DNA from: Phycisphaerae bacterium
GTDB taxonomy: Bacteria; Planctomycetota; Phycisphaerae; UBA1845; Fen-1342
Direction: 5' to 3'
Assembly: GCA_963675745.2 (NCBI GenBank)
Contig: CAXXWX010000015.1
Span: forward strand, 1 to 64,000
Length of the DNA stretch: 64,000 nt
Part shown: positions 1-64,000 of the stretch, piece by piece
Layout: the number at the start of each line of letters is the position of its first letter
Position numbering within the stretch: position 1 is the first letter of the stretch
Notes under the pieces: model-generated
Told to the model about the DNA's origin: nothing
Databases searched by the model: none
The model's input: only the letters and a program-made list of their open reading frames with translations
Position numbers and translations under genes: made by a program

Positions 1-1899
1 GTTGGCCCGCGACGTCCAGCGTTACCTGAAAGGCGAGCCGATCGAAGCCAAACGCGACAGTGGCTGGTACGTGCTCAAGAAGAGCCTGCGGCGGCATCGT
101 GCCGCTGTTGCGGTAGCGGCGGCGTTTTTGCTCATACTTGGGGCCGGGTTGGCGACGTCACTCAGCCTGTGGCGGCAAGCAGTGCGCGAGCGGGATAGGG
201 CGGTGGCGGCGGAGCAAAGCGAGGGCCAGCAACGGAGGCGGGCCGAGGATGAGGCCCAAAACGCGCGCCTGGCCGAAGCCGAGCAGCGCCGGCTGGCTCA
301 GGCCGAGCAGCGCGAGCGGAAGAAGGCGCAGGCAATCAACCAATTCGTGGGGAGGACGCTCGTGTCGTCAGATCCCCACCAGGGTGGCGAGCACGGGTTC
401 CTGGTGGCAGATGCGATGGAACAGGCCATCGACCTGCTCGATGCCGGTGAGCTGCGCGACCAGCCGGAAATCGAAACCGCCCTGAGGCTGAAGATTGCCC
501 AGATCCTCGCCGGCAATGCCCGCTCGGAGTTGGCGCTGAGACTTGCCGAGCGCGCCCTCGAAATAGATCAAGCGCTCCATCAAGGTGATCATCCTGACGT
601 GGCTGCAAGCCTGAGCACGGTGGGTAACTGCCTGCGCTTGCGGGGTCAGTTGCAGGCAGGCGCTTGTCAAGCTCCAGGCGGCGCTCGAGATGCGCCAACG
701 GCTCTTCTCCGGCGACCATCGCGATGTCGCGGCGAGTCTGAACGACGTCGGTGGTTGCCTCGAAGCCCTGGGCTCACCCGTATACGCGATTACCAAGTTC
801 GAAGCAGCCCTGGGGATGTACCAACGACTTTTCCCCGGCGACCACAGCAAGGTGGCGGCAGCCCTGAGCAACACGGCCTCCTGCATGAAGTCCCTGGGAC
901 GACTTGACGAGGCGCTGACGATGTTTGAGTCGGCGCTGGCGATGAGACAGCGACTGTTCGAGGGCGATCATCCTGACATTGCGGCAAGCCTGAACAACTT
1001 GGGTGGATGCCTGGAGGCCTTCGGCCGGCCCTCTGATGCCCTGCCCATGTATGAGGCGGCGCTGGGAATGCGCCAGCGCTTATTCCCAGGCGACCACCCC
1101 GACGTGGCAACGAGTCTGAACAACTTGGCCGAGTGTCTGCAATCCCTGGGTAGATACGAAGAGGCGCTACCCAAGCATGAAGCGGCGCTGGAGATGTGGC
1201 AGCGGCTCTTTCCGGGCGATCACCCTGATGTGGCGGTGGGCCTGAACAATCTGGCCTCCGCCCTGCGTTCTATTGGTCGGCTGGAGGAGGCGCTGCCAAA
1301 GTACGAAGCAGCGCTGGAGATGAGGCGGCGGCTCTTCAAAGGTGACCATCCCGCCGTGGCGCGAAGCCTGAACAACGTGGCCCGGTGTCTGGATACCATG
1401 GGCCGCTCGGACGAGGCGTTGCCCAAGTTCGAGGCAGCGCTTGAGATGTACCAACGGCTCATCGCGGACGACCATTCCGTCGTTGCAACGTGCCTGAACA
1501 ACGTGGCTGCATGCCTGGACAACCTCCGGCGACACGCCGAGGCAGTGCCCCAATACGAGGCGGCGCTGGAGATGTTCCAACGAGTTCTGCCGCCCGGCCA
1601 TCCGCGAATACTGTATCCGCAGACCGCCCTGGCTCGGAGCTATACGGTGCTCGGACGCTACGCCGATGCCGAGGCGTTGCTGCGTGACGCCGATGAGCAG
1701 TGTGAGCGGTCGGAGGTCAACCGGCGCCTACACCGGCTTCTTCGTGCTTCAGGAAACGGTGCGGCTATACAGCGCCTGGCACGTCGCCGAGCCGGACAAG
1801 GGCCATGACGCTCAGGCCGCCGAGTGGCGGGCGAAGCTCAAGGCATGGCAGACAACCTCGCATTCGGCATCTGATACGGCTTCCAACGGTGCGGAGTGA
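1..1899 (+). CDS. Ser/Thr protein kinase with TM helix and 42-aa TPR repeats (3' part only, two frameshifts)
   Basis: Kinase C-terminal tail (ARDVQRYLKGEPIEA), a hydrophobic helix, then GDHPDVAxSLNN TPR repeats. The protein is split over ORFs 2..907, 690..1808 and 1666..1899, with shifts near 660 and 1735. Confidence 0.85.
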
Positions 1900-1971
1900 C
1901 TCGGGCTCCGGCGGGGCCCACGCCCGCAGTGCTTGCTCGCTCGAGCCAGTCGGCGCAACTTTCGAGCGGCG

Positions 1972-2607
1972 TCAGCTCGATCCGCTGAGAAACTCCGATC
2001 GCGTCCCCAGCAATTCCCGTAACTTAAGCCGGGCCTTGTGGCACAGATTATGAATCGCACGCGGTGTGCGACCCAGCGCCGCCGCGACTTCCGCCACGCT
2101 TTGGCCTTCGAGGTACACGCGACGGACCGCTTCCCGGTAATCCTCCGGTAGTTGCATCAATGCCGCCTGCACCGCCGATACCGCTTCCTTGCCGGCCACC
2201 TTCCGGCTAGGTGTGCGATCTGCGGCCTCGATCAGGCTCAACAGGGTTGCGCTTGATTCGCAGATGGTGGCCGCGACTCTGCGAACTCTCGCGCGGCCAC
2301 CGCCACGCTTCCCGGCCCGGTGCCGGCGAATGTGAGCGCGCAGACGGCGCAGCGCAACCGTCGACAACCAGCGGTCAAATGACTCGGCACCGCGCGATTC
2401 GAAGTTCGCGATACCACGGAATACATCACAATAGATGTCCTGAAGCAGGTCATCCGCGCCAAGCGTGTCGCGCATGTCCGCCGGGATTTTCGGCGCCAAC
2501 CGCCTGCGCAACCCATCTTCCCGCTGTGTCAACAGCACGGTGAGCGCGACCGTGTCTCCAGCGATAGCACGACCGACGATATCGGGTGTCGAAGGTGTGG
2601 ATTCCAT
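1972..2607 (-). CDS. ECF-type RNA polymerase sigma-70 factor
   Basis: Region 2 (DDLLQD...FDRWLSTVA) and region 4 (LPEDYREAVRRVYLEGQSVAEVAAALGRT). Start taken at ATG 2607. Confidence 0.9.
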   Translation of the reverse strand: MESTPSTPDIVGRAIAGDTVALTVLLTQREDGLRRRLAPKIPADMRDTLGADDLLQDIYCDVFRGIANFESRGAESFDRWLSTVALRRLRAHIRRHRAGKRGGGRARVRRVAATICESSATLLSLIEAADRTPSRKVAGKEAVSAVQAALMQLPEDYREAVRRVYLEGQSVAEVAAALGRTPRAIHNLCHKARLKLRELLGTRSEFLSGSS

Positions 2608-2980
2608 GACCTTCCCCGCTGGCGGCCTGATGTGATGCTCCCATGTACTGATCAAGCCCCAGTTTACACGGGTCACAACTGCATCCGCAATCGTCTTCAC
2701 TGACCGCGACCGGTTTAGCGGTTTGGCAAGAGGCCCTTCACGTCAGTTCTGACAACGGCGGATCGGACTGCCGCTGGGCATTCGGTGCGAACACACCTTC
2801 CGCGAGATTCTGGCCCACAGGGAGAGCGCGCCGCGTCCAAGGTTGCATTCATGTCACCAGGTGGCTGATCGGCGCCGGATCGCAGGTGAAGGTTGCATAT
2901 CAGCCTTGGTATGGCGGAAACAACGTGCATTCGTGCGTTGCCGCCCGGATTGACGGACTTCACGGCATAGGAGATCCACA

Positions 2981-4980
2981 ATGAACGTGAAGCGATGCTG
3001 GACCATCAGAATCATCCTGGCGCTGGCAGCCACACCGGCCGTGCTGTACGCGCAGATGCCGGTGGGCAATGTCTTCACATACCAGGGGCAGCTCAAGTCA
3101 GACGGTGTGCCGTTTGACGGGAACGCCGACTTTGAGTTCACGCTCTGGGATGATCCGACCAGCACGGACCCGGTCCACCTGGTTGCCGGGCCCATTCTGT
3201 TCGACGACCTCGGTGTCGAACGCGGCCTATTTACGGCCGAGCTCGACTTCGGGGGCAACTACTTCACCGGCGGCGCACGTTGGCTTCAGGCGGTTGTGAA
3301 CGGCTCGACGCTCGACCCGCGCCAGCCGATTAACGCCGCGCCATATGCTCTTGTACGCCCTGTCCGGGCCCGGCGAAAGTGGTGGCTTCTGGGCCGACAA
3401 CGACAACGACGTCTTCAACACGAACGCCGGCTATGTCGGCATCGGAACGACAACGCCTGGCGCGAAGCTCGATGTTGCCGGCCTGGCCCGCGTCTCCGGT
3501 TCCGGTTGGCCCACGGAGGGATCAGGCATGGAGTTTGCCTACTCCGGCGGTCTGCACAAGGGCTACATTCAAGTCTACGACAGGGAAGAGAGTGCGTGGG
3601 GTGACTTGTCCCTCGGGTACAGCGACGTCGGCATCGGAACCTTGGCGCCCGACGCGCGGCTTACACGTCTCGGGTGGCAACGTGCTGCTCGACAACCAGC
3701 GCGGCTTGCTGATCGAGGACAGCGCTGGCTCGCCGACTACCGTGTTGACCAAGGACACCGGTAACACGGTCTGGCTCGGTAACCGCAGCGCGTCCGGCGG
3801 GATTGGCTTCCGCGTCTGGAATTCGATTGTCTCCACCTACGTTAACGCGATGCACATCGATGAGTTCGACGGACAGGTGGGGATCGGGACCGACGATCCG
3901 CTGGCGGGTCTGCACGTGATGGGCGACTCCACATTCGCCGACATCCTGATCACGCCCGACGAGCCGGGTGCCAATGCCAGCTCGGCATTGAAGCTCGGTG
4001 AGGATAACGACTACACATACGGGATGACCCTTCGTTATGACGGAGCGGCGAATCAGTTTCAGTTTGATGCGCGGAAGGACGGCGCCTCGCTCGGCCCGTG
4101 CTTCGTGATTGAGCGAGACAGCGGCAACGTCGGCGTAGGCGAGCTTTCGCCGATCGCCAAGCTGGACGTCCTCAATCCGAACTCTGGCAGTGCCGCAGCC
4201 ATTCGCGGCTACGCCAGTGGCACGACGGGTACAAACTACGGCCTGATCGGCATCTGCAACAGCCCGGACGGCTATGCCGGCTGGTTTGTCGGCAACAGCT
4301 CGTTCATGGGAAACACCACGTTCGACACGCCCGGGGCCGGCGAGATCGAATTTCGACTGGATGGAGTAACCCCTGGAATCAACGTCAATGGTGGACACGC
4401 GGGAACCCTGCGTTTGCGCCGGGCGTTGGAGATCTGGCCCAACGACGCCGGCGACCAGGCCGGTTATTTTGACGTGCGCGATGCGAGCGGTGCGATAAAG
4501 ATCGCGATGAACGGGACGGATGGCCGAGTCACCACCGGTATTCTCGAGATCACCGGCGGCAGTGACCTATCCGAGCAGTTCGACATCGGCAGTACCGACG
4601 TTGCACCGGGGCCGGGCATGGTTGTCTGCATCGACCCAGACAGTCCCGGACAACTCCTTGTTAGCACGCGGGCCTACGATCGCACGGTTGCAGGTGTGGT
4701 CAGCGGTGCCGGAGGTGTACAAACCGGGATGCTGATGGGGCAGCGAAGCACCATCGCCGACGGGCAGCACGCAGTCGCCCTGACGGGCCGCGTATACGTT
4801 CTGGCCGATGCCTCAAATGGGCGAATAGAGCCGGGTGATCGGCTGACCACGTCGGCCTCGCCGGGGCACGCGATGAAGGCGACCGACAGCCGGCGTGCCG
4901 CCGGGGCCGTGATCGGTAAGGCCATGTCACCATTGGCGGAGGGGCGCGGCCTGGTCCTCGTTCTGATTCAGCCGCAATGA
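2981..4980 (+). CDS. Secreted fiber-like protein (FTYQGQL N-terminus, VGIGT repeats, peptidase G2/IMC-like C-terminus), frameshifted
   Basis: Signal peptide followed by FTYQGQL; repeated GxVGIGT motifs; C-terminal GSDLSEQF...VALTGRV...PGHAMKA...IGKAM. Split over three ORFs, with shifts near 3350 and 3660. Confidence 0.75.
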
Positions 4981-5008
4981 CCCTGTGAGCATCCGAGGAG
5001 ATCAAGAT

Positions 5009-6052
5009 ATGCATACGAACTACCTGACAGATAGTTCCCGCGGACTCCGTGGCAAGCTGTTGCGGGCCGGTCTTTTCGCGGGACTGCTCATGGGCGCCGG
5101 TTCCGCCATTGCTCAGGTGCCCTCGGACCCCAATCTGGCTCCGGTCGACGGCGTGCGTGAGGGATTCATGATCATCGAGGGGGACATTATTGTCCCTGAG
5201 GACTTCTATCTAACCAGAGGAACGTACATCACGGATCTCTGGTCCGATGGCGTTGTGCCGTACGAATTCGACAGCAACGTGTCGGCGCTGAACCGCACGC
5301 GCGCGCTGAACGCCATGGCCGAGTGGGAAAACGTCGCGGACATCGACTTCCGGCCATGTGATACCTGGGATGCGTATTTCCTGCACATCCAGAACTCGAC
5401 CGAAAACAGCTCGATGGTCGGCAGGTACTGGGTACCCTACCTGGGCCAGGACGTAAACATTGTGAGTTGGACCGATCACTTCGTCATCGTACACGAGCTG
5501 GGGCACGCGCTGGGCTACTGGCACGAGCAGTCCCGCTCGGACCGCAACACTTACGTGCAGATCAACTGGGGCAACATCCCGGCAGATAAGGAACATAACT
5601 TTGATATCCAATCTGGCGGATCATCGAACGAGTACGGTCCGTACGACTTTGATTCGGTGATGCACTATGGCGAATGCGCCTTCACCCAATGTGGCGGCTG
5701 TCCGCTGGATCCAAACTGCCTCGAGAACGGTCGCACTATCACCGTGCTCCCGCCTAATGACGTCACTTGGCAGGGCGCGATCGGACAACGGACACACCTG
5801 AGCTTCTGGGACGCACGCGTAATGTCGTTTCTGTACCCGTACGACAATTGGCGCTTTGTCGATGAGTCAGGCCAGGGTCCGTTTCAATACGGGACGTTCT
5901 TCTATCCGTACATCGCATTTGACGCCGGAGTGTACTACACGCCGGAAGGTGGCGTACTCTGGGTCCAGCCTGGGGTGTATGAGGAAGCGGTGGGGGTCTG
6001 GTCAAAGCCGATGTTGATCCGGGCGCCCCTGGGCGCGGTGCTGGGCGGCTGA
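5009..6052 (+). CDS. Secreted astacin-family (M12A) zinc metalloprotease
   Basis: HELGHALGYWHEQSRSDR zinc motif, YDFDSVMHY Met-turn, EGDI propeptide motif and a signal peptide. Confidence 0.92.
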   Translation: MHTNYLTDSSRGLRGKLLRAGLFAGLLMGAGSAIAQVPSDPNLAPVDGVREGFMIIEGDIIVPEDFYLTRGTYITDLWSDGVVPYEFDSNVSALNRTRALNAMAEWENVADIDFRPCDTWDAYFLHIQNSTENSSMVGRYWVPYLGQDVNIVSWTDHFVIVHELGHALGYWHEQSRSDRNTYVQINWGNIPADKEHNFDIQSGGSSNEYGPYDFDSVMHYGECAFTQCGGCPLDPNCLENGRTITVLPPNDVTWQGAIGQRTHLSFWDARVMSFLYPYDNWRFVDESGQGPFQYGTFFYPYIAFDAGVYYTPEGGVLWVQPGVYEEAVGVWSKPMLIRAPLGAVLGG

Positions 6053-6087
6053 ACAATTGAAAGCAACTACATCAAGGAGATATCAAG

Positions 6088-6528
6088 ATGAGGAACCGCA
6101 TTCTCACACTGGTCGCCGGCACTGTAGTTCCCCTGGCGCTGGCCGCGCCGACTAACGGGTTCAGCCTCGACTGGCATACGATTGACGCGGGCGGTGGATT
6201 CTCGATCGGCGGCTATTACGAACTCTCCGGCACCATCGGCCAACCCGACGCCGGCCCTGCCATGAGCGGTGGCGGGTATGAACTGACCGGCGGATTCTGG
6301 GGATGCACCACCGCCGCCGACCCGCAGTACGATCTTGGCGACCTCAACTGTGACGGCTGGGTCAACAACGGCGATATCGATGCCTTCGTCTTTGCCCTGT
6401 CGTACCCGGAGCAGTACCCCGACGAATATCCCGACTGCGACGTCATACTCGGCGACATCAATGGCGATGGTTGGGTCAATAACGGCGACATCGATGGATT
6501 CGTGACGTTGCTGGCAGTAAGCAAGTGA
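6088..6528 (+). CDS. Small secreted protein (DWHTIDxGGG family) with C-terminal dockerin-like domain
   Basis: AAGGAG RBS and signal peptide; SLDWHTIDAGGG...LSGTIGQPDAG...LTGGFW; paired GDLNCDGWVNNGDID Ca-binding repeats. Confidence 0.85.
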   Translation: MRNRILTLVAGTVVPLALAAPTNGFSLDWHTIDAGGGFSIGGYYELSGTIGQPDAGPAMSGGGYELTGGFWGCTTAADPQYDLGDLNCDGWVNNGDIDAFVFALSYPEQYPDEYPDCDVILGDINGDGWVNNGDIDGFVTLLAVSK

Positions 6529-6574
6529 ACTGGGCGCTGGCGTAGTCCGCGGCGCCTGCTGAAAGGGGACAACG

Positions 6575-7165
6575 ATGCGCACGCGATTCGCGCACGGCGT
6601 CCTGGCGCTGGTCGCCATAGTCGGCCTCAGCAGTGAATCGCAGGCGACGGAACGACACGTGCCGAACGAGTATTCGACGATCCAAGCGGCTGTTGATGCA
6701 TGTACGGCAGGCGACGAGATTGTCATCGCTGACGGCGTGTATACCGGCGCTGGAAGTACCGACGTGTCCGCCTATGAGATTGGCATCGTCATTAGATCGG
6801 CGAAAGGGCCGGCAAGCTGCATCATCGATGGCTAAGGCACACATCGAGGTTTCCGGCTCTGGGGAGTGTGCTACGCGGCATCGGTGAGCGGCCTTACCTT
6901 CCGTAATTGCGTGTTGTTCTCGGCTGGCGACGGTGCAGCGCTATTCGCATACTTGGGAGACGGAAACGGCGTCCCCGATGAGCGTGAAGTACCGGGCGAT
7001 TTGAACATCGCTGGCGCGGTCAATGCGGATGACTTCATGATCTTCATGATTTGCATGAGTGGGCCAGCGATCAGCCCGGCAACAGGTTGTGACCAGGCTG
7101 ATCTCGATAGTGATGGTGACGTGGACGTCGCAGATTACGCCGTACTCAGCGTCGCGGCCCAATAG
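6575..7165 (+). pseudogene. Decayed beta-helix secreted protein with dockerin-like C-terminus
   Basis: YSTIQAAVDA...GDEIVIADGVYTG...CIIDG resembles the N-terminus of the protein at 55646-57319. Stop at 6833-6835; most of the middle is missing; DLDSDGDVD motif at the end. Confidence 0.7.
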
Positions 7166-7254
7166 CCAACAGCTTTGCAGCTCGCGCGCGGTCAGACGTC
7201 ATATCCACTTCGTCGATCAAACGGTCTGGGCCCAACGCGCGAGCGATCCCGAAG

Positions 7255-7450
7255 GCGGCTTGCTCGAGCACGTTCAGGCGAACCACATCACCTTGCTGGT
7301 GCAAGGTGGAGCGACAGTGAAGGCGGCACAGGAGCTTGCTCGGCACTCGACGCCGTCACTCACCCTTGGCGTTTACACGAAGTTGGGTGTTCATGACCTA
7401 ACCGTGGCGCTTGAGAACCTGCCCGACCTCAGGCCGGTATCCGAGCCTCC
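7255..7450 (+). pseudogene. Tyrosine integrase C-terminal remnant
   Basis: ITLLVQGGATVKAAQELARHSTPSLTLGVYTK is a box II motif with the catalytic Tyr. No upstream integrase domain is present. Confidence 0.8.
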
Positions 7451-7673
7451 AGAGCAGTTGCTGGCCACTGGTACTGATTCTGGTGAGGGTATCGGTGCTG
7501 GCGCGACTGCCCCCCCGCTCAAGCCCCAGCAGTTAGCACGCGAAACAACGCGAGCGGCTGCGGCCAGCTGCGATTTGGCGGGCGGAGGATCTCGTGCCGT
7601 CCGTGAACATAAGTCCTTGTCGGCTGCGGAGAAACGCGACGTTGCACAGCCTCCTGCAACGTCACGCGAGAAA

Positions 7674-7715
7674 GCCACCGATCGGACTCGAACCGAAAAC
7701 CTGCGGTTTACAAAA
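7674..7715 (-). mobile_element. tRNA-Thr(UGU) 3'-half fragment (att site)
   Basis: Minus strand reads TTTGTAAACCGCAGGTTTTCGGTTCGAGTCCGATCGGTGGC (anticodon loop, T arm, acceptor 3' strand). No 5' half is present; it lies next to the integrase remnant. Confidence 0.75.
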
Positions 7716-8383
7716 TCGGGGCCCCAACTGCGTAAACCGAGCTCATTTCACGTTTTACGAGGCAGGGGCCGAGCGTCTTGGGGCGGCGCTTGCGCGGCTG
7801 CAAGAGGTCGACCCGCTACTCACGAAACTGCTGATCGCTTGGCGCCACATGCCATTGGCCCGCCGTGCAGCGCTCGCCGCCGCCGCAGCGTACCTCGGAA
7901 CGATCTAGACTAGCCGGGGGCCCCGAACAAGCGGTGGCGTATCGAATCCATGGAGGCCCAGCTGAGCGACATTCTCAATTCCTCGGACCTTCCATCTGCC
8001 GAGTCCGACCTCGACATGTTACCCGAGTTTCCCGCCTGTTGTCTCTGCCAGGACCGGCGCGCCAGAATCGGCCGCGCGAGCGCTATCGCGCGTAGCCGAC
8101 TTCTCCCGAATGACCTCGTTTTCAGCCGCTTATCCCGCGGATCTCCATCGGTCGGTCTCTGGAAAGTGGCTTCCTACGCGCTGATGTGCGGCTCAACCAT
8201 CCCGCGTCCTCAACCGACCGAGCCAGCCGGGGGCACAAGAGGCCTGGCCGCTGCACTTTCCGGCCGCCGTTCACGCGGATAAAATGAACGCCCAACGAAC
8301 TTTCGAGCGCGGTCGAGACAAAATCCCGGAGCCTTCTTGAGTGATCCAATTCAAGCTCCGCGGAATTCGAAGGGGCCGCGGCC

Positions 8384-9763
8384 ATGCGCCTGTATCTGAT
8401 CAATCCCGGTAACCCGCTCGTCAGCCTGACGTACGTCAAAGAGAGCCGCTGGAACCACTACCGCGTCTGGAAGCCACTCGGGCTGCTGGTCCTGGCCGCG
8501 CTGACCCCGCGGGAGTGGGAGATCTCCGTTTTTGACGAGAACATCCGCGTGCCGGATTACGGTGGCCTGCCGCGCCCTGACCTGGTTGGCATTACCGCGT
8601 TTACCTCGCAGGCGAACCGCGCGTACGAAGTGGCGACCGAGTTCCGCAGCCGGGGCGTGCCCGTGGTCATGGGCGGCATTCATGCCTCGATGCGTCCCGA
8701 CGAAGCCACGACGCGTGTGGACGCGGTGGTCACGGGGGAAGCCGAGCCGATCTGGGCCGAGGTCCTGGCCGATGTTCCACGAGGTGCGCCGAAGCCCCGC
8801 TACGCCGGCGCGCATGCGGACATGGACGAGATTCCGCCGGCGCGGCATGACCTGCTGACTGGCGATTACGCCTGCGGCGCGATTCAGACCACGCGCGGCT
8901 GCCCGCTCAATTGCAGCTTCTGCAGCGTGACGGCTTTTAACGGGCATCGCTACCGGCAGCGGCCGATTGCGGACGTCGTGCGAGAATTCGTCGCGATCCA
9001 GGAGAAACACGTTCTGATCGTGGACGACAACCTCATCGGTACGCGCCCCGAGCATATCGCTCGGGCGAAGGACCTGTTTCGCGCCATGGTCCGGGCGAAA
9101 CTGCGCAAGCAGTGGATCGCGCAGGCGACGATCAATTTGGCCGATGACGAGGAGCTCCTGACACTGGCGGCCCAGGCCGGCTGTACCGGCGTGTTCATTG
9201 GCTTCGAATCGCTAACCGTTGCCGGGCTCCGCGCGCTGGGCGGGAAGCGCCACATTCTGGAGGGCCGTGATATCGCGGACTCCGTCCGCCGCATCCAGCG
9301 GCACAAGATCCTGGTGGCCGGTTCCTTCATCATGGGTTTGGACACCGATGAGCCGGGGATCGGCCGGCGGATCGCGGAGGCGGCGCTTTGCTATGGCGTG
9401 GATGTCCTCAACACGTTGTTTCTCACGCCGCTACCCGGAACACGGCTGTGGGACGAGATGGAGTCGAAGGGCGACATCGCGGCCGACAGGTTTCCGGAAG
9501 ACTGGAAGTACTACACGCTGACGTTCCCCGTCGCGCGTTACCGACGCTTCGCATGCGTGGACATCGCCCGAGAGATGGAGACGTGCGATGGGATTTTCTA
9601 CTCGCGGTGGAACATCTTGCGCCGGGGGTGGCGTAGTTTCTGGCGACGGCGCAAGCCCTTTACGACGCTGGTGAGCAATCTCTCCTATCGAGGAAATCTG
9701 CGTCTGAGTTGCCAAGCCTGCCGGGACTTTCTTTCGTCCCGCGCGCAAGGTCAAACAGCCTGA
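8384..9763 (+). CDS. B12-binding domain radical SAM protein
   Basis: N-terminal cobalamin-binding-like region (KPLGLL, GGIHAS) and the RGCPLNCSFC cluster motif. Confidence 0.92.
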   Translation: MRLYLINPGNPLVSLTYVKESRWNHYRVWKPLGLLVLAALTPREWEISVFDENIRVPDYGGLPRPDLVGITAFTSQANRAYEVATEFRSRGVPVVMGGIHASMRPDEATTRVDAVVTGEAEPIWAEVLADVPRGAPKPRYAGAHADMDEIPPARHDLLTGDYACGAIQTTRGCPLNCSFCSVTAFNGHRYRQRPIADVVREFVAIQEKHVLIVDDNLIGTRPEHIARAKDLFRAMVRAKLRKQWIAQATINLADDEELLTLAAQAGCTGVFIGFESLTVAGLRALGGKRHILEGRDIADSVRRIQRHKILVAGSFIMGLDTDEPGIGRRIAEAALCYGVDVLNTLFLTPLPGTRLWDEMESKGDIAADRFPEDWKYYTLTFPVARYRRFACVDIAREMETCDGIFYSRWNILRRGWRSFWRRRKPFTTLVSNLSYRGNLRLSCQACRDFLSSRAQGQTA

Positions 9764-9800
9764 CGTTATCGCTCTCACCTCCGACTCAATTCGATTCGCG

Positions 9801-11273
9801 CTACAACGCTGACGCGACGCGTCGGAAGTGGTATCCGGTAATCGCGAGCGTCATCGCCTCCGGGAATGCGCGGCGGTGGAAGAGCAGTGCCTTCGTGAGG
9901 AACTTCCAGTACTGGCGTCGGCCGCGGCTCAGGATACCCATGACCCACAGCGACTTGATGAACGCCTTCACGTCGCACCAGGACAGGTGAACGCCTTGCC
10001 CCTGCGGACGATACTCACGTAGGAACGTGAGGGTGCGCCGATAGTACATCCTCGGCGTGTAGAGGCGCTTGACGAGCGAGCGGTAGCCCTCGACCAACAC
10101 TTCGCGATCGAGCTTGGGGACGAAATTCAGGCTGGCCTCGACGTTGTTTCCGCTCGCGTCGTGGAGGATGCGGCCCTCCTGTTTGAGCCGCGAGAACAGC
10201 CGCGTGCCCGGCAGCGCCTGGAGCAAACCCACCATGGCTGTCACGACCCCGGCCTCCTGGATGAACTTGATCTGCCGCTCGAAGATGTTGGGCTTGTCGC
10301 TGTCGAACCCAACGATGAAGCCCCCCATCACCTCGAGGCCCGACTTCTGGATCGTTTTGACGGCGGTGAGCATGTCGCGCTTCGCGTTCTGTACCTTCGC
10401 GCACTCGAGCAGGCTATCCTCCTGCGGCGTCTCGATCCCGACGAAGACCTTCTTGAAACCCGCGTGGACCATCAGGTCCAGCAATTCCGCATCGTCCGCC
10501 AGGTTCAACGAGGCCTCGGTCGTGAACTGCGACTGGATGCGGCGGCGTTCCTCCCACGCGATGAGTTCGCGAAGAAACTCCTTTACCTTGGCTCTGTTTC
10601 CAATGAAGTTGTCGTCTACGATGAAAATCGGCCCCGTCCAGCCCGCGTCCACGAGGCTCTCCAGCTCGCCGATCATTTGCTCGTTGGTCTTCAGACGCGG
10701 AACTCGGCCGTTCATCACGATGATGTCGCAGAACTCGCAATTGAACGGGCAACCACGCGAGAATTGAAGCGGCATCGTGGCGTAGTGCTTGAACTTGATC
10801 AGGTCCCACCGGGGCACCGGCGTCTGCCGGATGTCGGGCCGCTTCTCGCAACGGTAGAACTCCTTGAGGTCGCCAGACACCATGTCGGCCACAAGCTCGG
10901 ACATAATGTCCTCCGCCTCGCCGAGGACGAAGTGCTTCACTTCGGGGAAGCCCGCGTGGCCGGTGGTAAACAGGGGCCCGCCCGCGACAACGGTCTTGCC
11001 CAGCTGGCTACATCGGGCGATGACCTCGCGCGCGGAATCGACCTGCGCGAGCATGGCCGAGACAAAAACGCAATCCGCCCACGCGAGTTGCGCGTCGGTG
11101 AGCGATGTGACATTGAGATCGACGAGCTTGATGTCCCAGCGCTTCGGGAGCATCGCCGCCACAGTCAACAGGCCCAGCGGCGGAAAGCACGCCTTCTTGG
11201 AGATGAACGACAGGACGTGCTTGTAGCTCCAAAACGTGTCCGGCGTAGCGGCGGAGACCAGTAACACTCTCAT
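9801..11273 (-). CDS. B12-binding radical SAM protein with DUF4070-like C-terminus
   Basis: PPLGLLTVAAMLP, RGCPFNCEFC and DDNFIGN motifs. Start taken at ATG 11273. Confidence 0.92.
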   Translation of the reverse strand: MRVLLVSAATPDTFWSYKHVLSFISKKACFPPLGLLTVAAMLPKRWDIKLVDLNVTSLTDAQLAWADCVFVSAMLAQVDSAREVIARCSQLGKTVVAGGPLFTTGHAGFPEVKHFVLGEAEDIMSELVADMVSGDLKEFYRCEKRPDIRQTPVPRWDLIKFKHYATMPLQFSRGCPFNCEFCDIIVMNGRVPRLKTNEQMIGELESLVDAGWTGPIFIVDDNFIGNRAKVKEFLRELIAWEERRRIQSQFTTEASLNLADDAELLDLMVHAGFKKVFVGIETPQEDSLLECAKVQNAKRDMLTAVKTIQKSGLEVMGGFIVGFDSDKPNIFERQIKFIQEAGVVTAMVGLLQALPGTRLFSRLKQEGRILHDASGNNVEASLNFVPKLDREVLVEGYRSLVKRLYTPRMYYRRTLTFLREYRPQGQGVHLSWCDVKAFIKSLWVMGILSRGRRQYWKFLTKALLFHRRAFPEAMTLAITGYHFRRVASAL

Positions 11274-11448
11274 CGCAAAACACCTCACTAGCAACAGACC
11301 AAGCTGACACACCCTGTCCGCCAACCCATTCAGACTTCCATCAGCCGTCGAAATCGCCCACGACGGTTACCTGTCGGGTATGGGGCTGGCAAGGGCGGTA
11401 CTGCACTTCGCCGTTCTGTGTTTCCGTCATCGCAGTTCGGCCTTGGTA

Positions 11449-11883
11449 TTAGTCGAGTTTCACCAGGTCGCGGACCATCGGATGGTCTGCCAACTGACCG
11501 GTCTCAAGCCGCATTAGATTGCCCTCGAGTCCCTGAAGGAGTCCATTTGACAATCTGGGCCGGAATCTGCGCAGCACCCCGAGCATTCGAGGTGTGGCGA
11601 GTATAACCAAGCGACCGATCTTGTGCGTATCGACTCGCTTCTTCAGCCAACCCACGATCTGTCCGGCAAAACGTCGCTCCCTCTCCTCGGCGTCATGTGT
11701 CATTCCGTCCCCGGTCTGTGGCCGCAGGGGCTCACGTTCGGGAAACGTGTTCTCGAGCGCGTCATACTCGTCAACATGTTGCGTGCCTTGCTCAGTCAAG
11801 CGGCAGCACAAGAGCCGGCAATGCTCGGCGTCCGCCAGGGCAAACCACGCGTGGTTTCGTCGTTCCACATTCGTCTTACCCAT
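11449..11883 (-). CDS. Host-attachment / baeRF12-like protein
   Basis: WFALADAEHCRLL...ERERRFA...RLVILATPRMLGVLR pattern; GGAG RBS. Confidence 0.65.
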   Translation of the reverse strand: MGKTNVERRNHAWFALADAEHCRLLCCRLTEQGTQHVDEYDALENTFPEREPLRPQTGDGMTHDAEERERRFAGQIVGWLKKRVDTHKIGRLVILATPRMLGVLRRFRPRLSNGLLQGLEGNLMRLETGQLADHPMVRDLVKLD

Positions 11884-12118
11884 CGGTGTTCTCCTTGCAA
11901 CTCAACCTGCATCCGGCCTGCCACCGGAGCGAGTCCATTTTCACACGTCCCAACGATGGACTGGGAAGTCGTCACCGGCCTCCAAGCTCAGCTTGCCGGT
12001 CCCGTCATGAACCTCCAGCACCGTATCCTCGACAAGGCGCTCGACGCCGTTGGCGCGTCCGACAACCGCGGATTCACGGTTCCTGCCCGCCAAGACCAAC
12101 GTGGCAGAACCTCCATTT

Positions 12119-12538
12119 CTATGATTGATCGCCCGGTTTACTCCCGCTCCAGGTGTCCGCGGGTACGCTATGGGCGAGCTGGTACACCTGTACTGTGTTG
12201 CCGGTCGTGAAGACTCCCACCACGGTGCCGGTAGTCGGCTCGACTTCCGCGGTAGCCTCACGCACCTCCACGCCAGTGATCCGCTTGATCTCCTGCCGCA
12301 ACGACTCGGAGGCGTTGGCGAACAACTGTCGGTGAAAGTCCTGTATCTGCGCGGCACCCTCGGGGCTTTTCGCCACGGCCCGCTCGGCCTCCGACAAGGC
12401 CCCGTGCAGCGTGATCACCAGCGTGGTGTCGCTCAGCACCACGGTCACGGACTTGGGCGTGTTACCCGTCCGTTGCTGCTCGAAAAGACAGGCCGCCTGT
12501 GCAATCTGGCGCGCCATCTCTGAATTGGGCTTGTCCAT
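12119..12538 (-). CDS. DUF2294 (MpsC-like) protein
   Basis: FEQQRTGNTPKSV...LVITLHGALSEAERAV...QEIKRITGVEV; AAGGAG RBS; paralog at 14417. Confidence 0.85.
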   Translation of the reverse strand: MDKPNSEMARQIAQAACLFEQQRTGNTPKSVTVVLSDTTLVITLHGALSEAERAVAKSPEGAAQIQDFHRQLFANASESLRQEIKRITGVEVREATAEVEPTTGTVVGVFTTGNTVQVYQLAHSVPADTWSGSKPGDQS

Positions 12539-12583
12539 GGCGTTTCTCCTTGGACGCGGCGGCCGTCCACGACTGCCGCAAAC

Positions 12584-12708
12584 AAAAAAGCCGACGTGGT
12601 TGAAGATCCTCAGGGGCTCAACCACGTCGGCTTGCTGTTCAACGAGCCTCCCGGCCGGGCCGGGTTGCTCTTCGCTTGGCCATCCGACTCGAATCGTGAT
12701 CGGAGCCG
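12584..12708 (-). promoter_or_regulatory. Structured cis-regulatory RNA candidate with intrinsic terminator, copy A
   Basis: Nearly gap-free homology with 14069-14196; compensatory stems; ends in GCCGACG...CGTCGGCTTTTTT about 45 nt before the DUF2294 start. Confidence 0.7.
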
Positions 12709-12781
12709 AATCCAACATCGCCCGCGGCTCCGTACATCTTCTGCTGGCCGCATGAATGCCGACCAGCATCTACAGCGCAGG

Positions 12782-13756
12782 TTACGAGCGGATACGCTCC
12801 CTCGGAACAGAAGGCGTGACCGCCCGCTGGGCCACCTGGCCCAGTTCCGCCAACCCGTGTTTTCCTTCTTCCGCTCGGCGTCGTCCGTTTCCGTCCGTCA
12901 GCGGCAAGACGCCGGCCATCTCTCCGATCACATTGACCAGTTCACAGCCTGACGGAACGACAATCTTGGCATTGTGGCTCAGTGCATTCTCGAGAGCCTC
13001 CAGCTTCCTCAGAAGCTGCGCGTTTCCAACAAAGTACGTGTTCGCCGCCTCATTCACGAGTTTTATCGCTTGGGCCTCGCCCTCGGCTGCCAGAATCTTG
13101 GCCTGCCGGACGCCTTCGGCCTTCTTGATCTCCGCCCGCTTTTCCCCGTCCGCCTGTCGTTCGACGGCGTTCGCGAAATCCAAGGCGGCCACCTTCTCGT
13201 TCTCCGCCTTGACCACCTTGTTCATCGTCTCCTGGACGTCCTGGGGAGGGTCTATTTCCTTCAGCTCGGTCCTGACGATGGACATGCCCCAGCTCATGGT
13301 TTCCTTGCTCAACGTTCTCAGAAGCGCGCCGTTGATGTTGTCGCGTTCGCTGTTCGCGGACTTCAGCGTCAACGTGCCGATGATATTGCGGAGCGTCGTA
13401 CGAGCCAAACTCACAATCTGACTCTGGTAGTTGTTGACGTGGTACTGGGAACTCTTAACGCTGGCCTCGTCGTCCTTCACCTTGAAGTAGACTTGGGCAT
13501 CCACCCGGGCGTTGAGGTTGTCGTTGGTGATAATCTCCTGCGGCTGGGCATCAACCATCTGCTCCGTCGTGTTGACCTGGATCATCCTGTCAATGACGGG
13601 GATGATCCAGTTGAAGCCCGGACTCGCAAAGCGCCGGTACTTGCCGAGTCGCTCGACGAGTCCCTTGTGCGTGGGGCGGACAATCCTGATGCCCGAGAAA
13701 AAGATCAGTACCGGAACGACAACTACGAAGATCACTGCATACACGATCGGATCCAT
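12782..13756 (-). CDS. SPFH/band 7 (stomatin/QmcA-like) membrane protein
   Basis: N-terminal TM helix; VERLGKY...PGFNWIIP, QEIITNDN and AEGEAQAI coiled-coil motifs. Confidence 0.92.
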   Translation of the reverse strand: MDPIVYAVIFVVVVPVLIFFSGIRIVRPTHKGLVERLGKYRRFASPGFNWIIPVIDRMIQVNTTEQMVDAQPQEIITNDNLNARVDAQVYFKVKDDEASVKSSQYHVNNYQSQIVSLARTTLRNIIGTLTLKSANSERDNINGALLRTLSKETMSWGMSIVRTELKEIDPPQDVQETMNKVVKAENEKVAALDFANAVERQADGEKRAEIKKAEGVRQAKILAAEGEAQAIKLVNEAANTYFVGNAQLLRKLEALENALSHNAKIVVPSGCELVNVIGEMAGVLPLTDGNGRRRAEEGKHGLAELGQVAQRAVTPSVPRERIRS

Positions 13757-13788
13757 AAGACGGTCCTTTCACATCAGTGTCGTGAAGT

Positions 13789-14055
13789 TCATGCGTGCGA
13801 GGCCGAGCGACGGATGGCATGCCAGACTGCCAGGAACAACACCGCCCCGACCACCGCGACCAGGAGGCTCCAGAGATTGAAGCCCGTCACGCCGGCAGAT
13901 CCGGCCGCGCTGAAGATCCAACCGCCAATCACTGCGCCGACGATGCCGAGCAGAATGTCAAACGCGAGTCCCTCGCCGCGCTTGTTTACCAGCGTGCTGG
14001 CAATGTAGCCGGCGATAAGCCCCAACACGATCCAGCCGATTACTCCCATGACCAT
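13789..14055 (-). CDS. GlsB/YeaQ/YmgE family stress-response membrane protein
   Basis: WIVLGLIAGYIAS...DILLGIVGAVIGG...SLLVAVVGAVL; GAGGAG RBS. Confidence 0.92.
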   Translation of the reverse strand: MVMGVIGWIVLGLIAGYIASTLVNKRGEGLAFDILLGIVGAVIGGWIFSAAGSAGVTGFNLWSLLVAVVGAVLFLAVWHAIRRSASHA

Positions 14056-14068
14056 GGCTTGACTCCTC

Positions 14069-14196
14069 AAAAAAAAAGCCGACGCAACAGAGCACCGTAG
14101 AGTGCTCGATCACGTCGGCATACTTTTCATCGGGCCGTCCGGAAAACCCGGAGTGCCCTTTATTCAGTCATCCGATTTACGTGCCGATCGGAGCCG
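14069..14196 (-). promoter_or_regulatory. Structured cis-regulatory RNA candidate with intrinsic terminator, copy B
   Basis: Homologous to 12584-12708. The terminator hairpin and T9 tract lie directly before the GlsB-family RBS. Confidence 0.7.
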
Positions 14197-14416
14197 CCTC
14201 GCAGTTCGGGTGGCTCCACTCAGCGATGGAAGTATACCACGCCGGAGAAGGAAAGCAACTGGATTCCCGAACCGCTCCGGATATGATGCCTCTCAGGCCA
14301 ACCGGAAGGCAAGGCCGCCGGGTGCGTGTTCAGCGAGTCTGGCGGACCAGGAACAGCGTTTTTAGGCCGGAATCGCCGGTGGCCGGTCCACCGCTGACCC
14401 AGATAGGAAGGCCTCC

Positions 14417-14797
14417 ATGAGAACCCAAGGCGAAATCGAAGCCGCCATTTCCCAGGGGATCGGTCGCTTTGAACAGGAATTCATGGGCCGGGGCCCCAAG
14501 AACATTCAAACCCATCTGATCGGTGATCTGCTCGTGGTCCGCCTCCAGGGCGTATTGACCGCGGCCGAACAGCACCTGGTCAAGTCGCTTCCAGGTGAAA
14601 AGGGCCGGGACCTGCTCAAACAGGTCAGGACCCAGTTGATCGAAACGGCGCGGCCGATGATCGAGGCGATGGTCCAGGAGATCACCGGGGGCCGCGTAGC
14701 GAGCCTCCACCACGACGTCAGCACCGTCAGCGGCGAAGAGGTCGTGATCTTCAGCCTGACCGATTCGCCGCTCACACGCCCAACGAAGAAGCAATAG
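14417..14797 (+). CDS. DUF2294 (MpsC-like) protein
   Basis: FEQEFMGRGPKNI...LVVRLQGVLTAAEQHL...LHHDVSTVSGEEVVIFSL. Confidence 0.9.
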   Translation: MRTQGEIEAAISQGIGRFEQEFMGRGPKNIQTHLIGDLLVVRLQGVLTAAEQHLVKSLPGEKGRDLLKQVRTQLIETARPMIEAMVQEITGGRVASLHHDVSTVSGEEVVIFSLTDSPLTRPTKKQ

Positions 14798-14806
14798 CCT
14801 CCTCGA

Positions 14807-14898
14807 CAGAATCTGCGGATCGTGTCAGCTTCTGGACGTTCACAGGAAGCCATGACGCTGCACGACCTGCGCTGAAGTCTTGCTTGAGTGGCGAAGGT
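14807..14898 (+). repeat. 92-bp intergenic repeat, copy 1 (upstream of atpG)
   Basis: 79/92 identical to 16182-16273 by manual alignment; can form a long stem. Confidence 0.85.
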
Positions 14899-14904
14899 AG
14901 ACTG

Positions 14905-15834
14905 ATGGTACAAAGACGCGCAATTCTGAAGCGCAAGAAAGCAGCGCAGACCATCGGCAAAATCACCCGGGCGATGGCAATGGTCGCCAGCCTGAAGCTC
15001 CAGAAGTTGCGGAAGCGGATGCTCGCCGCCGCGCCTTACGCGCAGAAGCTCCGTGAGATGGTCGCCGTACTTGCCGCGCATGTCGGAGAACTGCAGCACC
15101 CTTTTCTCCGACCGCCCACCGTTGAGAACTCCGCTAAACGAGTCGTCCTCCTCGTCATCACGAGTAATCGTGGCCTGGTCGGGGCGTACAACAGCAATGT
15201 GCTGCGCATGGCGTCGGATTTCATCCGCCGGCGGGAGGCCGAGAACATAGCCGTCGAGGTTCACGTCACGGGAAATAAAGGCGTCGCGTATTTTGCATTT
15301 CACGGGCGTCCGCTCGCGCAGCGATACGATCAATCGGGTGATCTACCCACGCTGGCCGATGTGGAAGCAACCGCTGCCCGGTTCGCCGACCGGTTCACAT
15401 CCGGGCAAATCGACTCGGTCCACGTGGCGTACACGAACTTCGTCAGCGCCGGTTTGCATCGGCCGGAACTGCTTACCCTGTTGCCGATGGCGGCCTTGAC
15501 CGGCGCCGCGGCCGGAACCGGTGGCCAGCCATTAACATCACCAGGCAAGACCGGCAGCGCCGTCATGTATGACTTCTCGCCCGATCCGAACATCCTGCTG
15601 GGCGAGTTGCTGCCGCCCACGCTGAAGGCCTGCCTGTTGGGGTGTTTTCTGAACGCGGCCACGAGTGAGAATGCGGCACGGAGGATCGCTACGATGCGCG
15701 CCACCGAAAACGCCGACCAGATACTCAAGACCCTCACGTTGCGGTACAACCGCGCTCGCCAAAACGATATCACCGACGAGTTGATGATCATCGTCGGTGC
15801 TGCTGAAGCCATCAGAACTTCGGCGAACACCTGA
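14905..15834 (+). CDS. atpG: ATP synthase F1 gamma subunit (orphan)
   Basis: KITRAMAMVASLKL, ITSNRGLVGAYN and ATSENAARRIATMRATENA...YNRARQNDITDEL signature regions. Confidence 0.92.
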   Translation: MVQRRAILKRKKAAQTIGKITRAMAMVASLKLQKLRKRMLAAAPYAQKLREMVAVLAAHVGELQHPFLRPPTVENSAKRVVLLVITSNRGLVGAYNSNVLRMASDFIRRREAENIAVEVHVTGNKGVAYFAFHGRPLAQRYDQSGDLPTLADVEATAARFADRFTSGQIDSVHVAYTNFVSAGLHRPELLTLLPMAALTGAAAGTGGQPLTSPGKTGSAVMYDFSPDPNILLGELLPPTLKACLLGCFLNAATSENAARRIATMRATENADQILKTLTLRYNRARQNDITDELMIIVGAAEAIRTSANT

Positions 15835-16056
15835 TGAGTTACTTGAATCCGTGCTACGCGGCCGTCCTTTCCGAGGAAGCCCTGTTGGGCTGCACAGGTG
15901 CCACCCAGGCGCCATTCGCGAGCAAGAAAACTCTCTTGATGAACCAGCGTCCGGGCTTTCGAAAGGAGAAGCTATGAAGTGAGCCACCTCGGCCTTGCTT
16001 AGGACGTCGGGTTGCTTGTTTCGGTATCCAGGCAAACCAGCAAGAGGAGATGGTTC

Positions 16057-16185
16057 ATGTTCTATTGTGGGCTCGATTGGGCCATGAAGTCCAGCTACGT
16101 CTACATCACGGATTCGCAGGGCTGCAAGAAGCCAGCGGCGAAATGGAGACCGGTAAGGCGGCCCTCCACGGGCGGCTGCGGCAGA
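16057..16185 (+). mobile_element. IS110-family transposase N-terminal fragment
   Basis: MFYCGLDWAMKSSYVYITDSQG resembles the DEDD N-terminal GxD motif; frameshifted and truncated. Confidence 0.6.
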
Positions 16186-16273
16186 ATCTGCGGATCGTGT
16201 CAACCTCTGCGCCTTCACAGGCTGCCATGATGTTGTACGACCTGCTCTGATGTCTCGCTTGAGTGGCGAAGGT
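16182..16273 (+). repeat. 92-bp intergenic repeat, copy 2 (upstream of mgtE remnant)
   Basis: Homologous to 14807-14898. Confidence 0.85.
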
Positions 16274-16299
16274 CGGGTTGCCAGAAGAGGGATGATGCC

Positions 16300-16878
16300 A
16301 TGGAGCGAACTACGGAACGCACTGAACAGCTAGCCCAGTTCGTGGCCGCCGGCCAGAACGAGCGCGTGGCTGAAGAGCTTGGCTCTATCCACCCTGGCGA
16401 GGCGGCGGCCCTGCTCCGCGAGCTTCCTCAGGATTCGCACGTTGACACGCTGCTCGCTCTGCCTCCGGAGCAGGCCGCCAATATCTTGCATGGAACTGCC
16501 GGACGACATGGACCTTCTCCGGCCGCCGTTGTCATGGGCATGGAGCCGGACGCCGCCGCGCCGATCGTCCATGCGCTCGCGGGCGGTGGAGATGCAGACG
16601 GACGAGGAGGTGGACCTTCTCCAGGACGTATCGGCCGGCCATGCCGAGGCGATCCTCGATCGTGTCGATCAGGGAGACGCCGCCATCGCGCGCGCACTCC
16701 TGTCGTATGACCAGGACACGGCCGGTGGATTGATGCAGGCGGAGTTCATTGCCGTTCCGGCCGCGCGGCATGGCCGCGGGCTGGGGGACGCCGTGCGCCA
16801 GATGCGCTCGCGGGCGGTGGAATACGCCGACTACCCTGCTTCATACTTGTACATTGTTGACGATGACGGGCGCCTTGG
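16300..16878 (+). pseudogene. mgtE: Magnesium transporter MgtE N-terminal remnant
   Basis: HPGEAAALL...EMQTDEEVDLL...LLSYDQDTAGGLMQAEFIAV...YLYIVDDDGRL. Frameshifted, with no TM domain. Confidence 0.8.
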
Positions 16879-17387
16879 GCAGCACGGCGGAGGCGTTTCT
16901 GGGCGGGGGACTGAAGATGCTGATCCCGGACAGCCTGTACTGGCCGGGGATGGGCGTCGTGGCCGGGCTGGTCTTGGTATTCGTGATCGGCGCTCTGATG
17001 AGGGCATGGCTCTTTCGAAAGGTGTTTCGCTGGGGCGAGCGGCTTGTGGAGCGAATTCCCCTGGTGAAGGCGCTGTATGGGGCCGTGCGCGACCTGATGG
17101 GCTTCTTCTCGGGCTCCGACACGAAGGCGATACGCAGGGCCGTCATGGTGACTGTTGGGGACACCCCCGTACGCCTCATCGGTTTCATCACGCGAGAGGA
17201 CTTCGGCGACCTGCCGGTCGGGATCGGCGGCGACGACACCGTGGCGGTCTATCTGCCCATGAGCTACCAGATTGGTGGTTTTACGACGATGGTCCCGCGC
17301 TCGGCGATCCAACCTGTCGACATGTCCATCGAGCAGGCGATGCGGTTCGCCGTCACTGCGGGGATGGGCGAGGTGCAGGGAGGATAG
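16879..17387 (+). pseudogene. DUF502 membrane protein, 5'-truncated
   Basis: PGMGVV...RIPLVKALYGAVRDL...VAVYLPMSYQIGG...MSIEQAMRF; abuts the mgtE remnant. Confidence 0.7.
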
Positions 17388-17464
17388 GCAGGCAGTATGC
17401 ACGGTTCTGTCGCGCTGCGGCGCGGGCCAAGGGTCACTTGCGGCCCGAGTCGTTCGTGTAGCTC

Positions 17465-18580
17465 TCAGGTTCCTTGGGCCTCGCCCGGCCCGGTGTCGAT
17501 TTCGCCCATCTTCTTGTGGATTCGTTCGATACCCACGCGGACCTTCTCAAGGAAGCGATCGATTTGCTGTTCCGCGCCCGGCGGCGGAACACTCCATTCC
17601 GCCAGCACGTCGGCGAGTTCGAGCACGAACTCTGCCAGCCAATCCTCCTCATGAAGCCGAACCTCCTCCAGCACTTGCAGGTACGCTTTCTCGGCGCGGC
17701 GAAACTCGGCGCTTGTTTCCGGCACCGTACAGACGATGCGATGGAAGTCGTCTACCGCAGCGGCCAGCCGCTTCATCTTGGCCGCAACCGCACGTTCGCG
17801 CTCGATCAGCCTGTGGGTCGTTAGACGGTCTTCGTGCCCTTCATTGGCACCAAGGATTTCCTGCCGAATCCTCTCTAATCCGGGCTCATCGAGCAGCCGT
17901 GGGTGGGATACATGGATGGCGGAAAGCCGGCGCATCAACTTGGCCGCAGCTTCCGCCTCTCCGCGCCGTGCCGCTGCGAGGGCGTCCCGCGCCATCGTGC
18001 CGATCTGGCCGCGGAACTCCTCCAGTCGCGCTCGCAGCTTCTCGATTCGTTGTTCGTACCGCTCCAGATCGCCAGCCGACACGAACTCACTGCGCCGCCC
18101 ATGGAGCGTGCGCAACTGCGCGCACACGGTCCGGGCGGCAGCCTCGTCGCCGCTTTTCAGGGCCTCGCTCAAGTCCGCGACCAACTCGCGCAGCGCTGCC
18201 CGGTCCGGATCGGGCGCTGGCGGAGTAGGATCTGGCGGAGCCGGACGCGCCGCGGATTGGGACTCCGAGGCAAGGTCGGGACTCGTTCGCCAGCCGGATT
18301 CGTCACGCCGGGATGCCGAAGAGCGATACTCCGAGGGCGGCCTCGACGACGGCTGGACTCGTTGTTCACTCTGCTGCTCGCGCTGAAGCTCAGCCCGGCG
18401 CCGCTCCAACTCGGCTTGGACCATGCTCAGCAACTGCGCATCAGCCCGCACATCCCGGTCCTGTAGCGCCCGCGCACTAATCCGCTCCAGTGAACCCAGA
18501 TCCCGGCATTCGCGCATGATCAAGGACCGCCATCGTTGCAGGGCGGCGTCGCGCTGTTTGGCGGTCAGGTCCTCAGACAT
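17465..18580 (-). CDS. Hypothetical helical/coiled-coil protein
   Basis: Long ORF directly downstream of ptsP, with amphipathic helical composition and a Pro/Ser linker. Confidence 0.6.
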   Translation of the reverse strand: MSEDLTAKQRDAALQRWRSLIMRECRDLGSLERISARALQDRDVRADAQLLSMVQAELERRRAELQREQQSEQRVQPSSRPPSEYRSSASRRDESGWRTSPDLASESQSAARPAPPDPTPPAPDPDRAALRELVADLSEALKSGDEAAARTVCAQLRTLHGRRSEFVSAGDLERYEQRIEKLRARLEEFRGQIGTMARDALAAARRGEAEAAAKLMRRLSAIHVSHPRLLDEPGLERIRQEILGANEGHEDRLTTHRLIERERAVAAKMKRLAAAVDDFHRIVCTVPETSAEFRRAEKAYLQVLEEVRLHEEDWLAEFVLELADVLAEWSVPPPGAEQQIDRFLEKVRVGIERIHKKMGEIDTGPGEAQGT

Positions 18581-18614
18581 CGGGGCTTCCATTCCAGTCG
18601 AGCCGCCGGCGCGG

Positions 18615-20342
18615 TCACGGAAGTGACCCTCCACATCCGTCCGAAATACTGCCGCAGAAAGGCGCCAGAAGCCGCCGCACCTCGCCGGGCGTGCTGCAGC
18701 GCAGCGATTGGCTCGCGACATCTTCCGTCTCGCGGGAGCTTATGCCGCGGAGCATCTTGCGGACGCCGTCGCCTCGTGTGGGGCCCATGCTCAATTCACG
18801 CACGCCCAGGCCGACCAGCAGGCAGGCGAAAGCCGGGTCCGCAGCATCCTCGCCACAGACGGAGACCGGGCGATGCCGCGCCTGGGCCGCAGTCACAATT
18901 TGCTTGATGGCCTTCAGCACAGACGGATGATGGACCGTGTACTCGCTGGCCAAGTCGGGGGCATCCCGGTGGACGGCGAGCATGTAGTGGGTCAGGTCGT
19001 TTGTACCAATGGCCACGAAGTCGGCCAACTCGAGAATCTCCTCCAGCGCAAACAGCGCCGCCGGGGTCTCAACCATCGCGCCCACCTGCGGCCTCTGCTT
19101 GCCGCCCACCTGCTCGACCGCGACGGTCAGTGCCTCGCAAGCACGCCTCAGGTCGTCGCCGCCGACCACCATAGGAAAGAGCACGCGGACGTCTCTGCCC
19201 TGGGCTGCGTGAGCGATGGCCTGCAACTGCGTGTCGAGGAGGTCCCGTTCAGCCAACGAGAACTGCAGGCCTCGGAGCCCCCAGGTGACGGCGTTCCTGT
19301 GTTCAGCCGCCAGGAACAAGGGGACTTTCTCGTCGCCGAAATCGAAGGTCCGGATGACCAATGGCCGGCCGTTCAGCGCATCGGCCACCTGCTCATAGAT
19401 TTCCACCTGAGCCGCATAGCTCGGCCGTTGCGGCGCTTCGAGGAAAAGGAACTCCGTCCTGAACAGTCCCACACCCTCGAAATGATGCACGCAAGCCTGC
19501 TTCACCTCTTCGGGGCGCTCGATATTCGCGAGCAGAGTAACCTTGATCCCGTCTCGCGTGACGCACGGCTGCGCCCCCAGGTCAGCCACGGTAGTCTGCA
19601 CACGATCGTGCTGGTGTTTCCGCTCGCGGAAGTGCTGCATCTCCGCTTCCGTGGGAGCGAGGGTCACCTCACCCGAAATCCCATCGACGAGCAGGTGCAT
19701 CCCTGGCCGGATGTGGGCGGTGATCTCTGAGATGCCCACCACCGCCGGAATCCCGAGAGAACGAGCGACGATCGCGGTATGGCTGGTGTCGCTTCCAAGC
19801 TCGGTGACGATTGCGGCCAGGCCGCTGTGCGCGAATTCCAGGGCTTCCGATGGGAGCAGTTCGCGTGCGGCGATGATGGAGCCGGGCGGCAAGGGCGGGG
19901 TAGCCCGGAGCTGGTCCTCCGCAAGATGCCCAAGCATCCGCCGTCCCACGTCGCGGACGTCCTGCTCCCGCTCACGAAAACAGGCATTTTCGAGTCCGCC
20001 CAGTCGCTGGGCCAGCTCCTTGACTACCTCATCGACGGCCTGCTCGACGTTGACCTCTTCGCGCGAAACGTACTCTCGTACTAGAGATGCGATCTCCTGG
20101 ATCAGCCTGGCATGAAGCTGCGATATCTCGGAGGCAGCGCGGGGGGTTGACTCTCCCGCCTGCGCCAGTTCAGTACGGGAGCGCTCGACCGCCTCCTCCA
20201 ACCGTTTATGCTGGTCGTCGATCTCCGCCGGCGGGATCGCATACCGCGGGATTTCGAGCCTGGGGCGGACCTCGTAATCGTAGACGACTGCGGTGCCCTC
20301 GACGTATCCGGGCGAAACGGGTTTACCCTTGAGGAGGGACAT
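18615..20342 (-). CDS. ptsP: Phosphoenolpyruvate-protein phosphotransferase (PTS enzyme I)
   Basis: TSHTAIVARS phospho-His motif, GVGLFRTEFLF, IGTNDL and SVCGE. Confidence 0.92.
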   Translation of the reverse strand: MSLLKGKPVSPGYVEGTAVVYDYEVRPRLEIPRYAIPPAEIDDQHKRLEEAVERSRTELAQAGESTPRAASEISQLHARLIQEIASLVREYVSREEVNVEQAVDEVVKELAQRLGGLENACFREREQDVRDVGRRMLGHLAEDQLRATPPLPPGSIIAARELLPSEALEFAHSGLAAIVTELGSDTSHTAIVARSLGIPAVVGISEITAHIRPGMHLLVDGISGEVTLAPTEAEMQHFRERKHQHDRVQTTVADLGAQPCVTRDGIKVTLLANIERPEEVKQACVHHFEGVGLFRTEFLFLEAPQRPSYAAQVEIYEQVADALNGRPLVIRTFDFGDEKVPLFLAAEHRNAVTWGLRGLQFSLAERDLLDTQLQAIAHAAQGRDVRVLFPMVVGGDDLRRACEALTVAVEQVGGKQRPQVGAMVETPAALFALEEILELADFVAIGTNDLTHYMLAVHRDAPDLASEYTVHHPSVLKAIKQIVTAAQARHRPVSVCGEDAADPAFACLLVGLGVRELSMGPTRGDGVRKMLRGISSRETEDVASQSLRCSTPGEVRRLLAPFCGSISDGCGGSLP

Positions 20343-20445
20343 AGAGCACCTCGTCCAATGGTCATTGAAGACGCCCGACAGCGCCGACGCAAGGGGGATG
20401 AAGCCGCTCCGCGTGCGCCGGGCGGGGCCGACCAGGCCACAAAAG

Positions 20446-23400
20446 TCATCCCGCATTTGCCTGGTGCGCTGCAATGGCGGCGCCGACCTTCGCGATGAGG
20501 TCGGCGGGCTTGTAGGGCTTTGCCAGGAACTCCACTGGCCCGATCCCGGCGAAGCGCTCCGCAACGTGTTCTTCGCTGTACCCGCTGACAACGACGACGG
20601 GCACACCGGACCGGATTTCGAGCATCTTCCGGTACACCTCCTCCCCGCCCAGGTCGGGCATTGTCAGATCGAGCAGTACAGCGTCGATCTGTTCATGGTG
20701 TTCACCGAACGCCTCGATCGCTGCGCGGCCGCCGTCAGCTGTCCGGACCGTGAATCCGGCGCGCTCCAGTAATCGCTGTGCCACCGTGCGGACGAGATCT
20801 TCGTCGTCCACCAGGAGCACCGTACCTGTCTTGCACGGCATCGCTGAGGTCGGTTCCTCGGCGATACGGCGCACCAGCGGCTGCTTCGGCGCCGGGAACA
20901 AGACCCGGAAACACGTTCCCTGTCCGGGCGCGCTGCGCACTTGGAAAGCCCCGCGATGCCCGCGGACGATGCCCTGGGCCGCGGCCAGCCCCAAGCCCCG
21001 GCCGGTGAATTTCGTGGTGAAGAACGGGTCAAACATCTTCGCCTGGGTGTCGATATCCATGCCGCAGCCGGTGTCCGCAACCTCCAGAAACACGTAGCGC
21101 CCCTCGGCCACGTCTTCCTCGTGCAGCATCGCGGCCAGCAACGCGCTATCCGCGTCGACAACTCCGATGCGGACGGCCACCGTGCCCCCCGTGTCGCCGA
21201 TCGCTTCCGCCGCATTTATGATCAGATTCATCACCAGTTGCCGCAGTTGGGTGGCGTCGGCCTCGATCAACGGTGGGTCCTTCGCCAAGTCGAACTCCAG
21301 CGCGACCTTCTTGGAAATCGACGCCTTTACGAGCTCGGCCATGTCCTGCACCAGTTCCGGGAGGTCGACCGCGACAACTTCGAAGCGGCCTTTGCCGGAG
21401 TAGGCCAACATCTGTCGGGTCAGGTCGGCGGCGCGGTTGCCGGCGCGTTCGATGTGCTTGATCAATTTGCGCACGGGCTCATTTTCCGGCAGCAGCTCCA
21501 GCGCCAGGCTGGCACTGCCGAGCACGCCAGTGAGCAAGTTGTTGAAGTCGTGGGCGACCCCGCCGGCCAACACGCCGAGACTCTCCAGTTTCTGGGAGTG
21601 CAGCACGCGGCCCTCCAACTCGCGGCGCTGCTGCTCAGCGTGTTTGAGGCGGGTCACGTCGGAGAAGGTGATGACCACCCCGTCGATGCGATCGTCGAGC
21701 GTGCGATACGGCAGGATGCGCATCGTGTGCCAACGCCCATCGCGGGTCTGCACTTCCCTTTCCGTCGGCGACAGGTCCTTGAGCATCTTCTCGCTCTCGG
21801 CGGCGAGTTCCTTACCATCGAAGTTCTTGGTGATGTGGCTGATCGGCCGTCCCAGGTCCGCGGGGATCAGGTTGAGCAACTCCGTGGCCCGCGGTGTAAA
21901 CCGCTTGATACGCAGTTGGCTGTCCAGGAAAACCGTGGCGATCTCCGTGGCTGCGAGCAGATTGGCGAGATCGTTATTGCTGGCGGTGAGTTCGGCCAGC
22001 TTCTCGTTGAGTTGGCTGTTGACGGTGGTCAGCTCCTCGTTGACCGATTGCAGTTCCTCCTTGGAGGCCTCCAACTCCTCGTTGGCGGACTGCAACTCCT
22101 CGTTCATGGACATGACTTCTTCGTTGGCGGCCCGAAGTTCCTCGTTAGCGGTATCGAATTCCTCGGCGTCGGCACGAAGTTCGTTCCGCAGAGTCTTCAC
22201 CTCCTGCTCAAGCTGGGTCACGAGCGGTTCATCCCCGGCTGACGCGGGCAGGGCGGCCGACGACGAACGGGGATCGCACGCGTCCTCGAAGATGATGGCC
22301 AGGAGCTTGTCGGCCTCCGGCGCGGAGGGAACCCGCATAACGGTCAGATCTGCCAGCGGCGTGCCAGCGCGGGGAACCGGCGCGCGCGGGATTGTGACCG
22401 CCTCGCCGTGCTGGAGGGCTTGCTCTATCGCCCGGCGCAACTTCGCCGAGAGCGTTCCGGTGGTCATGTCCAGCACATTCAAGCTGGCCGGTCCTTTCGG
22501 ATGGCCCAGATAGCGCTCCGTCTCGCCGTAGAAATGGAGGATCTGCCCCCGGGGATTGACCAGCACGACGCTGGCCTTGAAGTGTCTCAGGAGCACGTCC
22601 TGGTTGGCCTGTGTGAGAGTGGCGGCGGGTGGCGGGATCGCGCTGCGCTCGCGTACGCCGACGGTTCGACCGCCGGTGCGGATCGGAAATGCGCCGGCCG
22701 CCTGGCGGTTCGAGCGGATCAGGCGGTAGATCCGCCACGGCTTGGAAACCGGCTCGAAGAGGTCCTCCATCTCGGCGATGCCTTCGGACTTGCCCAGGAA
22801 GAGGTACCCGCCCGGGCTCAGGGCGAAGCTGAACAGCGCGAGGACTTTCTTCTGGAAGGCCGGCTCGATGTAGATCAGCACGTTACGGCAACTGATCAGG
22901 TCGAGCTTTGAGAAGGGCGGATCCGTGATCAGATCTTGCCGCGAGAAAACCACCGCCTCGCGGAGTTGCTTGGTGACCTGGTACTTCTGGCCCTGCCTGG
23001 TAAAGAACCGCTCCAGCCGATCCGTCGAGATCGCCTCGGCGATGCTCTCGTGGGTAAACCCCGGCCCGGCCCACTTCCAGCGCGTGGTCGTCCACGTCCG
23101 AAGCAAACACCTGGACCGTGCGACCGGTGCCTGCGGCGGCCACGGACTCCAGCATGAGCATGGCGAGAGAATAGGCCTCCTCGCCGGAAGCACAACCGGG
23201 CACCCAGGCTCGCAACGCGTAGTCCGGGTCACTCCTGGCCACCAGCGGGACAATGGCCTCCTTCCGCAGTTCCTCGAAGGCCTTGGCGTCGCGGAAAAAG
23301 GAACTCACACCGATCAACATGTCCCGGGAAAGCTGTGTCAGCTCTCGTTGGTCCTCTTCGAGCAGTTTCAGGTATGCAGCCATGCCGGCAACCTGCGTGA

Positions 23401-24139
23401 TGCCCATGCGGCGCTGGATGCGGCGAACGATGGTGGCCTTTTTGTAGTGCCGGTAATCGCTGTTCGCGCGGACACGCAGGAGCTTCAGGATGGGCTCGAG
23501 ATCGTCCGCGGCAGCTTCCGTTGTCGTGTGGCCGGGGCTTGTCCGAGCCGCCGCGTGCTGCGCGTAGCCCACCAGCGCGGCGGGCATCTGCGCCACTGGC
23601 AGGACGTGGTCCACCAGGCCGGTGTCGATCGCGCTTTGCGGCATCGCCGGGAACTGGGCGGTCTCCGGATCCTGCGCCATGCACATCCCGCCGGCCTCGC
23701 GAACCGCACGGATTCCCCGCGTTCCGTCCGAGCCGCTGCTGCCCGAAAGAATGATGCCGACTGCCGCCTCGTGCTGATCCTCGGCCAGGGAGGTCAGGAA
23801 GAAATCGATCGGCATCCGGATACGGTCGTGCTCCGACCGCTCGCCCAGGACGAGTCGCCCCCCGTCGATGGACATGTATTTACCGGCGGGATTGGCGTAA
23901 GCGTGGTTGGCCTGCACCGGCATGCCGGCTTCGGCCTGGACGACCTTCATTCGCGTGCACTTGCCCAGGATGTCCGCCATGCGGCTTTCGTGGGTCGGCT
24001 CGAGGTGCTGGATCACCACGAAGGCCAATCCGCTGTCCGAGGGCATGGCCGTGAAAAGCTCTTTCAGCGCCTCGATTCCGCCCGCCGAGGCGCCGATCCC
24101 CACAACCAGTACCGGCGTGGAATCAGATCCGTCGCTCAT
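20446..24139 (-). CDS. CheB/CheR fusion with PAS, histidine kinase and receiver domains (frameshift near 23050)
   Basis: GIGASAGG (CheB); GCASGEEAYS and DLISCRNVLIY (CheR); NEELQS coiled coil; AHDFNNLL; FFTTKFTGRGLGL; receiver VLLVDD...DLTMP. Confidence 0.88.
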
Positions 24140-24367
24140 GATGACGCCTTTCCAGCCTCGGTCGCCGGCTGACCGCTGCGCGTGGCAACGTCGGCGACAC
24201 TTGGCGGCTCGCCCTGCTGCGGGAAGAACTGGATTCTGTTGGTCAGGGCCCTTCTGCAGATGCAGTATGACCCTCGCACAGGGTTCGCGAAAGGGCGGTG
24301 AGCACGCAATCTGCGTTCGGCGGTGTCGTCGCTGGGCTGCGTCAGGCTTTAGCAGGGGTTCGTTTCT

Positions 24368-25441
24368 TCACCCCCAGCGCAGCCCCAACATCTTCGCCAT
24401 CGAGCGTGCGGCCCGCCCGAGGGTTAACCGCGGTGGCGGACCGCCATTATGGTACAGCACCATCGTCGTCTGGTCGTCCTCGGCCGGCGCGCCGCCCCGC
24501 CAACGGTCGACCGCGTCGATGAGCCTCTGGCCGATGAGGTGCGCCGTTTGCGGCGCGATAGCCGACACTTGCGATCCATCCGACGTCGTTTCGTGATGCT
24601 CGCGTCGTTGTGGGTGCGAAACTGGCGCGGCCGCCGCCCCCGTTCCTCGCGGAGGTGCCTCTAGCTCGCCACTCGCGCTCGGAACCTGGTCCACGGTACG
24701 CTGCGCCAGTTCCAACAATCCGCGCTCGCCGAGCATCTCCCTGGCCGGATTCCGCGCCTCGGTCATCGCATCCGTGTAGATGATCACCACGTCGCCCATC
24801 GCCAGCTTGGCCGCAAACTGGCGATACTCGGTCGGCTCAATGATCCCCAGCGGTAGATTCGCGACCCGGGAGAGCCGGTAGCGGACGCGTTCCGTGCGGA
24901 TGGACGGTCCCGCGCTGGCCGCCGCCTGGTCCAAGAATTGCCAGCGGCCGGCGAGGTGGCTGTACCACAGCGGTCGCGGGTGCCCGGCGTTGCAGACGAT
25001 CAGGTGATGCGTCGGCGCAAAGTACGTCGCCAGCAAGACGGTGGCAAACTCGTTGTTGCCCACCTTGTCGGCAAAATCCTTGTTGAGCGCGCGGGCGAAA
25101 CGCGTCTGGTCCAGCAAGTTGATATGTTTCCGTACCGACTTCCGCAGCCACCGCGCGAACTCGTTCAGGTCCGGGCCGTGGCCGGCAATGTCGGCGACGA
25201 CAAAACGCGTTACGCGCCCCGTACCGCACGTCGAGACATAATGCAGGTCTCCGCCGCGCGCGCCTCCGCACGGCCGGCTGTCGAGCCACACATCCAGCCC
25301 GGGCGCCGCGAGCGCGGCCTGCACGACTTGGTTGCCGCCGAGAACCTCGAGACATTGCAACGAATACGGGGCTTCGGGCGGGGGCACCGGCGACTTGGGC
25401 GCAGCGCTCGACGACTTAGGAGGTACAGCCGTAGATCCCAT
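24368..25441 (-). CDS. PP2C/SpoIIE-family Ser/Thr phosphatase
   Basis: GGDLHY, VADIAGHG, CNAGHPRP, YTDAMTE and EDDQT motifs. Confidence 0.9.
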   Translation of the reverse strand: MGSTAVPPKSSSAAPKSPVPPPEAPYSLQCLEVLGGNQVVQAALAAPGLDVWLDSRPCGGARGGDLHYVSTCGTGRVTRFVVADIAGHGPDLNEFARWLRKSVRKHINLLDQTRFARALNKDFADKVGNNEFATVLLATYFAPTHHLIVCNAGHPRPLWYSHLAGRWQFLDQAAASAGPSIRTERVRYRLSRVANLPLGIIEPTEYRQFAAKLAMGDVVIIYTDAMTEARNPAREMLGERGLLELAQRTVDQVPSASGELEAPPRGTGAAAAPVSHPQRREHHETTSDGSQVSAIAPQTAHLIGQRLIDAVDRWRGGAPAEDDQTTMVLYHNGGPPPRLTLGRAARSMAKMLGLRWG

Positions 25442-25654
25442 CAACGATGTCCTTCCGTCCCGATGACGCGCATAGCTTAGTTGATTAACACGAGATTTCC
25501 CATTTGCCGAGAACCCACGCCCACGTACCGCCGCATCGAGCCCAGTATGCCGCGGGATGTGTTTAGCTTGGCCAGTCTACGATTACCGGCGCGGCGTACG
25601 ACCGTCTGCTATTGACCGCGATCTCCCACTCGGGCGGCGTCAACGCGGCCCCGG

Positions 25655-25759
25655 TGAGCAGACCCAGCGGCTTCCAAACGCGGTAGCGGTCCACGGACTT
25701 TGTTTGAGGTCGGTAAGACCGACGGGTGGGTAAAGGGAATTGATCAAATACAAGCGCGT
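25655..25759 (-). pseudogene. Remnant of the 5' end of a B12-radical SAM gene (paralog of 8384..9763)
   Basis: TRLYLINSLYPPVGLTDLKQSPW aligns with MRLYLINPGNPLVSLTYVKESRW; the start codon has mutated to ACG. Confidence 0.7.
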
Positions 25760-25929
25760 CGCCCGGGGGGCCTTCACGTCTCTGGGTGTTCGACCCGGGG
25801 GGAGGCCTGAATGTCTCCGGTGCATTAGTCTTCGCTCACGCGGCTCTACGATTCCACGAGTGCCGCGAACTGGACAGCGTTCGTCCGGTTCCGGGGCACA
25901 ACGGGCGTCCCAGCCGGCGCCCGACGCTT

Positions 25930-26418
25930 CTATCCGGCTTGGCCTTCGTTCTGTTGAAAAGAGCGTTGGAGCAACTCCAGCTCTTTCCGGCCGTGTGCCT
26001 TCAGATCCGCAAGGTAGTGCTCAAGCTCCCCACATACCTTCTCGAATCCAGCGGCATCGTCGGGGGAGACGTACTCCAGTCGTACTATGATGTGTTCGAA
26101 GTTGGCTTGAAGCTCTTCGCGCGCGTTTCTCAACGCCTTAACGTCGCTGGCCAGACGTGGCTTCGTGTCGGTGATCAAGTGCATGTAACCACCGTGGTCC
26201 GCAAGAACCCGCGTGCGGGTCAGTTGGCGTTCAAAGGACCGCGCCACGAAGCGCAACGTTGAGAGCTTGCGGCTGTTTCCACGATCGCGCGTCATCCACT
26301 GGAGCACGGTTTGGAACGATTGCTCAATATTCAAGAGCAGCGCAAGCTCGACTTCCATCTGCTTGGCGATCTCCTGGGCTTCAGCAATGTTGTATGCGGT
26401 TGGCTCAAGGTACTTCAT
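25930..26418 (-). CDS. Hypothetical helical protein, hemerythrin-like fold suspected
   Basis: Four-helix pattern with HGRKELELLQRSF...EGQAG; most canonical metal ligands are absent. Confidence 0.55.
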   Translation of the reverse strand: MKYLEPTAYNIAEAQEIAKQMEVELALLLNIEQSFQTVLQWMTRDRGNSRKLSTLRFVARSFERQLTRTRVLADHGGYMHLITDTKPRLASDVKALRNAREELQANFEHIIVRLEYVSPDDAAGFEKVCGELEHYLADLKAHGRKELELLQRSFQQNEGQAG

Positions 26419-26906
26419 CTCGAATCCCTTCGTTGGTACAGGGGCGAAACGGGCTTCGACCCGGGTTTCGTGAGGCTCGGGCTACCCTTCTTTGGACGGA
26501 ACTGACTGAGAACGTCACGGTTCCTCATGGTGACCCTCAGGTCGCTGCGCGCCCCATGCGCCGCAGCCAGCGGAAATGCGAAGCCACGCCGGCCACGACG
26601 GTCTCACCCGACATTTCCCACTTGCTGCTCCGGAGGCTCCGATGCTAGGGGAGCGCGAAGCCCATTTCAAGGAAGGGTGGACATTCTGGCGAGGTTGCCT
26701 GCCCTTGGACCCCAGATTCCGTCCATCCCGCCTCTCTGGATCGCCGGAGGGGCCGTTTGCCCCTCAGATCCCGCCGACCATCAGGCTACGGGCTGAGCTG
26801 CAACTCGCGCCATGGGTGCGTGTCGGCGAGCCCTACAACAACGATGTCAGTCGGCCCCAATCCGCCGTTCCGACGACGCCGGGTGAGGTCTTGGCCGGAC
26901 ACAGCA

Positions 26907-28367
26907 TCAGAAGTCGTGCTCCAGGATCGCCATCGTGCGGCGGCATAATTCGCGCCCGTAGTCGGTCCAGGCGCCTTCGCCCCAGTACCGAAAGCAGCTC
27001 GTTTGAGTGAGGAGCAAGTGAAACAGCGGGTTGCGATAGCGCGGATCGGACGGGGAAACGTCCCTGGACAGCACTTTCTCCGCAAAGCGCGCGCTGGCTG
27101 ACACCATGGGGCCGAGCACGTCCTGGTATCCCCGGACCCACGAAATGTCGTTGGTCCAGCTGCCACCCTCCATGTGGAACCGAGGGTCGTCCCGCTGGAT
27201 CTGCCCGATGAGTTCGTCCATCGCCTGCGGCCCCGCGCCCCCCGCGAAGCCGCGCCAAACCCGATGCTGCATGATCGGCTGAATGACAGGGAAAACCTCC
27301 GGCGTGACGCCCAGGGAATCGAGATAGTCGAGATACTCGCTGACATTCAAGGGAGGCGTGGCGCTGCCGCTAGCCTCTGCCATGACTTGCAGGTACTTCG
27401 GGGGAAACTCATTCATCATGACGCCGCCGTTTTCGCCGTCGGCGATCTGGACCACGAGCGGAGGAATCGCTCGGCCGGCCAGCTCGATTCGTGCCAGGCC
27501 CTTGACTTCGGAATATGGCTGCATCTGGCCGACGAGCTTCGTGTCACTGCCTTGGGCCTTGACGATGGCGATGATACTAACGGTCGCGCCGCGCGAGTTC
27601 CGGGCCACGAGCCGGTGTGGAATGTGGGCCTGTTGAATCGGCCCGCCATTCTCGGCGAGCTCGACGGTGTGCTCCTGCACGAGCAGCCAACGGTATCCAC
27701 ATTCTCGAAGCGTCTTCACGAATTCGTAGCAGACGTCCGGGTGGTTGGGGAGCGCCATTTCGGCGGGGGAGAATCCGCGCACGCGAGCCAGGGCCGCAAC
27801 CCCGAAGATCGCCGCGAAGTGGTGCTGCCAGGCCCGCACGTGCAGGCGATAGTCCTGCGCGGGGGTCGAGGGCGCCACGGGATGGCCCCAGGCTGAGCCC
27901 AGCCACTCGACGCACGGTTGGTACGCTGGATCGCAGGTGATCGCCCGCAAGCTCTCGAGCACATCATCCGCCCCTAGCACACGCAGGCCGTGGAGCAGGC
28001 AGCCCGAATAGTCCAGCATCACGCGCGGCTGGCGACCCGCGCGGACGAGTTGCGGGATGAATTCGCCCATGCGTTTGTAGCACCAGCGAAAGACCGGCGC
28101 GTTGTGATGATCCGCGACGTTGGGATGCTCCATCATGTACTGCAGGTTACTGATGATCTTGGCGGTGCGCAAATCGTCACCGCCGGCGGGAATCAGCGGC
28201 TGGTGCATGTGCAACGCGATGGCGAACGCGCCATTGATACGAGCGAAATCGATGCGGCTGTCGGATGACGGGCGTGGTTCACTGCGGGCCAGCGCCTCGC
28301 GGATCAGGTCCTCTTGCCCACAGATATTGGGGAGGTTACCGACACATTCGGGAAGAGTGTTGCTCAT
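26907..28367 (-). CDS. Glycoside hydrolase family 57-like protein
   Basis: ALHMHQP, GFSPAEM and ADGENGG motifs. Confidence 0.8.
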   Translation of the reverse strand: MSNTLPECVGNLPNICGQEDLIREALARSEPRPSSDSRIDFARINGAFAIALHMHQPLIPAGGDDLRTAKIISNLQYMMEHPNVADHHNAPVFRWCYKRMGEFIPQLVRAGRQPRVMLDYSGCLLHGLRVLGADDVLESLRAITCDPAYQPCVEWLGSAWGHPVAPSTPAQDYRLHVRAWQHHFAAIFGVAALARVRGFSPAEMALPNHPDVCYEFVKTLRECGYRWLLVQEHTVELAENGGPIQQAHIPHRLVARNSRGATVSIIAIVKAQGSDTKLVGQMQPYSEVKGLARIELAGRAIPPLVVQIADGENGGVMMNEFPPKYLQVMAEASGSATPPLNVSEYLDYLDSLGVTPEVFPVIQPIMQHRVWRGFAGGAGPQAMDELIGQIQRDDPRFHMEGGSWTNDISWVRGYQDVLGPMVSASARFAEKVLSRDVSPSDPRYRNPLFHLLLTQTSCFRYWGEGAWTDYGRELCRRTMAILEHDF

Positions 28368-28853
28368 TCATCAGCCAAGAATGGGGTCCACAAACCGATG
28401 GCAATCTACTCCACGCCGGATAACCACAGTGCGCGCCAAGCTGGACCGCACCGACGCGTCTGGAATCGACGTACCCTTGCTCCACGTCCGCGCGCAGCAG
28501 TGAGACGCGGTGGCGATGACCCACGTCGACACCCTCGAAACCGCCCACCAACCCGGCGTCCGGCCTGTGAGTGAGGCGGTCACCCACCGTCATCACGAGG
28601 GTACCGATGATACCGAGAACGACCTCATTCTAACGGGGATCGCGTGTTTCTTCTGGTCACTGGGTAGAGTAAGCCATCTTCAGCCGCACAGGTGTTGCGA
28701 GGTCCAACTGGTGGCCGCAGGCCGCATCGCATTCTTCCACGGTGGGTGACGACGCAGAGCGGCGACCTGCCATTAATCTGATTGTGCAAGACACGTTGGA
28801 TGTGCGGGTTACTTCGGCTTACGATTGCCACGATGACCGGGTGAGGAATCGCC

Positions 28854-31094
28854 ATGACGACGGAACGTTTCGCGGATCGCATCGTCCGCCAACTGGCCCG
28901 CCAAGACTATCAGCCGCAGAAGATCCGCAAGCTCGCCCAGGCGCTGCGCATTGCCGACGATGAATACGGCGACTTTCGCGCGGCGGTCAAGGCCTTGATG
29001 AAGACGGGGCGGATCGTGATGGGGTCAGCCAGCGCGCTGACACTCCCCGATCCAGCCCGGCGGGTGGTGGGCCGTTTTCGCTCCAACCCGCGCGGCTTCG
29101 GGTTTGTCATTCCCGACACACCGAACTCGCATGGCGACCTGTTCGTCCCGCCGGGCAAAGCTGGCGCCGCGCTCACGGGCGATACGGTGGCGGCCGAGGT
29201 GCTGAAGCGCGGCGAGCGCGACGGCCGGTTGATCTACGAGGGTCGCATCGTCGAGATCATCGAGCGTGGGCAGAGTCGGTACGTCGGCGAACTCTGCCGC
29301 GAACTCAAGCGCTGGTTCGTGCGACCGGACGGCAACATCCTGCACGTGCCCATCTTTGTGGGCGACCCGGGAGCCAAACGTGCACGCAGCGGCGACCAGG
29401 TGGTGGTCGAGATCACCGAGTACCCCTCGAGCGGCCACGACGCCCAGGGCGTGATCACCAAGGTGCTGGGCAAACGCGGCGACCCGGGCGTCGATGCGCA
29501 GAGCATCATCTGTCAATACCAGATGCCGACCGAGTTTCCCGCCGAAGTCGCGAAGGAAACCGCGCGCGTCGTGGCGGCCTATGACCCGCAGGATGCGTCC
29601 CACGACCGGGAGGACCTGCGGAACCTGACGGTGATCACCATCGATCCCGACGACGCCCGCGATTTCGACGACGCCATCTCGCTGACCGAGCTGGGCGGCG
29701 GCCGGCTGGAGTTGGGCGTGCACATCGCAGACGTATCGCACTTCGTACAGCCGGGCGGGGCGCTGGACGAGGAAGCCCGCGAGCGCGCCAACAGCGTCTA
29801 CTTCCCGCGTCTGGTCATTCCCATGCTCCCGGAAGTGCTCTCCAACGGAGTCTGCAGCCTTCAGGAGAAACAGCTCCGGCTGACCAAGAGCGCGTTCATA
29901 ACCTACAACGCCGCGGGGAAGCGCGTCGCGACGCGTTTCGCGAACACTGTAGTCCGATCGGCCAAGCGGCTGACCTACCGGCAGGCGACGGGGATACTGG
30001 CGGGCAAGATGGGAGGGTACTCGAAGAACGTGGTCGCTTTGGTGCGGCGGATGGAGTCGCTGGCCCGGACGATCCGGCGGCGCCGATTGGCCAACGGAAT
30101 GCTGGTGCTGGACCTGCCGGAAGTCGAGGTCGTGTTCGACGAAAAAGGGGGTGTGGCGGGCGTGGAGCCGGCGGACACAAGCTTCTCGCACACGATCATT
30201 GAGATGTTCATGGTCGAAGCCAACGAGGTGGTGGCCGAGCTGCTGGCTGGCCTGAGCGCGCCGGCTCTGCGCCGCGTGCACCCACCGCCCGACGAGGCAG
30301 CGACGCAGCCTCTGAATCGGTTCCTACGGGCCCTGGGGCTACCCCCTGTCAAAGGAATGAACCACGCGGCGTTGCAGTCGTTGCTGGAGAAGGTAAGGGG
30401 TCGGCCGGAGTCATTCGCCGTCAACCTTGCGATCCTGAAGTCGCTCGAGCAGGCGGCGTACGAGCCCTCTCCAGTAGGGCACTTCGCGCTGGCCAGCGAG
30501 AACTACACGCACTTCACCTCGCCGATCCGCCGGTACCCGGATTTGACAATCCACCGGCTGCTGGACGCATACATGCGGGGCGGGTTCAAGAAACACCACC
30601 GCCGGGTGGAGGTACGCACACTCGACGAGTGCAAAGAAGTGGGCGCGCACTGCAGTTGCATGGAGCGCCGGGCGGAGGCGGCCGAGCGTGAATTGAAGCT
30701 AGTCTACATCCTGCGGCTGCTCGAACGGCATATTGGCGACGAATTCGAAGGGATCGTCACGGGGGTAACCAACTTCGGCGTCTTCGTCCAACTGCCCAGA
30801 TATTTGGTTGAGGGACTGCTGCGATTCAGCGATCTGCCCGACGACTGGTGGGAAGTGGACAGCGCGGCCGGCTGCGTTGTCGGCCAGCGAACACGCCGGC
30901 GGCTCAAGATCGGCGATCGGCTGCGAGCAACCATCGCCGCCATCGATTTGGCCGACCGGGAATTGGATCTAGCCCTAGCCGACGAGTCGGCGCGTTCAAA
31001 ACCACGGGCCGCCCAGCCGCCGAAGACCGGCAGGAAACGGAAAGCCACGCGCCCAACGAAAACCACGCCTGCGAAGCGGACACGGACGAAGTGA
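28854..31094 (+). CDS. rnr: Ribonuclease R
   Basis: Cold-shock domains, TIDPDDARDFDDAIS, YTHFTSPIRRYPD, an S1 domain and a basic tail. Confidence 0.96.
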   Translation: MTTERFADRIVRQLARQDYQPQKIRKLAQALRIADDEYGDFRAAVKALMKTGRIVMGSASALTLPDPARRVVGRFRSNPRGFGFVIPDTPNSHGDLFVPPGKAGAALTGDTVAAEVLKRGERDGRLIYEGRIVEIIERGQSRYVGELCRELKRWFVRPDGNILHVPIFVGDPGAKRARSGDQVVVEITEYPSSGHDAQGVITKVLGKRGDPGVDAQSIICQYQMPTEFPAEVAKETARVVAAYDPQDASHDREDLRNLTVITIDPDDARDFDDAISLTELGGGRLELGVHIADVSHFVQPGGALDEEARERANSVYFPRLVIPMLPEVLSNGVCSLQEKQLRLTKSAFITYNAAGKRVATRFANTVVRSAKRLTYRQATGILAGKMGGYSKNVVALVRRMESLARTIRRRRLANGMLVLDLPEVEVVFDEKGGVAGVEPADTSFSHTIIEMFMVEANEVVAELLAGLSAPALRRVHPPPDEAATQPLNRFLRALGLPPVKGMNHAALQSLLEKVRGRPESFAVNLAILKSLEQAAYEPSPVGHFALASENYTHFTSPIRRYPDLTIHRLLDAYMRGGFKKHHRRVEVRTLDECKEVGAHCSCMERRAEAAERELKLVYILRLLERHIGDEFEGIVTGVTNFGVFVQLPRYLVEGLLRFSDLPDDWWEVDSAAGCVVGQRTRRRLKIGDRLRATIAAIDLADRELDLALADESARSKPRAAQPPKTGRKRKATRPTKTTPAKRTRTK

Positions 31095-31491
31095 TAGCGC
31101 GTCGTGAGCGACTTCCAGCGGTGCACGCAATCAGCCCTCTATCTGTCGATTACGATCGTATCCTCGTTGCGGCTGGTCCGTTCATGGCGCCGTCACGCAC
31201 GATGACAGGTCTGACGAACTCCGGCTGGGCAGACTGGCTGTCATGACCAGCGCGACGATGTTGGGCGACAGGCGTGTTTCAGTGTCGAAGTGGAAGGCGT
31301 TCCCACGAGGTGAGGAACTCGCCAGCGCGTGTCGGGCCGTTCGCCTGAACCCGGCGCATTGGTGGGGAGTTGGGGTGGATTCCTTGTCCTTTGGTGTCCG
31401 TTGGAGTACCGTATTGTCCGCTCATGTCCCCTTTCGATCGGCGATAGGGGCTCAGGAAGGCGTATAGGCCGTTTACGCGGCGATCCTTGAG

Positions 31492-31794
31492 GGTTCGATT
31501 CCCCCCGCCTCCAATCATGAAGTGCTTTATTGACAAGCACTTACGTCCCGCTGACCCCCCACTACGGGAACTATAGCGGGAACTCGATTTCCGGCGGCGG
31601 CCGAACAAAAGGCGAACACGCCTGAAATCCGCGGCCTTCCCCAGCCGCCTCTCTCCCGGGAACACTCGATTTGCGGCCTACACACCGCGTGGTTTTCTCG
31701 CGGGGCTCCGGCCCTGCAGGAAGGACGTGGGTGATGGCTTGTCTGACCCGGGAGAAGGGCCGGTACTACCGCTTGCACTGGAAGTTCACGGTGA
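31492..31794 (+). mobile_element. att-like repeat copy 1: tmRNA-type 3' end, inverted repeat and start of a putative integrase gene
   Basis: GGTTCGATTCCCCCCGCCTCCA followed by the AAGTGCTT-N7-AAGCACTT palindrome; ~300-bp direct repeat of 53635-53936. Confidence 0.7.
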
Positions 31795-31988
31795 GCGCCG
31801 GTCCCCAAGCCGGCAAGTTGATGGAAGGCAGCCAGTATCTCTGTCGTTGCACACGCGCGGCCGCCAAGGCGCGCTTGCGCGAGCTGGAGGCCTGGGAAGA
31901 AGCGGTCAAGGCCGGGCGGCATCTGCCCAATGGTGACTGGGAAGGCGTCTACGAACTCTGGCTCCGCGAGAAAGCACTCAAGGTCTGA
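31734..31988 (+). pseudogene. Truncated putative integrase N-terminal (arm-binding) fragment
   Basis: ORF MACLTREKGRYYRLHWKF directly after the att-like site, cut at a REP-like palindrome. The integrase identity is inferred from position. Confidence 0.4.
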
Positions 31989-32009
31989 CCGACCGGAGGT
32001 CGGTCCCAC
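31987..32009 (-). repeat. REP-like palindrome GTGGGACCGACCTCCGGTCGGTC
   Basis: GTGG tetranucleotide plus hairpin; related copies at 32077-32098, 36265-36287 and 57920-57944. Confidence 0.6.
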
Positions 32010-32401
32010 ATGGAAGGAAGAGGCCTGGCCTCCAGATTGACCGGACAGGTCCAGGCCCCAGGTGTATTTCCGAATAGCGGGCGGGACGCCCGCCCCACCC
32101 TGATTCAGTCCGTCAAGCTCCATGATCGATTCGCCAGCCGTCGTAGATGAACTTCGTCAACGCCGTCGGGTTGTTCGGATCCCAGGCACCGCCGCCGGCG
32201 TTTGGATCCCGCGGCTCCGTCGCCTTCCAGATCCGCCGACCCAGGTAATCATACCCGTAAGTATAACGCACGGTGGCGGCGTCGCGATTCGCCGTCGGCT
32301 CAACCGCGATCAGCCGGTTCTCGCCGTCATAGACGTACCGCCGGGCGACGAAGTCGCGGCGCTGGTTGCCCGAGGCCGCCACGAACGGGTCGAGATCGCC
32401 G

Positions 32402-32433
32402 GCCTGCCCTTGACGCCGCTCAAGGTGTCAAAG
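32402..32433. repeat. 32-bp palindromic insertion, copy 1
   Basis: GCCTGCCCTTGACGCCGCTCAAGGTGTCAAAG, near-identical to 32551-32582. Confidence 0.8.
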
Positions 32434-32550
32434 GTGTTGACCTGCCCATCGCCGTTGAAGTCGCCGTTGAGGCAATCGCAGTATGGGTAATATGTGGCGT
32501 ACGTCGCACAGCCGTACATCAGGGCGATCACAAACGCGTCGGTGTCGCCA

Positions 32551-32582
32551 GCCTGCGCTTGACGCCGCTCAAGGTGTCAAGG
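32551..32582. repeat. 32-bp palindromic insertion, copy 2
   Basis: GCCTGCGCTTGACGCCGCTCAAGGTGTCAAGG. Confidence 0.8.
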
Positions 32583-32761
32583 GTATTCACCAAGCCGTCA
32601 CAATTCATGTCGGCGGCGATGAACTCCACGATCAGATTCCCGTCGGCGTCGTAACGCATGCCCTGCTCAACGTCGGCGGCGACCTCGGTCACGGTCGGAT
32701 ATTGGTTCAGCTCGTTCGCCGTGTAAGCCCACTCGTGATCGCCGGGGATGTCCACGCGTAT

Positions 32762-33241
32762 TCACTCCACTTTCACCCCCTTTGTCCGTCCAACGATAGG
32801 TGCACCACACTCGCTGCATCGGTCGGAAACAGTGCCCCGTAGATCATATCCGCATTCGGTACAGGTTCCCGCGCGATGACGTCTTGCGCCAACGGCGGCA
32901 TAGAGCCGGACGGCGATGAGGATCGGGAGCACCGGCCATAGCGGGATGGTGATGCTCTTTGGGGAGGAACTGAGATGAATAGACGGCCATGCACGGTACT
33001 GCGGCCGTCGGAGCTGCATCCGTACGCCGTGCGTATAGCGTGCTGGCCTAATTGGCCAACCAGGCAATTCACCCCAATACACTACCACAGAACTACCCTT
33101 TATCCACACATCACCTTTCGTGGCGTGGCCGATCGCAAGCTCCATGCATCCCAGCACAGCGTACACTGCTGATGCGAAGAGGATCAGCCCAGCCTCTCGG
33201 GACATGCGCTGTAAGGTCATTCGAGTTCCCACGGTGGCCAT
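32762..33241 (-). CDS. Membrane protein with C-terminal double zinc ribbon (putative immunity protein)
   Basis: Two hydrophobic segments and CTECGYDLRG...CSECG; overlaps the stop codon of the RHS-CT gene. Confidence 0.65.
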   Translation of the reverse strand: MATVGTRMTLQRMSREAGLILFASAVYAVLGCMELAIGHATKGDVWIKGSSVVVYWGELPGWPIRPARYTHGVRMQLRRPQYRAWPSIHLSSSPKSITIPLWPVLPILIAVRLYAAVGARRHRAGTCTECGYDLRGTVSDRCSECGAPIVGRTKGVKVE

Positions 33242-34600
33242 TACGGAAAGTCAACGGCCGGATCGTGCCAGTTGTCCCATCCCTTCCAGAAGAAATCTGA
33301 TGGACTTGATGCCCTAACAGAATAGCGGCTCGGAGGATCCTCGCGGCCGTGGTTGGTGGAGAAGTCTGGGGCGCCGAGTTGTCGGTCGGTCCAGTTGCCC
33401 CCCTTCTTCCCTTGATACCAGTCAAACTTGACACATCCAAGGATATACTGATCTTGACACGCCTTGCAGACAGCACACACTTCGAGAGTATGTTTGATAT
33501 TCTCCTTCGATGGATCACCGCCTCTTGGCGTCCATGGTCCGTCGCGGAAGGATATGGGTTGACTGCCTTTTAAGCCCATTCCGGGGGCATCGGTTTTGCC
33601 GGGGTTCTTCGAACGTTCACGTCGCTTTGCCTTCGTGGCGTCGACGCCAATTGTCTCGCCGGGCGTGTAGATCACCTGCACGAGGCGGATGTTCCTGCGC
33701 TTGCGGCACTCATTACAGGCACCGCACTTGATCTTCCTTCTCTCGTAGCTAAGATCATACGCTACTTGAAATCCAATGAGGCTATCAGGGTTGAGTCCTG
33801 CCTCTTCCAGTACCTTCCGATGCTCGGGTGAGTCAACATCGATGTCCGTAACTCGTTCTACCCAGAATAGCCCATACGGACCGCAGACAGCCGGTCGCCG
33901 CGGTGGCTTTGTGCCGAACGGATCGATGGTATCGGTCGGCCGACTGCAAGCGAACTCGTACACGTTGTTGCCGCCGGACTCCCCAATCGGATCCCGATTC
34001 ACCCACCGCCCAAGCTGCGCGTTGTAGTACCGATACCCGTAATAGCTCAGCCCCGTCTCCACGTCGAAGTACTTCGTGCTGAAGCGGAACGGGTTCGCGT
34101 CGGCGTAGGTGCCTTCGCTGCTCAAGAGCTTGCCGAACGGGGAGTATTCGTAGCGAGCGGTCAGCACGTCAGTTGACCAAGTCGTCGCGCGAATGTCGGC
34201 GAGCTGGCCGACGTTGCCGTTGGCGTCGTAGAAGTAGATGTACTTGTAATCGTTGACCTGCGGGCCGGTGCCGCGCGTGTCTTGCAGCGCCAGCAGGCCG
34301 CCGATTCCGCCGGCACCTTCCAGCGAGCCGCTCAGGTCCAGGCCCCAGGTGTACTTGCGCATGATCCTGTCGCCGTCCGTGCCGTCGAGTTCCAGCACCG
34401 GCCGCCAGCCGTGGCGGATGAACTTGCGATCGGCCGTCGTGGTCCACGCGCCGCCGGCGAACGTCTCGACCAGCTTCCGCACCCGGCGGCCACGATAATC
34501 ATACCCGAAACTCACGCGCACGTGGCCTTCGGCCGGGTTGCCGGTCGACTTGACCGCAACGAGCCGGTTCTCGCAGTCGTACTCGAACGACCGGGCGAGC
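33241..34600 (-). CDS. Orphan RHS core with Cys-rich C-terminal toxin-like domain
   Basis: YEYSPFG...NPFRFSTKYFD...YYGYRYY...GRWVNRDPIGE...DPFG core end, then a unique tail. The start is uncertain. Confidence 0.85.
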
Positions 34601-34700
34601 ATCTGCGACATGCACCACAACGGCCGTAGTTGACGGTAGACGCGCCGAGGCAGCCAAGCGCTTTGGATGGTACACGCCACATCGCACCGGTGGAATGTGT

Positions 34701-35159
34701 TCACCGAGGGAACAAGAAGCCAGACAGCGCCTCGCCGTCCCTCACTCGCCCCATTGCGCTCTCCTTAGATTCTAACTTCCGATATCCTCCAGGGTAAACA
34801 ACATAGCCGGTTCTCTTATCGACAAGGTCGATAATGAACACGCGCGTGACGTGGTCTCCCTCTTCGACCACGATCCTCGCAAAGGGCGGACGCTCCTCGA
34901 CGTGATCGAGATTCCAGCTGATCGCAAACCGCTCGCTCTGCGAAGCCGTGATAGTAAGCACCTGCCTTATTCTCCCTCGGTCAAGCGTGCCCGCTTGTGC
35001 CCAGGCGCTCGCCAAGTCAGAGACGCACCGCAGCAAGATCGATTCGCGAATGCGTGGTGCACTAGTTGGATCGTCGCTGACCTTTAGCAGCCATCCAATC
35101 GCGGCTACGCTGATCAGCGTAGTGATACACACCACAAAGAGTAGCCGCTTGACGCGCAT
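34701..35159 (-). CDS. Putative immunity protein with N-terminal membrane anchor
   Basis: Small ORF immediately downstream of the RHS-CT gene, with a hydrophobic N-terminus. Confidence 0.6.
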   Translation of the reverse strand: MRVKRLLFVVCITTLISVAAIGWLLKVSDDPTSAPRIRESILLRCVSDLASAWAQAGTLDRGRIRQVLTITASQSERFAISWNLDHVEERPPFARIVVEEGDHVTRVFIIDLVDKRTGYVVYPGGYRKLESKESAMGRVRDGEALSGFLFPR

Positions 35160-35165
35160 GACCAG

Positions 35166-36500
35166 TTACTTCGCCGGGCAGACGATAGGAATATCATGCC
35201 AATCTGTGAACGCGGGACGGATCTTCTTTGCAGAAGCGCGGAGTATGCCGTAGCGACTTACCAGATTCCGCCAACCGACGTCCCGAGCCGCCTCGCACGC
35301 GTACAGTGTTACGAATCCGAGACGGTGATGCAATGCCCGATTGGCGTCAAAGGCAGCAAGCCCATCCAGTTGTCCGTTGCCTCCTCCAGCGCACCACAGG
35401 ATCCCCTCGACGCCGTGACCACCAAAGAACCAACCGTGTATGTCCTGTTGCCCAAGATAGCCGCGTATATCTGCACTCGTAGCATAATTGTCATACACGA
35501 CCATGTATCCGCGGTTTTCGAGTTCCTTTCGATAGCCACTGATCGTCCAGGACACGTAGACGTTATTGAAACTCCACCAGTCCCATTTCATCCAGCGCTT
35601 CCAGGTGGCTGCGGACACATCACCCTTCGTGATGTAGACAGTGTTGGGCACGCTGAAGGGACATTCTGCGCAGCGGATCTCGGTGCCAGGGGGGATCCAC
35701 TTCCCACTCGTTTCATCGCGCAGCCACAGAGCAGATTCGCTCGGTTCCAGTTTGGCAAACTGTGCTGCGGTTTCCGTCGAGTCGCCCGCCTCTGACAGCA
35801 TTATTGCCCGAGCACCGCCTTGCCGCTTCCCGTCCTTCCATTTCCACAGCCCGAACGGGTCAACAGCAACCATCACCTGATTGCGCACATACAAATACTC
35901 ATTCGGCCCACCAACCTCCCCAATCGGATCCCGATTCACCCACCGTCCAAGCTGAGCATTGTAGTACCGATACCCGAAATAGCTCAGCCCCGTCTCGACG
36001 TCGAAGTACTTCGTGCTGAAGCGGAACGGGTTCGCATCGGCGTATGTGCCCGTGCTGCTCAGCAGCTTGCCAAACGGGGAGTATTCGTATTTCGCCGTCA
36101 GCACGTCAGCCGACCAGGTCGTCGCGCGAATGTCGGCGAGCTGGCCGACGTTGCCGTTGGCGTCGTAGAAGTAGATGTACTTGTAATCGTTGACCTGCGG
36201 GCCAGTGCCGCGCGTGTCTTGCAGCGCCAGCAGGCCGCCGATTCCACCGGCTCCATCGAGGCCCGACCGACCGGAGGTCAGTCCCCCATTTTGACCGGAC
36301 AGGTCCAGGCCCCACGTGTACGTGCGGATGACGGCATCATCGTTCAGTCCGTCCAGCTCCATCACGATTCGCCAGCCGTCGTAGATGAATTTGCGGTGCA
36401 CCGTCGCCGTGGCGTTCCACGCCGGCGTGCCAGTGTTCCAATTGTACACGATCTTCGCGATGCGGCGGCCGAGATAGTCGTATTCGTACTGGGCCTTCGT
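35166..36500 (-). CDS. Orphan RHS core with C-terminal toxin-like domain (His/Cys motifs)
   Basis: RHS-associated core nearly identical to that of 33241..34600, with a different tail after DPFG; 5' truncated. Confidence 0.85.
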   Translation of the reverse strand, partial: TKAQYEYDYLGRRIAKIVYNWNTGTPAWNATATVHRKFIYDGWRIVMELDGLNDDAVIRTYTWGLDLSGQNGGLTSGRSGLDGAGGIGGLLALQDTRGTGPQVNDYKYIYFYDANGNVGQLADIRATTWSADVLTAKYEYSPFGKLLSSTGTYADANPFRFSTKYFDVETGLSYFGYRYYNAQLGRWVNRDPIGEVGGPNEYLYVRNQVMVAVDPFGLWKWKDGKRQGGARAIMLSEAGDSTETAAQFAKLEPSESALWLRDETSGKWIPPGTEIRCAECPFSVPNTVYITKGDVSAATWKRWMKWDWWSFNNVYVSWTISGYRKELENRGYMVVYDNYATSADIRGYLGQQDIHGWFFGGHGVEGILWCAGGGNGQLDGLAAFDANRALHHRLGFVTLYACEAARDVGWRNLVSRYGILRASAKKIRPAFTDWHDIPIVCPAK

Positions 36501-36720
36501 GTGGGCCGCGAGCGCGGGCCACCCGTGCGAATCGTGTGGCTCGATTCGATCGTAACAGCAGCTATTTCCGGTTCGGTCGGCGTCGGCAAGACGCTACAAT
36601 GGATTCGACTTCGGTAGCGGGCCGCCCGGTGCACGGTGCCTCGAAGCGACGTGCCGGGCGGGCGTCGCTGCCCGTGATCAATAGAACTCTGCCAACTCAT
36701 CCGTCGCGAGGATCGCTGAA

Positions 36721-37719
36721 ATGAGGCGTGCGCGCCACACAACCCGGTCGGTGTTCGTGTTGCTGGCATCTCTGACCATTATGGCCTGCGGCGCTGCTGC
36801 CGAACTGATACAGGTCCAGGATCCGCTCCCGGCGGCTGTGGCGGGTCGCGTGTGGGTCTCGGCAGCTTGGGGGCCGGCGCCCGGCGCGTTCGGAATTGTC
36901 GATGAGGCCTCGCGCCCGGGGCCGATGGACTTCGCGATGCACGACGGGCACCTTTACGTGCTCGATCCGGTAAATGCCCGCGTGCAGGTTTTCGATCCGC
37001 GCGGTGGACTCAGTGGCATGATTCCGATCGGCACGCGGACCGCCGACTTCATCTGCGTCGATACGGACGGATCCATCGCGGTGCTCGACGCGTTCGTCAA
37101 GCGCGAACTGCGCGTGTTCGCGCCGAGCGGGGAGTTGCTGACAGCCGCGCGTCTACCTGACTCGCTGCGCCTGCCGTCGGCCATCTTCGCCGACAACGGG
37201 CAGTATCTGGTTGAGGAGCGGCACAATCGCGTGCTGGTGCTGCAAATCGACCGCGCCCGGCATGACCAGATTGCCCGGCCGGTGGCGGCCCTGAGCGGTC
37301 GTCCGCGCATGGCGGATGCCGAAACGATGCACGCCCGCAAGCTCGGCTTGCGCGATGTTGTGATTGACCGCCCAGGTACAGATGCTACGCAACAGACACT
37401 CCGCCTGCGCTTCCCCCGCTCCGTACGTTCAATCGTCGCACTGGAATCAGACGAGCACGGCAACACGTACGTCGCGGCGGCGTGCCTGCGTGACCCGCCG
37501 GTTGATGGTCCATCGGCCGATATCGTGATTACCGCACTGGCACCCGACGACGAACTGCTCGGCGTATTGATCGTCCCCGACCAGTACGTGACGGACCACT
37601 ATCGCAAGCTTCTGGTGACGCCGGATGGTGACGTCGTCCAAATGCAGACCCTGGAGACGGGCGTTCGGTTCATACGGTGGCGCATGCCGGCGTCAGCGGA
37701 GGAAGGGGGTGTGCGATGA
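36721..37719 (+). CDS. Secreted hypothetical protein, NHL/beta-propeller-like
   Basis: Signal peptide; GPMDFA...LYVLDPVNARVQVFD; ATGA overlap with the next gene. Confidence 0.7.
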   Translation: MRRARHTTRSVFVLLASLTIMACGAAAELIQVQDPLPAAVAGRVWVSAAWGPAPGAFGIVDEASRPGPMDFAMHDGHLYVLDPVNARVQVFDPRGGLSGMIPIGTRTADFICVDTDGSIAVLDAFVKRELRVFAPSGELLTAARLPDSLRLPSAIFADNGQYLVEERHNRVLVLQIDRARHDQIARPVAALSGRPRMADAETMHARKLGLRDVVIDRPGTDATQQTLRLRFPRSVRSIVALESDEHGNTYVAAACLRDPPVDGPSADIVITALAPDDELLGVLIVPDQYVTDHYRKLLVTPDGDVVQMQTLETGVRFIRWRMPASAEEGGVR

Positions 37720-40715
37720 CCACGTTGCGCACGTCACTTGCAGCCACCCTCGTTTTCGCGCTGGTCGCCGGCGCGCTGGGCCAAACACCACCCAAGACAC
37801 GCCAGGACATCTTGCGCTACGGCGCGACGGGGATCGGATCCCCATACGTGTGGGGCGGCGGCAATTGGGATCCAAACGACCGGGCGTTTGGCGGGGCCGA
37901 TTGTTCCGGCTTCGTCAGCAAGTGCTGGTCCATCTCGCGCTGGACGCCGTACCGAGTGAATCTGCATGGGCCCGCAACCTCCGGTTACATTCAGACGCCC
38001 GGCTCGGATTGGTACGAGGTTGATCGCGCCGACATGCTCTATGGCGATGCGATCGTCTATCGCTACAACAACAACCAGAGCGGCCACACGTACCTGTATC
38101 TCTCCGGCGACGGTTGGGGAGAGCACGAGATCTACGAGGCCCGCGGTACCGATTATGGCATCGTGCATCGCTGGCGGACCGCGTACGCCGACGCCGACAT
38201 CACTAAAGCCATTCGTTACGCCAACCTGATCGAAAACGTGGACGTTACCGAGCATATCGTCGAGTCCGACGACGGCGCACCGGCGTACACCGACATCGGG
38301 ATGACCGGTTCATCACAGTGGGACAGCTATGCCCTGGGCTGCACTGAGGGGGACTGCCGCTATCACTGGGTTACAGCCACGCGCAATGAGACATGCACGT
38401 TCCAACCGGACTTGCCGGAAGCCGGGTGGTATCGAGTTTACGTCACCTGCAACGAGGATAGCCCGAATGTGCATGATGTGGGAGTCACGGTGGACCATGC
38501 GCTCGGCAGCGTGCGCTACCTGTGGGACCAGGCGGATACCGCCGGCCTCAATCAGTGGGTGCCGGTAGGCGTCGACAGCTTCTATTTCGACGCTGGAACC
38601 GGTGGCACGGTGGTGTGGGACGACTTCGAGGCGTGGCCGACGACGGGCGATCACATCTTCCGCGGCGATGCCACGAAGTTCGTGCTCGACAATCGCGTTG
38701 TTGTGGATGGGGTAGGCGGAGCGCCTGGGGTCTTTGCGTCCCTCACCGACGCGGTTGGCTGGCTCAGAGCGCGCTCGTCGGAAGAGCCGGACATCATCGA
38801 CATTACCTGCGACATGTTGATCGAGCCCGGCTGCATCGAACTGGACATGTGGGATGACGTCACGATCAACGGCGACGCCGACGATAACGGCGTGAGCGTG
38901 ACCATCGCTGTAACGCCGAGCGCGCCGGCGGATTGGACTGTGCCGTGCGGGCTGTATCTTGATGTTCCGATTCAGCACGCGTGGACGCTGCGCGACATTG
39001 TCCTGATCCCCGCATACGTGTCGGCGGGCCACGCTAATGGGGCTCATGGCCTGGTGATTGATGAGCAGAATCCGTCGGGGCAGGCGAGTGGTGTCGGCCT
39101 GACGCTCGAGAACGTCACCGTTGCCGGCAGCCTGCCCGGAAATGTGCCGACTGACCCTGATAGTGACAACCGCGCGCTGGCGACGATGTTCGGCGGCGTC
39201 GGCGGTACGACCGACGGAGCCGTGCTGCAACGCACCGCGGATTGGGCCGGACACGACCTCTGCCGACAGACCGTTGCCGCCACCGATCTCACGATCACGC
39301 ACAGCGCCACGGCCGGCTTGGTTCTAACATCGGCGTATACGGCTTGGGAGATCGCGGGTGGCCTGCGGCTGACCTACAACGGCAACGCCGGCGTGAAGAC
39401 CTATCACATCGATGGCAGCACGTTGAAGGTCAGCGCCACGCCCGGCGCAGTGAACCAGATCGCTCATAACGTCGGCAATGGCATCGTGAACCTTGGTGAC
39501 GGCGGTACCGGCACGGTGCACGTCGAAAGCTGCGCGATTACCAACAACAGCGGCGGTGTGTACAACGAGGATGCAACCACCATCCTGCGCAACTGCGTCA
39601 TCGCCGACAACGCCGATGCCGGCACGGGCGGCGCGGTGTCGGTCGTGGGCGGCAACGTGATGGTGGAGAACTGCACGCTTGCGAACAACACGGCCAGTTC
39701 GGGCGGGGCGATCTACAGTTCCACCGGCACCGTGTCGCTCGCTAACTCGATCGTGTGGGCCAATGGGGCGAGCGCGCTGGTAGGCAGCATGGTGGCCAGT
39801 TACTGCGATATCGAAGGTGGCTTGGCTGGTGTCGGCAACATCGACCGCGATCCGGTTTTCGTCGACGCCAGCGCCGGCGATTACCACCTGCTTCGCCGCT
39901 CGCCGTGCATCAACGAAGCGAATCCAGCGTACACGGCCACGCCGGGCGAGTTGGACATGGATGGTGACACACGGGAGCAGGCGGCATTTCTCGATATCGG
40001 CGCCGATGAGACCGACTTCTGGGACGGCGACGCTGACCACGACGGCGATGTCGACGGCGACGATTTCGCGACGCTGATCGGGTGCCTGTCAGGGCCGGAC
40101 AACGTGCCGCCCGGCCCCGCGGCATGCCTTGATGTCTTCGATGTCGACGAAGATGGCGATGTGGACCTGCCCGACGCGGCCGAGTTTCGCTGGCGGGCCG
40201 CCGCTGGGACCGTGGTCCCGGACATCATTCTCGAGACGCGCGATGCGGGCGGGGCTATCCTGCCGTCGCCCGGCTACCTCGAAGACGGTTCGTGGAACAA
40301 CAGCACGGCCAAGAGCAGTCTGCCCGAGCTTGTGGGCTCCGGCAGCCGGTACATCAACTACGACCTGCCCAACAGCGGCACTGACAATGCGACATTCGTG
40401 CCGACAATCGCCGTCGATGGTGTATACGAGGTGTTCGTGACGTGGGGTACCGGCGCGAACTGCTACGATGCGCAGTACACCATCGAACACGCCGAAGGCA
40501 CGACCGTGCTGCTCGTTGACCAGATCCCGGAAGGCGTGGCCGGCGCGAATGCAAACACGTGGGTGTCCCTGGGGCAGTATCGGCTCACGGTTGGGCAGAG
40601 TGTGGCGAGTGGCTCGGTGAACGTGTCCGAGGTGACCGTCAGCGGCAAGCCGCACTCTGGCTGGAATCAGCGCGTCTACGCTGACGCGGCCAAGTGCGTA
40701 TACATCGGCGAGTAA
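37716..40715 (+). CDS. Secreted NlpC/P60 protein with two golvesin/Xly-like domains, beta-helix and dockerin-like domain
   Basis: SPYVWGG...ADCSGFV and GHTYLY; two FxPxLxxxGxYxVxVT...NxWV...DAxK domains; GGA beta-helix repeats; DxDxDGDVD pairs. Confidence 0.8.
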   Translation: MTTLRTSLAATLVFALVAGALGQTPPKTRQDILRYGATGIGSPYVWGGGNWDPNDRAFGGADCSGFVSKCWSISRWTPYRVNLHGPATSGYIQTPGSDWYEVDRADMLYGDAIVYRYNNNQSGHTYLYLSGDGWGEHEIYEARGTDYGIVHRWRTAYADADITKAIRYANLIENVDVTEHIVESDDGAPAYTDIGMTGSSQWDSYALGCTEGDCRYHWVTATRNETCTFQPDLPEAGWYRVYVTCNEDSPNVHDVGVTVDHALGSVRYLWDQADTAGLNQWVPVGVDSFYFDAGTGGTVVWDDFEAWPTTGDHIFRGDATKFVLDNRVVVDGVGGAPGVFASLTDAVGWLRARSSEEPDIIDITCDMLIEPGCIELDMWDDVTINGDADDNGVSVTIAVTPSAPADWTVPCGLYLDVPIQHAWTLRDIVLIPAYVSAGHANGAHGLVIDEQNPSGQASGVGLTLENVTVAGSLPGNVPTDPDSDNRALATMFGGVGGTTDGAVLQRTADWAGHDLCRQTVAATDLTITHSATAGLVLTSAYTAWEIAGGLRLTYNGNAGVKTYHIDGSTLKVSATPGAVNQIAHNVGNGIVNLGDGGTGTVHVESCAITNNSGGVYNEDATTILRNCVIADNADAGTGGAVSVVGGNVMVENCTLANNTASSGGAIYSSTGTVSLANSIVWANGASALVGSMVASYCDIEGGLAGVGNIDRDPVFVDASAGDYHLLRRSPCINEANPAYTATPGELDMDGDTREQAAFLDIGADETDFWDGDADHDGDVDGDDFATLIGCLSGPDNVPPGPAACLDVFDVDEDGDVDLPDAAEFRWRAAAGTVVPDIILETRDAGGAILPSPGYLEDGSWNNSTAKSSLPELVGSGSRYINYDLPNSGTDNATFVPTIAVDGVYEVFVTWGTGANCYDAQYTIEHAEGTTVLLVDQIPEGVAGANANTWVSLGQYRLTVGQSVASGSVNVSEVTVSGKPHSGWNQRVYADAAKCVYIGE

Positions 40716-41224
40716 AGCAGGCAGAGCGAACTCGCGTAACCAAGGCATGGGCGCTCGCCGAGCTGTACAGCCTCGTTCTCACAACCCGCGCGTTTGACGA
40801 GCGCTCGTGCGCGACTCCGCACCTGGCGTCGGTGCAGCATCTGCCGTTTGAGCAGGATCTGCTGCGAGCGGCGATAGCCCGAGCGAGCCTGCGTGCCGCG
40901 GCACCGCGCGGCAGACTCCCAGGTGCGGTCACCCAAAACGCGGCACCAGATCGCATTCGTGCGGCGCCTGATTATCGGCCCCATCATGGCGTGCCGCGGT
41001 GCAATCCGGACGGTTGACATGCCTCCCACGATTTCGGGCTCAACTTCTCGTTATTCTGGCTTGTCCCCGGGCGGCCCGGGGGCTAGAGTGTAGTGAGTTA
41101 GGATTCGCGGCTCAGTCTCCGCGCATGGCGGCACGCCACCGTCAGTGCGGGCATATCTTTGCTGGGTAGCGTGTAATCCAGAATCGGGAGCAACTCAGGA
41201 GGCGCAGAGAAGGAGCATGCTATC

Positions 41225-42109
41225 ATGAAGAACGTACTTGTATTGGCCTGTGTGCTGGCGATAACTTCAGTTGCCGGTGCACAACTCATCGCGGACGACT
41301 TTGAAGTCGACAGCTCGGCGAACTACACGCTTGTCGAGATTGGTGGACCCGATTCATCCGCCGCGTTCGCTTTCGACTACATCGCCGCCGGCATTCCGTT
41401 GGCCCCGAATTCGCTCGCTGGCGACGTCGGCGGCTTGCGTATGACCGCCAATGACACGATGGGCGTCGCGAACACGCTAACCGCGTTTCACAACACGCCG
41501 ATTGTCGGTCTGGATGCGTACTCGCTGATCGTCGACGTGTATATGGGCGTCTACGCCACTAGTGGCACAACCGAGTTCATGCACGTGGGCGTGGCCGGCG
41601 ACGGCGTCACGGCCAACTCGATCTTTACGCCGATTTCAGGCACCGGTCACTTCATGTCGATGACCGGCGAGGGCGGCTCGGCGTCCGACTATCGACATTT
41701 CAAGCCGAGCGTCACTTCGGTTCCATCCGGCGACGCGAGCTACCTGAACAGTACGAACACGACGAATGCGACGGGCGACACGTATCAAAACCTGTTCCCG
41801 AGCCCGCCGTATACGTGGGCCGGCTCGCCGGGTAACGCCTGGACGACGCTGCGGATCGACTTTGTTGGCGGCGTGGGTGGTACGATCACGTACTCGCTCG
41901 ATGGCGCCACCGGCATGACGCCGATCATCCAGGACGTTTCGGAAGTTCTGGACGGCCAGATCAGCTTGGGCTATGCGGACCTGTTTAGTTCACTCGCCGC
42001 CCCGGCCGGGTCGCAGTACATCATCTACGACAACCTCCAGGTTGTCCCGGAGCCAGGCACGCTCATGCTGCTCGGCCTCGGAATCGTTGCCCTGGTGCGT
42101 CGCCGCTAA
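41225..42109 (+). CDS. PEP-CTERM sorting domain protein
   Basis: Signal peptide and C-terminal VPEPGTLMLLGLGIVALVRRR. Confidence 0.93.
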   Translation: MKNVLVLACVLAITSVAGAQLIADDFEVDSSANYTLVEIGGPDSSAAFAFDYIAAGIPLAPNSLAGDVGGLRMTANDTMGVANTLTAFHNTPIVGLDAYSLIVDVYMGVYATSGTTEFMHVGVAGDGVTANSIFTPISGTGHFMSMTGEGGSASDYRHFKPSVTSVPSGDASYLNSTNTTNATGDTYQNLFPSPPYTWAGSPGNAWTTLRIDFVGGVGGTITYSLDGATGMTPIIQDVSEVLDGQISLGYADLFSSLAAPAGSQYIIYDNLQVVPEPGTLMLLGLGIVALVRRR

Positions 42110-42142
42110 CGCGTCGCCAGCAGCGAGATACTTGACATCACG

Positions 42143-42180
42143 CGAGGTCGCCTGCTTACGCGGGCGACCTCGTTTCTTCT
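42143..42180 (+). terminator. Probable intrinsic terminator
   Basis: CGAGGTCGCCTG...CGGGCGACCTCG hairpin followed by TTTCTT. Confidence 0.7.
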
Positions 42181-42563
42181 CTGTGCTTGTCTGTCTCCCC
42201 ATCTGGAACCGATCACGGTGACGGGTCGTGTCCAACCTGGCCAACCAGCGATGACGACTGCTGGGTATGCATCTTGTGAGCGACCCGATTGGCCCGTCCA
42301 ACGTGACACGGCCCATCGCGCGCCTCTTGCACCACAAAAGAGATAGGTTTTGGGGCGAGCGAAGGGCCGTTGGCATCTTCACTCCGATCCAGCATCCACG
42401 CTGGATCATGATTGACGCGGGGCTGTGGCGACGATAGAGTTGTAATAGGACGTCGGTCTCGTCGCACTTCGCTCAGGTAACGCGGGCTGACCTGCGCCAG
42501 CACCTATTGCGCAGGCTTGGCACGCGGCCAATTTGGCGTCTGGCGCCACACGGAGGTAGTTGC

Positions 42564-43562
42564 ATGTCTGCCAGGACCATCCGCGGGCGGGGGTTCACGT
42601 TGATCGAATTGCTGGTCGTTGTTGCCATCATCGCTCTATTGATCTCGATCCTATTGCCGTCGCTATCGCACGCGCGTAAACAAGCCCGGTCGGTGGTCTG
42701 CCGAACGAATGTGCGTTCACTGGCGACCGCGGCGTTCACCTACTCGATCGAGGAAGGGGTCTACCCTCCCAGCCTGACCAATTTCGTCTATTCCGGAAGT
42801 CCGACGGTGTCATCTCAAAGGTGGAAAGGCGGCGTCGATTGGCTCGGCATCGGGGATCAGGCCGGGGCTTATGAGCCGGGCGATCCCAATGATCCACAGT
42901 CGGGGAATCCGAAGGGGTTTGACGCTGCACCAAAGTTCGGCGCCCTCTTCCCATACGTGAAGATCGAGAAGGCCTACCTCTGCCCATCCGACAAGCGCGG
43001 CACGGCGGACGAGACCTCGTACCTGGGCGGGGGCGGCAACGGGAAGTTTAGTTACACGATGTTCTCGATGCTCGGCTTAAGGCCGCCAGATAGAATCCCC
43101 GGTCGTCGCGAGGATGTCTCAAATGCGTCACGCGGGCCCGCGCCCGTCGGGCGGCGCCTGAAGCCCCCGGACTTGTCCGGCGTGCCACTGTTTGTCGAAG
43201 AGCATCCGGCCAGCCTCAACAATTTTGGCAATAACGGTCACATGGAGGGGAACTTCAACTTCTCCGATCGCGTGGTTTCGCGGCACACGGGTGGGAACAA
43301 TCGGCAGGGCTATGCCCCCGACGGAAGCGGACTCACCACATTTCGGCAGGGGACGACCAACATTGGCTTCGCCGATGGGCACGTGGATCCAGTCCGCACC
43401 AACTTCAAGTTCACAATCAACGACGTGAAGGACAAGGACGTTGGCGGACGCGGACTGGAGGGTATTCCGGATTCGGCTCCGGGTCTCCTGTGGTACTATG
43501 GCGTCGAATACCTGGAGGTGGAGGACGGCAGGCCCAATGTCGTGGTGGTGGGGGGATATTAA
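42564..43562 (+). CDS. Prepilin-type N-terminal cleavage/methylation protein (DUF1559-like, H-X9-DG family)
   Basis: GFTLIELLVVVAIIALLISILLPSL, LCPSD and NIGFADGHV. Confidence 0.92.
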   Translation: MSARTIRGRGFTLIELLVVVAIIALLISILLPSLSHARKQARSVVCRTNVRSLATAAFTYSIEEGVYPPSLTNFVYSGSPTVSSQRWKGGVDWLGIGDQAGAYEPGDPNDPQSGNPKGFDAAPKFGALFPYVKIEKAYLCPSDKRGTADETSYLGGGGNGKFSYTMFSMLGLRPPDRIPGRREDVSNASRGPAPVGRRLKPPDLSGVPLFVEEHPASLNNFGNNGHMEGNFNFSDRVVSRHTGGNNRQGYAPDGSGLTTFRQGTTNIGFADGHVDPVRTNFKFTINDVKDKDVGGRGLEGIPDSAPGLLWYYGVEYLEVEDGRPNVVVVGGY

Positions 43563-43636
43563 GGACGGAACCTGCAACCGCAACACGCGAGATTTGCGGC
43601 GCAGTGACCTGGTCTCCTAGAAGAGGGAGGAAAGAA

Positions 43637-46600
43637 GTGAGTACTTCAACACGATTGCACTGGCTGCTTGCAGCGGTGGCGGTGTTGTCTTGCGCGACCG
43701 TCGCCGGGGCACAACATTCACAGTTGATCACAGACTTCGAGGTAGACTCCCTGGGGGTGTCGTACCCCTATCAGCCTGGCTCGCTGGCCGACCTGCAGGT
43801 CGTCATGTTCCAGGACCCGGCCGAAGCAGACGTCACTGAGACCGCCGTGCTTTCAGACAGCGCGGCGACGTTTCCGAGTGATCCGAATGATCCGAGCATC
43901 CTGCGCTCCTCGGAGGAGTCATTCGTCGCGCGTTTCACCGGCAATGGCTTTTTCGGCGCACACGGCAGCGACCAGTTCCTGGACATCCGCTACGAGTGGG
44001 CGACCCCCAGCGATCCCAATCGATGGGTGCTCATCGAGACGCTGCAGTCGCCGGCGTTGGGAGATCCGTCGCTGCACCTCGGTGGGTCCGTCACCTTCTA
44101 CATAAACATCCCGGACTGCTCGGCGTACGAGTTTCCGGGGTTGACGCGGACGCCGGAGATCGGCGTCGCTCTGCTGATCAGCGAAACCGGCCAGGCATTG
44201 CCGCAGGGCTTCCGGGATAGTGACGTGTCGACCGGCTCGTTCGAGTTCGTCGGCGTCGACGCGCTCCTGGACCCCAACACGGCTAATCCGGTCCCCGTGC
44301 CGACCAACTTCTATCCGATCACCGATCCGAACTGTGCTGGTGACACGACCGGCAGTGGCGGTCACTGGCGCCCGGTGCAAATCGACCTGACTACGGCCGG
44401 CGTGGCGGGCTGGACCTACCGGGGCGGCGATGGCACGCTCGATGCCACCGTCGGCGATCCCAATGCCGTCAACCGCGGGGTGCTCGCCGGCCTGGTGCTG
44501 GCCGTCCGCAACACTGACACGACCAGCGAGTATGTCGAGTTCCTTATCGACGAGATCACGTTTACAGCCCCGGCGGCTGAGCCGGCGGTCCCGCCGACGA
44601 TTATCGGCCCCGTCATCGTTGACGCCACGAGCATCTTGATCGATGACATCACGCCGAGTGCCACAATGGTCACTCTCGAAATCGACCGCAATGCGGGCGA
44701 TCCTAATTTTAACGTGACGGAGACGGTGCCCCAGGCGCCCGGACTAAGCACCACCGGCGAACTTCGCTCGATCACCATTGGTGGTTTGACGGCCCTGGAT
44801 GTCGGTGATCGCCTGCGGGTGCGGCAGCACGTCGGCGCGGACATCAGCGACAACTCGCTGGTCGTCACCGTGAATCCGCCGGCCGCTTTCAGCGCCACGC
44901 TTTGCCTGGACGAGGACGGCAACTCCGGGACGGCGGACTACGAGTGGGTTGGCGCTGCGACGGTCGTCGGCCAGAACGGAACACAGGGCAAGCCCATCTT
45001 CCCGCAGAACGGCGTCTGGCAGCGCCTGGAGTACTCGCTCATTCCGGGTGTCGAGCCCATCTATCCCTTCGCGGGAGGCAACGGGCAGCTTGAGCCCGAC
45101 GGCGGGCTGTACAAACTCGACTCGATGTTCTTCACCATAGACTCGAGCGAACCCAGCGCCGGGCCATACAACATCTTCGTTGACCACATCTACTACATCG
45201 ACCCGAACGGCGTGGAGGTGGTCATCGGCGATAGTGAGTTCGTCAATCCGTTCCCGTACCAGCGTGGCCAGAGCACAACTGGAGAGAACTGGGATACGAT
45301 CATCTCCGGGCTTGCAAGCTATGACGGGGCCAGGGCAAACCGGCTCCTCTGGGAGTTCCCTGACACGGCGCTGTCCAACACGCACGCCGTCTATCGTCCC
45401 GCAGCGACATTCTCGGATGCGTCGTTGGCGGTGGGCATGTTCCTGCTGGTCGAGGACCCGCGCGACCCGAATCTGCCAACGCCCACGGTTGAGACGTACA
45501 TCATCGGAAGCCAAACGGCGATCAATGTGAGCTTTGACCCGAACGCAGCGCCGACGGACGTCAGCCTGCTGGTCAATGGCGTAACGGTCAACACGGTCGA
45601 TCCCAACGGCGCCGCTGCCGTGGACATTGACCCACAGACAGCCCTCTCGATCGGCGACTCGATCTCCGCGCTGATGACCACCGGCGCTGGACAGAGCAAC
45701 TACGCCTACGCCAGGGCAGTCCAGCGGGCTCCGGCGCCGACCGTGCAGAACCCGTTGGGGGTGGGGCAGACCGAAGTGGTCGTCAACGACATCCTCAACA
45801 CCGGCAACACCGTTGCGAGCCTGGTCACGCTGTACTCCGGCGATACCGAGCTCGACTCCTTGGACCCGAACGGCCAGGCATCCGTGACGTTCACGCTGGG
45901 GGACCCCGGGCTCCTGCTGGATGAGCAGATCTCCGCCACGCAGACTGTCAACGGCAGCCAGAGCGAACGCTCGAACGTCGTGACTGTCCAAATCCTCCTG
46001 CCACTCTGTCTTGAGGCGATCGTCGACGACTTCGAGGTCGACAGCTCGGCCGACTACACGGTTGTGAAGCAGGCAAATAGTGCCGACCCGAACGACATCG
46101 ATTCAACTGCGACGTTCGGCTTTGACTACGTAGCCGCCGGCATCCCGCTCGCACCGCGGTCGGTCATGGGCGACACCGGCGGCCTGCGAATGACCTGCAA
46201 CGACGTCGCGGGGGTCTCAAACGCGATCACTGCGTTCCACAACTTGGAGCTGACTGGCCTGGACGACTATCGGCTCCTCGTCGACGTCTACATGGGCGTC
46301 ACCGGGACCGGCGGCACGACCGAGCACATGCATGTCGGCGTCGCGGGCGACGGCTCCACGGTCAACTCGCTCTTCTATCCAATCACGGGTAGCGGTCACT
46401 TCATGGCGATGACCGGTGAGGGTGGGTCATCTTCCGACTACCGCCACTCCCTGCCTTCCGGCATCACCAACAGCGGCGATCCGAGCTACCTCAACAGCAC
46501 GAACACAACCAACGCGACAGGCGACACATACCAGGCCCTGTTCCCGAGCCCACCATATGACTATGCCGGCTCGCCGGGCAACGCCTGGACGACGCTCCAG

Positions 46601-47002
46601 ATTGACATGATCGGCGGCGTGGGCGGCACCATCACCTACTCGCTTGACGGCGCCACGGGCATGACGCCGATCATTCAGGACACGTCGGAACTGCTAGACG
46701 GCTTCATCAGCCTCGGCTACGGCGACCTGTTCTCGTCGCTCGCCGATCCGTTCCAGTCGCAGTTTATCATCTACGACAATCTCGTCGTGTACAAAGCCCA
46801 CGGGACCATCACCCTGTTCGACTGGAACCAGGACACGTTTATCGATACAGCGGATGCCGAGGCGATGTACAGTTGCCTTGGCGGCGTTGGTGACGACATG
46901 GCCGGGCAGGAGTGCGGCGCGCCGTGCCTCGGTGTGTTCGATGAAAACCTCGATAGCGACGTCGACCTTGGCGATGTTGCGGAGTTCCAGAAGTCTTTCT
47001 AA
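43637..47002 (+). CDS. Large secreted multidomain protein with dockerin-like C-terminus
   Basis: GGAGG RBS, GTG start and signal peptide; Ig-like repeats; a domain duplicated from the PEP-CTERM gene; terminal DWNQD...DENLDSDVD. Confidence 0.85.
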   Translation: MSTSTRLHWLLAAVAVLSCATVAGAQHSQLITDFEVDSLGVSYPYQPGSLADLQVVMFQDPAEADVTETAVLSDSAATFPSDPNDPSILRSSEESFVARFTGNGFFGAHGSDQFLDIRYEWATPSDPNRWVLIETLQSPALGDPSLHLGGSVTFYINIPDCSAYEFPGLTRTPEIGVALLISETGQALPQGFRDSDVSTGSFEFVGVDALLDPNTANPVPVPTNFYPITDPNCAGDTTGSGGHWRPVQIDLTTAGVAGWTYRGGDGTLDATVGDPNAVNRGVLAGLVLAVRNTDTTSEYVEFLIDEITFTAPAAEPAVPPTIIGPVIVDATSILIDDITPSATMVTLEIDRNAGDPNFNVTETVPQAPGLSTTGELRSITIGGLTALDVGDRLRVRQHVGADISDNSLVVTVNPPAAFSATLCLDEDGNSGTADYEWVGAATVVGQNGTQGKPIFPQNGVWQRLEYSLIPGVEPIYPFAGGNGQLEPDGGLYKLDSMFFTIDSSEPSAGPYNIFVDHIYYIDPNGVEVVIGDSEFVNPFPYQRGQSTTGENWDTIISGLASYDGARANRLLWEFPDTALSNTHAVYRPAATFSDASLAVGMFLLVEDPRDPNLPTPTVETYIIGSQTAINVSFDPNAAPTDVSLLVNGVTVNTVDPNGAAAVDIDPQTALSIGDSISALMTTGAGQSNYAYARAVQRAPAPTVQNPLGVGQTEVVVNDILNTGNTVASLVTLYSGDTELDSLDPNGQASVTFTLGDPGLLLDEQISATQTVNGSQSERSNVVTVQILLPLCLEAIVDDFEVDSSADYTVVKQANSADPNDIDSTATFGFDYVAAGIPLAPRSVMGDTGGLRMTCNDVAGVSNAITAFHNLELTGLDDYRLLVDVYMGVTGTGGTTEHMHVGVAGDGSTVNSLFYPITGSGHFMAMTGEGGSSSDYRHSLPSGITNSGDPSYLNSTNTTNATGDTYQALFPSPPYDYAGSPGNAWTTLQIDMIGGVGGTITYSLDGATGMTPIIQDTSELLDGFISLGYGDLFSSLADPFQSQFIIYDNLVVYKAHGTITLFDWNQDTFIDTADAEAMYSCLGGVGDDMAGQECGAPCLGVFDENLDSDVDLGDVAEFQKSF

Positions 47003-47030
47003 CCGGGCGTCTGGTTAGCGGAAGTTATAA

Positions 47031-47072
47031 AGCAGCGGGGTCGTCGCACTTGCGGCGGCCCCGCTGTTCTTT
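47031..47072 (+). terminator. Probable intrinsic terminator
   Basis: AGCAGCGGGGTCG...CGGCCCCGCTGTT hairpin followed by CTTT. Confidence 0.7.
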
Positions 47073-47144
47073 CGACCTGTTGCTGCACTGAGTGCGGCGT
47101 GGTGCTGTATCGTCGGGGGGTCACAAGGCTATAATGCTGTCCGC

Positions 47145-49718
47145 ATGCGCGCTAGGATCCCGCTACTATACCTCTGCTTCTTCCTGTCCGGCGCCGCGGC
47201 GCTGGTTTACGAGGTGATCTGGCAGCGCATGCTCACGCTGGTCTTCGGACTCAGCACGCTCAGCGTTACGGCGGTCATCGCGGCGTTTCTCGGCGGGGTG
47301 GCCCTGGGCGCGCGATTCAGCGGTCCGGTTGCCGATCGCACGTTGCGGCCGCTGCGGCTCTACGCTCTCGTCGAACTTGGCATCGCCCTCGCCGGACTTG
47401 CCTCCCTGTTTACGATTCCCCCGCTGATGCGCGTATTTGCGGTGCTCTATGCGGCCGTCGAGCCCGGCTGGCTGCTCTCAAACCTGATCCGCTTCGTCTT
47501 GGCGTGCATCGCGGTCGGCCTGCCGAGCCTGCTGATCGGTGCGACGATGCCGCTGATGACGCGCATCGCCTCCCGGCAAGCGGGCTGCACAGCCGTTGGA
47601 TTCGGCGGCAGCTATGCGGCAAACGTCGCCGGATCGGTGGTCGGGACAATCGCCGCCGGTTTCTTCCTGTTGCGGATCGTTGGAGTCGATGGTGCGCTGT
47701 ACTGCGCCGCAGGGGCGAACCTGGCTGTCTGCGCGCTGGCATTTATCCTCCGAGAGTGCCCGGTGGATGTCTGCTCCTCGCCGGCTGAACCGGTCGCCGC
47801 ACCTGCCGCGCCAGCGGGATCGCGCGACCACGCGGGTGCGCCTCGCCCGACCATTTCAATGTCGTTTGCCTGTATTGCGGCGCTCGTGACCGGCGCGGTG
47901 GCCCTTGCCTACGAAATCGCCTGGATCCGCCTGCTCGCGATCTTCACGCTCAACAGCGTCTACATCTTCCCGATGGTGCTCAGCGTTTATCTCACGGCGC
48001 TGGCGCTGGGCTCGGCCGCGGTGGCGCTCCTGGCGCGCCGCTCGCACTTCAACGCATTGGCCACGCTGGCACTTACACAACTGCTGCAAGCGCTGCTTGT
48101 GCCTCTATTGCTGACCCTCGCGCCGCAGGCCTCACGGCTGGACATCACGGGGAGCGGGCGCACCTCCGCCGAGATCCTGCAAGCCGAGTATGTGCTCGTC
48201 GCAGTCGTCGTGTTCATCCCGACGCTCCTGATCGGCTTCACGTTGCCGCTGCTGGTAACGCTTGCGGCGCGCTGCGTCGAGGAGTCAGGCCGGCTGGTTG
48301 GTCGGATCTACGCCTGGAATACGCTGGGTTCGATTGCGGGCGCGGGCCTGGCAGGCGCAGTGCTGATTCCCTTCCTGGGATTGCGGGGCGGTCTCTTGCT
48401 TCTGGCCGGCATTAACCTGGCCGTCGTCGCGGCCGCTTCGTACGCCGGTGGTCACCGCGCCGCATGGCTGCGGTCGCTGGCGCCCGTGGGGGCGTCGGCA
48501 TTCGCAGTCGCCGTGGCCTTCCTGCCCGGCGTGACACGCTTCTACCTGCCGCCCGGCCCGCAGAGCGAGATGGTCCGCTACTACGCCGAGGGGCCCTCGG
48601 CAACGGTCCATGTAGTCGAGTATGACGGCGACGCCGGTCGCCACCGCACGCTCTTCGTAGACAGCAAGTCGGTCGCCGGGACGTACGACGACATTGTCAC
48701 CGACCAAAAGATGCTGGCGCACCTGCCGCTGCTGCTGCACCCGGACCCGCAGCGGGCGCTTACGGTCGGCTTCGGGGCCGGCGGCACATCGTATTCGATG
48801 CTGCAACACGGATTGCAGGTGGACTGCGTCGAGATCGAGCCCCGCGTCGTCGACGCCTATCACCTGTTCGAGTCAGAGAATCACGGCATCGTCGGACCAG
48901 AGCACGACACGGTCCACTTCCGGCTGATTCTCGACGACGCGCGCGCCTGGCTGGAGGTCGCGCCGCGGCGCTACGATGTGATTGTCACCGATCTGACCAG
49001 CATCCAGTATCGCGGCAACGGGAATCTCTACACCGCCGAGGCCTTTGGCTTGATGCAGTCCCAGCTCAATCCGGGCGGCATCGGCGCCGCATGGGTGCCG
49101 ATCACCGGCATCACGCCCGAGGCGCTCAAACTCGTGATCCGCACGTTCCAGAGCGTCTTCGAGCATACGAGTGTGTGGTACATGATCAACCTGCCGACGG
49201 ATTTTGTGATTGTCATCGGGACCGAGCGGCCGCTGAGCTTCCCGATCGTTGACATCGAGCGTCGGATGGCGGCCTCGCGTGTACGGCGCGACTTGGCACC
49301 AATCGGCATGGACAACGCCTGGAAGTTGGCGGCTTGCCTGTTGCTCGCTGAGTCCGACGTCGGGCAGTATGTTGGCGCCGGACCGCTTCATCGCGATTAC
49401 CGACCAGTGCTGGATTACCTGACGCACGCGACGCCATACCGCAACACCCTGCCGGAAAACCTCACCGAGCTTACTGCGCACCGGCGTAGCCCGGCGGCAT
49501 ACATGACCCGCTGGCCCGATGCGCCCGAGGGCGCCGCCCGTGCGGATTGGTCACGCTGGTTCGCCGCCAGCGCAGCACTGATCCGCGGCCACATCGCCTT
49601 GCGCTCGACGTACGAAGGGCATTTCGACGATGCCCGCGCCGCCTATGAAGCCGCGCTCGAGCAGGTGCCAACCGACGCCCGCACACGGGCGCTTCTCGCC
49701 GAAATGCAGCGCCCGTAG
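47145..49718 (+). CDS. Fused MFS-like membrane domain / spermidine synthase-like protein
   Basis: FFLSGAAALVYEVIW multi-TM repeat; ALTVGFGAGGT, CVEIEP, DDAR and YDVIVTD motifs. Confidence 0.9.
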   Translation: MRARIPLLYLCFFLSGAAALVYEVIWQRMLTLVFGLSTLSVTAVIAAFLGGVALGARFSGPVADRTLRPLRLYALVELGIALAGLASLFTIPPLMRVFAVLYAAVEPGWLLSNLIRFVLACIAVGLPSLLIGATMPLMTRIASRQAGCTAVGFGGSYAANVAGSVVGTIAAGFFLLRIVGVDGALYCAAGANLAVCALAFILRECPVDVCSSPAEPVAAPAAPAGSRDHAGAPRPTISMSFACIAALVTGAVALAYEIAWIRLLAIFTLNSVYIFPMVLSVYLTALALGSAAVALLARRSHFNALATLALTQLLQALLVPLLLTLAPQASRLDITGSGRTSAEILQAEYVLVAVVVFIPTLLIGFTLPLLVTLAARCVEESGRLVGRIYAWNTLGSIAGAGLAGAVLIPFLGLRGGLLLLAGINLAVVAAASYAGGHRAAWLRSLAPVGASAFAVAVAFLPGVTRFYLPPGPQSEMVRYYAEGPSATVHVVEYDGDAGRHRTLFVDSKSVAGTYDDIVTDQKMLAHLPLLLHPDPQRALTVGFGAGGTSYSMLQHGLQVDCVEIEPRVVDAYHLFESENHGIVGPEHDTVHFRLILDDARAWLEVAPRRYDVIVTDLTSIQYRGNGNLYTAEAFGLMQSQLNPGGIGAAWVPITGITPEALKLVIRTFQSVFEHTSVWYMINLPTDFVIVIGTERPLSFPIVDIERRMAASRVRRDLAPIGMDNAWKLAACLLLAESDVGQYVGAGPLHRDYRPVLDYLTHATPYRNTLPENLTELTAHRRSPAAYMTRWPDAPEGAARADWSRWFAASAALIRGHIALRSTYEGHFDDARAAYEAALEQVPTDARTRALLAEMQRP

Positions 49719-49959
49719 GGCAAGTGAGGGGCGGCACTCGCGGGCCATCCCCGACCGGGGCGCTCTTCGCGGCGCAACCGGACCAACAGACTTGCCATCA
49801 ATCGGCAATTGGAACCACGAACGACAGTCGAGTATCGTAGCGCGTCACAGGACGAGAATGCTGCGATCGTCTGCGCACGGGATTGTCCAGGATTCGCCAT
49901 GTGGAATAGTGGGAGCTATCCCAACCGACCACCGGCGCGCATAGTCGGCCGGTAGACAC

Positions 49960-50005
49960 AACAAGAGCCCCGCCCGGCCGTACAGGTGTCCGACCGGGCG
50001 GGGCT
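49960..50005 (-). terminator. Probable terminator hairpin
   Basis: AGCCCCGCCCGG...CCGGGCGGGGCT between convergent genes. Confidence 0.6.
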
Positions 50006-50030
50006 GAATGTCAGATGATTGCGTGTCCCG

Positions 50031-50876
50031 TCATCCGGACAGCAGTATCACAAACGGGTCAATGTCGCCGTTGTTGACAAAGCTGTCCTGATTGATGTCC
50101 GCGAGGTTGATATCGCAGTCGGGATAGGTGCTTGCGTACGCGCCGGGGTCGGAGATAGCTGTGACAAACGCGTCGATATCGCCGTTGTTGACAAAGCCAT
50201 CGCAGTTCAGATCGCCAAGCGCATACGCCGCGCCAACGGTGAACGTGAAGCTGCCGTCCGCAACAACAATCGTGCCGGCTGTTACCGGTGAGTAGTCCGG
50301 CGGCGTGCCGACTGAAACCAGCACGTTCGCAAACCCGTTCGCCAGGCTGAAAGTGTAGTCGCCTGCGGTGGCCGGCGCGGCGAACGAGCCGCTCGCGACC
50401 AGTTGGGGGCCGGCCTGCCCGACGCCACCAACCACATTGGCGTTCTCAGCGATCCCGCTGCCGCCGGGCATGGCTTCGCCGAAGGTGTTTTGCGCTCCAC
50501 CCGTCTGGATCAGGTTCATGGCGCCGGCCGTGCCGCGCTGTGAGCCGACGTAACCGGTGTTCGGATCAGTCTCGGGTGGGTTGGTGATGCCGGCCGGTCG
50601 GCTGAAGTTCTGCATGCCGGCGGGGACACCGCTGGCTGCCGGGATGTCGAGCGTGGCGGGATTGCCGCCATCCTGCACCAGGTCAAACGAGATGAGGGCG
50701 AGCCCCATGTTGTCGCCGGTGGAGACTGCCGCCGTGACGGTCCAGTTGACCGTGGCGCCGGCCCCGATGGTCGTGCCGTCCTGGGGAGAATCGAGGGTAA
50801 GCGTCACGGTCTGGGCTGCGGCGGTCACCACGCACGTTGTAACGAACAGTACGCCGATGAAATATCGCATTTCCAT
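50031..50876 (-). CDS. Secreted protein with dockerin-like domain
   Basis: AAGGAGG RBS and signal peptide; GDLNCDGFVNNGDIDAFV...ADINQDSFVNNGDIDPFV. Confidence 0.85.
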   Translation of the reverse strand: MEMRYFIGVLFVTTCVVTAAAQTVTLTLDSPQDGTTIGAGATVNWTVTAAVSTGDNMGLALISFDLVQDGGNPATLDIPAASGVPAGMQNFSRPAGITNPPETDPNTGYVGSQRGTAGAMNLIQTGGAQNTFGEAMPGGSGIAENANVVGGVGQAGPQLVASGSFAAPATAGDYTFSLANGFANVLVSVGTPPDYSPVTAGTIVVADGSFTFTVGAAYALGDLNCDGFVNNGDIDAFVTAISDPGAYASTYPDCDINLADINQDSFVNNGDIDPFVILLSG

Positions 50877-51588
50877 GGCCTCCTTATGTTCGGCTGTGCA
50901 GCGCAAGTGCAATCGCCGTAGTTGCGGTGTATTCCATCCACTCCAAGGCGTCGCACATCAGGATCCTGCGCACAGGATTTCTGACTTCGCCCTGGCGGGC
51001 GCGACGATCCCGTACCAGACCCCACTAACATCTTACCTTACAGGTCTGGTCGCGCATGGTCAAGAGAATACCACGCTCTGGCTAGCGCCTGCCCCTGCCG
51101 AGCGTCCGTCCCGCCCAGAATCTTGTTCTCGCTGGAGCGCGAGGGGCAAGACCCGGCCTCAGATACGTCCAAGCCTGAGATCGGTCGGGCAATGGCGCGG
51201 AGTTGCCCTGAGTTCCTTGGCCTCAAAGGTCCCCTGGACTACGGCATTGTCCACCGGTGTCCCGCGCCACACTGGAAAGCCAACTCCTCCCGCGACCACT
51301 GTCCGCTCGCATCGGTCGAGCAATTCAGTCGCCAACACGCAACTGATCGACGGCCCAGCCTGCCACGTCGCGCCAGCGGCACGAGTTGCAAGCTCCGTCG
51401 AATGGCCTCCAAGTCGGTTGAAACAGCCGTACAGGGCGATGATGACATGCAATGCGCCAGGTCTTTCGAGCCGTCCTGGCCGGTCAGGTAGCATATCTAC
51501 GGCGGCGGAACTCGCACGACCGGCGACAACGCGCTCGTTGGCGAAGCCAAGTTGGCTCATACAGCTGCCAGAGCCGAATTACCGCGGC

Positions 51589-52830
51589 TCACCCACGGAG
51601 TTCCTCCAGCTTTCGCCGATCATAGTCCAGAATCAGCAAGTAGTACGTGCCGACGCCTACCAAGTAGAGCGCGCCCGTAATGAAGAAGATGTTGGCGTAA
51701 CTCACGCTGAACTCACGCAGTTTCTGAAATGCAAACCCGCTGACGAACCATGATCCCGACCACACCGACGAGGTCAGTGCGCTGACCAGCTCCTGGTTGC
51801 GCGGCCCCACGTAGTTCATGGTCAGCTCTGAGGTCATCGGTCCGGCAAGGTTCATCAGGGGCTGCCGCAAGACGTAGAACACGGCCGCCAGCACCGCGGC
51901 GACAGACCACGGGGCGATGTACTCGGTCGAGGCCAGTCCCACGAGCATCGCGATCGCGATCAACTGCGTTCCAGGGATGGCTCTGCGATAGCCGAACGTT
52001 TCCTTGATCACTGGCGTCAGGATTACGCCACCAAGTACGACGGCAGTCCCGGCGGCGGACAGCACGGCGACGTGACGGGTCGCGAAGCCGTGGATGTTCG
52101 CGAAGAACAACGGCATGAACGGGATCGTCAATCCGGCACCGACGGCGATAAGGCAAGTCGGGATCATCGCGCGCACTATCAGTCCCCAGTCGTAAACCTG
52201 CTCATCGGACACGGGCCGCGCGGGCACGCGCTCGGGAGTGCGAATCCGCCAGATGAACACGAAACTCACCAACGCCAGCAGCGAAAACCCCTGCAGCAGG
52301 CGTTCGTGGGTGAAGAATTCGCCATTGAGCCAGCGGAGCGCGAAGATCATCAGACCCGCAACGATCGTGGTGAAACTCCAGGTCGAGAAACTCAGCGAGA
52401 TCGCGGCGGTCTGTGTCTCGGGCTGCGCGTTGCGCATGATGTACGGCAAGACCGCCACCGTCATGCACATGTACGCGACGCCCCACAGGAGGTTGCCGGC
52501 GATCAGGAGCGGGCCGCTGTGTACACGCACGGCGTAGATCACGAGCAGCGAGGCGAATGGTACCCCCACGCTCGAAACGTAGAAAAACGGGCGGATCCGG
52601 CGGCCGCGCAGGAAACGGCCCAGCGGGAACGCGAGCGCAAGCACGCCGAGGAATCGGTACTTGAAGTACGCGGTCGCATCTTGATCCGCGTAGCCGTGCT
52701 CCTGCATATACAGCAGAAACGTGATGAAGAACGCCGAATTCGCGAACTGCACGAGGGTCTCAGCGATAATCACGCCGACAATGTCGGGGGCGAGTCGACG
52801 ATAGCGTTCAAGCAGACTGTGCAACGTCAA
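51589..52830 (-). CDS. MFS transporter
   Basis: About 12 hydrophobic segments, 413 aa, GAGLTIPFMPLFF motif. Confidence 0.85.
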   Translation of the reverse strand: MTLHSLLERYRRLAPDIVGVIIAETLVQFANSAFFITFLLYMQEHGYADQDATAYFKYRFLGVLALAFPLGRFLRGRRIRPFFYVSSVGVPFASLLVIYAVRVHSGPLLIAGNLLWGVAYMCMTVAVLPYIMRNAQPETQTAAISLSFSTWSFTTIVAGLMIFALRWLNGEFFTHERLLQGFSLLALVSFVFIWRIRTPERVPARPVSDEQVYDWGLIVRAMIPTCLIAVGAGLTIPFMPLFFANIHGFATRHVAVLSAAGTAVVLGGVILTPVIKETFGYRRAIPGTQLIAIAMLVGLASTEYIAPWSVAAVLAAVFYVLRQPLMNLAGPMTSELTMNYVGPRNQELVSALTSSVWSGSWFVSGFAFQKLREFSVSYANIFFITGALYLVGVGTYYLLILDYDRRKLEELRG

Positions 52831-52879
52831 GTACCTGCCTGTCCCGGTCGGATGATGATTGGGGCAAGAACCCGACTGA

Positions 52880-53200
52880 GCGCGGTTTCACAAAACGCGT
52901 CCCGGCCAGCGGTGTGAAGAGACTCACCGCCAGGTGAAGGGACACTGCTTTGGTTAATCCGAGCACCAACGGCCCCGTCTTGAAGAAATCGTGCGGCATC
53001 CGCCAGAACCGCTTGCCGTACTCGTCTTCGTCATGCTCAACGGGGAAGCCGAGTTCTTCCAGCACGTCGAAATCCCGCTGGATGGTACGCTCGCTGACCC
53101 CGAATTCGTCGGCAAGTCGGCGGAGCGGGATGCCCTCGCCCCGAGTCTGGAGTGTCTTAAGCAGGTTCCACTGCCGCAGAATTTGCTCGCCCCGTGCCAT
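52880..53200 (-). pseudogene. WYL-type transcriptional regulator, N-terminal HTH only
   Basis: MARGEQILRQW...LADEFGVSERTIQRDF...LGFP; ends before any WYL domain. Confidence 0.75.
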
Positions 53201-53354
53201 CGGTCAGCCTCCACGTCGGTTGAAATAGCCGTGCTGGGCGCTGATGATAGGCGATGCGCCGGGTTTTTCGAGCCGACTCGGCCGGTCCGACCCCGTTATC
53301 GGGCCGGTCACGCAGCATATCCCTGGCGGCGAACCTTGCACGGCCGGTGGCGTT

Positions 53355-53550
53355 ATGCTCGTGGGCGAAGCCAGGTTGGCGTTTCTCGATGTCGAGACGA
53401 CGGGCCTGGCCGCGGCGATGGGCGACTGGGTCATCGAAATCGGCATCATCGCCTGCCAGGGCGAGCGGGAAAGGGGGCGGCAGTCGCGGCTTGTGAATCC
53501 GGAGCGGCCAATCCCCAACGAAGCCCGGCAGGTTCACGGGATCGCCGCAG
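53355..53550 (+). pseudogene. DEDDh 3'-5' exonuclease fragment
   Basis: FLDVETTGL...VIEIG...LVNPERPI...VHGI (ExoI region); truncated before the att repeat. Confidence 0.8.
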
Positions 53551-53634
53551 ATCGCCGCCAAGCAGGACGCCAAGCCACATTCTCCGAGGCGCGTAAGCGC
53601 TTGTTGCAACAGCGCTTCCAAATCCAGGTTTCGA

Positions 53635-53936
53635 GGTTCGACTCCCCCCGCCTCCAATCATGAAGTGCTTTATTGACAAGCACTTACATCAAGCCGACCC
53701 CCCATTGCGGGAATTATAGCGGGAACTCGATTTCCGGCGGCGGCCGAACAGAAGGCGAACACGCCTGAAATCCGCGGTCTTCCCCAGCCGCCTCTCTCAT
53801 GGGAGCACTCGATTTGCGGCCTACACACCGCGTGGTTTCTCGCAGGGCTCCGGCCCCGCAGGAAGGACGTGGGTGATGGCTTGTCTGACCCGAGAGCAGG
53901 GCCGGTACTGCCGCCTGCACTGGAGGTTCACGGTGA
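53635..53936 (+). mobile_element. att-like repeat copy 2
   Basis: GGTTCGACTCCCCCCGCCTCCA plus the palindrome; direct repeat of 31492-31794. Confidence 0.7.
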
Positions 53937-54107
53937 AGGGGGCAGTACATCGAGTAGGTCCGCAAGCCGCGTTCATGGGCTTGCTGGTCCAACGAGCTTG
54001 TTGGCAGTCCCACATGACGTGGCCGGAGTAGTAACACATATGCTCGGGCTACGTCCTGCATTCGCCAAGACCCTGTCCCGCCGCAAGGCTCGGCACCATA
54101 TGCTTGC

Positions 54108-55649
54108 TTAGGTTCGCTGCGAGTGCACGCGGCGACAGGATCGACAGATCCCGATGAGCGTCAGCATTGCGAGCAGACTGCTCACCAAGGGGCACGCGCC
54201 CGCAATCGGAAGCACGATCGGCGTGTCATCACCGGCAGCCGAGAGGCAGGACAGGTCAAACAAGTACGCCGCACCGCTGTGCGGCACGGGCGAGTTGACA
54301 TCGAGCGCTGAGCCCAGGACGGTCGTGGTCCCGCTGACCGCTACGGCGAAGCCGCTCACCACGCGCGCATCCGCATGGAGTGTACCCAGCACGGCCCGCT
54401 CGCCCCACACGCCATCCGAATCGCGCTGGAACACGTAGCCCCGTGGCCCAGCTACCCCGGCCTCAGTACCGTACGTCCCGACAACAACTGTGTCACCATC
54501 AATTGCCACCACGCCGAAGCCCATGTTGGGGACATCCGCCACATCAGCGGCGATCAGCTTGGCTTCTTCCGTCCATCTGCCGGCCGCATCTCGCGCGAAC
54601 ACATACGCCGAGCCCGCTGTTGCGTTGTCGCCCTGGGCTCCGACGACGGCGGTGTCCCCGCTGATCGCGATGTACACGCCGAAGATGTCGCCATACTCCG
54701 TATCGGCGCCGAGCAGCTTCGCCTGCTGCGCCCAGGTTCCTGCCCCATCGCGCGTAAACACATATACGGGCCCGATGGTCAAGTCGATCACGGATCTGTG
54801 GGGGGCAGAGATGATCGCGGTGTCGCCGCTGATGGCGACCGCCGCCCCAAAGTCCGACGCGACTACGGCGTCGTCGGCGAAGAGCTTATTGCGCTCGGTC
54901 CAAGTCCCGGCGCCGTCTCGTTGGAATACGTACGCGACACCCGTATCGTCGAGCGTCGGCGTATCGCCCCGATGTGCCCCAATGATGACCGTATCGCCAC
55001 TGATCGCAACCGCATTGCCGAAGTGATCGTATCCGGCTGCGTCCGATGCGGTCAGCTTGGCTTGCTGCGTCCACACGCCAGACCGGTCTCGGGAGAAGAT
55101 GTACGCCGAGCCTGTCTGAATGCCCTCCGCCCGGCTTTCCGGCGCGGCGATCACGGCCGTGTCGCCGCTGATCGCGATTCTCCCGCCGAACTCGTCCCCT
55201 TTCGTTCGATCCGACGCGGTCAGCTTGGCCTGCTCGGTCCACATGCCCAAGGCGTCACGCGTGAAGACATACACCGAGCCGTAGCGGCAGCCGTACGGAT
55301 CATTGCAGTCCTGGTCATCGATCGGCTCACTAACCAGCACCGTGTCGCCGCTGATCGCGACCGGCTGGCCGAATCCCTCCCACTCGCCGGCGTCCGCGGC
55401 GATCAGCCGGGCGACCATCTCCGGCTCGCAGTCGGCGTTGGCCGGTAGTGGCCAAACGAAGTTGCTCAGAATGACGAGCGCCGGAATGATGTGTTCCAAG
55501 GCACGTCCCCTCACGACAGGCATCGCCATCGCCAATGGGCCGTTGCTTCGATGGCCGCGCCAGTGAACAGTGTCGGCGCAACTCTGTGCCGGGGCGCTCC
55601 GGGCTTGCGACGTGCTCGTGACGTTGTTGATCGCCGTCCGTCTCATCAT
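54108..55649 (-). CDS. FG-GAP repeat (beta-propeller) surface protein with C-terminal TM anchor
   Basis: Repeated FGxxVAISGDTxxxGA...GxAYVF...WxxxAKL. Confidence 0.88.
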   Translation of the reverse strand: MMRRTAINNVTSTSQARSAPAQSCADTVHWRGHRSNGPLAMAMPVVRGRALEHIIPALVILSNFVWPLPANADCEPEMVARLIAADAGEWEGFGQPVAISGDTVLVSEPIDDQDCNDPYGCRYGSVYVFTRDALGMWTEQAKLTASDRTKGDEFGGRIAISGDTAVIAAPESRAEGIQTGSAYIFSRDRSGVWTQQAKLTASDAAGYDHFGNAVAISGDTVIIGAHRGDTPTLDDTGVAYVFQRDGAGTWTERNKLFADDAVVASDFGAAVAISGDTAIISAPHRSVIDLTIGPVYVFTRDGAGTWAQQAKLLGADTEYGDIFGVYIAISGDTAVVGAQGDNATAGSAYVFARDAAGRWTEEAKLIAADVADVPNMGFGVVAIDGDTVVVGTYGTEAGVAGPRGYVFQRDSDGVWGERAVLGTLHADARVVSGFAVAVSGTTTVLGSALDVNSPVPHSGAAYLFDLSCLSAAGDDTPIVLPIAGACPLVSSLLAMLTLIGICRSCRRVHSQRT

Positions 55650-57319
55650 GCTCTCCTATGACGCGGTTCCCGGCATGACCGACCGAGTCCGATGAGTGTC
55701 AGCGTCAGAATCAGATTGCTCAGGAAGGGACACGCACCGATACCGGGTGGTGCGACGGGCGCGATTCCGGGAAGCCCGCCTCCAGCTCCCGGAGCGTACT
55801 CGTAGGCGCCCATGTCCGCGACGGGTGGACCGCCGGCGCCTGTGTCGGGGGTAGTTACGTCGTCGAAGTAACGTGCGCTGCCGCCGAGGTCGACCGGCGT
55901 GGTCTCAGTCGTATCGCCATCAGCATCGAGATCCGCTACGTCAGCGGGAACCAGTTCATTGTTGCCGGCGTCAATGGCCGGCGAGCCAGCCTTGAGGCGG
56001 AAGTCGTTGTCCGCCCAGGAGCTCAAGTCATTGTCCGCGCCGTCAGGGTCCACAAACAGCGGGTCAACGTCGATGTTGACGCCCTCCCAGCCGCCTTGAA
56101 TATCACAGTAGTTGACAATCGGGCGACCGGACGAAACGGAAATCTCGTCCGGCGTATCGCCCCACAGGATGCAGTTGTTCAGCGTCGGCTCACTCTCCCA
56201 GCAAGACAGTCCACCCGCACGATCGGCAGAGTTTCTACTGAGCGTGCAATTAGTCAGAATGGCATCGCAATACGAGAGCGCCATGCCACCGGCATAGTCC
56301 GCGGAGTTTCCAACGATCGCGCAGTTGGTGGCCGTCAGGCCGCCAATCAAACAACCAACGCCGCCACCGTCAAACGCGTGGTTGCCGCCAATGTAGCAGT
56401 TTGCGAGCGTCGGGTGGCTGTTGTTCGAGTACACGCCGCCCCCACCGCTGACACCCTCGTTCCCACTGACAACGCAGTCGATCAATGCGGCATCGCTGTA
56501 AGTGCAGCACACGCCGCCGCCCAGACCGATTGCAGTGTTTCCGACGATGCGGCATTGGGTGAGGAGTGGCCGCTCGCTCCCGACTGTCGCGCAGTAGACG
56601 CCGCCGCCCCTGTGGTCGGCGGCGTTCTCCGTAACATCACAATTCTTCAGCGTCGCACCATCACCCAAGTACAGGCCGCCTCCAAGACCCAGCACCAGAA
56701 CCTGCGAAGAGGGCGATTTGGCCATATTGCCTCGAATCGTGCAGTCGACGAAACTCGGACAGCCACTACCACAGTACACGCCGCCGCCATTCTGCGCTGA
56801 GTTCCCGGAGATGACGCACTGGCCTAGCGTCGGGCTGCTGCTCGCGAGATACACTCCGCCGCCCTGATTAGCGGCGTTGACGCTGCTGCGGGCATCGCCC
56901 TTCGTGATCGTCACTCCGAACACGACGCTGTCGGCGCCTTCTCCCGAGTGGAAGTAGAACCCCCGGCCGGCTCCCTGGCAGTCGATGATGCACTGGCCCG
57001 GGTCGCCGCTCGCGCTGCGCACTGTGATTGGCTTGCCGGCGAAGTCCAGGTCCTTGTTGCCGAGGCCGGTGTACGTGCCGTCGGCCAACTCGACAGTGTC
57101 ACCTGCGACGGCCGCGTCGATCGCTTCCTGAATCGCATCGAACGGGTGGGCCGCCGTGCCGTTTTCGGCCGGATCGCTGACGGCCGGATCGCCGGGGGCT
57201 GGATCAGCAGGCGCATTGTCATCGACGTAAACCGTGCCGGCCATGGCTGTCGAAGCCAGCAGCACAATCGTCGTCAGCCATGTTCCGAACACAGTCACAC
57301 GCACGACTCGTGTCATCAT
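55646..57319 (-). CDS. Right-handed parallel beta-helix surface protein with C-terminal TM anchor
   Basis: Signal peptide; IQEAIDAA...GTYTG; GGGVYC repeats; DMGAYE. Confidence 0.88.
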   Translation of the reverse strand: MMTRVVRVTVFGTWLTTIVLLASTAMAGTVYVDDNAPADPAPGDPAVSDPAENGTAAHPFDAIQEAIDAAVAGDTVELADGTYTGLGNKDLDFAGKPITVRSASGDPGQCIIDCQGAGRGFYFHSGEGADSVVFGVTITKGDARSSVNAANQGGGVYLASSSPTLGQCVISGNSAQNGGGVYCGSGCPSFVDCTIRGNMAKSPSSQVLVLGLGGGLYLGDGATLKNCDVTENAADHRGGGVYCATVGSERPLLTQCRIVGNTAIGLGGGVCCTYSDAALIDCVVSGNEGVSGGGGVYSNNSHPTLANCYIGGNHAFDGGGVGCLIGGLTATNCAIVGNSADYAGGMALSYCDAILTNCTLSRNSADRAGGLSCWESEPTLNNCILWGDTPDEISVSSGRPIVNYCDIQGGWEGVNIDVDPLFVDPDGADNDLSSWADNDFRLKAGSPAIDAGNNELVPADVADLDADGDTTETTPVDLGGSARYFDDVTTPDTGAGGPPVADMGAYEYAPGAGGGLPGIAPVAPPGIGACPFLSNLILTLTLIGLGRSCREPRHRRA

Positions 57320-57380
57320 GTCGTCTTCTCCGCTGTGAGACCTGACAACGTCGCGGACGGTGTCAGCTTCCTTGATATAC

Positions 57381-57815
57381 TCACTCCGCCGAAGGGGGAG
57401 GTGGTGTCCCTTCCCGGTAGTAACAGGTCTCCCCTGACCCCCAACTGTCAAGGACCATGTAGTCGCCATCCATCCGAAGCGAGTAAGTAGTGTGGATTAC
57501 ACCGTTGCTGTCACCGACAAACAGTATGTCGCAATAGCTGTTATCGGGAGCATAACCAAGACCCCAGATACCCACCTCAGATGCAGAAAACCCCTCATAT
57601 GTAGAGCTATATACATAATCGGCGCTCAGCGTGATCTTCTCGGCGGGCAGCCCTTCAATGGGCGGAACTCCCACCCAGGTGCCGATCAGTGTCTGCTCAA
57701 GGGCTTTGCAGCTAGGTGGTGGCGGCGTATATCCCGTGCCACATCCGGCTGGCAGCATGCCCACAACAACCGCCAGAACACGCCAGCAACCACGCCGTTG
57801 CATTCGAGTTGTCAT
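57381..57815 (-). CDS. Putative lipoprotein
   Basis: LPAGC lipobox after a hydrophobic stretch; LIGTW motif. Confidence 0.65.
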   Translation of the reverse strand: MTTRMQRRGCWRVLAVVVGMLPAGCGTGYTPPPPSCKALEQTLIGTWVGVPPIEGLPAEKITLSADYVYSSTYEGFSASEVGIWGLGYAPDNSYCDILFVGDSNGVIHTTYSLRMDGDYMVLDSWGSGETCYYREGTPPPPSAE

Positions 57816-58033
57816 TCAGAGTTTCCCTTCTTTCAGCGCGTATTCTCCGCAGCGCGCATCAGATCGCGCGGGCCGTTGCAACAGAACATCGCAGCAGTTT
57901 GTGAAAGCCCGTTGAGAACGTAGCGGCCGACCCCGAGTCGGCCGTTCCACGGCAATTGCGACCAGAAGCCGATGTCCGGTTCGCGGGCCGACCGCTTCGT
58001 CAAGTCTTCAACGGCCTGCCAGGATCGCTGTCA

Positions 58034-60313
58034 CTACCACGAACCTTCGATTCTGACATCATCAATGTACCAGCCCGCAAGAGCGTCACTGGTGCTGTCA
58101 CCATTCAGCCGGAACCCAATCTGAATTTCCTTCCCGGAGTAGGCAGACAGATCCACCGTGAGGGCGGGAGACCACACACCAGAAACCAAGGTGTAGGCGT
58201 CAAAGCTCGTCCAACCCGCCCACTCCCCGGCGCAGGTTCGTTCTCGAATCTGTACTGTGCCGGAATCGTAGTACCGGTGCCCGTTCCACGTCGTGTAATC
58301 ATCAAATGCAAACCAGTGCCAGAAGTGCAAGTGGATCTTGTCGTCTGGGCGGATTACCGGGAGCTGGATTGCGCGACTTACCAAGCGACTATCGTTCTGG
58401 GCGTATTTCCCTGCCAATACCGTCGCCGCCACTTGCACGCCCGAATAGGCCCGCTCGCCCGAATTGGGGTCTTTCGGCGGCCCGTAGGTTGGCCGGCCGA
58501 CTTGCCAGTTACCACCGTCAACGGACCAGTCTCCAAAGCCCTCCTCAAAGTCGTCGAAGAAGATGAGTGAGTTGCAGTCCGGCGGGCAGATCTCGACACA
58601 CTCGCCGCAGATGCAGATTTCGTTCTCGCCGCAGACGATCGGCGTGTTGACACAGCCCAGGTTGGGGTCACATGTGTCCTCCGTACACGGATCGCCATCG
58701 TCGCAATCCACCGGCTCGTGCGAGCATATGCCGGTCGCGGGGTCACACTCATCAACTGTGCACGCATCGCCGTCGTCGCAGTCGTTGTATTCCGGGCACG
58801 TCAGGCATAGATCATTCTCTTCGTCACAGGGCACGCCGTCCGGGCATGGTGGGGTGCCCGGCGCGCATTCACCGTTGACACACGTTTCTTCACCATTGCA
58901 GTACAGCCCGTCGTTGCACAGGGAATCCTGGCACATAACGGAGACGGTCACGGTGTCGGCGCCGCGTGCGGCCGCCGAGTCTTCCACGAGCAACTTGAAC
59001 GTGTAATCGCCCGCCTCTGACAGCGACACGAGCGCCGTCTGGTTGGTGGCATCTACAATTTGCACGGCGGGACCGCCCGTCTGTGACCAGCGGAAGGCGT
59101 ACGGCAATAGTCCGCCGGCCGCCTGGCCCTGCAGTTGGATCGTTGTCCCCGGCAAAGCCTCGGCTGGTGCGCTGGCATCTGCGGTCAGCCCGCTGACCGC
59201 CTTGTAGATCACGCTATCCGACGCTTCGCCTTCGATGTCATCCGTGGCGGTGAGCGTGAACTCGTACTCGCCGGTTTCGGCGGGCACAAAGCTGGCGATG
59301 CGGCTATCGGAATCCATGACTTCTACACCGTGGCCGGAAACCTCGGTCCATTCGAACGTGGCCTGCCCCGATCCACCGGCGGCGAGCCCGCGCAGTTGAA
59401 CCTCTTCGCCCACCTGGACGACGCCCGATTCGCCGGCGTCCACCGTGAAGGTGTCAACCACCAGCGTCGTGACCAAATCGACATCGATCACGCCGGTTGC
59501 GTCCACCGCCTCGAGTTTCATGACATACGTGCCGACGGCCGGCGGCACAAACGTGGTGCTTGCCGACGCGGGATCCGCAATGCTCGCGGACGGCCCGGAG
59601 ACCTGACTCCACGCGATAGTGGTCACTCCCGTTGCACCGGTCAAGGTGGCGCTCAGCGCTACCGTGTCGCCGACTCCGGCCATGCCATCCTCCCCGGCCG
59701 AGGCGGCGAAGAACGCGGCGGGTACATCGGTGATATCGCCCGTTCGTTTGTTGTCGTCCTCGGCAAGGAACTGAAGATCAAACCCATCGGTGAGCACGCC
59801 GGGCTCTTCTCGTACGACCGTGACCAGAATCGCGCCCTCCGCTGTGCGGTCATCGGAACCGACATCGAGGACGAAGTGACCGGAGTATCCTGGCAGGCCG
59901 ACACGCAGTTGTGCCACATCGGACACCTTGTGGCTGTCATCGACCTCCGCAACTTCGACATCGAAGCTTTCGGATGAGTTCGACGTAACAGTGGGCGGGA
60001 CAATCGTAGGCCCGCCCGTGGACTTGGTGGCGAGCAGCTTGGCCGTAGCGGATTCATCAAGCGGAGCGTCGACCCAGGTCGCCCCCACAACGTTGATGGC
60101 TCCGTCAAGGCGTGGTAGATCGTCGCCCGACGAATTCGGGTCACCCGGCCAATTCGGGTCGCCCGGCGCATTCGCGTCGCCCGGTGAATTCGGCTCACCC
60201 GGCGAGTTCGGGTCGCTCGGTGAATTCGGCTCGCCCGGGGCGCCAGGCGGCGGACACCCGTGCAGCAGCAGGCACATTACAGCCAGAACTCCTAACAAGC
60301 ATTTGCAGCGCAT
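58034..60313 (-). CDS. Lipoprotein with PKD-like domains, Cys-rich repeats and a C-terminal jelly-roll domain
   Basis: LLHGC lipobox; WSQVSGP PKD motifs; CDDGDACTVD repeats; FFDDFE...GWYIDDV. Confidence 0.85.
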   Translation of the reverse strand: MRCKCLLGVLAVMCLLLHGCPPPGAPGEPNSPSDPNSPGEPNSPGDANAPGDPNWPGDPNSSGDDLPRLDGAINVVGATWVDAPLDESATAKLLATKSTGGPTIVPPTVTSNSSESFDVEVAEVDDSHKVSDVAQLRVGLPGYSGHFVLDVGSDDRTAEGAILVTVVREEPGVLTDGFDLQFLAEDDNKRTGDITDVPAAFFAASAGEDGMAGVGDTVALSATLTGATGVTTIAWSQVSGPSASIADPASASTTFVPPAVGTYVMKLEAVDATGVIDVDLVTTLVVDTFTVDAGESGVVQVGEEVQLRGLAAGGSGQATFEWTEVSGHGVEVMDSDSRIASFVPAETGEYEFTLTATDDIEGEASDSVIYKAVSGLTADASAPAEALPGTTIQLQGQAAGGLLPYAFRWSQTGGPAVQIVDATNQTALVSLSEAGDYTFKLLVEDSAAARGADTVTVSVMCQDSLCNDGLYCNGEETCVNGECAPGTPPCPDGVPCDEENDLCLTCPEYNDCDDGDACTVDECDPATGICSHEPVDCDDGDPCTEDTCDPNLGCVNTPIVCGENEICICGECVEICPPDCNSLIFFDDFEEGFGDWSVDGGNWQVGRPTYGPPKDPNSGERAYSGVQVAATVLAGKYAQNDSRLVSRAIQLPVIRPDDKIHLHFWHWFAFDDYTTWNGHRYYDSGTVQIRERTCAGEWAGWTSFDAYTLVSGVWSPALTVDLSAYSGKEIQIGFRLNGDSTSDALAGWYIDDVRIEGSW
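60128..60235 (-). repeat. Six 18-bp tandem units encoding G[DE][PA]NxP
   Basis: GEPNSP SDPNSP GEPNSP GDANAP GDPNWP GDPNSS. Confidence 0.9.
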
Positions 60314-60384
60314 TGTAGTTACTCCCCTAGCTGATTCACCATAATGCGACAGGCGCTTCACTCACGTAGCCCCAGTCACCAACC

Positions 60385-62877
60385 TCACTCACTTCGCCAT
60401 TTGGCCCACAGATACTCGTTGTAGTAAATGCAATCAGCGGATTCGCACTCCGCGATGCACTTCTGAAACTCACGCTGCGCACTCTCTTGCTCTCCCCGGC
60501 GCAAGAAGGCCTCGCCCGCGAAGTAATGCGCTTCACAAAGGTCACCCCCGGGCTCACCGGCCGCCGTAATCAACTGCTCCGGCGGCAGCTCCAGCAACAG
60601 GCAGCGCACCAGCTTTCCCTCCCACGTGTCCGGTGCGGCTTTCTGCTTGCCCAGCTCTAGACACTCCTCGGCGTTATCGTCTTCGCCTATGTCCAGGTAG
60701 GCAAGCGCCAGGGCGAGATCACAATACAAATTGTCCGGCGCCTCAGTCACGGCTTCACGGAATCGCCCGATCGCCTCCTCCGACGCGCCTAACAGACGCA
60801 ACGTGACGCCATAGTTGAAATACGTACGCCACGCGTCAGGCACAGATTCGGAGAGCCGCTCGGGCCCCGCAGATATGGCCACCGCGTAGTCGTTGAGCGC
60901 CAGGAAGTACCGCCCTGCATCGAAGTACGCGTGTCCGCGGTTGGAGTGGGCTCTGATGAAGTCCGGCTTGATGTGGATGGCCTTGGAATACGCGTCGATC
61001 GCCGCCTGAAAGTCAGCGGCGGCATGGGTTGACCGGGCTTTGAGATAACAGGTGTTGCCGATCCCTTCATGCGCGATCGCCGCCTGGCCCGAATCTAGAA
61101 CAATGGATCGCTGGAAGTCCTGTCTGGCCGACTCCAGCAAGGCGAACTCGTGGATTCCACTCGAACTCAGGATCTGACTATATCGCTTGACCCGCAGGTA
61201 GCCACGGTACGCGGTCAGGAAAGCGTCATCCGGCGTGCCGCCAAGCTGCTCGGTGATATACGCGCCGGCGCCCTCGTAATCCCCGTTGGCAGTATAAGCA
61301 TCCAGCGTGGTCGCCTGGCCTTTCCTGCGTTCAAGTGCGCGCTCGCGATCAAGCAATCGATGAACACGATCCGCCGACGATGGCGAGCCGTCGGCGGCCT
61401 CGTCTGATTCAAGCTCTGCGAGTATCGGCGCCCCGGGCCCCCGCGGCAGCTTCTCGCGGACGGCCAGGGAACTTGCGTTAATGGCTCGCTCCAGCTCCTC
61501 AATCCGCTGCTGTTGCTTCGCCATATGACGCCAGCTCGCCGCGGAGTAGATGAACGCCGTCAGGATGACCAGCGTCAGGGCGGCGCCGACGGCGATGGGC
61601 GTCCGGTATCGCCTGAGCGTCTTGCTGAGCACATAGAACGCACTGTCCCGCTTGGCCTCGATGGGCTGACCGGCCAGATAGCGCCCGACATCCAGGGCCA
61701 TCTCGCCGGCGGATTGATACCGCCGCTCGCGTTCCTTCGAGAGCGCCTTCAGTATCAGCGTCTGCACCTCGTCGTCGATCGGACACTGCCCGGCGCGCAG
61801 CCTCTTCGAGGTCCGCTGCGTGATCCCCGAGCTCGGCTTCCAACTGCGGCTGGGCGGAGTCGGCGGCGTGTCCGTGATGTGCTTGAGAACCTCGATGACG
61901 TTCCCAACAACCGGGTAGGGGTAATGTCCGGTCAGCAGTTCGTACAGGATCACACCCAGCGCGTATATGTCCGTTCGCGTGTCGATCTCGTCTGGATTGC
62001 CTCGGGCCTGCTCGGGGCTCATGTACGGCAGCGTGCCGATGACTTGCTCGCTCAGCGACACAACCGTGTCGATTGGCCCGGCCGCCCATTTCGCCAGTCC
62101 GAAGTCGAGAATCTTCGGGACTCCGTCGCTGTCAACGAGGATATTGCCGGGCTTCAGGTCGCGGTGAATCACGCCCTTGTGGTGCGCGTATTGCACCGCA
62201 TCGCAGACTGACGAGAACAGACTCAGCGTTTTTTCCAACGGGAGCTTCTCATCCCTGACGTACTGGTGCAGCGGAGTCCCCCGCACATAGTCCATCACGT
62301 AGAAGCGCCGGCCGTCAGGTGTCGTGCCGGAGTGGAAGATCCCGATGATGTTCGGGTGTCGCAACTGGCCGACCAGCTCGATCTCACGCTCGAAGCGCCT
62401 TTCGGCCGCCATGGAGGCGTGGGGACCGTCCAGCAGGATTTTGATCGCCACCTTGCGCTTCGTGGATTGCTGGAGCGCCTGATAGACCACTCCCTGACCA
62501 CCATGGTCCAGCTTGCGGATCGTGCGATAGCCGGGGAACTGCGGCAGGGAGCCGGCGGCGCGAGCCGGCCGGTCCGTTGCGGCGGGTGCGTCGTCGTTAG
62601 GATCGGCCGCCTGTGCCACGCCGCTGCCGTCGCCCACTTCGTCAATCCGCGCGGGTGTGTGCGCCGCTGTCTCACCCGCCGCCGCCCGGCCGGCCACTGG
62701 CGACTTCAGAAAGCCGTCCTCAACACGGCTGTCGTGCTGCAGGAGCGAGAGGATCTCGGCGCACAGTTCCTCGTCGCCGCCGCAGGCCTCGTTAAGAAGG
62801 GCAGCGCGCTCCGCCGGTGGGAGCTGGATCGCCCGCCCGAAGATGTCGTAGGCGCGTTGCGCTTTCTTGCTAGCCAT
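60385..62877 (-). CDS. Ser/Thr protein kinase with TM helix and TPR repeats
   Basis: GGQGVVY, VAIK, HRDLKPGN, DFGLAK and GTLPYMSPEQ; overlaps the ECF stop codon. Confidence 0.95.
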   Translation of the reverse strand: MASKKAQRAYDIFGRAIQLPPAERAALLNEACGGDEELCAEILSLLQHDSRVEDGFLKSPVAGRAAAGETAAHTPARIDEVGDGSGVAQAADPNDDAPAATDRPARAAGSLPQFPGYRTIRKLDHGGQGVVYQALQQSTKRKVAIKILLDGPHASMAAERRFEREIELVGQLRHPNIIGIFHSGTTPDGRRFYVMDYVRGTPLHQYVRDEKLPLEKTLSLFSSVCDAVQYAHHKGVIHRDLKPGNILVDSDGVPKILDFGLAKWAAGPIDTVVSLSEQVIGTLPYMSPEQARGNPDEIDTRTDIYALGVILYELLTGHYPYPVVGNVIEVLKHITDTPPTPPSRSWKPSSGITQRTSKRLRAGQCPIDDEVQTLILKALSKERERRYQSAGEMALDVGRYLAGQPIEAKRDSAFYVLSKTLRRYRTPIAVGAALTLVILTAFIYSAASWRHMAKQQQRIEELERAINASSLAVREKLPRGPGAPILAELESDEAADGSPSSADRVHRLLDRERALERRKGQATTLDAYTANGDYEGAGAYITEQLGGTPDDAFLTAYRGYLRVKRYSQILSSSGIHEFALLESARQDFQRSIVLDSGQAAIAHEGIGNTCYLKARSTHAAADFQAAIDAYSKAIHIKPDFIRAHSNRGHAYFDAGRYFLALNDYAVAISAGPERLSESVPDAWRTYFNYGVTLRLLGASEEAIGRFREAVTEAPDNLYCDLALALAYLDIGEDDNAEECLELGKQKAAPDTWEGKLVRCLLLELPPEQLITAAGEPGGDLCEAHYFAGEAFLRRGEQESAQREFQKCIAECESADCIYYNEYLWAKWRSE

Positions 62878-63475
62878 CGCCTGCCAGGCCATCATGCGTT
62901 CTCGTGTCACCTTTGCTCAACTCGCGGCGGATCCACGCCCGGGCGAAACGCCAGCCGGTGTCCACGGTTCCCGAGGACACGTCGAGTGCGGCCGCCGTCT
63001 CCTTGACGCTCAGTCCGGCGAAGTACCTCAAGTGCACGATCTCCGCGCGGGCCGGGTCGTCCTGCTCCAGCTTCCTGAGCGCCTCGTCGACCGCCAGCAC
63101 CTCAAACACGTCATAGCCGGCGCCGGGCAGTTCAGCCGGAAGCGGCTCGGGCGTTTTTCCCGCGCCGCGTTTCAGCCGTCCTCTAGTACGTGCGTCATCC
63201 ACGAGGATTTGCCGCATGGCTTTTGCCGCCGCACCCCAGAAATGGCGCCGGCTGGACCACTCGATGTCCCCCTTGCCGACGAGCTTCATATAGGCCTCGT
63301 CGATCAGTGACGTCGGTTGCAGCCGGCAACCGGCGCCTTCGTTGGCCAGTTGCGCCCGCGCCAGCCGCCTCATCTCGTCGATGACTGCTGACCACACTCG
63401 GTTGCGCGCTGCGTCGTCCCCCTGCGCAGCGGCGTTCAGTAGCTGAGTTATAGGACCGTCCGTGCCGCCCGCCAC
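62870..63475 (-). CDS. Planctomycete ECF sigma factor (kinase-associated type)
   Basis: ITQLL...LQPTSLIDEAYMKL...RRHFWGAAAKAMRQILVD...LRYFAGLS...WRFARAW. Confidence 0.93.
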   Translation of the reverse strand: MAGGTDGPITQLLNAAAQGDDAARNRVWSAVIDEMRRLARAQLANEGAGCRLQPTSLIDEAYMKLVGKGDIEWSSRRHFWGAAAKAMRQILVDDARTRGRLKRGAGKTPEPLPAELPGAGYDVFEVLAVDEALRKLEQDDPARAEIVHLRYFAGLSVKETAAALDVSSGTVDTGWRFARAWIRRELSKGDTRTHDGLAGDG

Positions 63476-63661
63476 AATCCGAACCCTCCGTCCGAGAAAG
63501 TGCTGGGTCCATTCTAGCGACTTGACGCACGTACTGACAGAGGGAGACGGCAAGGGCCGTCCGGCGGCGGAGAACGGCGTCGTGCAAACAGCAGGGGTCG
63601 TCGTGCGACGAGCGAAACGCGGAATGAGCCTTGGATGTGAACAACGAACAAGGAGCCTGGC

Positions 63662-63991
63662 ATGAAACTCACGATCGCTTGTATTGGACTGCTGTTGTGT
63701 GTCGGCTGTGTGGACGATGGCCTCCTGCCAACACCTCTCGCCTTGCACACAGACGAAGCCTTGCAGGATCTCGGCATCGAACGGTACGCCGAGTATGTCT
63801 CCGCGGCTTACTCCGGAAACATGCCGGCGGCCCGCCAGGCGCTCAATGGCCTCATTGATGTCTATGAGGAGATGTTGAGACGCCCGTCTATCACTGGACC
63901 CATGACGCCGCAAGAAGTCCAAGCCATGCGAGACTATCTCGCGGTTCTCAGAGAGACCCTGAATACGGCGTTAAACGCGACGCCGTCATAA
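63662..63991 (+). CDS. Putative lipoprotein
   Basis: AAGGAG RBS and CVGC lipobox. Confidence 0.6.
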   Translation: MKLTIACIGLLLCVGCVDDGLLPTPLALHTDEALQDLGIERYAEYVSAAYSGNMPAARQALNGLIDVYEEMLRRPSITGPMTPQEVQAMRDYLAVLRETLNTALNATPS

Positions 63992-64000
63992 GGCGGTTGG

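Follow-up and report, generated by a model that had tools for sequence, protein, structure and literature searches.

The window analyzed here, a stretch of 64,000 nucleotides from a Phycisphaerae bacterium (contig CAXXWX010000015.1), contains two copies of an uncatalogued attenuator RNA that stands before stress genes of planctomycetes. Each copy consists of a rod-shaped hairpin and an intrinsic terminator with a G+C-rich stem and a run of T. The final five bases of the rod double as the first strand of the terminator, so that the rod and the terminator exclude each other. The attenuator family is real, a dedicated protein partner is probable, and the likeliest (unproven) factor turning the switch on is MpsC-a, a DUF2294 protein encoded next to the leader. 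The first-pass annotation of the sequence had proposed a cis-regulatory leader with a terminator/antiterminator switch, a proposal that is supported by covariation, by the placement of the copies and by the conservation of both folds.

Both copies lie on the minus strand. Copy A follows a putative sigma-70-type promoter read from the sequence (14231..14258; -35 at 14258-14253, extended -10 at 14239-14231), which the consensus scanner did not call because its -35 box matches at three of six positions. An optional 5' hairpin predicted from the minimum free energy fold and pair probabilities (14190..14217) precedes the rod of copy A; by eye, many homologues have similar hairpins upstream. The rod itself, the antiterminator, occupies 14114..14176 with a basal helix of 14175-14172 paired with 14118-14115. 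Beyond the basal helix, a 3x3 internal loop that is conserved and rich in purines is followed by a helix of 3 bp and by two upper helices that covary, and the apical loop varies. The basal 3' strand of this rod is the 5' strand of intrinsic terminator A (14069..14119; stem 14119-14078, T9), the inner part of which was called by the scanner. The first gene after copy A encodes a GlsB/YeaQ/YmgE-type small membrane protein (13789..14055; Transgly_assoc, PF04226, E 2e-13) and is followed by a gene for an SPFH/Band 7 protein (12782..13756; PF01145, E 1e-35). Copy B comprises a 5' hairpin (12701..12732), a rod (12626..12688; basal helix 12688-12684 with 12630-12626) and intrinsic terminator B (12584..12631; stem 12631-12590, T6), which the simple scanner did not call. 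No clear -10 box was seen upstream of copy B, which may therefore serve as an additional, internal checkpoint within one transcript. The first gene after copy B encodes MpsC-b, a diverged DUF2294 paralogue (12119..12538; PF10057, E 5e-21), and the co-oriented genes downstream encode a baeRF12/Host_attach protein (11449..11883; PF18856, PF10116) and a B12-binding radical SAM protein with DUF4070 (9801..11324). The latter gene is probably the operon end; at another locus (L104), a copy of the leader has a homologue of it as the first gene. The order glsB, SPFH, DUF2294, baeRF12 read from the sequence at first is correct according to the Pfam matches.

Back to back with copy A, on the plus strand, lies the gene for MpsC-a (14417..14797), a canonical DUF2294/YbcI protein (PF10057, E 2e-35); this divergent second DUF2294 gene was not mentioned in the first-pass annotation. 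The two leaders and both DUF2294 paralogues fit inside 3 kb of the window. The whole genome has exactly three strong copies of the leader, two in the window and a third on contig C13, where it lies between one divergent and one co-oriented DUF2294 gene. A 49-bp copy of a tRNA-Thr end is present near the locus in the window, at 7670-7718.

The two copies (12584-12708 and 14069-14196) align nearly without gaps at about the two-thirds identity first reported, with 81 identical positions in 125 gap-free columns (65%), or 81 of 128 in the global alignment. The compensatory changes quoted for the P2 and P3 helices are present in the sequence, and both terminators keep their pairing despite different upper stems. 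As isolated molecules, the two rods fold better than their shuffles (z of -2.9, with 3 of 200 shuffles as good, and z of -4.1, with 0 of 200). With respect to novelty, no family of Rfam 15 reached its gathering score in the window, and the best match in the region 12450-14450 (E 0.11, 23 bits against a threshold of 64) covered a terminator hairpin only; below the gathering score, Rfam gave nothing but chance matches to terminators. Five homologous loci totalling 81 kb likewise had no Rfam matches at the gathering threshold. Resemblances noted by eye, namely to the SAM-I, c-di-GMP-I, ZTP and T-box RNAs and to 5S loop E, found no support in Rfam.

One element of the original layout has to be replaced. 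The copies had been described as a P1 helix, a linker and a P2 helix. P1 is not the conserved core; what is conserved is a single rod, and the pairing that closes it is the one that the same annotation had inferred as an antiterminator. When 50 nt of upstream sequence are included, both window copies form a separate 5' hairpin that takes up the upstream P1 strand, and RTCGG is paired with CCGAC (probability 1.0 vs 0.0 for the P1 pairing). This RTCGG/CCGAC pairing is thus borne out as the conserved closing helix of the rod. An upstream complement of at least 5 nt to the RTCGG strand occurs in 26 of 190 copies, with 9 expected from shuffles; P1 is a minor side feature.

To collect homologues, we queried 150 genomes of the class with the co-oriented protein MpsC-b and located further copies in the resulting loci by nhmmer. 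Model R1 of this leader (type I) was built from 24 aligned copies, including both window copies, which as seeds score 96.5 bits (copy A) and 95.6 bits (copy B). At a threshold of at least 55 bits, R1 identified 72 copies in 22 of 151 class genomes, with up to about ten copies per genome clustered in islands. Seven weaker matches, five of which are reverse-strand echoes, were left out of later counts, with the exception of one covariation analysis. A second set was obtained by a protein query on GTDB and comprised the best 80 of 489 MpsC-b loci, 79 labelled as Planctomycetota and one as Gammaproteobacteria. A leader was present in 76 of these 80 loci (122 copies in total), and in 66 of the 80 it lay on the same strand no more than 250 nt upstream of MpsC-b; the four loci without a copy all start about 100 nt or less from a contig end. 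Among these loci, the one type I leader outside Planctomycetota was in the metagenome-assembled genome labelled Gammaproteobacteria (L121), possibly a binning error. After removal of identical or gapped rows, 191 of 194 copies were kept as distinct. Both window copies belong to this leader family of Planctomycetota. Eight further MpsC loci, several of which stop at contig edges, had no R1 match above 14 bits and no match to the type II model described below.

Across the family, the conserved fold is a single unbranched rod of about 65 nt without a multi-helix junction. Going up from the base, a 5-bp basal helix leads into the conserved 3x3 purine-rich internal loop; a 3-bp helix and a second loop, also rich in purines, separate this from two upper helices, and the apical loop at the tip is variable. 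The unpaired loop positions are 94-97% conserved. For the upper helices and the terminator, covariation exceeds that of all 500 shuffles and of every slid control, and for the upper helices it was seen again among 121 distinct copies of the second set, whose loci come from a protein query; alignments A2 and A6, having been fitted to the model, are biased in its favor. The basal helix has mostly one-sided changes, with two-sided changes in two of five pairs in one analysis and in none of five in the second set. Since two-sided changes are almost lacking, this helix rests mainly on conservation and one-sided changes. At least four of the five basal pairs are kept in 188 of the 191 distinct copies, and 187 retain the alternative pairs of the same five-base strand within the terminator.

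Folding of the 72 class copies indicates how the two structures would compete. The nascent rod closes in all 72 copies, and in the full-length RNA the terminator fold has the minimum free energy in 71, with a median advantage of 7.7 kcal/mol (7.0 kcal/mol for copy A and 7.5 kcal/mol for copy B in the window). Because the terminator wins in the full-length RNA, the predicted default state is OFF, and read-through needs something that stabilizes the rod. Hexamers resembling a -10 box cluster 41-70 nt upstream of the rod, where three of ten bins hold 155 of the 263 matches found for 189 copies. An assembled RNA contig of a relative (X1) spans 13762-14160, from terminator A into glsB, although such a contig shows no ends, strand or level. 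The RNA evidence comprises four of 16 listed RNA runs, all of them assembled contigs from relatives; one of the 16 was only guessed to be RNA.

The genes behind the leader were tabulated from automatic first-ORF picks, some of which are in the wrong frame. In the class set, the copies are co-oriented with the next ORF at a median gap of 60 nt (62 of 72 within 150 nt), and 48 of the 72 first ORFs have a Pfam match. These include MpsC-b (11), KaiC (5), ice-binding types (5), histidine kinases (4), GlsB (3), WXXGXW (2) and desaturase (2), as well as single cases such as DUF883, DUF5670, sigma-70, SPFH, squalene-hopene cyclase, NDH-2, radical SAM and P-type ATPase. In the second set combined with 11 copies from a phylum sample, MpsC-b is the first gene in 72 of 133 cases, and the other first genes include CsbD (4), collagen-OmpA (4), GlsB (3) and PRC-barrel (3) proteins, together with ferritin, DUF3309, a hibernation-factor-like protein, chaperonin and CsrA. 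MpsC-b is thus the commonest first gene behind the type I leader. CsbD, GlsB, DUF883 and similar proteins are markers of general-stress regulons. The type I targets form a mixed stress set without a common metabolite or transporter theme, and they point to general stress or stationary phase as the signal.

MpsC-a is placed like a regulator rather than a target. Of 55 full-length GTDB loci, 41 have it in divergent orientation within 4 kb of the leader, and it is the first gene behind none of the 194 copies. In the class set, which was partly seeded from such loci, 46 of 72 copies lie within 6 kb of an MpsC-a gene. The two paralogues of the window are 25% identical, the proportion of lysine and arginine is 8% in MpsC-b vs 13% in MpsC-a, and arginines that are conserved in MpsC-a are missing from MpsC-b. 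The AlphaFold model of MpsC-a has a pLDDT of 90, and that of MpsC-b (pLDDT 73) has the same order of helices and strands over the N-terminal 90 residues. Fold searches with the MpsC-a model against PDB, representatives and BFVD gave no clear match, to an RNA-binding fold or to any other (best Z 6.4, no chain at Z 8); RbfA, at Z 5.3, was inside the background, and HutP was not among the fold matches listed. The best match in a PDB sequence search had an E-value of 0.35, and an ESM Atlas search from which PF10057 clusters were excluded gave nothing usable.

A variant leader (type II) with the same rod-plus-terminator plan was found just downstream of DUF2294 in seven class genomes without an R1 match. 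It precedes DUF4914 in four of the seven, and in one case each PEP carboxykinase (behind a short DUF2294-like ORF), an MFS transporter and an ORF without a Pfam match. Model R2, built from four of these seven leaders, matched only its own seeds and one weak further candidate in the class sample. Co-occurrence with DUF2294 was assessed in an unseeded phylum sample of 150 genomes, in which DUF2294 is above the cut-off in 11 genomes; the 17 of 21 genomes at the class level, whose loci supplied the seeds of the model, make a circular case and were not used as a test. The type I leader is present in five genomes of the phylum sample, four of them with DUF2294, and the type II leader in five, all with DUF2294. 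Taken together, eight of nine genomes with either leader have DUF2294 vs 11 of 150 overall (Fisher p 3e-10, which is overstated because kin are not independent). At the level of loci, a type II copy stands beside DUF2294 in six of seven sampled genomes that have DUF2294 and no type I copy.

The leader types also follow the phylogeny of the protein. In a quick tree of DUF2294, from which six partial matches were left out, all 29 MpsC-a proteins beside type I leaders are on one starred branch (98), which they share with four proteins whose loci had no leader detected, and all seven beside type II leaders are outside it. One genome (G194) has a type I copy and only a DUF2294 gene of the type II clade; it also carries a type II copy. 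Four genomes that each carry a single strong copy (G023, G026, G079 and G123; 92-99% complete) have no DUF2294 even at E 0.1, and it was not found in a fifth leader-bearing genome (G205; 89% complete). The copy in G026 is 18 nt from a contig end. These cases may represent stranded cassettes, assembly gaps or an RNA that works without the protein. The linkage and the matching of clades would also arise if the RNA and the gene were co-inherited as one cassette.

We consider a transcription attenuator operated by a protein, with MpsC-a as the candidate antiterminator, to have somewhat better than even chances of being correct. Of the initial wording, 'new riboswitch or attenuator', the attenuator part stands on the two conserved, mutually exclusive folds, whereas the riboswitch part seems to us rather unlikely. 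It would be a new ON-type riboswitch, in which a small molecule or an ion, such as an alarmone, a cation or a form of inorganic carbon, would bind the conserved internal loops of the rod and thereby block the terminator, with DUF2294 as a pathway partner and not the operator. The high conservation of the unpaired loop positions is consistent with such binding, the overlap with the terminator is classic riboswitch logic, and the five leader-bearing genomes without DUF2294 would be accommodated; moreover, the type II leader precedes PEP carboxykinase or DUF4914 in five of the seven loci checked, suggesting a metabolic signal. However, one unbranched rod without a multi-helix junction and a mixed stress set of type I targets argue against a riboswitch, which would also leave unexplained why MpsC-a lies divergently beside the leader and never behind it, and why the leader type tracks the MpsC-a clade. 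It is this placement of MpsC-a and its co-variation with the leader that make a protein-operated attenuator likelier than a riboswitch. Known protein-bound antiterminators are unbranched rods with internal loops, like the present RNA. On the other hand, MpsC-a has a median net charge of -1 and is not basic overall, which counts against the protein reading, as do the lack of a clear fold match, the leader-bearing genomes without DUF2294, the near-absence of two-sided changes in the basal helix and the normal growth of an S. aureus mpsC deletion (PMC6689103).

An attenuator under the control of some general factor (CsrA, a ribosomal protein, or a chaperone of the cold-shock or RRM type) or of physical conditions (temperature and folding kinetics) would account for the copies in genomes without DUF2294, but it would not confine the leader to DUF2294-bearing genomes, and we regard it as improbable. 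Ice-binding proteins and desaturases among the targets are in line with temperature or a general factor, a csrA gene stands behind one copy, and an RRM-like gene was seen by eye near the copy on contig C13. CsrA prefers GGA in an apical loop. The conserved GGA of the leader lies in a helix and an internal loop instead, and the only CsrA gene of the genome is on another contig. We consider it very improbable that the leader lacks a switch and represents either a repeat, mobile or duplicated, or a simple terminator traveling with gene cassettes, even though the copies cluster in islands and the locus in the window is near the tRNA-Thr end copy. The copies are co-oriented with the following ORF and have -10-like hexamers upstream, and both alternative folds are conserved, whereas the upstream rod would not be maintained if the element were a simple terminator. 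Covariation beyond shuffles and a placement tied to the 5' ends of genes likewise answer the mobile repeat that the first-pass annotation had named as the alternative: the leader is not one.

In the mechanism proposed for an attenuator operated by MpsC-a, RNA polymerase would start about 45-60 nt upstream of the rod and transcribe the ~65-nt rod. According to the computed folds, the terminator would then win without help and the stress genes would stay off. In the presence of the signal, MpsC-a would bind the rod near its base, at the conserved internal loops rich in purines, and hold the basal helix, allowing read-through. In the window, copy A would gate glsB and the SPFH gene, and copy B, seemingly without its own promoter, would act as a second gate for MpsC-b, baeRF12 and the radical SAM gene. 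MpsC-b, in which several conserved basic residues are missing and whose own gene stands behind a leader, probably damps MpsC-a, and this speculative arrangement would constitute negative feedback.

Several known systems provide points of comparison. The RAT hairpins recognized by BglG, SacY and LicT are irregular hairpins with internal loops, the 3' side of which overlaps an intrinsic terminator, and their default state is OFF. The present leader resembles them in its internal loops, in the overlap of antiterminator hairpin and terminator, in its predicted OFF default and in having a dedicated candidate regulator gene nearby. In contrast to RAT, its rod has about double the length, PF10057 is the only Pfam domain of the linked protein, which lacks the CAT-RBD and PRD domains of BglG and SacY, and it serves a multi-copy stress regulon rather than sugar operons, with a diverged second paralogue behind the leader. 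ANTAR proteins (EutV/NasR) and HutP are small dedicated proteins that relieve terminators at several sites of one regulon, as MpsC-a would here, and the ANTAR system uses two adjacent hexaloop hairpins with conserved loop bases. Our leader has instead a single rod with a variable apical loop and no twin hexaloops, and the linked protein has no ANTAR domain. Among riboswitches, the fluoride (crcB) and ZTP (pfl) classes (PMC2864571) and the Na+/DUF1646 class (PMC5737381) are described as ON switches that overlap a terminator. The leader shares with them the 5' position, a conserved core, the terminator overlap and the predicted ON logic, and it differs in having no Rfam match, no common gene theme and a tight link to an unregulated neighbor gene. 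The Rhodopirellula-1 motif has been reported from Planctomycetes as a possible cis-regulatory hairpin, with no Rfam accession listed in that account (Weinberg 2010; PMC2864571); a comparison with its consensus and first alignment rows showed different conserved ends and no likeness by eye.

Both window proteins belong to PF10057 (DUF2294), as do S. aureus MpsC and B. subtilis YbcI. In S. aureus, a weak terminator lies between mpsAB and mpsC, and deletion of mpsC gave no growth phenotype, mpsC being dispensable for MpsAB (PMC6689103). Unlike the MpsABC/DabAB bicarbonate transporter locus, MpsB/DabA (PF10070) was found in none of five leader-bearing genomes tested (G000, G020, G129, G090 and G019; the B. 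subtilis control was positive), and hence the name 'Na+-translocating' should not guide a guess at the ligand. The leader works like a RAT/BglG-type or riboswitch-type attenuator and, where tested, belongs to none of the Rfam families and to none of the RAT/BglG, ANTAR and MpsABC systems. We found no published account of the leader RNA or of a DUF2294 function; the string 'Planctomyc' does not occur in the main texts of PMC11109978 and PMC5737381, and the supplements of these two papers could list the motif unnamed.

Either outcome would be new, a riboswitch class or a family of RNA-binding antiterminators that gives DUF2294/MpsC/YbcI a function, and these proteins are widespread, including in S. 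aureus and B. subtilis. With two leaders and both paralogues so close together, the locus in the window is suited to in vitro reconstitution. As a broader reading, which we put forward tentatively and at less than even probability, DUF2294/MpsC/YbcI would be an RNA-binding antiterminator family with clade-specific leaders: one planctomycete clade would run a whole general-stress regulon by termination with a disabled paralogue as the brake, another would gate CO2-using PEP carboxykinases, and the family may sense inorganic carbon or stress and act also at the mpsAB and ndhF-ybcC loci of Firmicutes. For planctomycetes, the leader family suggests that general-stress control is exerted by attenuation at many leaders and not solely via a sigma factor.

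The basal loop plan of the type I leaders, which are rod-plus-terminator RNA attenuators, is common to the variant type II leaders. Copies of the latter were identified in homologous loci from other genomes at L209:8057-8156, L212:5315-5407, L213:3119-3213, and L210:2842-2928, and also at L220, L221, L222, L224, L225, and L236. In all ten of these loci a DUF2294 gene lies directly 5' of the leader, which often has its own promoter, and the genes 3' of it, where checked, mostly encode PEP carboxykinase or a DUF4914 protein. Behind the type II leader in L209 we found a second, highly diverged DUF2294-like ORF (L209:7684-8217, minus strand). L209 repeats the layout of a candidate regulator plus a paralogue seen in the type I loci; the paralogue itself is different.

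Among the type I loci, the first gene behind the leader encodes a KaiC-type ATPase in six cases (L086, L085, L094, L070, L079, and L128). One metagenome-assembled genome labelled as Gammaproteobacteria contains a type I leader (L121:2229-2337) together with MpsC-b, the diverged DUF2294 paralogue, which is 86% identical to its counterpart in the window; this occurrence may reflect transfer or misbinning.

The window also contains two convergent genes for B12-binding radical SAM proteins (8384-9763, plus strand; 9801-11324, minus strand), and an additional B12 radical SAM-like ORF was found downstream of the leader copy on contig C13 of the same genome. A 49-bp segment (7670-7718) duplicates, at 96% identity, an end of the tRNA-Thr(TGT) gene carried by contig C10, and it may represent an attachment-site scar at the island edge. 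The adjoining region (about 7060-7600) resembles an integrase remnant by eye. An ORF with an HExxH motif (4985-6052, plus strand) has, also by eye, the look of an astacin-type metallopeptidase.

Directly 3' of MpsC-a, the candidate antiterminator gene, is an ATP synthase gamma subunit gene (PF00231; 14884-15834, plus strand), and no further ATP synthase genes were seen adjoining it in the window. Fragments of an MgtE N-terminal domain occupy two frames (16300-17461, plus strand) and are overlapped by a DUF502 gene. A CheB-CheR-PAS-histidine kinase-receiver fusion (20446-24139, minus strand) is divided between two overlapping reading frames, apparently due to a frameshift. Next to a PTS enzyme I-like gene with PEP-utilizer domains (18615-20606, minus strand), neither HPr nor EII genes were noticed; the enzyme I-like product is a conceivable candidate for phosphorylation input to the leader/DUF2294 system.
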